From NCBI GenBank assembly GCA_043228905.1, contig JBHGNT010000018.1:3906001-3970000 (forward strand): a stretch of 64,000 nt of DNA. The letters are read 5' to 3'. The notes under the pieces were generated by a model, which made no database searches, had not been told where the DNA came from, and saw only the letters and a program-made list of their open reading frames with translations. This document shows positions 1-64,000 of the stretch, one piece after another. Position numbers and translations under genes: made by a program. Position 1 is the stretch's first letter. Each line of letters starts with the position of its first letter. This stretch comes from Azolla caroliniana. Its lineage: Eukaryota; Plantae; Polypodiophyta.

Positions 1-2580
1 GTTGCCAATATAAGTGTCTCTTTCCAGACCCTTACTAGCGATTTGAGAAAATACCTTACGACCTTTATTTTTGGACCCCAGATTACCACAAGCATTTAAA
101 GTACAAGCAAGTGTAATATCATCTGGAGAAATAAACTCTTCTTGCATTCTATCAAAGGAGGCAAGGGCACTATCATCACAGCCGTGGCACACATATCCTG
201 TGATCAAGGTTGTCCAAGTAAACACAGTTCGCACCTGGAGCTTATCAAGCATTACCTCTGTTTCAGCTAGCAAGCCAAATTTTACATACATATCGATCAA
301 TGCACTGTCAATAACCATGTCTCCTCCAAACCCTTCCTGTAAGATTTGGGTATGTACAGCCAAGCCTTTATCTCTATCTCCAATGCAGGAACAAGCTCTT
401 AATATACATGCCAATAAGATCGTGTCTGGTTGAATATTATCGAGGTGCATCCTCTCTAAACAATTGCATACATCCTCCTGATGTCCAAGTTCAATATAGC
501 CAGTGATGAGAGCAGCCCATGAGAAAGCGGAATGGATGGGAAGCCTATGAAACACTTCCTCTGCATCAGAGAACATCCCACATTTTACATACATTTCAAC
601 CAAACTGCTGTGAAGAAGACCGTCAATATCATCCAATCCTTTACAGACCATAATCTCGTGTATTTGTTGACCTTTTTTTACAGTTTCTATATTGCTACAC
701 ACTTTCAAACAATGAACCAATGTCATGGCATCTGGAGAAATACCATCATGTTCCATCTGTTGCAAAAGATCATATGCCTGTTCATACAGCTCATGTTCGA
801 CATATCCTCCAAGAAGTGCATTCCATGAGAATGTTGTTTTATAATGTAACCGATTAAACACTGCCAATAAATCAGGAAATAAAAGGCATTTAGCATACAT
901 GTCAATCAAGGTGCTGCCAATAAAATGGTCTGATTCAAAACCCTTTTTGCATATTTCAGTGTGTATTTTCTGACCGAATCGGATTGCTCCTATATTACTG
1001 CATGCTTTCAACACGGAAGAAAAGGTGACAGCATCTGGTGCAGTCTCAAATTCCATTTTCTCTAAATACTCAACTACTTCGTCAGAATACCCATGTTGAA
1101 CATATCCACCTATTAGTGTATTCCAAGATATGACCTCTCTAGCTAAGATTTTGTTAAAAGTTTCTTTTGCTTCAACAAGATGAGCACATTTAGAATATGC
1201 ATCTATCAAACTGTTTGCAACACTCACATTTCTTTCAAATCCTTTAAGAATAATTCTGTTGTGTACTTCATTAACCTTGTGAATGGCTCCTGACATGCCA
1301 CACACTTTCAAGCAATAAGTGAATGTAATGCTATCTGGAAGGATACACTCATTTGCCATTTGTTTCAAAGAATCAAGTATCTCTTTCTCGTTCCCATCAT
1401 TCACATATCCTCCAATTAATACATTCCAGGAAACCAACGTCCGAATCTGGAGACTATTAAACACGTGGCGCGCATCTGTAAGCAGACCATACTTAGTATA
1501 CATATCGATCAAGGTGTTTCCAATGGTTACATCTCTTTCAAAACCTTTGCTTGTTATTTCTGAATAGGTTTCTGCCCCCATATGAATAGATTGTATGCTA
1601 CTGCATGATTTCAGACAGCAGACGTATGTAACAGTATCAGGAGAAATACCTTCATTCTGCAATTGTTCAAAGCATTTCAATGCTTCCTCGTCATGCCCAT
1701 AGTCTACATAACCAGTTATTAAAGCATTCCAGGAGACCACGTTCCTATCCATAGTTGAATCAAACACTTCCCGAGCTTTTGCAATCCAGCCACATTTCAC
1801 AAACATGTTAACCAATGCACTAGCAACAACAAGATTCTTTTCTAATCCTATTCTAATGATGTAGTCATACAATTCTTGACCTTTGTCAGTATCCTTCACT
1901 ATACCACAAGCTTTCAAGGTGCAAGTAAATGTGGAAGCATCGGGAGAAATCCCTTCCTTTTGCATCTCTTCAAAGTAATTGAGTCCCTCTTTACCATATC
2001 CGTGATTCACGCACGCTGAGATTATGGCAGTCCATGTGACTATATCTCGAATAGAAAGCTTTTCAAATACTTCTTGTGCTTTCAAGATTTCACCATTTTC
2101 ACTGTACATGTCAACCACGGTACTTCCAAGGAAAACATCTTTTCCAAGCAGGCTGTTTCTCGTGATCTGATCATGTATGTCACGACCTATTTCTATATTC
2201 TTCACCTTAATGCAAGCCTTGAGCAAGAGCATGAAAGAATGGCCACTGAGATGAATAGAATCATGTTCTTTCTTCATTACCATGTATATATTAAGGGCTT
2301 TCTCAGGCTCTCCATGTCTCATAAAACCACAGATTAAAGCATTCCATGGATATAAATCACGGCAAATAAGGTTTGGAGGAACCTGCAGAGAACATTTTGT
2401 GTCGCCACATTCAGCCAAAATCGAGATGATAAGGTTCTCCGAAATCCATGGAGGCTGTGCTACTTGGACGCCAATCCTCAGCAAGTAAGCACCCACAAAA
2501 TACACTGTATGGATTCTTCTCTCTCTTCTGCAACTCTGAAGGATACAGAAAAGACACTGTGGAGAAAGAAGAGGCACCAT
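1..2580 (-). CDS. PLS-class pentatricopeptide repeat protein (organellar RNA-editing type); 3' end lies beyond the left window edge
   Basis: ATG at 2580 (MVPLLSPQCLF...) is in frame with base 1 (860 codons); both ends translated by hand. Repeated P/L/S motifs such as DLYPWNALICGFMRHG, DVFLGSTVVDMY, RDIVTWTAIISA, PDASTFTCTLKAC, DTYIGN. Absent from the ORF track because it has no stop in the window. Confidence 0.92.
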   Translation of the reverse strand, partial: MVPLLSPQCLFCILQSCRRERRIHTVYFVGAYLLRIGVQVAQPPWISENLIISILAECGDTKCSLQVPPNLICRDLYPWNALICGFMRHGEPEKALNIYMVMKKEHDSIHLSGHSFMLLLKACIKVKNIEIGRDIHDQITRNSLLGKDVFLGSTVVDMYSENGEILKAQEVFEKLSIRDIVTWTAIISACVNHGYGKEGLNYFEEMQKEGISPDASTFTCTLKACGIVKDTDKGQELYDYIIRIGLEKNLVVASALVNMFVKCGWIAKAREVFDSTMDRNVVSWNALITGYVDYGHDEEALKCFEQLQNEGISPDTVTYVCCLKSCSSIQSIHMGAETYSEITSKGFERDVTIGNTLIDMYTKYGLLTDARHVFNSLQIRTLVSWNVLIGGYVNDGNEKEILDSLKQMANECILPDSITFTYCLKVCGMSGAIHKVNEVHNRIILKGFERNVSVANSLIDAYSKCAHLVEAKETFNKILAREVISWNTLIGGYVQHGYSDEVVEYLEKMEFETAPDAVTFSSVLKACSNIGAIRFGQKIHTEICKKGFESDHFIGSTLIDMYAKCLLFPDLLAVFNRLHYKTTFSWNALLGGYVEHELYEQAYDLLQQMEHDGISPDAMTLVHCLKVCSNIETVKKGQQIHEIMVCKGLDDIDGLLHSSLVEMYVKCGMFSDAEEVFHRLPIHSAFSWAALITGYIELGHQEDVCNCLERMHLDNIQPDTILLACILRACSCIGDRDKGLAVHTQILQEGFGGDMVIDSALIDMYVKFGLLAETEVMLDKLQVRTVFTWTTLITGYVCHGCDDSALASFDRMQEEFISPDDITLACTLNACGNLGSKNKGRKVFSQIASKGLERDTYIGN

Positions 2581-2659
2581 AACTCGCCGCCTCCATATCT
2601 AGGGTCGGATGAATCCATCATCGTCCGGGCAGCAGGGGAGTGTAGCAGAACTCCATGCC

Positions 2660-2995
2660 TGTCTTTCTGCTTTCTGCTTTCTGCTTTCTGCTTCTTGATT
2701 TTTGATTTTTGGTCTTTGCTTTTTTATTTTTGGTCTTTGGTTTTTGTTTTTTTTGTTTTTGTTTTTCAATTTTTGCTTTTTCTTTTTCAATTTTTGCTTT
2801 TTGCTTTTTGTTTTTTGCTTTTAGTATTTTGTATTTTGTTCTTTGCTTTTTGTATTTTGTTTTTTGCTTTTTGCTTTTTGTATTTTGTATTTTTTGTTTT
2901 CTGTTTTTTGTTTTTTGTATTTTGTATTTTGTATTTTGGTTTTTGGTTTTTGGTTTTTTGGTTTTTTGGTTTTTGTTTTTTGTTTTTTGTTTTCC
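2660..2995. repeat. T-rich low-complexity minisatellite (TTTTG/TTTTTGC/TTTTGTA) upstream of the PPR start
   Basis: Visible degenerate 6-7 bp T-rich units; they explain the spurious Phe-rich ORFs. Confidence 0.9.
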
Positions 2996-5173
2996 AATTA
3001 TTTGTAAGTCTAGAAATTGCTAATAAACTTAGAATCTCTGGTAGTTACTAGTAAGTCGTCCATCAATAGCTCGTTAAATGAGAAGAACTCCTGAATGAGT
3101 TTGTAAGTGAAATCATAAGTGGTTTTAATTGGAGCAAGGATAGTGGAGGAGCAAGGCATACATGTTCTTCAAGAATCATAAAACATTGTTCCAAATTGTC
3201 ATTGCAACGAACTGTTGGTTTAATAGACTTACAAATTTTACTTTAAAGATCAATAAAACATGTAGTCAATTGCAAATACATATTGTGAAATGATTTTCCC
3301 AGAAAACCAACAGAATCAAGGAACAAATAATTTTCTAATTGAGAAGTATTGATTTGGAACACACTAGTAACTAACTAAATGTCCTAAGTAATTATCAAGG
3401 TGATACCTTTGGCACAGTGATAATCATATCTCTTGAGCCCATTATTGTTAAGATGTAAAACTTTGAATAATGTGGGGGAATTGTTGGGCTTCCTCTCTCA
3501 TCATGGAAATAATGTATATCACATGCATTGGGTTTATGAGTTTGTTCTTGTTCATCAAAACCTTACACAATAAATTAGTTAAAACCATCATGGCATGGAA
3601 TGTTGAATCGTGTTTTCCTTAATGGGCTACGTGACTAACTCATACCTTGGAATGTTGCACTTCCAAGTGTTATGATCGAGTCATGTGACACCTTCCTCTT
3701 TGTTGCCCAAATTGAGGCATTGGGGTGTTGTCACTCCCCAATGGCAAATGCCCCTATATACATCAACAAACAAAAACGCTTGCCTCTCCACTCAATGCAA
3801 CCGTGGAAGCCTTGAAGGCTTCTTAAGTTAATGTTAAATTAACACACAATCATTGCATTAATCAAGGAATATGATCGTCTTAATTTAGAAGATAATTATT
3901 ATATTAGTAGTACTATATGTCTCAATTAAGTAGATAATTATTAAGCAAAAAACATGCATATCTCCATTAATTAACGTGGAAAAGTTACGTAGAAGAAAGT
4001 GGCTCTTAGTGGATGCAAAGGGGAGAGAACGAGAACCAAAGGGTAGCTCAAAAGGGCACCCAAAGGCCCCTTTTACATGAGTTGGAAACCCTAAAGGGTC
4101 CCTTATCACATTACAATTTACTCTCCCATTGGCCATTTACGATTCTCGTCTAAAAAAAGGGTGGTTCCCCACAATTTTTAATATGGTATGTTTCTTATAT
4201 TCTTATAACTAATCTTTCACCTTGGAAACACTAAGCCTTATAGCTTTGTTAAAACTAAAAAATATACATTATTTCCCTTAAAAATGTATTATTTGCCTTG
4301 ACATAAAGGCAATGCACTAAAATAATAAGTTTGTGCGAGAACAAGCCGAATGTTTGTTAGTGGTTGCCAAGATATGTTACCCTAGTAATGTTGATATCTC
4401 ACCCCCTCAAAGGTTGATTTAGGTATCAAGAACAATATTGGATAAATTCTTATATTTGAAGTACTAGGTCTAGCCATTTGCTACTTGACTCAAAGTGGTA
4501 CATGAAATAATGGTCCTATTATATATTGTCATTGTCATTACTAACATGGACAAAGAAATCACTCAATTGATGAAGAAAGGGTTAAGATTAGGCATGGTTT
4601 GGGTTTCAATAACTCATAAACATACCCAAAAGTATTAAGAGGGGAAAACCTACTAAAATTGGAAGATTATATGGTTGTCTGAAGATTCAAACTCTTAAAA
4701 GTGTATGTGTAGGAACTCAACCATGGGTGGAAATAATAAGTTATCTTGTTGGAAAGGGTGGTATGCCCAACCGAAATATGAGGTTGTGTCTTCATGGGGT
4801 CATGATGTCAATAATGCACAATCATTTAAATGGTTAGAATCTATTATAGTTTGTAAATAATTATATTGTGTAACTATAGTAGGGGGAAATTGGAATAGAT
4901 TAGATGTGTGTGTGTGTGAGAGAAGAGACATGAGGCCGATAGAAGATAAAAGACTCAAATGTAAATTAATAATGAGTAAGAAAATACAATACTTAAAATA
5001 TTAAAATCAAACCTAGAGTTTGCACTCTTAGAGTATTTAATAAAGGTTATTGTTTAAAATTTCAATCAAATTTCAACTAATATTATTAGTAAAGAATAAA
5101 GATTTGGGAATATATATCATTATTACATGATGATGATATTATTTTAAGCGTGTTATAAAAAAACATATAATAT

Positions 5174-8100
5174 TGTGAAATGTCTCAAACTCTCCTACTT
5201 TCTTCCATTACATCTCAACTCTTTTATAGAGTCTCTTAGTACATTCCAAGACACCTTTTATTATCTTGGCACGCTTATATTTACTCCTCTAGTTACCTCT
5301 AACTAACCCCTAACTAAACTAAGGTATAACTCTGAGGGGTTTGACCTTGTGGTTTTACCACACGATCCCACAACTCCCCCTTTCAAAAAACCTATGCATA
5401 TCGGTTGTGCTTGATGGTGCCTCTGATTCATTGTTGTGGGAGCTACATTTGATAAGTTGCCATTACAAATGGCGTCCAGGTTGCTCGTGTTCGATGGCGT
5501 CTCTAGTTCATCCTGCTTGTTGGCTAGGACTGAAGGGCTTTCTGATTTGTCATTGCAGGGGACATCATGGTGAGTTGCTTATTCTTGTGATGCCTGATTT
5601 GTCGTAATATCCATGGAGTGCTTGACATATGGCTTCATCCACATCACATGTGCATAGGTCATCCGCCCATTAGGATCTCAATGGAGGGAATAGGTGTTGG
5701 TCCTCATTGATCGAATGACAATAAAAAGGTTGATCCATCTATGCATCATTGATTCACCGAGTCTCGTCGCCTGATCGGGAAATAGACTAGGACCTTGGCT
5801 CCAGTTGTGTACTCTACCACATGTCAGCCTTTATCATAGCACCACTTTTGTCGGGACTGAGATAGTTGTAGGTTCTTGTGCATGCTCAATCATAAGATAG
5901 GTTGGATCTGTTGCAAGTATAGGCACCAATCCATTGGGTCGGCTCAAGTATTTTTGTTGGGTAGGTCCATATTGATGTCAGGGGGTAAGCGGGGGTCTCC
6001 CCCATATAGTGCTCAAAAAGGGTTGATTCGAGTCGAGGCTTGCATCAAGGTGTTATACACATGTGTGATGAAGGGTAGGATCAAGTCCCACGTTGTCAGT
6101 AATGGGTCGATGAATGCGGTAAGTTGTTGTTTAATCGTCTTGTTCATCTATTCTGTTAATCCATTTGTATGGGGGTGATATGGTGAGGTAAATATCGATT
6201 GAATGCCTAATTGTGTGGCTAATGCTTGCAGTACCTTTTCGCTAGATTACGGTCCTTTATCTGATAGGATGCAAGCTGGGCAGCCATGTGGGAAAACAAT
6301 TCGCTCTATCAGCTTTGTTGCTATGGTGACGGCTTGTGCATCCAGAATTGCGGCGGTTTTGGTTCATCGCGTCAAGTATTCGGAGATGACTAAGGTATAC
6401 TTGTTTCCTGCCTGGGATTCGGGAAAAGGGCCAACGATATCTCATCTATTAACTCAAAGGGTTCAGAAACGGTAATAGTTGGAGTTGGTCATCATTGGAA
6501 TGGGGCGGTTTAATCTCTTGACACGATTGGCATTGTTTGATGTAATCCGCGATCATTGTACGCATTTGTGGCCAATAATATCAGAGACTGATCTTTTTCC
6601 AAAACCATCGGTGATCATGAAAAATTTGCATATATAAATTCTGCAAGCTATGTGGTATGTATATTCGTGGCTCTTTTCCTGTTTGTATAAAGTATAAGAC
6701 ATTGTTTTGTAGTTGGAAATGGGTGTGTGCCTTTTTGCATGATGTTGATTGGATCTCATGGATGATTTGTCGTATTTGCTCATCAACATGTTGTAGGCTG
6801 CTATCTGTGCCATCGTTGTGGGTATTTGGACTAGTGTAGGATTGAATTGAACACATTGTGTTTCCACTCTTGACAGACCATCGGCGATTAGATTTTGACC
6901 TCCTTTTTTATAAGTTAATGTGAACCGATATTCCTGTAAAGCCATTGCCCATCCTAATAGAAGACTTGGTGGGTATGGCTTGTTAATTAGATGAATTAGG
7001 GACTAGTGTTCTGTTTCTACCTTGACGTGGGTGCCATGCAAATAGGGATGGAACTTTGTGAAAGCTCATACGATTGCTAACCATTCATTTTTTGTTGTGG
7101 AGTAATTCTTTTTTGCAGGTGTAAGGGATTGACTTATATAGGCAATCGGCCGCTCTGCTCATGTTGTATCTACTTGTACTAGTACAACTCCCAACCCATC
7201 ATTGGATGCATGTATCTACAAAGGGAAGGGGCATGAGAAATTGGGGTGAGCCAACTGACCTGCTTGGTGTAGTGTGTCTTTCAATTGGATGAAGTTGTTC
7301 TCACATTTAGTTGTCCACTCAAACTTTGAGCCTTTTCGTAATAGGTGTTGTAGGAGTGTTGTCATGGTGGCCATGTTGGGGATGAATCAGAGTGAAAAAG
7401 TCACCATGCCTAAGAAATGCTGCAAGGACTTGACTATGGCTGGTTGGGGAAATTTGGTCACGGCCTCGATTTTCTTTGGGTTCATCTGTAGGCCTTTGGC
7501 AGAAATGATGTAGCCCAAAAACTTTAGTTGGGTGCTACCCCATCTGCATTTCTTCCACTGTAATTTCAGATTGTGTTGTTGTATTCGTTGTAGAACTGCT
7601 TGTAATGCCTGAATGTGCTGTGGCCATGTGGAAGTATGAATTAAAATGTCATCTAGGTATACGAGCATTGTACCGTCAGAGATAAGGTATGCGAATATTG
7701 AATTTGTCATCCTGTAAAACATGTTGCCTGCATCGGATAAGCCAAATGGCATCATGTTGAATTGGAATAGGCCTCTTCGTGTTCTGAAAGTTGTCTTATG
7801 TATGTCTTTTGGGTCCATTGGAATTTGCCAATATCCTGCCGCAAGTTCAATACAGGTGAAGTACGGCAAGCATCCCAAATGGTCCAAGAGATCATCGATT
7901 CACGACAGGGGGTAAAGGTCATGGATGGTGACTTGATTGAGCTTGCGAAAGTCAACACAAAATTTGTATGTGCCGTCATCCTTCTTGACCATGTGTGGCT
8001 CTGATACCCAATCACTATGTGAGGGTGAGATGATCCCCATTTGAAGCATCTCATTCACTGCCTGGTCAATGCGTGCATGATCTAAAGAGGAACGTCGCCT

Positions 8101-10211
8101 TGTTGTGGTCCAAATGGGTGTTCTAATGCTTGTGTTGATGACATGTTGGTCTGGGAATGAGAATGTAGTGGGCTTGTCGAATGAGTTGATTAGCTCGAGG
8201 TATTTAACTAAAACATTTTGCACATCATTTAGTTGAACCTCCTTGCTCAATGTTACCTGGGCATTGCTGATTTGGTGGGCACGTTTGCTTGTGAACAGGG
8301 GAATTGACCTTGGTTGCGGTAATGTGAGGTGATGTGTATCGAAATCAAGTTGGGCCATGCTCTACATGAACCAATCACATCCAAGTGTGAGTGGGAACAA
8401 TTGATGCACACGTATGTAAAAGGTGTGTGTGATTGTGGTTGGGCCAAGCTTGAGTGTGTAGACGGTTGTGGTGTTGGACTGATATAGGCATTGGTGATTG
8501 CCGAACAACACCTTGATGGAGGGGGGGGGGGGGGGGGGCTTTGGAGGTTGCAAGATTGAGGCGATTGACCAAATCTTGGCTGATGGAAGATATGCTACTA
8601 CCGGAATCGAAGAGAACTTCATGTGGGCTATGGAGGATTGTGGCGATGGATGTGCGCACCGAAGAACTTGAGGATGTGGATGCTTGTATATGTGAGAGAA
8701 CAGTTTTTTGACAAGTTGGCCCAATAACTGTTGTTAGCCAACTATACTTGCACATTTTGCTTCTGTGTTTGAGCCATTTCCGACAGTGTTTCTTCACGTG
8801 CCCATAGTTATTGCAGAAAAAACATTTAGGTCTTCCTTGTGCATCACGCGTTGGCAAAGTCCTTCTTGCTTGTAGACTTGTAGTTAAGCATTTTGGACAT
8901 CGACTTCCATTGGTGTGGTGTTGCTATTGTATTGCTTCTCGGAAGTGTCATTGGATGACCAGGTCATTTGGAGCTCTGTTTGTGTTGCTACTTCAATGCA
9001 TTGTGCAATGAGGATGGCTTCTTGAAATGTATTGGGGCCTTGATCGCACACTTGACGATATATATCTGGGTGTAGCCGTGGCTATAAGAAGAATAGCTTC
9101 ATCAATTCTGGCATTGTCGGATTTGTACGGGTAAGTAATTGACATTGACATTCTTGAAATGTATTGGGGCCTTGATCGCGCACTTGACGATATATATCTG
9201 GGTGTAGCCGTGGCTATAAGAAGAATAGCTTCATCAATTCTGGCATTGTCGGATTTGTACGGGTAAGTAATTGACATTGTAATCGTATTGCAAATTGTGT
9301 TACTGGCTCATGTTGTTGTTTGATTGTCTCTAGTTGTTGTAGCATCGTCTAAGTTGAGTCATGGTGAGCAAAATTCCTGATCATGAGGGATTTAAGTATC
9401 AACCAATTGTTCTTGGCCTCCTCTTTTTGTTGAATGAACCATGTTGTTGCGATACCCCCCAATAACGTTCTCATTTCTAGTGCTTTCCGGGTTTTGGGCC
9501 ATTGATGATAGCTTTCCACCATTTCAAAATGATCGAGCCAAGAAAGGATGTCCTCATACGGTAGACCAGAGAAGGATTTAGGTTGTACTCGTGGATCTAG
9601 GCGATTAGCGTGCCTATCTGTTTGCGAAGAGAAAAAAGATAGCATGTCTTGATTAGTCATATTTGATTGTATTGCGATGTTAGATACAACTTGTGTTAGT
9701 TGATCTATTTGGAAAGTTTGACGGTTTTCTTGGTGTTGTTGTAGGAATTTTGGATTCATGTCGGTGAATTCTATTACGTTGTTGTTATGTATTGGGGATG
9801 CCATATGATGTATGTTGGTTTCGACTTGTTGTGCCTGCATCTTGTTGTGTTGGGGTATCGTTGCGACTTCTTCTTCTTACTGTGGTGGTGTCTGATCTGT
9901 TAGAGTAGCATCTTCTTTTGTTGCGGCTCTTTCTTGATGTGGTGTCTAAGTGATGCCTGTCTTCTTCACCAAAGTTTGTGAAATGCCTCAAACTCTCCTC
10001 CTTTCTTCCATTACATCTCAACTCTTTTATAGAGTCTCTTTGTGCCTTCCAAGATACCTTTTATTATCTTAGCACGCTTATAGTTACTCCTCTAGTTACC
10101 TCTAACTAACCCCTAACTAAACTAAGGTATAACTCCCCTAACCCTAGTAACTTATAGTTACTTGGGTTAGGTGAGGGGTTTGGCCCTGTGGTTTTACCAC
10201 ACGGTCCCATA
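5174..10211 (-). mobile_element. Degenerate Ty3/gypsy LTR retrotransposon with short LTRs (5174-5372 and 9977-10211)
   Basis: Direct repeats TGTGAAATG...CCCACA/CCCATA; PPT (ACTCCCCCTTT on +) next to the left LTR; gag (FSGLPYEDILSWLDHFE), zinc knuckle CFFCNNYGHVKKHC, protease LFDSGS, RT (FCVDFRKLN, MPFGL, VYLDDIL), RNase H and integrase fragments in gypsy order; many stops/frameshifts; ATAT on both flanks. Confidence 0.92.
9019..9277. repeat. 132-bp tandem duplication inside gypsy gag
   Basis: TTCTTGAAATGTATTGG recurs at 9019 and 9151; duplicated peptide MSITYPYKSDNARIDEAILL... in the ORF track. Confidence 0.9.
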
Positions 10212-10464
10212 ATATAAATATATTATTATACACACTTAATAATAGATACATATATTTATTTATAATATGTGACATATATATAAGATATATGACATGGAAA
10301 ATAGAATTTTAACATGTCATTTGACATATATAATTTTTAGGGGTTTTTCACATGAAAATGGAAATTTTAACTTTATATATCATTTGATGGACATTTTTAT
10401 TAGGTGTATGTTTTTTACGAGCATGACACCCATCAAATTTTTGTCTTGACTACCGACCCACCAA

Positions 10465-10730
10465 GTATAAAGGAAAGAGGGAGATGCTTTATATGAAGTC
10501 ACCCTCTCTCTGCATTCTCTCACTAACACGCCCACTCTCTCTCTAGCAACTATAGAAGCTCATGTGTCATGGGGACCGTGGAAACTCATTAGTAATGTGT
10601 CATAGAATATGATTCTATGTCACAAAGTTAATGTTAGAAAGTAGTGGTGACCTTTGACCTTTGAGTGTTCATACATTCTCAAGAAAGGTGTGTTCACACA
10701 CCAAACTTAGGTTGAGTTTGATTCTCAACA
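10465..10730 (-). mobile_element. Partial LTR related to the LTRs of the copia element at 33080-38512
   Basis: Reverse complement begins TGTTGAGAATCAAACTCAAC and shares TGTGAACACACCTTT, CTCAAAGGTCAA, CATAGAATCATATTCTATGACAC and GAGGGTGAC with the LTR at 33080. Confidence 0.8.
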
Positions 10731-10799
10731 TAGTTCAACACTTAGTGCTCTTTTGGTGACAAAGTATGAGATTCGCCATGTGGCAATTGCCATGGTGTA

Positions 10800-12650
10800 G
10801 ACAATACAATATTTCTCTACCAATAGGGATTCTTTCATTCTCATGACTCCTACATTGGGATGGAGAGCTAAGTCTCAAGTCTGATTTCACTTGACAAAAG
10901 TTGGTTTACTGGTAATAGGGCAAAAGGCCATTTTAGTGCCATGCAAACTTATCATGGCCTAATGGAGAATGTGAAGCAAGTTTCATATATCTCCTAAGTA
11001 TGATTGTATTTGGTGATCACGATCTTCATTACCTATATCTAGAATTGGATGTAGATGACTCATGGAAATATTTTGGAATTTCCAACAATTGAATCTACAA
11101 TGATCAAGGATGATGCCAAGAAAACAAAGAATGATTGATGCACAACTTGTATGGGAGAGAGAGAGAGAGAGAGAGAATCTTGAGAAGGGGATGCTTGTAT
11201 GGAACCAATTTGCATTGGCTTCCAACTTACATATTAATCGGAGGAAGCCTAGTCTCATATCATGCACTAAAAGGGATTTGGAATGTTTAGGATGACAAGG
11301 ATTCGTGGTTAGGAAAGACTCTATTTTTCGAACTTGGGGTATCCATCGGGAATGAATGTTACAAATGGTTAATTGATTGAATGGATGTCTAGTAAGTTAA
11401 GGGATGGCAAGTTCATGTATTGAAAGTCATAATCTTGGCCATGTCATGTATGCTTGAAGGTTGTACAATGTATTATGGAACCCATGATATTATATTACTC
11501 GTCATTGCTGCAATGGACAAAGAAAGTTTTGCATTCTGTTTTACAACCTCTTTGATATTGTTGTGGAGGAAGAGGGATAAGATAGGAATCACATGGGTTG
11601 AGTGGAATCATCTAGCAACCCCTAAGCGTCTAGGGGGAGTTGGAATATTGGACTTACCTATCCATATGATGGCTCGTAGATTTCCATTATTGCAAGATGT
11701 GTGTTCACACTCACAACCATGGGTATCTATTGTTCAATATTTCATTGAGAAAAATGGTTCAACACGTGGGAGGACAACGATTAAGGCTTCATGATGGCAA
11801 TTACTAAATAGACGTATTTCACTTAATATTCTTGGCATGTGTTCAACAATTGGTTATCTCATGGTAATAATCACTCTTGTTATGTGCATGGAAACCATCT
11901 TCTATTAGAGAGCATTCTAATTCTTTGCAAAAAGAGTTACTTATGTCTTCCCGGTTATTATGTTGGCTTGGAAAGAGAGATTGCGCTCTTAGTTTAATCG
12001 CCTATTTCATTTGGGGGTCAAAGAGGTGGGAGATATAGTTGAGGTTCCATTACAAAGAATTTTGGAGTTTGTTGAATTGTGACAATTATTACGCATCCCG
12101 CCTAATTATGGGTTTATATGGCAACAACTACAAAATATTGCATTGATGCAAGGCCCTTTACTTTTACAAACAAAAGAACAACCATGGATTGATTGGTGTT
12201 TACAGGGTTAGACACCGTTTTTACAAGTGACTACTAATATTTTGTATCATAGCTTCGTTGAGTCTCTTGGATGGCTATATGTAAGGCTGAAGAAGAATGG
12301 AAAATACATAACTCTGATCATAGATGGTAGCAGATCTTAAAACGTAGTTGCCATTCTAAATTGCCACTTGTAGCAAAGGTCTTCCTTTGCAGAGTTTTGA
12401 TTGTTGAACTACATTTGGGATTACCTCTAAAGCGTTGTGGATTGGCAACGGGCAATTGATTCTTTTGCACTGTTCAAATGGAAGATAATACTCATCGTTT
12501 TATACAATGTCTGATTGCTTGTCACATTTGGAGGTACATTTCTCAAATTGGGCAAGTTTGATCACAATGTTATTTGATGCCTAGATAGTGGGTGTTTGCA
12601 CAAATTATTAAGTAGTGATTTCACACACATTTATTAATATATTGTGTGTT
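10800..12650 (+). mobile_element. Heavily decayed L1-type LINE ORF2 3' fragment
   Basis: ITWVEWNHLATPKRLGGVGILDL (plant L1 post-RT motif) and a zf-RVT-like FFC...ED..H.FIQC...HIW remnant near 12460-12530; ends at an (AG)n tract. Boundaries approximate. Confidence 0.7.
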
Positions 12651-12653
12651 TTC

Positions 12654-12655
<2 letters not shown>

Positions 12656-12719
<64 letters not shown>
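12656..12719. repeat. (AG)n microsatellite
   Basis: Directly visible. Confidence 0.97.
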
Positions 12720-12722
<3 letters not shown>

Positions 12723-13570
12723 AGAATTTTTATCGTCCATAAAGAGGCCAATTTTGACCTATGGGACCAGAGTATACATGTGTTCTTGATATATGTCTCC
12801 TTCCTAAGAAGGGGTATTCATACATTGAAGCACAAAGTCTTTATGTGTTAGTAAAGCATACACATATGAGCTCAACCTTCTAGGTGGTGTCTTAAGTATG
12901 GCACTTAAGTTATCACTCCCTCTTAGTATGTCAGCATATCTTGAATGAATTGCACTACATATATGTCGAGCATGTGGAGAGCAAGTGACATTCATCCTCT
13001 ACCATGCCTTCATTGCATACTTTACATGTCTTCAAATTCGTTACATTTTGATACCATGACGCAACTTCAATACCTAACTTGTGTGTGTGTGTGAGAGAGA
13101 GAGTTTTACCCACCTTATTATATATCAATATGTTTGACTACGTTAGGTAATGGGGTCTATGGTACGACTGGACTACGAAAAATATGGCTTCTTGTTTTGA
13201 TGGTTTCCATGGTGTACCAAAAACAGGTATGCAAGCTAAAAGGAAAATTGACATGGCAATTCTCGCCTTTATAACACTGATGCCGACAAAGTGTCAACAA
13301 GTTTAATTTGCCACAAGGCCTTGAATATGGTGGTAGAGACAGAAATGGATGGTTTTTCTGCATTTTCATGTGGTTTTGACATAATTATTAATGCACTCTA
13401 ATTTTAAGGGGGGGGAAAAGAGATCGATCGAGGGAGGGGTATCGTTCTGGAAATAATGAAAATATGAGGGGTATTTGGAGAAATATATAAAATTTAGTCA
13501 CTAAGCTCTGCATACATTGAATGAGCGACAGTAGTACAGAGACTCAGAAGAACAGCGGAGAACCTCGGCG

Positions 13571-29710
<16,140 letters not shown>

Positions 29711-30789
29711 TGTTTCATGATGGGGCCAATTGTGTACATACATAACGCATATTTTTGAATCTTGCAGTATTTGAGAAAATGTATATTCCTTGATCGGTCC
29801 ATTGCCGCCGTAGGCTTATTCCATGCGCATACTCATTTTTATCATCTAATTCCACCAAAAGCTTAAATATCGTGTTTCATGTCGAATGATAGGATAAACA
29901 AACCGTTGTATATTGTTAACATTGTGATGACATTATGTCATGTGTGTGTAATTCACATCATAAGGAACACTCAAAGCATATTTGGTAGAATATCATAGGC
30001 TATCCAATCCTGTAAATGTTAGAATGTTTGATGAGTGGTTATAAAGAAGCACAATTCTGCCCATATCACTCATGAGGGTTGCATCTATTGGTTGTGCAAC
30101 ATATCATAATTATCAACATAGAATTGCCATTTGTACTTGTGTTGATGCATCAATGATCATCCCCAAGTTGTAAATCTATCCCCATATGTGCTCTAAGAGT
30201 GCACATTTTGTGATAGCGCCCCAAATGAGGAGCGGCTAGTGTGCCCCATATGGGTCAATAAGGTGTTAAACTAGGAAACTGTAGATGTGTAGGACACAAT
30301 GGATTTAGGAAAGAGCAAAATAGGTAATAGGATTGGTTAAGTTACGATGTACTTAGTCTTGAAGTATGTGCCATTTACTTCAAGATAAATAGTATCTAGC
30401 ACTAGTTTGTATCTAAGGAATTGGGTCATATTAAATGACAAGTCAATTGATAGAAAAGGAATATCTCCACTAACTTGCACATTTAATGTTATACTCAAAC
30501 CAAACATAGAATATAATCCACTTTCTTACACAATGGTTGGATTGATCATCAATCCTTACTAATTTTGTAGTGAGTTAGTCTAGATCCCATCTAAGTTCTA
30601 AGGTGTGAGTGGATGGGTGAACTATCATTGTGAGCCACTCTCATATGTAATAGAAGTTTTGTTTTCATACATCCATCTCTGTGGTTATAACTTTATATAC
30701 CTATTTAATCGATTCTCAATATTTCTAATATGGTATTAGAGTTGAGAGGTTGATCTAGATTAGGTATATACGGGTAGTTCTTGTCTAGC

Positions 30790-30849
<60 letters not shown>

Positions 30850-33079
30850 CAATGGCCTTGTCCACGAATGTTGCAGTTGATCCACTGCGCATTCACCCAC
30901 CTCCATTGTCTGATGGAAAGCTAGATGGAACCAACTACACTCTATGGAAGTTCAAAATGTCTGCCATTTTGGACTCCTATGAGTTGTTGGAGATAATCAT
31001 GGGACCCACAGGTGGAGACCCTAAGCCCATGGTGACCTTTGACCTTGCACACCCTATCACATCAATCCCTCCAAATGTTGATCTACTTCGAGCTTGGAGG
31101 AGAAGGAATGTTGTGTACCATAGTCACTTGTGCATGTGACCCTGTACTAACATTAGTGCAACATACAACCAGGGCACACGAAGCTTGGAGCATGTTGGTC
31201 AGCCAGTATCAAACCAGAAACTATACAAGGATACAAATCCTCGAAAATCAACTTGTTGCAGAGAAGCTCGTTGATGGAGAGAAAGTAGAATCCTTTGTAA
31301 AAAGGATTAAGGATCTTCAAGACCAGCTCGTGACTATTGGAGTAGTCGTCTCTCCAGAGGATATGGCTCGTCGGTGCATTCAAGTACTTCCTTCCAAGTA
31401 TGATGGCATTGTGACAACATTGAACACTTAGGTTCGACCCACTCCTTTAAGATTTGATGAACTAAGTACAATGTTACTTGAAGAGGAGCTTCGGCTGAAG
31501 ACAAGAGAAGGAAGGGAAGATACGACATTTGTCTCTGAGACTAAGGGTGAAGGGGCATCCAATTCAAACAATGCGAATAGGATACCAAAGAAGAAGAAGT
31601 TAAATGGATCGTGTTTCTACTGTGACAAGAAGGGTCACACAATCAAGGATTGTCGGAAGAAGATGGCGGATGAGAAGAATGGTTCTAGTAAGACTTCTTG
31701 GAGAGAGCCTGAGTCCGCCAACAATGTCGTAGATGAGCTTGAGTTATGGGTCGCAACTGAAGAAGTGTGTTCTTCAGTTGACTCTCAAGTTGTCAACGAC
31801 TCTTGGATTCTCGATAGTGGAGCATCCTAACATATGACCAGTAATCCTGACTGGTACAACTCTTGGACACCTCTTCAAGAGCCCATCAATGTTGTGGTCA
31901 GGAACAATGCTCAATGTCCAGCCAAAGGAACCAAAACCGTCTCCTACAAAGCAACGACCGACGAGACAAAGCATCTCTCTCAAGTGTTGTACGTGTCATA
32001 TCTCAGGAAGAATCTATTGTCCATTTCTGCACTAACCGACAAGGGTCTTGATGTTCGAATCAAGAAGTCGGGTACAAAAATAACAGATTCTACTGGCAAG
32101 GTTGTAGGAATAGGGGTAAGGCGTAACAATCTTTATAAGTTGAGCGCGTTTACAATTTCTACTAACCACAACACAAGTACTAAACAAAGCAATGGCATGA
32201 GAGATTTGAGCATCTCAATGTTGTTGTTTTGAAGGAGATGAAGAAGTCGAATATGGTAGTTGGGTTGCCAACCCTATCTGACTTAAGTCATGTTTGTGAT
32301 GCTTGTATGATGGGGAAGCATCAAAGGTCAACCATTCCAAAAGAGAGTCAAAATCGGACAAAGACTCCTCTGTAGCTAATACACATCGACCTCTTTGGAA
32401 AAATGGTGACTTTTGCAATGGGTGGATCTCTCTAATATATGCTAGTAGTCGACGAATTCAGTAGAAAAATGTGGGTTTACTTCCTTCGGGAGAAGGCTGA
32501 AGCTTTTAAAATCTTCAAAAGATGGCATAAGTTCGTTGAGCGGGAGTCTGTAAAGTTAGTGAAGGAGTTACGCTCTTATCGAGGTGGAGAATTCTTATCA
32601 ATAGAATTCTGTGAGTATTGCAAAGAGCGTGGTATTAAGGGCCAAATTACAACTACATCCCACAACAAAATGGTATTGTCAAACATCGAAACCGAACAAT
32701 TATCGAGAAGGCTAGGTGTATGTTGAAAGCACAAGCGATGCCTGACCCATTCTGGGTTGAAGTAGTGAATACAACAGATTACATCCTCAATCGAAGCTAC
32801 ACAAAGGCACTTCAAGGGAAAACACCCCAAGAAGCTTATTCAGGCAAGAAACCTTCAATGTTGCACTTTAGAACCTTTGGGTGTGCATGCTACGCACATG
32901 TTCCAGATGTGAGCAGAAAGAAGTTGGATGTTAAAAGCAAGAAGTGTATCTTTCTCGGATATAGTGAATAGTCAAAGGCCTATCGACTCTACGATTTGGA
33001 GGCAAGAAAGATATTGACAAGCCTCAATGTGGTGTTCGATGAGGAATGACCACAACTATCTGAGAATAACAATTCTCAA

Positions 33080-36000
33080 TGTTGAGAATCAAGCTCAACA
33101 AAATGCAACGTGTGAACACACCTTTGAGAATCTATGTGCACTCAAAGGTCAAGAGTCATACCACTCTCTACACATTAAACTATGTGTCATAGAATCATAT
33201 TCTATGACACATGACTAATGAGTTACATATTCCTCATGACAATGAGTCTTCACATTCCCCAAGAGAGAGAGTGGTTTTTGTTGTAAAGTTAATGAAGAGA
33301 GAGGGTGACTATATATAAAGCACCCTCCTCACACTTCATGCTAAGTCAGTTGTGACTCCTTGTAATGCTATATTTTTGTATTTCATATTCTCCTTATGAA
33401 TATATACATCTTCTTCTTCTTGAGTATTCTATTTTCCATTCTATCTATCCATCTTGTGTCGTCTCTTCTCTTCTCTATTTCCTCTCACACGTACACATAA
33501 CACATAACACATATCTCTTCCGCTACACAAGAATCATATCGGATTCTTTACATGGTATCAAAGCGATTTGGTAGCTCGATCTAGCCCACTCGCCTCATCG
33601 TGATCGTGTGTTGTGCTCTACACCGACGTTCAAGAAGAACCGACTCATCGCTATCGTAGTACCACTACATAGCTCGTGTTCGAGAGAGAAGGAAAAGAAG
33701 AAAGGAAGCTTAATCGACAATGAATACTCAAATGGGGAGCTCTCTCCCTAGCGAGAAGTTCGACTGAAACAACTTCGCATCTTGGGAGTACAAGATGCAC
33801 CAATACCTTGTCGGCCAAGGCTATTGGGGTTACATCAAGGGAGCACAAGAAAACTAACCCGACCCGGAAGACGCCGATTATGCAACGTGGGAGCAAGCGG
33901 CAAGCCGAGTGATGTATTGCTTCGCAGCATGTGTTCACGACCACATGCTCGGGTACATTCGAGAAGCCGAGACGCCGAAGGAAGTGTGGGAGAATCTACG
34001 AAAGATTTTCGGCGCCAACACTACCGCGAAAAAGCTTCAACTCTGCTAAGAGTTGAACAACATCCAACAAAGGGATATGTCCATCACAAGCTACACCTTG
34101 AAGTTCAAGGAGCTTTGCGACTCGCTTGGATCGATAAGCGTCAATGTGGACGATGATGAGATGGTGCAAATATGCCTCGGCGGCCTTGCACCACGATTCG
34201 GCGCGATGCGGACCATCGTACTAGCACGGGAGAATCCACCCTCCTTCTTCGATCTTCAATCTATGTTGTTGGTCGAAGAAAACCATGTTCGAATAAGGAG
34301 CAACGCCTCAGAAGGCCACATGCTCTACACGCATTCGGACGGAGGAAGAGGACGCGGTCATGCAAGAAGAGGCCGATTCGGTCAAGGACGAGGCCCGACT
34401 TACGAAAACAACTTGCATTTCGGCATAAAGACGGAAGCCATCGAGGAACCTTCGGAAGAAGGGGGTGCTTCCATTATGGTCTGAACCGACAAAGCTCGAT
34501 CGAATGCGGATATTGCGGAAAAATCGGTCTCCACGAAGAAGAATGCCGTAAGAAGATACGCGAGTTGGCTTCCACTAGTTAAAAACTCACCAATTACGTC
34601 GTCGACTCCGAGTACGACGATTACGGTGGATTATTCGTAATGAGACATAGAGAGAATTCTATGTCGACCTCTACTTCTACTAGTGCCTCCGGTCCGGAAG
34701 ACGTATGGTTCGTCGATTCTGGTGCCTTGAACCATATGATGTCGCATCAAGAATGGTTCCGAGAACTTCGAGAGCCGGACCGACCCGGCTATGTCGAAAC
34801 CGAAGACGACACTATGCACCCGATTCGGTACATCGGCAATGTTCCGATCAAAAAAGAAGGTAAGCAAACTTACATTAAAAATGTCTTGTATGTACCAACT
34901 ATCATGAAGAATTTGGTCTCCATCGGCCAAATTGTAGAGCAAGGAATGCAAGTTCGATTTAATCAAGGTGGTTTCTTCATCGAAAAAGAGGGCCAACTCA
35001 TTGCGTGCGGACGAAGAGAGAGCCGAATGTTCATTCTCGACTCACACGAGATGAAATCAGCAATGTTCGCAAAAGGCACGAAAGCCGAGTCTGACATAGA
35101 GTTATGGCACAAGCGGATTGGCCATATCAACCTTCAAAAGCTCAAGGCGATGCAATCGAAAGGAGTCGTCATCGGACTCCCGACCTTCAAAGAGAGAGAG
35201 AGAGATTGAAGGCGTATGTGCGGCTTGCCAATTTGGCACGCAACATCAGCATCCAGTTCCAAAGGAGAGGAATGTAATCAAAGGCGTACTCAACGTAATT
35301 CATTCCGATGTATGGGGACCGGCTCAAACGGCGACATTCGGCGGATGCCGATACTACGTGACCTTTATCAACGACTTCTCTAGGCACACTTGGATCTACC
35401 CGATGCGGCAAAAGAGCGAAGTGTTAGAACACTTCCAAAAATTCAAGAGTGGAGTCGAAAAAGCTACGAGTCGAATATTTCTCGGATGAGTTTACGACGT
35501 ATCTTCGAAAAGAAGGGATTCGACGAGAATTTTCGTGTCGATATACGCCACAACAGAATGGAGTAGTTGAATGCAAGAATCGACACATCCTCGAAATGGT
35601 ACGTGTTATGCTTAACGAAAAGCACATGCCGAAATCGTATTGGGTGGAAACAACTAACACAACCGTCTATATCATGAATCGATGTACGACATCCGGTGTG
35701 CATGAACTCATGTTGTACGAGAAGTTTTTCGGAAAGAAGCTAGATCTATCACATGTTTGGATATTCAGCTCCATTGCATATGTGCACATCCCCGACAAAA
35801 AGCGACAAAAGCTCGACCCGAAGTCGGAGAAATGTATCCTCATAGGATACTCACTAGAGCAAAAGGGGTACAAGTGCTATAACCCCTCAACTCGAAAATC
35901 TCGAGTAAATCGAGACGTTGTTTTTTACGAGTCCGTATCTTGGTACGCACCAGAGACAACTTCGACTTCGATTCCGCTCGACTCGGATTCCGCCGAAATA

Positions 36001-38512
36001 GAGATAGAAGCCGAAGATCGGTTCACGCACATGTTCAAAGAAAGCCCGATTATGACAAGGCTTAGTGGGCCACAAGAGCCCTCGAGCGATCAAAGTACAT
36101 CTCGGCCAAGTCCGAAGCTGGACAAAGGGAAGGAAAAAATGCTGGATTATGAAGATGATCACTTTAATGACAACAAATCGACTCACTCCCTTGATAGTGA
36201 GTTCGAAGGCCTTGAGATCCGAACAAATGGAGCGGAGAAAGCCGTAGTATCCACAAATGAGAAGCTCTGCCGATCCACCTATGAAAAGAACCCCGTAAGC
36301 CAATTCGGCTACAACGATTATATGGCGTACCATTACACTTTTATGCTGAAGGTAGCGATAGTACGGGAGCCGGAAACGTTTTCCGAAGCCGCGACGGACC
36401 CCAGATGGGTTGAAGCGATGAATGAGGAGATGCAAGCACTCTCCAAGAACGAGACATGGGATCTCGTTCCCCACTCACCGCACAAGAAGGCAATTGGCTA
36501 TAGATGGATCTACAAGGTGAAGTATAATGCCGACAGCTCCGTAAACCATTACAAAGCTCGACTCGTAGCGAAAGGATACGCTCAAACGCATGGAGTCGAC
36601 TATGAAGAGACATTTGCCCCCGTGGCAAAGATGACAACAATGCGGACCGTAATTGCACTCGCAGCGGCGAAAGGGTGGCACCTCCACCAGATGGACATCA
36701 AGAACGCTTTCCTCCAAGGCGAATTAGAAGAGGAGGTGTACATGCTACAACCTCTCGGCTTCGAATTGCGCATTCATCCGAAAGTCGAATGCTGACTCAA
36801 GAAGTCACTCTACAGTCTCAAGCAAGCATTGTGTGCTTGGCATTCGAAGATTAGACAATATCTTCATCAAATCGGCTTTCGAATGTCGAAATCTGACAAC
36901 TCCCTCTACGTACAACACGACTCTAGAAGCTTAATTGTCATCATCCTCTACGTGGATGATCTGGTTATTGGAGGTGAGCATTTAATCGACATCAACAAGG
37001 TGAAGTCCCTCCTCTCCAACAAATTCGAGATGGCTGACATGAAGGAACTCTTCCTAGGCATCGAGGTAATTCGGATTCCGGCCAACATTATGATCTCCCA
37101 ACGACACTACATCCTCAACTTGTTATACAAGTTTGGGATGACTCAGTTTAAATCCGTGGCAACCCCTCTCGATCAAAACCTCAAACTAGATGTTGACTCT
37201 AGCACAGACGAGTGCGAGCCGACCCAATATCATCAATTGATCGAGAGCCTCATCTATCTCACGATCACTCGACTCGACCTTAGCTATCCGGTCGAACTCC
37301 TTAGCCAATTCATGCAAACTCTCGTGAGATATCCATTTCGATTGCGCTAAGCGAGTATTACAATACGTGAGCGGCACAATGGATTACGGCGTTCTCTACA
37401 CATCGGCCCCACCAATACGACTCGAAGGGTACACAGACGCGGATTGGGCAGGCTACAAAGCCGATCAATGATCAACCTCTGGTTTTGTCTTCTCCCTTGG
37501 TAGCGGAGCAATTTCGTGGAGTAGCAAGAAGCAACCAACCGTAGCTCTTTCGAGTACGGAGGCCGAATATTGGGGCACAGCCATAGCTGCATGTGAAGTT
37601 GTATGGCTCAAGAGGATTTTGAAGGATCTGGGCGTCCCCATCAAGGATTCGACGCCCATTTACTGCGACAACATGAGCAGTATATACCTGGCTCCGAACC
37701 CGGTGTTCCACGCACGCACAAAGCATATCGAAGTGCACTATCACTTCATTCGAGAGTGCGTACAGGCTGGAGATGTCGACCTTCAACACATCAACACGAA
37801 TCTTCAAACGGCCGACATCTTCACCAAAGCCTTAGGAGCCGACAAGCTTCAGCAATTCATGTCAGACCTTGGATTGACGATCCCTGATTTGCCAAGCTTG
37901 AGGGGGAGTACAAGCGAGAACCGGATACGTTCTGAACTGGGTACAAGCCGAGGCGGATACCGGAGATCGTCTGAACCGGATACCAGCCAAAGCGGGCATC
38001 AATCAAAAGGAACCGACCCGAGTTGAGCTTGAGGGGGCATGTTGAGAATCAAGCTCAACATAGTGCAACGTGTGAACACACCTTTGAGAATCTATGTGCA
38101 CTCAAAGGTCAAGAGTCATACCACTCTCTACACATTAAACTATGTGTCATAGAATCATATTCTACAACACATAACTAATGAGTTACATATTCCCCATGAC
38201 TATGAGGGGACTATGAATCTTCACATTCCCCAAGAGAGAGAGTGGTTGTTGTTGTAAAGTTAATGAAGAGAGAGGGTGACTATATATAAAGCACCCTCCT
38301 CACACTTCATACTAAGTCAATTGTGACTCCTTGTAATGCTACATTTTTGTATTTCATATTCTCCTTGTGAATATATATATTCTTCTTCTTGAGTATTCAT
38401 TCTATCTATCCATCTTGTGTCTTCTCTTCTCTTCTCTATTTCCTCTCACACATACACATAACACATAACACATAGCTCTTCCGCTACACAAGAATCATAC
38501 CCGATTCTTTAA
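33080..38512 (+). mobile_element. Nested Ty1/copia element; LTRs 33080-33552 and 38040-38512, TSD CTCAA
   Basis: TGTTGAGAATC LTR pair; PBS TGGTATCAAAGC at 33553; PPT GAGGGGGCA; CTCAA at 33075-33079 and 38513-38517; full copia domain order with frameshifts/stops (WFVDSGA, YTPQQNG, YVDD, HARTKHIEVHYHFIRE, ADIFTK). Confidence 0.94.
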
Positions 38513-39100
38513 CTCAAGTTATCTCATCAACCGATGAAGTATTCCACCCAATACTGACCCACTGTCTAGAAAAGGAACCTGAACCATCTTATGGTAAGGG
38601 CTCACTAGTTCAGCCTATGCTAGTGCCACATGTAAAGAAAATACCAAAGTGAGCTCAACAACTCTTTAATGACCATACTCCTAAAGTTGAGTTTCTTGAA
38701 ACTTCAACTGATGGATAATAGAGATTAAGAAGAATACACGAGCAAGGGAGAACCTCTGACCACATTGTCAACATGGCTCTGATGGTGGACATTATAGGCT
38801 TAGTGAGTGAGCCGGCCTCAGTGGAGGAAGTCATGGCCGACCTGAAGTGGAAAGAGGCGATGATATCAGAATACAATAGCATCATGAAAAATGCCACGTG
38901 GGAGTTAGTAGAGAGGCCAACAAAGAGGAAGGTGATAAGCACCAAGTGGGTGTGGAAAGTAAAGTATAAAGTTGATGGTTCTTTGGAGAAATTTAAGGTC
39001 AGGCTATTAGCGCAAGGATACTCCCAAATTGAAGGGTTCAATATACAAGAAACATTTGCCTCGACAACTCGCATGACAACAATTCGAATGGTCATAGCGT

Positions 39101-39909
39101 TGTCGTGAAGATCCGTAACTACGTGCGGATCATGAGGCGGAACCACTAGGGGCCTGGACCGGAATGATTCTAAGTTTGCACTAGCTTTAGCGAGAAAGGA
39201 TGTAAGATAGATTGAGAGAGAGAGAGAGATCGATATTAAGATTCCAATTTATTTTGAGACAGATTGAGGAAGAGAGAGATTGAACCCGTGACTTCAATTT
39301 TGAGGGAGAAAATACATCACCAATAAGATAACTAGTTTCTTAATATTAATTTTGATATAAAGTACAAAGCTTGCTTGATTTCCATTCCTTTTTCCTCTAC
39401 TCTTTTATAGATTCCCCCATGCATATGATGCATGTGAGGGTACAAGACATGCATACAATGCATGCTTGCCATTTTGGCGTTCATGCATCACATGTCATGC
39501 ATGATGACCATGTCACTCATCCAAGCTCTCATGTATGGGAATTTACATGTGAAAAGTATAACGATGAAAATAAACTTCAAAGAAATAGCTTGAGTTAGTG
39601 GTAAGCTTATTGGTTCTTATCTTGTAGGTGTAAGGATCAAGCTTGGCTTGCACCCCTTTGTTTGCACCTAAATATTACTAGGCTTTAGTCTTCTTCTTCT
39701 TTTATATTTACAATTGAGCGCACATCATATGTGCACATGTTTAACTTTACATCTATCTTTTCTTTTATGATTCTCATTTCAGTCCTATTTACAACATGCT
39801 AGTATATGTGTCTGTGTGGCCTTCACCCCTTTCACACGTGCACATTGCACCTTCTCGATTTCGTTCATTGCACACAATATTCACATCGTTGCTAAAAATC
39901 TTCACGACA
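39101..39909. mobile_element. Solo LTR (809 bp) inserted in the RT of the outer copia
   Basis: 12-bp terminal inverted repeat TGTCGTGAAGAT...ATCTTCACGACA; flanks GCGT/ACGT; removal restores [26 protein letters not shown]. Confidence 0.8.
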
Positions 39910-42149
39910 ACGTTGACTACTTCAAGAGGATGGCCGATTTATCAAATGGATGTCAAATCAGCATTTCTGAATGGGCATCTCAAGGAGGAGGTATACGTGA
40001 CACAACCACCAGTGTTTGAGATGTTGAATTCAGAAAACAAAGTTTACAAGCTAAAGAAGGCGTTGTATGGTCTAAAGCAAGCACCAAGAGTTTGGAACAA
40101 GAGGATAGACAGCTTCTACGATCAATCGACTTTAAGCAATGTGCTTTGGATGCAAGTATGTATGTCAAAATGAAGGACAGGAAACAAGTCATCATCGTCA
40201 TTTACGTGGATGATCTAGTACTTACTAGTGACCATGAAAAGTGTATTGGTCAAACACAAGAGTGTTTGAAAACTGAGCTTGAAATGACAGACTTGGGGAT
40301 TCTACACTACTTCCTTGGAATTGAGGTTTGGCAAACCTCGGTTGGCATCTTCATGTCACAAAGAAAGTATGCAACAGAGATCTTGAAGACCTTTGGGATG
40401 ATTGACAACAAGTCAAAGTCGACTCCAATGGAGTCAAACTGCACACTATCCCAAGAAGACTTGTCACCAATGGTTGACATAAGGAAGTATAGACAACTAG
40501 TAGGAAGTCTAATTTTCTTATTCAACACTGGGCCAGATATTTGTTTTGCAATCATTGTGGTGAGTCGATTCAACAACAAGCCGAAGGAGACTCATTGGAA
40601 AGTTGCACTACGTGTATTAAAGTACATTGTGGATACTTTAAATTACAGAATCTTCTACAAGCCAACGATTGACGAACTTAGTGGGTATTGCGACTCCGAC
40701 TGGCCTAGAGAAGTGATTCTAGAAAATCAATTTCTGGATATTGTTTTTCAATAGCTTCTGGAGCTGTTTCATGGAGTAGTAAAAACAACCAACAGTGACA
40801 TTATCTTCAACGGAGGCAGAATACAAAGTAGCATGCATAGCAACATGCAAGACAATCAAAGTTGCATGTCCATTGCCAATAACCCCATATTTCATGCACA
40901 TACTAAACACATAGAGGTTTAGTATCACTATGTGCGGGAGCTAATAAATGATGAGATAAGTAGTATCTAGCACTAGCCTGTATCTAGGGAGTTGGGTCAT
41001 ATTAAATGACAAGTCGGTTGATAGAAAAGGAATATCTCCATTATTATCAACTGACTTGCACATTTAATGTTATACTCAGACCAAACATAGAATATAATCC
41101 ACTTTCTTACACAATGGTTGGATTGATCATCAGTCCCTACTAATTTTGTAGTGAGCTAGTCTAGATCCCATCTAAGCGCTAAGGTGTGAGCGCATGGGTG
41201 AACTACCATTGTGAGCTACTCTCATATGGAATAGAAGTTTTGTTTTCATATATTCATCTCTGTGGTTGTAACTCTATATACCTATCTAATCGATTCTCAA
41301 TATTTCTAACAATTTGTACTTGCGTTGATGGCCTCCAAGATTGAGATTCTTGAATGCTAGTAGCTCACACAACAACAAGGAAGATAATGGACAAAGCATA
41401 GACACATGCAAATGTATGATGTTTCTTGATCACTAGAGAATCACGTTGCCATAATATACATTACCTTCTAAATGCATTAATTATCATGTGATTTGTACCA
41501 TATCACCCACATTCTTTGTTGTCAATGTTTTTTTGCCATTTCCATCCCATGCCAACTCCAAAATCTTTTGCTACCAATGGTTTTGTATTTAATTAATGCT
41601 ATTCCTTTGTTAATTGCATGTTATTTATTTTGTGCCATATCAAATGGATGACCATATTTTATGTCACTTAAAATTCCTTTCCACGTTAAAGTTGCATCAA
41701 AGTGGACAACAATATTTCATATGACTCTACCATGTAAATGTATTCTTTTGTTTGCTAGTTGGATATAAGGTTTAATATAAACAAGTAAGACAACAAACAA
41801 TTGATATTTTGGTGGCACATATTGGCTTCAATTGGCTTTGAAAACCACATATTTTGTGGTCGACAATTGTGCACCACATTAACATGAATTTTGTTCTATT
41901 AATCGAACTCAATTGGACTAGATTATTTAGAACCAATTATTGTTGACCATTATGAATATGAAAATTGTCCATGTTATGGTAGACAATAACATTTTGCGAT
42001 CATCAAGGAGAAAGTTTCTAACCCGACACAAAGTTGATGATAACAAAATTTATGAAATTTTTATGATAAGTATGATAACAAAATTTATGATGAGTATGAT
42101 GAATAAATTTATGATAATTTATAATAAGTATGATGATTAATATCAATAA

Positions 42150-42362
42150 AAAATGGTTTGGTTTTGATTTATGATAAACCAGTTTGGTTTGGTTTAAAAA
42201 TTTTCGTAAACGGTTTGGTTTCTCCTATTCTTTAAACGGTTTGGTTTAAATGGCTTCGTAAATTTTAAAACAGTTTGGTTCGGTTTTTTTTATTAATAAA
42301 TGATTTGGTTTGGTTTGGTTTGGTTTCAAGGCCAAGAAACCAAACCGGGTCCATTGCTAATT
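42150..42362 (-). mobile_element. Second copy of the AACC-repeat MITE-like element
   Basis: Reverse complement starts AATTAGCAATGGACCCGGTTTGGTTTCTTGGCCTTGAAACC, matching 25086 onward. Confidence 0.55.
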
Positions 42363-43849
42363 GCAAACACCTTACCTTCTCAGATTTAAATGAAGATTAA
42401 AATTTTAGCCACTAGTTTTTTCAACATTGTTATAAACTTCAAAGATCACATCTTGAAGTCGACATGCCATACGTGTTCGAAGATCAAATCTCAGACGTGG
42501 CTCAGCTTTTAACACTAATTTGTTGCTTCTCGCTGATTTAAACCTCTCGGATTGCATATTGGTTATTGCTCGTGCATCCATAGATGAGAGCAACTCCTTT
42601 TGCATATTTGCCATGAGTTGCCGACAATGCTCAACAACAGCCATGTTCATCGCTCCTGATTCTTGCTCGAGCAGTTGAAGTGCTTCTATAGTTTGATGTG
42701 CTTCTAACTTTATTTGTTCGCTTTGTCAACTTCTACTTCTTGTGTCAAGTCTAGTTATGTATCAAAGAGCAGTGTGGAAATGGTAGATGTGGTGGTTCAA
42801 ATTCATGTGGTTTTGGTAGCTTTGGTTGTATTAATTACTTGTGTATCTACAACAAAATTGTTTAATGGAGGAAACCATATCCTTGATCGTTGAAATGACA
42901 TCATTGCTTGTACTTGGCTCAAACCGTAATTATCCTTGAGTTAGGTGCAAACATATATTTCTTTCTAGGGTTGGGGAAATGATCCATTCATGGACTATGT
43001 TGATGTCATCTCTTTGGTTTTGCACATGGATCTCTATTCTCCATTTGTGATGTAAACAGCCAAATCCAACCTTCTACAAACTTAGAACCTGTTTTGCATC
43101 ACAAAATATTACCCTTCAAATATTGATTGTAACTACCACTAAACCCTAACTAGCCTACCATACATGGTGAATGCCTTTCTACTTGTCATGTTGGTTTTGT
43201 GGGGTTCTGACGAAAATCTATTTGTAATTACTCCCAATTGAAGACACCGTTTATGAACCTTTCCAAAGGTTAAACATGCAAGTCTACAAAACCAATCCCT
43301 TGGAGTGATCATCTTTGAGTCACTTGGAACACTTAAAAAGAACATGTATGTCAGGCTCCTTCACTTCTCTTTGCAGACCCATCTAAACCTTATGACGTTG
43401 AGACTAATGGAAGTGATTATGTGGTAGGGGCAGCCTTGTATCAAGATGGAAACCTGTTGTATTTGAGAGTAACAAACTTACTCCAACTTAATGTTGGCGC
43501 TCAATTCAAGAAAAATAACTTTTTGTTATTATACATGCACTTAAGTCATGGAGACATTACATACTTATATGGGAATCGTTTTGTGGTAACTAGCCTACTA
43601 GGGACCACCAATCCTTGAAATATTTTTGTGACCAAGAAGGCCTCACGGGTTGTAAAGCACAATGGGCATAACTCATTAAGAACTTCTAATTTTTCTATAC
43701 GATATCGTAAGGATCCATGAACATAGTTGCTAATGCGTTGAGTTGTATTCATGAAGTTAACATGCTTCACTTCACTGAAATTAAATCTGATGTATATGAA
43801 CAACTTCGAGGAAAGTTCCTTGATGACAATTATTTTCGAAAATTCTAGG

Positions 43850-44590
43850 TTAGAGCGAAATCTAGATTAGATGCCATAAACACTTCATCCTCGAAAGGAA
43901 CCTTTCACATTGCTAACAGTCTGCTTTACCATAATGGAAATGTTTGCATCCCTAATTTGCTTGAGGTAAAAAAGAAAATTCTTTTTGAATGTCATAACTC
44001 ACCGTGACGAGGGAATCCTAAGAATATTGTACACGTGTTATTATCTCTACTCAAATTTTTTGGCCTCAAATGCATCCTAATGTTGAAGATTATGCGATTA
44101 AATGTCATCAATGTCAATTTAGTAAGGCTCAACAACTTAAGGCTACATGTCTTTTACATCCTTCAGATATTCCTAATAACAAGTCGGAAAGTATATTAAT
44201 GGATTTCATTGTTAGTTACCACGCACTAAAAAAAGGTCATTATTCTATTTGGGTGGTTGTTAATAGATTAACAAAAATGGCCAGATTCATTCCAACGAAA
44301 TCCACAGTGACAACTCAAGACTTGGCTTATCAAATTGTCAATGAGCTATTCGATTCAACGGGTTACCGATGGATATAGTGAGTGACAGAGATACTAAGTT
44401 TACCAATGATTTTTGGATGCAAGTCTTTAAGAAACTAGAATCTACGTTGAGAATGAGTCTCATAGATCACCCTCAGCCTCATGGACAAACAAAAGGAGTT
44501 AATAAGATCATTGAGGATATGCTTCGAGGATATGTGGGTAGGAAGCCTGCTAAATAAATGGGAACACTTTCTTCCTATTTTGGAGTTTAC
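43850..44590 (+). mobile_element. Ty3/gypsy integrase fragment
   Basis: VEDYAIKCHQCQ, ESILMDFIV, IWVVVNRLTKMARFIP, IVSDRDTKF, HPQPHGQT, W...LPILEF; frameshifted and cut off at the microsatellite. Confidence 0.85.
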
Positions 44591-44632
44591 ATACACACAC
44601 ACACACATACATACATACATACATACATACAT

Positions 44633-44668
<36 letters not shown>

Positions 44669-45037
44669 GTACTCATGCACACACACACATACATTCACAT
44701 ACATACATACACACACACACATACATTCACATACATACATATACACACACACATACATATATACATACAATGATACATACATAACATTCACACATACATA
44801 CATATATACATACATACATAACATTCACACATACATACATGCACACACACGTACACACACATGTACATACATACATATATACATACATACATACACATGT
44901 ACATACATACATACATACACACACACACATACATACATATATACATACATACATAACATTCACACATACATACACACACATACATACATGCACACACATG
45001 TACATACATACATACACACATACATACATACATTCAC

Positions 45038-45070
<33 letters not shown>

Positions 45071-45182
45071 TACATACGAGTGTGAGTGAGTGAGTGAGTG
45101 TGTATATGTATGTGTGTATACGTACATGCATAGTACATATGTATGTATGTATGTATGTATGTATAGTAATAACATCATCGTC

Positions 45183-45212
<30 letters not shown>
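44588..45212. repeat. Long compound (CA)n/(CATA)n microsatellite, switching to (TG/TATG)n, then (CT)n
   Basis: Directly visible; explains the HT/YI/CV-rich spurious ORFs. Confidence 0.95.
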
Positions 45213-45213
<1 letters not shown>

Positions 45214-45730
45214 ACGGCTCTTTCTGCCGTTGTCGCCGCCGTCTACTGCCGTCGCCGCCGCCGTCGTCTGCAGCCGCCATCGTTGCCTACTGTTGCCTCC
45301 GTTTTCTGCCGCTGACGTCTGCAGACTGTCGCCGTCGCCGTCATCTGCAACTACTGTCTGCTGCCGCCGTCGTCTGCAACTGTTGTCTGCTGCCGTCGTC
45401 GTCTGCAACCGCTGTCAGCCGCCGTCTGTTGCCGCTGCCGACTGTCGCCGTCCGCCGTCGTCTGACGTTTAACGTTTGCCGCCGTCGCCGTCGTCGTCGG
45501 TTCTTGGCCATCGTCGTCACCCGTCGCTGTTGTGGGTAATCGGTGCCCTTGTCGCCGTCGTTGTTGTCATCGTTGTCGACCGTCGCTATCACCTACACCT
45601 CTTACGGCGTCGTGACGAGAGAGTACAAATGTGCTTCTACACTTGTACCTAGCGCGCAAGACATCGATGCTCGGCTAAGTTTTTTCTGCCCTTTTTGACT
45701 TTTTCTTTCGTTTATTCTTTGAATTACAAC

Positions 45731-46522
45731 ATGACTTCTCGACGAAACCATAAGGAAACACACGACGAAATGATAAGTAAGGAAGAATTTTTAGATGTCC
45801 TTAACCGGTTAGTAAAATTTGAAAAATGGGCGAAAGAAATTGAAGCTGAAAAACAAAAAGATAAGGAAGAAAAAGAACTACTTTTTGCGGAAATAGCGAA
45901 ACTTAAGGTAGACAATGTGAACCTCCGAAAACAAGTTAAGGACCTCGAGATATCTAGGGAAGATGGTGAAATATCTTCCCTAGAGGATATTAAGGACGAG
46001 ATAAAAAAGGTTAAAGAAGAGGTTAAAAGTGATATGGAATTAGCTAAAACTGGGTGGGTTGATGTAGTAAAACGTAATATTAAAAAAGAACTAAAGGATG
46101 AAAACATTGTAAACACTACCCTCGAGGAAGAAAAAATGCGTCAAGCTCGACGCCTAAATGTACGAGTTACTAGGCTCAAGGAAGGGGCATCTCCGGATGA
46201 AGATGCACAAACATTAGGGAAAATGTTAGGGTACGAAGCCCTACCAATCACTAAAACCTGGAGGGTAGGGCGTGACACAACTAGGAAAAGAGCTTTAGTC
46301 CTTCAGTTTAAGGACTCAGAATCTAGAATCGCCTTTTTTAAAAAGAGACCAATTCTTCGAGGCTTGGGCGGGGAGCCTATCTACCTCGATGAAGACTTGA
46401 CCAAGATGCAAATTGAGCATCGTAAAACTTGTATGCCGCGAGTCATACAAGCTCGTAAAGAGGGGCATCGTGCTTTCTACCGGGACGGACGTGTCATAAT
46501 AAATGATCGTGCCGCCAATTGA
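45731..46522 (+). CDS. LINE ORF1 protein (coiled coil plus RRM/CTD-like region)
   Basis: ATG at 45731; E/K-rich heptads then RRLNVRV...RVG...LVLQF...IYLDEDLT...R...G..AFYRDGRVIIN, the usual LINE ORF1 pattern. Confidence 0.8.
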   Translation: MTSRRNHKETHDEMISKEEFLDVLNRLVKFEKWAKEIEAEKQKDKEEKELLFAEIAKLKVDNVNLRKQVKDLEISREDGEISSLEDIKDEIKKVKEEVKSDMELAKTGWVDVVKRNIKKELKDENIVNTTLEEEKMRQARRLNVRVTRLKEGASPDEDAQTLGKMLGYEALPITKTWRVGRDTTRKRALVLQFKDSESRIAFFKKRPILRGLGGEPIYLDEDLTKMQIEHRKTCMPRVIQARKEGHRAFYRDGRVIINDRAAN

Positions 46523-49500
46523 CGGCGTGTGGCCCATGTGACAGATAATAAACTTAGGATCACTTTATGGAACTGTAACGGCGCACTTTGGACACATCCT
46601 GGCCGTCTAGAGGAGATTTTGAAAGTATCTGATATACTTTTTGTAGTAGAAACACATCAAAGCCCAAATCGAGGACTGCCACGAGTTGACGGTTTTCGTT
46701 GGGAATCTGTCTTTAGACAAACCTCACGTCGACACACTACTAGAGGGTCTGGGGGGGTTGCGATATTATTTCGGAAAGAGATAAATAATAGGATAGAAAT
46801 ACTAAAGTCAGACCCAGAAGCCCGTTTTATGTGGGTGAAAGTCCTCACTAGTAAGGATCAGGTGATATTTATCGCAGTTTGTTACTTCCCCCCGAAAGGG
46901 TCCCGCTACAATATGGCTGGAGAGGCGAGTATAGTTGATGAAGGAACGCCACATGGGCCTTCTCCATACGAACCTTTGTCGGATGACATAATCCGATATT
47001 CTTCTCAAGGGGAAGTCTTCCTGGTAGGAGATTTCAATGCGAGAACCCAGTCCCGACAATGCACAATATTTCAGATGGATAGAAACCTAGAAATGGTGAA
47101 TGTCGACCCTTTAGCCTTAGGCATAACACGTACATCGAAGGATCAAGGTGCGGATGCCACAAGCTTTGGCCATCATCTGCTTGAACTTGGAAGCCGACAC
47201 CAGATGATCATATATAATGGCTTAGCCAAGTGGCCGGGCTCGGAAGAGCTCACATGTTTCCCACATGGAGGAGGGGAAAGCACCGTTGATTATCTAATAG
47301 GACGCCCTGAAGCTACCCACATGGTTAGCTCCTTCCGGGTGGCCCCATGCCCCATTGGGGCAGACCATACCTTCCTATACTTTGAGCTAAAATGTGACAC
47401 CTCCCACACCACCAACTCTAGTAAACCAGCCCATCACACTATAATACATTTCACGCATGAGCTCGCGGACATCTACTCTCGACATGTTCAAGCCCATCTT
47501 TCCTCGTTTGATTCTTCCTTGCCTTTAGAGAACCTCACTACAGAACTCACACACATCCTTCACTCAGCCGCCACTAGTAGCTTCCCATACACGAAAGACT
47601 CCAATCATAGTAGAATAGGGTCTATGCCACAAAACAAGTGGTATGACGAGGATTGTAGAGAGTTGTATAGACAACTTAAAGTATCGCGACTCAGTGGTAC
47701 TATCTCCTTAGTACAGGCCCGCAAAGAGATGCGCAAGATGACACGTCGTAAAAGACGAGCTTGGGAAGCATCTCAATATTGGGAACTCTACCATATGCTC
47801 ATGAGTAGGGATTGTGCCCTTGCATGGAAGAGACTACGGGAACCGAGACCACAAACACCCATCGAGGATCCAAATATTTGGCACACATATACCGAGAGAC
47901 TCTACCATGTCCCGAACCAACCACCTATTCCAATGCCCTCCACACCTCGACCTACCATGGGGACACTTTTCACGACCTCTAGGGTCACGAAGGTCATAAA
48001 AAAATTACAACATAGGAAATCCATGGACCACACAGGATTGCGAGCCGAGCACATCATATATGCTCGAGAGTGCCTAGCTCCCCTTCTCACTCTAATCTTC
48101 AACCGCGCCCTCGCCGAGGGTTTTCCACCACAATGGGCCATGAACACTGTGGCCCCTATACATAAAGGAGGGGACCCAATGGACCCAAATACATATAGGA
48201 CCATTATGATAGGTCATACGCTTGCTAAACTATATGGTGCAGTAATGGAAGCGGAGCTCAGTGATTATATGGAAACATTAAGTCTTCGAGCACCTGAGCA
48301 GGCTGGCTTTAGACGAGCCTTCTCCACTATTGACCACATCTTCACACTTAGGTGCTTAATTGACCAAACAAAGGCTCGTAAGAAGAAACTATATTGTTGC
48401 TTTGTGGACTTTCGCAAAGCCTTTGATACAGTTCCTAGGGAGAGGTTGTTTGATAGACTTAAGAGCTTGGAGATACCAAATGACATGATTTGGGCCATTT
48501 ATGCCCTATATGAGCAAGTCTGTGGGCGCGTAAGATGCCCAGGTGGCCTATCCGATTGTTTCACTAGCACCATTGGTGTAAAACAGGGTTGCCCCCTATC
48601 ACCGACTCTTTTTGGGATCTACATTGATGAGATCACTGATTTTATTGCTCGTAAGGGAGGCATAGGAGTGGCTATTGGGGATACGCAAGTTAGTCTCTTA
48701 CTCTACGCAGACGACATTGTCTTGCTCTCGGAGTCGGAACACGACCTACAAAAGCATCTTAATGCCCTAGATGACTTTTGTACACAACGAGGACTGGTAG
48801 TGAATCTAGCGAAAACTAAAGTCCTTATCTTTCATACATCGTCCAGAGTTAGGAGTAAATGTCACCTCACCCTCTCTCATAAACTAGTTGAGGTGGTGGG
48901 ATCTTATGTATACTTGGGAGTCACTTTTAGTGCTCGCTCAGGTAAATTCTCGATGACCCAGGCAGCCAAAGATAGGCTAACGAGAGGATATGCATCCCTC
49001 TCACTCTTAGAGAGACAATGCCACCAAGCATACTTTCAAGAGCCACGGACTAAGGGATGGCTTTTCGACTCATTAGTGACCCCGTCCCTCATGTATGCAT
49101 CAGTAGTATGGGCTCCAGGTCTACCATCTTTCATGTGGACGCAATTGGAGAGACCTTTAGTGGTGATGTTATCACGTCAACTCCGAAGCAAATCGACAGT
49201 ACCACATGACATTATTAGAGCGGAGTTTAGCCTACCCCCGATGTTAGTAGAAGCACTCTTTCAAGTGGTAGCTTTTATTCATCGGATACATAGTCAACCA
49301 CAAGATAGGATATCCCATCGAGCCTTTGAGGCATCCCGATCCTCACATGTGTCTGGAGACACTAACTCTTGGTATAGCATTGTGGTGAGTTGGTTATTTG
49401 CAAATGGCATAGACATTAATAACCTACCTCCCCTTAAGTACAACCATGGGACTGATCAAACTTTAATCTCTCGTGAAGATCGTAATAAAGTGATACGCCA

Positions 49501-50272
49501 AGAAATATGGCAAATCTACACTCGATACAAATGGATCACCCCACGAGAGCCACTCCCATCTAAAATGGTGTACTATAAGGAACACTTCTTGCACTTCTCT
49601 AAGTTAGGGTTTATTACACGACCAAGATACCTAGATACTTTCTTATCAAATGCACTAAGGGTGGCCATTGGACAACTTAGGATATCATCTCACCAACTTG
49701 AGATTGAGAATGGTCGAGCTAATAGAGTCCCTAGAGAGGAAAGGCTATGTAGGTTATGCCACATAGAGATAGAGGATGAGTATCACTTCACATGCAAGTG
49801 CCCAACTTATGCCGAGATACGGGCGGAATACCAAGACATACTAGGACCCTCTCCCACCCTCTCCAAACTATTAGATACCCCGAGTGTAAAGAGACTAGGT
49901 AGGTATATCTTAGAGCTAAAACAACATAGGGAGGATAAATTACAAAGTGTTAATCATAACCCTTTTACTACTCATCAACATGTACCTAGTGTAATTTTTC
50001 AGGAACATGGGGAGACGATGAATGTGGATACACTTATGCCGCTCGGCCTCTCCCTTGAGGAAGCAGAAATACAAAGAGCAACCAAACGTCCTCGGATGTT
50101 GGGCTTCAACACAAGTCAACGTGGAGTAGAAAAGATTAAGAAGATAAGGGAACGTGAGCTACGTCGACTCGAAGCTATGGTTGGGGTACCTCTTACATGG
50201 GGACCACGGGCCACATCCACATGGCAACCCTTTGACGCCCCGCTTCTCTTCGAGAGACTTGGATGGAAATGA
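46523..50272 (+). CDS. LINE ORF2: AP endonuclease, reverse transcriptase and C-terminal Cys/His domain; no AUG start
   Basis: WNCNG, VETH, GGVA, GDFNAR, STVDY, ADH (APE); YRTI, QAGFR, FVDFRKAFDTV, GVKQGCPLSPTLF, LLYADD, YVYLG (RT); SSHQLEIENGR...RLCRLC..IEDEYHF..C. Confidence 0.95.
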   Translation, partial: RRVAHVTDNKLRITLWNCNGALWTHPGRLEEILKVSDILFVVETHQSPNRGLPRVDGFRWESVFRQTSRRHTTRGSGGVAILFRKEINNRIEILKSDPEARFMWVKVLTSKDQVIFIAVCYFPPKGSRYNMAGEASIVDEGTPHGPSPYEPLSDDIIRYSSQGEVFLVGDFNARTQSRQCTIFQMDRNLEMVNVDPLALGITRTSKDQGADATSFGHHLLELGSRHQMIIYNGLAKWPGSEELTCFPHGGGESTVDYLIGRPEATHMVSSFRVAPCPIGADHTFLYFELKCDTSHTTNSSKPAHHTIIHFTHELADIYSRHVQAHLSSFDSSLPLENLTTELTHILHSAATSSFPYTKDSNHSRIGSMPQNKWYDEDCRELYRQLKVSRLSGTISLVQARKEMRKMTRRKRRAWEASQYWELYHMLMSRDCALAWKRLREPRPQTPIEDPNIWHTYTERLYHVPNQPPIPMPSTPRPTMGTLFTTSRVTKVIKKLQHRKSMDHTGLRAEHIIYARECLAPLLTLIFNRALAEGFPPQWAMNTVAPIHKGGDPMDPNTYRTIMIGHTLAKLYGAVMEAELSDYMETLSLRAPEQAGFRRAFSTIDHIFTLRCLIDQTKARKKKLYCCFVDFRKAFDTVPRERLFDRLKSLEIPNDMIWAIYALYEQVCGRVRCPGGLSDCFTSTIGVKQGCPLSPTLFGIYIDEITDFIARKGGIGVAIGDTQVSLLLYADDIVLLSESEHDLQKHLNALDDFCTQRGLVVNLAKTKVLIFHTSSRVRSKCHLTLSHKLVEVVGSYVYLGVTFSARSGKFSMTQAAKDRLTRGYASLSLLERQCHQAYFQEPRTKGWLFDSLVTPSLMYASVVWAPGLPSFMWTQLERPLVVMLSRQLRSKSTVPHDIIRAEFSLPPMLVEALFQVVAFIHRIHSQPQDRISHRAFEASRSSHVSGDTNSWYSIVVSWLFANGIDINNLPPLKYNHGTDQTLISREDRNKVIRQEIWQIYTRYKWITPREPLPSKMVYYKEHFLHFSKLGFITRPRYLDTFLSNALRVAIGQLRISSHQLEIENGRANRVPREERLCRLCHIEIEDEYHFTCKCPTYAEIRAEYQDILGPSPTLSKLLDTPSVKRLGRYILELKQHREDKLQSVNHNPFTTHQHVPSVIFQEHGETMNVDTLMPLGLSLEEAEIQRATKRPRMLGFNTSQRGVEKIKKIRERELRRLEAMVGVPLTWGPRATSTWQPFDAPLLFERLGWK

Positions 50273-50554
50273 AATTAGGCCTAGTATAGAATCATTCTCA
50301 TTGTAGAACATGTTTTTTATATAGAACATGTTTGTTGTTTTCTTAGAACTATTTAGCTTAAACTCTATTTTATCTTATTTTTATTTTTACTTTCGATGAA
50401 TGGGTAAATATCCCATTTTTGTTGTACACCATTTGTCTCATGGGCCAATTTTGGCCTTAGAAGACGTTAATATATCTTTCTTTCTTTCTGCTCAAAATAC
50501 AAAACAAAAACAAAACAAATAAAGAGAATACAGTGAGTGAAGTAAGTCTGCTTC

Positions 50555-50584
<30 letters not shown>
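50555..50584. repeat. (GTCT)n microsatellite in the presumed 5' UTR of the HD gene
   Basis: Directly visible. Confidence 0.9.
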
Positions 50585-50585
<1 letters not shown>

Positions 50586-50599
50586 GCTGTCAGTCCGTC

Positions 50600-53500
50600 A
50601 TGGCTGCTAGCAGCCGTGCTGTTTCTCTGCTCTCCTCCTCCTCCTCTTCTTCTTCTGCCTCCTCTCCCTCTTCTTCTTTCTCCTCCCTCCTTTCTCCATC
50701 ACTATCCTCCTCCTCTTCATCCTGTCCCCCTCTTCCTACTACCTCTTCTTCGTTTTCGTCTGCTTCTTCTTCTTCTTCTTCGACTTCAGCTAAAGCTTGC
50801 CTTGATTCCGTTCCTCCTTCTCAGTCTTCCTTCCCGTTCAGGAACGGAAAGGGAAACTCCAACGGGAGCGGGCCGCGTCAGAGACACGGAGATCTTCCGA
50901 TCCCTGCCATGGCATCATCTGATGCTGCGCATCTCTCCAGTGGCCTTGCTGCACCGACTTCTGCTTCTTCCGCCATTGATTTCCTCATGCTTTGCCAGAG
51001 TTTAAAGGTACGCTTTCTTATGTATTCTTCTAGGAAGCGGATGACTCGCATCATCTAGGAAACGGATAGGTTATTGCCATCTTTCTTCCAAGAAACAATG
51101 AATTCTTCCAGGTAAAGGATCGATCACATCTTCTAGGGACGGGTAGGTTATTATTATCATTCCTCCACGAAATGGACGGATTATTATCACTTCTAGGAAA
51201 TGGGATTGATTATATTTATCTAAAAAACGAATCCATTACATCCATCTATAGCAAACGGATTCATCTACCAGGTTTCTGCTAAATGCAACTGGTACATCTT
51301 TCTAGAGGAAAAAGATCAAATCTTGTTGATGTCCAGTCCGATGGTAAAGTTGTAAGGTATGAGTTACTCTTTCAACTGTGATGAAATGAGAATTTTATGC
51401 AATTAAAAGATCACCGAATAATTTTGTTTAGCAACGAGATCACTTACATCTATATAGAGCAAAAGAACAATATTTGTTGAATATTTCATGAAAGTATTCG
51501 ATCAATCCAATGACAATGTGATAAATAGCAGTTAAGATTTCATCTCTCATGAATTGATCATTAATAATTTTCTGTAGCATATTTGCAACGACTTTATCAA
51601 TGTACAGCAGAAATCAGGCGTCCATGGAAACTGTTGTAATGAGTTATGTCTACAGAAGCAGTAAAAAAAGGACCTAATGTCTTCTTGGTGAATCAACAAT
51701 TTTATGACGTACATTGGACTGAGATGTCTGAAACTGTAGTATGCTTGCATACGAACTTTGCTTAAATTAACGATGATGGAAACTAATCATTTAGAAGATA
51801 GGAAAAGGAGCGGTGCAAAAACTACAGCCAATATGTCTGTTGAAGAGTAGCACGGTACAGAATCCATGTTTTGGACTTGTAGTGCGTGCCTATGTTAAAT
51901 CGTAATATATGCAGCTATATAAGGCAACTGATCAAGTTTGTTAACATTGTTAATAAGGAAGCCTTCACCATGGTCACAACGTCATGGATTTTAAAAGAAC
52001 ATAACTGTTTTGGATTCATCCTCAAACAAAGCTGTGCACATTGCTCCATGAATCCTAAGAACAAGCTCAGTTGTATGCAGAGCACTGCATGATTTATTTA
52101 CGAACTTGTCAAGTGTATTGACCTGGTTTTTTATTATATAATCTCATTTGAAAGGGAAAAACCTCAAGAATACTCGCATCCATCTAAATCTGGTTTACAA
52201 TCAGATAAGAGAAGTGATTACGGTCTTTAGCTTTTCATCCATTCTCGTGACATTAAATGATTGGTCTGGAAGAGAGGTAACCATGGTCCTTAGTTTGTTA
52301 TCTAAGCAATTGCATGATTGCACGCTTTTAGCTGTACCAATTCATCTGAATCAAAAAACATAAACGTACCCACGTGTCATCTATGTCTGCTGGTATTTGG
52401 CTTATCATCCATTCACATGCCAAGAGAAAGCAAATTCAACACCATTGCTTCAATATGACTCAGTTCACATTCTCTCCAATCTGGGATGGGGCATTGGGGG
52501 CATAGGTGATGAGAATCATCAGCTATGCATATTTTGTCTTGAACAAGTTTAGAAGTTAAGATTTTCACACTTCGATATGATGCATTGCTTTTGGCCACAT
52601 TTGAGATTGCTTTCCACACATTGTCGATGTAATCCACTCCCAACACACATTCTAGTCACATTCACGATGTGCATCTCAATTGTAGCGTTCATTCGTAAAA
52701 TTCTTTTCTGAGACACTACATAATATTTTTGGTCCTATGTCATATTTGACCACCAAGAATGAAAGTAAAAACTATCTATCTATTTATCTCCATCTTGGAT
52801 TTGCTTGCATTGGAGTTCATTAATGGCAAAAGTTTTAGTCCAACTACTCAATTTCAGACCTTCTCTGTAAAAATGATTAAGTTCTGGTCCTATATGTCAT
52901 AATTGACCTCTGAGAATGACAGCAAAAACTATCTAACTATTTATCTCCATCTTGGATTTGCTTGCGTTGGAGTTCATTGAAGGCAAAAGTTTTAGTCCAA
53001 CTACTCGATTTCACACCGTCTATGTAAAAATGATTAAGTTCTGGTTCTATATGTCATATTTGACCTCCGAGAATGATAGTAAAAACTATCTATCTATTTA
53101 TCTCCATCTTGGATCTGCTTGTGTTGTAGTTCTTTTGAGGTCAGGATTTATAGTGTAGATAATAAAACTCTTTCCTACCATATATTTAGCTATATTGATT
53201 TATTTCGGTCTATAATACCTCGTTTGTTCTCATACACCATGTTAGCATATTAAAATCTCTCTCTCTCGATGGTAGCGCTAAAAGGATGCACAAGGCACCC
53301 AAAATACATGTTCCATCAGAGGTCGAAGAGGGGAAAGATGACATCTTATGTCATTTGATTACACAAGATCTCAATTGTATGAGAGATGATGTAGAAAGAG
53401 TTTTAAGAGAGTAAATGCAAAAGGAGATAGAGAAACAGAAAATAGAGTTGAATGCCTCTTTCAAGATGGAGTTATGAGAAGCCACACAAAACGACATCAC

Positions 53501-56359
53501 AAGTCTTGTCACAAAATTGAGCTTACAGCTTAAGGGTGGCACTCAAGGGTGGCATAATATATATGGATGAGTCTAGGGTGGCTAAATGTATAAATGATAT
53601 GGGAGCAAGGTTATTAATTTTCTTCTTCTTCATCAGGAGGGATTTGAGGGTTTTATACATTCAAGGTTCTTTGATCCATGAAATCATAAATATTGGTTAT
53701 AATACTAACGGGGAATGCTAACAAAAGGATCTCTTTTTAATGCAGACCACGAAGAGGACTGGTTGGGTAAATCATGGACTGAAGGAGACAGAATCTATAT
53801 CAGATCATATGCACCGGATGGCTATTATGGCTATTATTGGGGCAGATATCCCTGGCATCAATAAAGACAAGTAATTGCATGTTTCTGAACATGATGCATT
53901 GTTTATTATTTATGGACCAAGTTTATTAGACTGTGAATCACAGTTTATTGATGGCAAAAATCATTAAACTGAAAATTTATGGATGGACAAGTGGGGATCT
54001 TAAATTATGGATAGATAAATATACTGCAGTTTTCTTTTTAGATTTGTCATATCTTGCGTAATGTTCAAACATGCATTAGATTGGATTGACAGAGTTAGAC
54101 AGAATTTTGCTCTTTGTCCATAGGCACATCCATTGACAAAATTTAAGTATTTTCTCCAAATAAGTAGTTTCAAAGTGTTTCAGCCATTTTTATTTTACAT
54201 TGATTTCTATTCCATAGACAAGTTGTTTGTGTTTATAACTTATGTTTCTCATATGTTCATGTGCAGATGTGTAAAGATGGCAGTGGTCCATGACATTGCA
54301 GAAGGTAAAATAAAGAAACTATGTAGTAGTATTTGTAAACATTTTAGGATGTATACATCCATTCTCAGTTCTCAACAGTTAAGAATCTTTTTGTTCTTTA
54401 TAGCTAGTATCACAGCTAAATGTGAAACCTTTGATGGCCTATTTGGATGAATGTTTGTGTAACAGGAGACCCAAACTTATTTGAGTAGTCTTATCCATTA
54501 TGAAATAGTCACTTTGTAAGCTTATGGAAATCGTGCATTATGAAACTGTCACCCTTGTGAATTCGAAAATACAACCTTGGTACAGGTTACGGTGTCTGTG
54601 GTTGAAGATTTTTTTGTATAGGAAACCTGCATTTTATGTCACTTTTATAGGATTCTGCTGTTATAGTCCTTTGTTTTAGGGTTTACTGCTAGAAAAGGTT
54701 GGCGCAACTACTGGTTGAACAGTTCTATTTCCGACAAATGATGCATTCTTGCTTCTTGGACATGTTAATAAATGTCTTTTTATTGTTTATTATCTGTGTA
54801 GCCATAGTTGGTGACATCACTCCTTCGTGTGGCATTCCCAAAGAAGAGAAAAGCAGGCGAGAAAAAGCTGCCATTGATGAAATGTGCAATTTATTGGGTG
54901 GTGGGATTGCAGGTAATGCATTTGTCATCATTTTAATTGAAGTTTTCACTACATACTTAACAGAGTGTCAAATAAAATAAAATTACAATCTGGCCTGTCA
55001 TATTTGATGAATATAAGAAAAACATGGACCATCTCAATTCATTTCAATAATAAATCCATTGATTCGGAAACAGTATTTTAAGCAACAAATTGTTCAGAAT
55101 TGGGACTAAATATTTAAGCAGTTGCATGCATGTCAGAAAGTAGTGAAAGGGGACAGCAATCTCTTAGTGAGTTGGAAAAGAGGCTGGAGACTGTATATGT
55201 TATGCTTTTTTTTATTGTGGAATGTGTTTTGTATTATTAGATGACATCTCTATGTAGTGAGGATGGCCTTGTTCTAAAAACATCTCAATTTCATGATAAC
55301 TATTATGTACAAGGAGCTGTAGTGCCATTTTACCTGCATGTGAGCTAATGCCAAGAAATTTCCCAACTCTCGTGGTAGTAAGTATATGGATCATCTCAAT
55401 GTTGTTTGTCCCAATACTGTTGTGGGAGTTTCAAAAATCCATCAGATACACTTTTTCTACTCCATCCAACATATATGGATAATCTCAATCTAAAGAAATC
55501 CAAAGGGGTTTATTGGTGCTGTAGAATCCATATTTTGGTGGTGTGCTATCTGTGCACTAATAATTATTAAATGAACTATTCTGTTTGGCCTTCCTGCATA
55601 CTGTCTTATAACTGTTACATTTGATTTTGAAGTTCTTTGTTTATTCTAGTAACTTTATAGATATATTTTGCTTCTCAAATTGTCTGCATCTCTTCTGCAA
55701 GTGTTGAGACTTATACTTTTCGCAGCTGAAGAAGTGAAAAGCCTATGGTTGGAGTATGAAAATAATGCTTCACTCGAGGCAAGTCTTGTTAAAGATTTTG
55801 ACAAGGTAATTACCTGTTTCTGTCATTCTTTTTCACATCACTTTGATGGCACTGCATGGTCTATTCGTCAAGATTGTGATGCACATCCATATGATACCAT
55901 GCTTTTCATTTCTTATTCTAACGATGTAACCTGAACTCTCATATGCAGGTTGAAATGATTTTACAAGCCTTGGAGTATGAAACAAGTCAGTCATACTATT
56001 TTCCTTTACATTTCGGTTTATTAATCTGAATGGTCTTCTGTGGTTCTGACCTGTTCCCTTTATTATACAGCTCAGGGAAAGGTTTTGAATGATTTCTATG
56101 AGTCAACAGCTGGTAAGACCCTTTATAGGTTTGTTGCCATGTTTTGTTTTGCAATAATTACTTACATATTCCTAGTGGGAAGCCTCATTCATTTCCAACT
56201 TATATTATCATCCGTTCAAAAAATATTCACGGATTGCTATATTTTATTATGAACTCTTAACATGTTTTTGCAGGAAAATTTCAAACTGAGGTTGGGAAAG
56301 CTTGGGCAGCTGAAATTATGGCAAGAAGAAAGAATAGGATAGATTTGTTGAACCAATAA
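50600..56359 (+). CDS. HDDC2: HD-domain protein (HDDC2/YfbR-like 5'-deoxynucleotidase); 8 exons: 50600-51007, 53746-53870, 54267-54304, 54802-54912, 55726-55805, 55949-55985, 56071-56112, 56274-56359
   Basis: GT-AG introns with consistent phases; AIDFLMLCQSLKTTKRTGWVNHG..ESISDHMHRMA...KCVKMAVVHDIAEAIVGDITP...KEEKSRRE...[32 protein letters not shown]...GKFQTEVGKAWAAEI. Confidence 0.93.
52731..53125. repeat. About 157-bp tandem repeat, about 2.5 copies, in HD gene intron 1
   Basis: CCATCTTGGAT recurs at about 52790, 52947 and 53103 with matching intervening sequence. Confidence 0.88.
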
Positions 56360-57934
56360 CTTGGGGAAAGAAATTACTTTCGGTAAGGTGGGGACACTCG
56401 CTCATCTACCCCAGGTGCAATTGCTCTTATGATCTCAAATAGTGGTCGATGATGATCAATTGGGTTCCACAGGAAAAGTTTTAATCATTGTTTCTCCGGG
56501 TTGTCTAATGCAATTTGGAATAAGCCTAACTTGTAAGGCATTTTTTCATGAAGTTGTAAAAGAATGCAACTTCGAACAAGAACTGAACCTAGTTGATTTA
56601 ACTCAAAATCTATATTATACAAGCTTAACTAGTTGAGTAATATTTAAAGTAAAAACTTGACAAGAACGAATTAATTGGAATTGTAAAATGCTTATCCCAA
56701 TTAATTTCAAAATTCATTATGAAATTAAGAAAATGTGCATATTTGTCTGAATGCTTCTATCGTTGTCTTGTCTAAAATTGTGCATAATTTGTTTTGGGAT
56801 CAAATGCATATTGCACAATTTTACTCGTATGTTTATTGTGCTGCATGCATAAAGAGGCTTGCTTTACCTGAAATTGTATGTGACAGATTCACAAGACAAC
56901 GCCTGCCTTTGTTTGAATCTCAATGAGTAGCTAGAGGCCATTAAAAAATGTGCAACATTGTCTTCCAATCTTGTGTGTTCTAAGCCATTGTAGTGTTAAT
57001 AATACAAGAAAATGCCATCAGGCTATGTAAATATATATGATGTATAATAAATTCAGCTGCATGCACCTGCAGCACATCTATGTATGTTTTTGTGTGCAGG
57101 TTTGGCGAAGGTTTTGGATGTCCTATCCATATGTATACATCCATTTGTGAATTGAAATGTAATATTGGTAGCAATAAATAGTTGCAACATACATCTGCTC
57201 CTTTTCATTATTGATAGTCAATGGAAGGGGATAATCTTATGAACATATACCAAAAGTCCAAACATGCATAAAGATTTAAAACCATGACCACTTCAAGGAA
57301 GATGTGTAACCTGAACCATTTGGATAGACTATGTTTCACATATTACTTTTATAACTTTGATTAGGTTATTAAGATACATATGGAATATTATGAAATCGTA
57401 CTACCTTGCATAGGATATCGAGTGAATGCCTAGTGGCACATTTGCATGAATTTTAAGTGGCAATCATGTATGCTTAGGAGGTGGCACGCATGCATGTGTC
57501 TAAGCCATGCTATATAAACATGTATCCGAGTATTGATGAGCCATTCTAGTTCAACGCTAGTCTTTGGCATATTCTTGTAACCTTAAGATCAATGCATAAG
57601 TTTGTGAAAAGGGAGCATGGCTTCAAATCGATACACATTATACAAGACTATTGTAACGGTTTTAATCAACAACGTTACATACTCAAGATTAAGTAAGGCT
57701 CCACAACCACTCACGCAATAGTAAAGGTTGTGGAATGTTCGAAGGCGCTAGACTCAAGTTATGGTTCTTGAAAGGGAGTGTGTGTTCGAATCTCACTTTT
57801 CACAAGTTTCCAAATTAATGCCCCTTTTGAACCACTTAGAATATGTTGTCGCATCAATACCCTTTATACAAAACTTGACTACGCCTTGTAGTAAACTTAA
57901 CTTTTGCTATTGCTCCATGACCATTTAATCAATA

Positions 57935-58018
57935 GTTAGGATGGCCGAGTGGTCCAAGGCGCCAGACTCAAGTTCTGGTTCTCATAAGGGAGCGTGGGTT
58001 CAAATCCCACTTCTAACA
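57935..58018 (+). tRNA. tRNA-Leu(CAA), structurally intact array unit
   Basis: 84 nt; acceptor GTTAGGA/TTCTAAC, anticodon arm CCAGA-CTCAAGT-TCTGG, long variable arm, T arm GTGGG-TTCAAAT-CCCAC; TTTT follows. Confidence 0.72.
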
Positions 58019-60660
58019 AGTTTTCGAATCGATACTTGTTATACAGAACTATTACAATTTTAATCAACATACCCACCTATAAAATTCGAGATTGACCACT
58101 ACCAAGCACCCAATAGTCAAACTGGTCAAATGGTTTAAGTCGTTAGAATCAAATTATGGATCTTGAAAAGGATCGTGCGTTCGAATCCCACTTTTGACAC
58201 CTTTCCGAATTGTTGCCCCTTATGAACCCATTTCTAATATGTTGTTGAATTAGTACCCAAGTTTATACAAATGTTAAACAGACCTTACACGAAATTTAAG
58301 ATTTAAGATGGCTCCACGACCCACTTAGGATTGGCGAGTGGTCTAAGGCACCATATGGCAGACTCAAGTTCTGGTTCTCGAAAGCGAGCATGGGTTCAAA
58401 TGGATACTCATTATACAAGACTATTGTAACAGTTTTAATCAACAACCTAATGTACTCAAGACTAGTCATGCTTGCACAACCACGCACCAAATAATCAAGG
58501 TGCTAGAATGGTCTAAGACGCTAGACTCAAGTTATGGTTCTCGAAAGGGAGTGCTTTTGACAAGTTTCCAAATTGATGCCCCTTTTCAAGCACTTCTAAT
58601 ATGTTGTCACATCAATATCCTTAATACAAAACTCGAATGCACGTTATACTAAACTCTAATTTTAGTATTCCTCCACGGCCCATTTAACCAACATTTAGGA
58701 TGACCGAATAATCAAAGGCGACATTCTCAAGTTCTAGTTCTCGAAAAGGGGCATGGGTTCAAATCCCACTTCTTACAAGTTTTCGAATCGAAAGTCGTTA
58801 TACAAACCTATTACAGTTTTAATCAAAATTCTCGCCAATAAAAATTAATATTGACCACAATCACTCACCCAATTGTCAAAGTGGTCGAATGGTCTAAGAC
58901 AATAGACTCAAGTTATGGTTCTTAAAAGGGAGTGTGGGTTCGAATCCCATTTTTGACCAGTTTCCGCATTGATGCCCCTTTTGAAGCCACTTCTAATATG
59001 TTGTTGAACTAGAACCCTTTATACAAAACTCGAAAGTATCGTATACGAAATTTAAGATTTAAGATAGGGCTACAACCCACTAAGAATTGGCGAGTGAACT
59101 AAGGCGCCAAACTCATGTTCTAGTTCTACAAAGAGAGCGTCGATTCAAATCGATACACGTTATACAAAACTAATATACTCAAGATTGAGCATGGCTCAAG
59201 TTTTTGAATCGATGCTTGTTACACAAAACTATTACAATTTTAATCAACATTCCAGCCTATAAAATTCGAGATTTACCACTACCACTCACCCAATGGTCAA
59301 ACTCGTCAAATGGTCTAAGTCATTAGAACGAAGTTATGGATCTCGAAAGGGAGTGTGGGTTTGAATCCGACTTTTGACAAGTTTCCGAATTGGTGCCCCT
59401 TTTGAACCCACTTCTAATATGTTATCGAAGTACTACCCAAGTTTATACAAATGTCGAACGTACCTTATACGAAATTTACGTTTTACGATGGCTCCACGAC
59501 CCACTTAGGATTGGCGAGTGGTCTAAGAGACCAGACTCAAGTTCTGGTTCTCGAAAGGGAGTGTGGGTTCAAATCAATACTCCTTATACAAGACTATTGT
59601 AACGGTTTTAATCAACATTAGGTACTCAAGATTAAGCAAGGCTCCACAACCACTCACCCAATAGTCAAGGTCATGGAATGGTCTAAGGCGCTAAACTCAA
59701 GTTATGGTTCTCAAAAAGGAGGGTGTGTTCGAATCCCACTTTTCACAAGTTTCCAAATTGATGCCCCTTTTGAACCACTTCTAGTCTGTTGTCGCATCAA
59801 TACCCTTTATACAAAACTCGAATGCACCTTATATGAAACTTAAGTTTTAGTATTGCTCCATGACTCATTTAATCAACGGTCAAGATGGTCGAGTGGTTTA
59901 AGGCGCTAGACTCAAGTTTTGGTTCTCGAAAGGGAGTGTGGGTTCAAATCCCACTTTTGACAAGTTTCTGAATCGATACTCGTTATACAAAACTATTACA
60001 GTATTAATTAACATCCCCACTTATAAAAATCGAGATCAACTACAACCACTCACCCAATAGTCAAAGTAGTCAAATGGTCTAAGATGCTACACTCAAGTTA
60101 TGGTTTTTGAAAGGGAGTGTGGGTTTGAATTCCGTTTTTGACAAGTTTCCGAATTGATGCGCCTTTTGAACCCGCTTCTTATATGGTATCGAATTAATTC
60201 CCTTTACACAAAAGTCGAAATCACCTTATATGAATTTTAAGTTGAAGTATAGTTGTACAACCCATTTAACCAATAGTCAACATGGCCGAGAGGTCCAAGG
60301 GGCCAGACTCAAGTTCTAGTTCTCGATAGGGAGTTTGGATTCAAATCGATACTCTTTATACAAGATTAATATACTCAAGATTATGTATGGTTCCACAACC
60401 ACTCACCAATTCGTCAAGGTGGTGGAATGGTCTAAGGTAATAGAGTCAAGTTATGGTTCTCAAAAGGGAGTGTGTGTTCGAATCCCACTTTTCACAAGTT
60501 TTGAAGTTGATGCCACTTTTGAACCACTTAGAATCCAAATTGATGCCCATTTTGAACCATTTTGAATATGTTGTCGCATCAATACCCTTTATACAAAACT
60601 CAAAGGCACCTTATAGTGAACTTAAGTTTTACTATTGCTTCAGGACCCATTTAACCAATA

Positions 60661-60744
60661 GTCAGGATGGCTGAGTGGTCTAAGGCGCTAGACTCAAGTT
60701 CTAGTTCTCGAAAGGGAGCGTGGGTTCAAATCCCACTTCTGACA
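60661..60744 (+). tRNA. tRNA-Leu(CAA), structurally intact array unit
   Basis: 84 nt; acceptor GTCAGGA/TTCTGAC, anticodon arm CTAGA-CTCAAGT-TCTAG, intact A/B boxes; TTTT follows. Confidence 0.75.
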
Positions 60745-61823
60745 CGTTTTCCAATCGATTCTCGTTATACAAAACTATTATAGTTTTAATTAACATCCTC
60801 ACCTATAAAAATCGAGATGGACCACAACCACTCACCCAGTAGTCAAATTGGTCGAATGGTCTAATACACTAGACTCAAGTTATGGTTTTTGAAAGGGAAT
60901 GTGGGTTGGAATCCCGCTTTTGACAAGTTTCCGATTTGATGCACCTTTTCAACCCACTTCTAATATGGTGTCTAATTAATTCCATTTACACAAAAGTCAA
61001 ATTAATTCCATTTACACAAAAGTCGAACGCACCTTATACAAATTTTGCACGACCGATTTAACCAATAGTCAGCATGGCCGAGAGGTCCAAGGCGCCAAAC
61101 TCAAGTTGTAGTTCTCAAAAGCAAGTGTGGATTCAAATCAATACTCGTTATACAAGCCTAATATACTCAAGATTAAGCATGGCTCCACAACCACTCACCA
61201 AATCGTCAAGGTGGTGGAATGGTCTAAGGCAATAGACTCAAGTTATGGTTCTCAAAAGGGAGTGTGTGTCTGAATCCCACTTTTCACAAGTTTTCAAATT
61301 GATGCCACTTTTGAACCACTTAGAATATGTTGCCGCATCAATACCCGTTATACAAAACTTGACTACGCCTTATAGTAAATTTAAGTTTTACTATTGCTCC
61401 ATGACCCATTTAACCAATAGTCAGGAGGGTGGAGTGGTCCAAGGTGCCAGACTCAAGTTCTAGTTCTCGTAAGGAAGCATGGCTTCATATCCCACTTGTG
61501 ACAAGTTTTCGAATCGATACTCGTTATACAAACTATTACAGTTTTAATCAACATTCCCGCCTATAAAATTCGAGATTGACCACTACCACTCACCCAATAG
61601 TCAAAATGGTCGAATGGTCTAAGTCGTTAGAATCAACTTATGGATCTCGAAAGGGAGTGTCGGTTTGAATACGACTTTTGACAAGTTTCCGAATTGATGC
61701 CCCGTCAGAACCCACTTGTAATATATTGTCCAATTACTACCTAGGTTTATACAAATGTCGAACGTACCTTATACGAAATTTAAGTTTCAAGATGGCTCCA
61801 CAACCCACTTAGGATGGGCGAGT

Positions 61824-62259
61824 TATTAGAGATATGATATAAAGTAAGCATATGATAAGGATAAAAGCTAGATAGATAGAAAGGAGAGAGAGAAAGAAGG
61901 ATGTCGATCCACCCGACCACCCCCAAGTGAAGGGATCGAGACTGACGTCCCATACCACCGTCGTGGCATCGAGTCGTACTTGGTGTTGGCGTGCTCTCAA
62001 CAAGAGTTGAACCACCACAAAACATAGTCTCGACGTAGTCAAAAGATGATCAAATGAGGGTAGCTAGGCCTCATATTTATAGCGATATCAAAGGCCCCAA
62101 GGCAAGTTCACACTTGGCCTAATGGGTTGTCTCAATCCCGAGGATTAAAAGTAATCCTCCCCTTCTTTACACTCTCGTTTAACCCTCACACTTATCCGCA
62201 TGTATAGAATACTACGACAAATTCTCACGACGGGATATTATATGGTCATGCCTGTAACA
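61824..62259. mobile_element. 436-bp probable solo LTR inserted in the D-loop/A box of a tRNA unit
   Basis: Ends TATTAGAG...CTGTAACA (TG mutated to TA); flanks CGAGT (61819-61823) and TGAGT (62260-62264); the tRNA resumes with GGTCTAAGG. Confidence 0.75.
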
Positions 62260-62623
62260 TGAGTGGTCTAAGGGACCAGACTCAAGTTTTGGTTCTCAAA
62301 AGCAAGCGTGGATTCAAATTGATACTCATTATACAAGACTATTGTAACGGTTTTAATCAACAACGTTACGTACTCAAGATTAATCAAGGCTCCACAACCA
62401 CTTATCCAATAGTCAAGGTCGTGGAATGCTCTAAGGCACTAATCTCAAGTTATGGTTCTAGAAAGGGAGTGTGTGTTCGAATCCCACTTTTCAAGAGTTT
62501 CCAAATTGATGCCCCTTTTGAACCACTTCTAATCTGTTGTTGTCGCATCAATTCCCTTTATACAAAACTCGAATGCACCTTATACTAAACTTAAGTTTTA
62601 GTACTGCTCCCATTTAATCAACA

Positions 62624-62707
62624 GTCAGGATGGCCGAGTGGTCTAAGGCGCTAGACTCAAGTTCTGGTTCTCAAAAGGGAGCGTGGGTTCAAATCCCACT
62701 TCTGACA
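62624..62707 (+). tRNA. tRNA-Leu(CAA), structurally intact array unit
   Basis: GTCAGGATGGCCGAGTGGTCTAAGGCGCTAGACTCAAGTTCTGGTTCTCAAAAGGGAGCGTGGGTTCAAATCCCACTTCTGACA; all stems pair; TTTT follows. Confidence 0.78.
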
Positions 62708-64000
62708 AGTTTTCGAATTGATAATCGTATTACAGTTTTTATTAACATCCCCGCCTATAAAAATCAAGATGGACTACAACCACTCACCCAATAGTCGAAG
62801 TGGTTGAATGGTCTAAGACGCTAGACTCAAGTTATGGTTTTTGAATGGGAGTGTGGGTTCCAATCCCTTTTTTGACAAGTTTCCGAATTGATGCACCTTT
62901 TGAACCCACTTCTAATATGGTGTCAAATTATTTCCCTTTACACAAAAGTCGAACGCACCTTATACGAATTTTAAATTGAAGTATAGTTGCATAACCCATT
63001 AAACCAATAGTTAGCATGGCCGACTAGTCCAAGGTGCCAAACTTAAGTTCTGGTTCTGGAAAGGGAGTGTGGATTCAAGTCGATACTCGTCATACACGAC
63101 AAATATACTCAAGATTAAGTATGCTCCACAACCACTCATAAAATCGTCAAGGTGGTGGAATGGTCTAAGGCAATAGAGTCAAGTTATGGTTCTCAAAAGG
63201 GAGTGTGTGTTCGAATCCTAGTTTTCACAAGTTTCCAAATTGATGCCCCTTTTGAACCACTTAGAATATGTTGTCGCATCAATACCCTTTATACAAAACT
63301 CGACTACGCCTTATAGTAAACTTAAGTTTTACTATTGCTCCATGACCCATTTAACCAATAGTCATGAGGGCCGAGTGGTCCAAGGCGCCACACTCAAGTT
63401 CTAGTTCTCGTAAGGGAGCGTGGGTTCAAATTGATACTCATTATACAAGACTATTGTAATGATTTTAATCAACAATGTTGCGTACTCAAGATTAAGCAAG
63501 GCTCCAAAACCACTCACCCACTAGTCAAAGTCATGGAATGGTCTAAGATGCTAGACTCAAGTTATGGTTCTCAAAAGGGAGTGTGTGTTCGAATCCTAGT
63601 TTTCACAAGTTTTCAAATTGATGCCCCTTTTAAACCACTTAAAATATGTTGTCGCATCAATACCCTTTATACAAAACTCGACTACGCTTTATAGTAAACT
63701 TAAGTTTTAATATTGCTCCATGACCCATTTAACCAATAGTAATGAGGGCCGAGTGGTCCAAGGCGCCAAACTCAAGTTCTAGTTCTCGTAAGGGAGCATG
63801 GCTTCAAATCCCACTTGTGACAAGTTTTCAAGTCGATACTCGTTATACAAAACTATTACAATTTTAATCAACATTCCCGCCTATAAAATTTGATATCGAC
63901 CACTACCACTCACCAAATAGTCAAACTGGTCGAATGGTCAAATGGTCTAAGTCGTTAGAATCAAGTTATGGATCTCGAAAGGGAGTGTGGGTTTGAATCC

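Follow-up and report, generated by a model that had tools for sequence, protein, structure and literature searches.

How is the reverse transcriptase of a LINE produced when its reading frame directly prolongs that of ORF1, behind a single stop codon, and offers no AUG ahead of its endonuclease motifs? This question is raised by an intact element on the forward strand of Azolla caroliniana contig JBHGNT010000018.1, which occupies approximately positions 45212 to 50489 of the window (the whole 64,000-nucleotide stretch of DNA analysed here). ORF1 (45731-46522) encodes 263 aa from an ATG at 45731 and ends with a TGA at 46520-46522, which CGG follows directly; beyond the stop, the frame stays open for 1249 codons, up to position 50272 (ORF2, 46523-50272). 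The initial annotation was right in describing the two ORFs as one frame of which some 1250 open codons follow a single UGA-CGG, and it proposed that ORF2 is expressed by readthrough of this stop, aided by a local RNA stem-loop. If the stop is read, the fusion computed from the frame is 1513 aa long, with a mass of some 170 kDa.

Architecture and affiliation of the element

The element starts behind a (CT)n tract (45184-45212, from sequence reading and alignment) and ends with a conserved GACGTTAA motif and a (TTTC)n tail (50463-50489), delimited by comparison with relatives. Both ends sit in CT-rich repeats, and no target-site duplication is clear by eye in the flanks. Two related elements, L002 and L003, also start behind a (CT)n tract, which may reflect a target preference. 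Similarity to elements L001-L004 begins at 45212, at the head of a probable 5′ UTR (45212-45730) in which GCC/GTC/CTG triplet repeats are abundant.

ORF1 gave nothing above the cut-off against Pfam and, by sequence, only coiled-coil matches in the PDB. Its predicted structure (mean pLDDT 76, pTM 0.41) comprises a coiled coil, an RRM-like domain and a C-terminal domain, and the ten best Foldseek matches of this model are all human L1 ORF1p (best E 1e-4). ORF2 opens with a 10-codon linker, predicted to be unstructured (residues 1-10) and followed by a first strand at aa 11-17; it carries an APE endonuclease domain (PF03372, aa 16-277), a reverse transcriptase domain (PF00078, aa 546-800) and a C-terminal CCHC-type motif, C-x2-C-x8-H-x4-C, read off the translation (49748-49801). 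The solved proteins nearest to ORF2 are R2 and L1 ORF2p. Named homologs come from Adiantum nelumboides and Ceratopteris richardii. With an ORF2 of APE and RT, an ORF1 of nucleic-acid-binding type (L1 ORF1p-like fold) and a 3′ simple-repeat tail, the element is an APE-type LINE. RTE-X LINEs possess an APE-RT ORF2 with a C-terminal CCHC motif, and it is presumably to this clade that the element belongs; membership is likely, as judged by architecture, the RT trees built here holding unnamed relatives only. The long ORF1 and the microsatellite tail, in place of poly-A, are shared with RTE-X as well, though these traits are not specific to it. Microsatellite tails are listed for algal RTEX elements in Table 3 of PMC3747384, and published reports, in the portions bearing on ferns and liverworts, place RTE-X in Ceratopteris and Marchantia. 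Some RTEX ORF1s are esterases, whereas the fern ORF1 is L1-like.

The stop codon and its surroundings in related elements

Publicly available metagenome data, both contigs and unitigs, supplied the relatives. None turned up in scans of viral contigs and genome contigs. The metagenome scan returned at least 49 loci, seven of which were left out for want of a usable junction (L008, L013, L017, L018, L022, L041 and L047). The remaining 42 junction loci fall into five families: F1, to which this copy belongs, two others, F2 and F5, and two distant ones, F3 and F4, whose ORF2 identity is approximately 25-35%. In the decayed copies L028-L030, L040, L045 and L046, which contain an earlier stop, the relevant stop was chosen by homology. 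A second stop ahead of the endonuclease WN motif, mostly CAG changed to TAG, occurs in nine loci among the matches listed.

The in-frame stop proved to be family-wide and not a private CGA>TGA change. ORF1 homologs (144-461 aa, 42-99% identity) terminate at the same column in 45 of 54 cases, and the remaining nine are truncated or chimeric ahead of the C-terminal motif. Among the matches listed, all 42 junction loci keep the stop, and the WN motif lies in the ORF1 frame in 38 of them, down to approximately 30% identity. The exceptions are L012, L021 and L043, shifted by small indels, and the truncated L011. The spacers before WN differ in length (36, 45 or 60 nt among the matches listed), but each is a multiple of three. 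Such retention of the stop column in homologs and of the frame across loci places the one-frame arrangement beyond chance. Homologs and loci alike share the stop column, which rules out that this copy is a single-ORF element broken by a nonsense mutation of its own. A search for longer ORF1s returned three Adiantum gene models; the one examined, P0056, proved chimeric, and its ORF1 stops at the usual column. Junction-spanning proteins number four among 150 listed representatives, three of them with a W at the stop column, which may correspond to TGG mutants or to calls under another code. Variants near the stop in one run were limited to 46526 C>T and 46527 G>A, an observation of little weight for 46520-46525 because known variants nearer the ends were absent as well; the variant comparison contains no entry in 46511-46545 among the 40 of 172 rows listed.

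The sequence around the stop resembles that of viral readthrough sites. As classified in the relevant sections of PMC3159437, type II readthrough uses UGA-CGG or UGA-CUA and type III uses UAG-G; the plant-virus motif reads stop-CGx-xxx-xxG, and viral stimulatory stems sit 7-12 nt past the stop. The UGA-CGG of this copy (46520-46525) fits the type II context, as had been recognised from the start. The matches listed give 36 distinct junctions. Of the 18 with TGA, 14 have C as the next base (CGG in 12 of 18) and the other four carry TGA-G or TGA-T; of the 18 with TAG or TAA, 16 continue with G. TAG-C or TAA-C occurs in none of the 36, and a G occupies +9 in 41 of the 42 loci. Judged by sequence, the family contexts, mostly UGA-C(GG) or UAG/UAA-G(GR), match viral readthrough types II and III. 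The largest distant family has mostly UAA stops, which tells against readthrough, UAA being generally regarded as the least leaky stop codon. Trees favour two changes between UGA-C and UAR-G; a single UGA-C origin is compatible with the data (p-AU 0.29), which leaves two independent switches of stop context unestablished.

Constraint on the nucleotides that follow the stop is strong, in support of the readthrough that the initial annotation proposed. Five F1 copies were compared (W, which is this copy, with L001, L004, L005 and L006, the last two carrying some stops). Codons +1 to +9 show a synonymous difference in 1 of 60 comparable pairs vs 2746 of 7470 (37%) overall, the lowest synonymous variation of 1156 windows, with the reservation that pairs are not independent. 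Because the residues encoded here belong to the linker modelled as unstructured, the constraint can be attributed to the RNA.

The structure first proposed at this place pairs 46521-46540 with 46593-46607. The complementarity is present in this copy, but neither folding nor covariation supports it as a stimulator. The junction folds no better than shuffles (z +0.35); over 13 sequences, 79.7% of the cells of the stem are paired, a level that 90 of 500 shuffles equal, pairs 3-87 and 17-78 are disrupted in 8 and 9 sequences, respectively, and the alifold consensus of the local region (-4.85 kcal/mol) contains no compensatory pair. No conserved local stem-loop was found at the junction in these 13 sequences, and the local stem was dropped as a readthrough stimulator. 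The elements thus combine the conserved in-frame UGA-CGG typical of type II sites with a lack of the local stem-loop that such sites carry within approximately 100-200 nt.

Complementarity between the stop region and the 3′ end

Positions 46530-46546, which begin 8 nt past the stop and include the core GGCCCATGTGAC (46531-46542), are complementary to positions 50431-50447, 3.9 kb away, over 16 of 17 pairs, with one G-U and one U-U mismatch. The 3′ arm ends 16 nt ahead of the conserved terminal motif and tail. The 5′ arm carries a 12-nt motif, GRCC-NNN-GDGAC, whose position after the stop is +9 in three families (F1, F2, F5) and +10 in the other two (F3, F4); it is thereby kept in two codon phases. 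The 5′ arm begins 7-9 nt past the stop in all families, which is the spacing that PMC3159437, in its treatment of stimulators, gives for alphaviruses, tobraviruses and MuLV. The complement recurs in three further families, compensatory changes included: in F2, GACCTCTGAGAC has its complement in GTCTTATAGGTC at the same place near the 3′ end; in F3, GGGCCAGAG has it in CTCTGGCCC (second copy of L038); and in F4, arms of the GGGACCAGAGAG type have it in CTYTYTGGTCCC. Four of the 12 core columns (2, 5, 6 and 7) vary on both sides across the four families, in a register selected by best pairing and with nine pairs that amount to four independent families.

Both ends were available in nine elements of the four families, L029 and L030 having been dropped as duplicates of L028; L005, L037, L045 and L046 gave no 3′ end by blastn despite extending more than 3.3 kb. 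In this copy, pairing of +7 to +24 with the last 45 nt reaches -26.5 kcal/mol, which none of 300 shuffles and none of 255 body windows attain. The number of shuffles (of 300) that match the duplex energy is 0 for W, L004 and L026, 1 for L028 and L044 and 3 for L042, that is, at most three in six of the nine elements; it rises to 9, 13 and 42 for the weak same-copy pairs of L032, L033 and L040. The terminal site surpasses every body window in five of the nine. Arms of F1 favour F1 ends (duplex energy -22.8 vs -13.6, -15.6 and -9.8) and arms of F4 favour F4 ends (-20.4 vs -13.8, -16.0 and -18.2); the preference is marginal in F2 (-14.8 vs -14.6), and F3 arms pair equally well with F4 ends, which leaves no specificity between F3 and F4. 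A second, weaker complement of the 5′ arm lies in a variable endonuclease loop (46948-46959) in F1 only.

When local folds are allowed to compete, junction-tail pairing gains no more than -6.8 to -9.8 kcal/mol and ranks third among 115 windows; the case is therefore carried by conservation and covariation, not by energy. For most of the 13 ends folded, MFE prediction assigns part of the 3′ arm to a terminal hairpin; in this copy, the predicted hairpin (50442-50457) shares part of the 3′ arm and excludes the long-range duplex. The likely stimulator is the predicted 3′-end pairing, which was absent from the initial account.

Translation of ORF2: readthrough, its alternatives and known systems

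We consider it probable that ORF1-ORF2 is made as a minor 1513-aa fusion by readthrough stimulated by the predicted stop-to-tail duplex, in a manner reminiscent of the PRTE-DRTE pairing of tombusviruses. This reading builds on features observed in the elements, i.e., the shared frame, the conserved stop, its context, the nucleotide constraint and the complementarity with compensatory changes, from which we infer each mechanistic step. Most ribosomes would stop and release ORF1p. On full-length RNA, the 3′ arm, within the last 60 bases, would pair with +8 to +24 and place a helix at the mRNA entry channel while the stop occupies the A site, which may then be decoded by a near-cognate tRNA. The elongating ribosome would melt the duplex, and the 3′ end thus released would fold into its local hairpin, possibly the site recognised in cis by the newly made enzyme. 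The pairing could thereby act both as a check of RNA integrity and as a switch from translation to reverse transcription. The readthrough of the initial annotation is retained here as the candidate mechanism, strengthened by a stop that is not private, a viral context and synonymous constraint, but stripped of its local stem and of its argument from a missing ORF2 AUG. We also lean, with rather less assurance, towards a broader reading in which a deep LINE lineage would produce its RT only fused to ORF1, by readthrough that depends on a duplex formed over kilobases with the 3′ recognition hairpin of the same RNA; this arrangement, a switch in the style of RNA viruses, would check template completeness and enforce cis-preference, and the stop, the +4 base and both arms would co-evolve across families.

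The absence of an AUG holds for this copy, whose first in-frame ATG is codon 103 of ORF2 (46829), past WNCNG, ETH and GGVA. It is not general: among the matches listed, an AUG lies in frame ahead of WN at 22 of the 42 loci, and the argument from a missing start fails accordingly. The main alternative, though an unlikely one, is that ORF2 is a separate protein whose synthesis begins by reinitiation after termination, at the codon-13 AUG or, in copies that lack it, at a near-cognate GUG or AUC; the duplex would then hold or position the post-termination ribosome, as a downstream structure does in SART1. In the sections of PMC5972666 devoted to these elements, SART1 requires structure downstream of its stop-start and L1 reinitiates. 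Among the matches listed, an AUG precedes WN in 13 of 14 F1 and 6 of 6 F2 loci, as reinitiation would have it, but in 0 of 3 F5, 0 of 4 F3 and 3 of 15 F4 loci, and it is missing from 19 of the 22 TAG/TAA loci. The F1 AUG has an A at -3 and stands three residues before WN, where a start would cost, on the structural model, only two residues of strand 1. Codon 13 (46559-46561) is ATC in this copy and ATG in most family copies: at position 46561, G accounts for 16340 of the 17010 depth units of run X1 (96%), giving ATG, and it is also the majority base in runs X5, X9 and X17. The ATC form is not private, being identical in a 158-nt X1 contig (46516-46673) of depth 617.6, compared with 19.6-77.9 in the seven other X1 contigs listed, depth not being copy number; the lack of the AUG is a trait of this copy's subfamily, whose amplification without an AUG speaks against reinitiation. 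Residues in the codon-13 column are M, I, V or L, in keeping with a buried position in a strand. Codon 3 (46529), where a conserved AUG would, by the initial annotation, have told against readthrough, reads GTG, ATG, GCG, CCG or GGG in relatives, which excludes a conserved start there. Finally, reinitiation has no need for a frame kept over three spacer lengths, nor for a stop identity that tracks the +4 base.

The readthrough reading could also dispense with the duplex as stimulator: local stop context alone would set the efficiency, and the pairing would serve RNP assembly or RT priming, e.g., by masking the 3′ end until translation of ORF2. The modest net folding gain agrees with this, as does the position of the 3′ arm within a predicted terminal hairpin, hairpins of this kind being recognition elements in stringent LINEs in the passages of PMC3747384 concerned. 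Such a role appears improbable, since packaging would not fix the stop-to-arm distance, whereas the 5′ arm keeps, in two codon phases, the spacing of a stimulator acting at ribosome entry. Removal of the stop from the RNA by splicing or U-to-C editing is more doubtful still: an AG is present at 46543-46544 and U-to-C editing occurs in fern organelles, yet the AG is absent in L005, no joint in the four runs has the backing of two or more contigs, and back-copying should have produced stop-free copies where 42 of 42 loci keep the stop (among the matches listed). Two contigs of a presumed RNA run cross the junction unspliced, an observation not counted as evidence.

The closest parallel to stop-to-tail readthrough comes from the tombusvirus CIRV, whose readthrough depends on PRTE-DRTE pairing over 3.5 kb, under modulation by mutually exclusive 3′ hairpins (PMC3234231, PMC5893793, in their parts on this pairing); in a short dual-luciferase insert, the viral pairing failed to function. 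Both systems have an in-frame stop before the polymerase, a partner at the 3′ end and a proposed function in quality control and cis-preference, and the complementarity is kept by compensatory change in four families of such LINEs; a hairpin that embeds the partner, as in CIRV, and excludes the duplex is predicted for them by folding. In contrast, the fern case concerns a nuclear retrotransposon, its pairing is predicted from sequence, and its 5′ arm is a run of 9-17 nt located 7-9 nt past the stop, whereas that of CIRV is a bulge of 6-7 nt within a large stem-loop formed locally. With the type II viruses (alpha-, tobra-, peclu-, furo- and pomoviruses), as the corresponding sections of PMC3159437 describe them, the element shares UGA-CGG, the +9 G, an 8-nt spacer, a stem of at least 12 pairs and synonymous-site constraint, but the viral arms lie approximately 100-155 nt apart, whereas 3.3-3.9 kb separate those of the LINEs, whose 3′ arm belongs to the 3′ UTR. 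Human L1 and silkworm SART1 are likewise bicistronic APE-RT LINEs, and the ORF1p fold is L1-like; they differ in using termination-reinitiation, over a 63-nt spacer in L1 and an overlapping stop-start in SART1 (PMC5972666, same sections). Readthrough of the ORF1 stop has been suggested from consensus sequences for the Paramecium tetraurelia non-LTR Group 3, a ciliate-specific clade for which the passages of PMC5405496 on this group name no context, structure, long-range pairing or test. No long-range readthrough signal in a retrotransposon was found in a literature search of openly accessible papers, nor in the available portions of PMC5009743 and PMC13517186. What appears to be new here is the predicted stop-to-tail pairing in a retrotransposon, readthrough alone having already been proposed for Paramecium LINEs.

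For annotation, these elements carry a warning, namely that their ORF2 begins at the ORF1 stop and not at the first ATG. They also offer a tractable system, in which both arms are short, compensatory variants occur naturally and the stop comes in two alternative contexts. How LINEs make little ORF2p, and how ORF2p finds its own RNA, are long-standing questions answered for few elements, among them L1 and SART1, both of which rely on reinitiation. If true, a 3′-gated readthrough fusion would constitute a third route to ORF2, which would tie translation to the completeness of the template and extend a tombusvirid mechanism to nuclear retrotransposons.

Alternative pairing of the 5' arm

The 5' arm, the segment just after the ORF1 stop that is predicted to pair with the 3' arm near the tail, has a second complement about 420 nt downstream, at 46948-46959. 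This complement was found in all nine copies checked from F1, the family of the main LINE, and in none of four F2/F5 copies, and the related locus L006 carries a compensatory A-U within it. The second complement could provide an alternative conformation.

Other stop contexts and F2-type remnants

A decayed ORF1 C-terminus on the minus strand (27595-27300) ends in TAG-GGA at 27425-27420, so that the window also contains a relic bearing the other of the two stop contexts. Two F2 junctions, those of L027 and L048, read TGA-GAG and TGA-GAA, and may reflect either decay or a third context, UGA-G, for which enamovirus offers a precedent (PMC3159437).

A decayed, older F2-type LINE with 43% identity to ORF2 lies on the minus strand at 18235-20436 and 24789-24923, split by a Ty1/copia element at ~20645-24500, and retains the 3' arm and hairpin in variant form at its 3' end. 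Another minus-strand F2-type LINE 3' end (~17255-17295) contains GTCTTATAGGCC, which is complementary over its full length, with one G-U, to the GGCCTATGAGAC arm of the related locus L015. Broken LTR-retrotransposon remnants occur at 7387-9876 (minus strand, RVT_1 at 7390-7899), 34583-38026 and 40020-40754 (both plus strand, RVT_2).

Insertion site and downstream gene

The main LINE is adjoined upstream by a (CA)/(CATA)/(TG) microsatellite complex of ~570 nt (44590-45165). A (CT)n tract immediately precedes full-length copies, at 45184-45212 in the window and at the 5' ends of L002 and L003, and the tail of L004 continues into (CT)n at its 3' end; these flanks point to CT microsatellites as a possible insertion target. 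A probable host gene on the plus strand (50580-51010) has its ATG about 90 nt beyond the end of the LINE tail; this gene shows a serine-rich, transit-peptide-like start, no Pfam match and an exon end resembling plant HD-domain proteins. The promoter of this gene may be affected by the LINE insertion.
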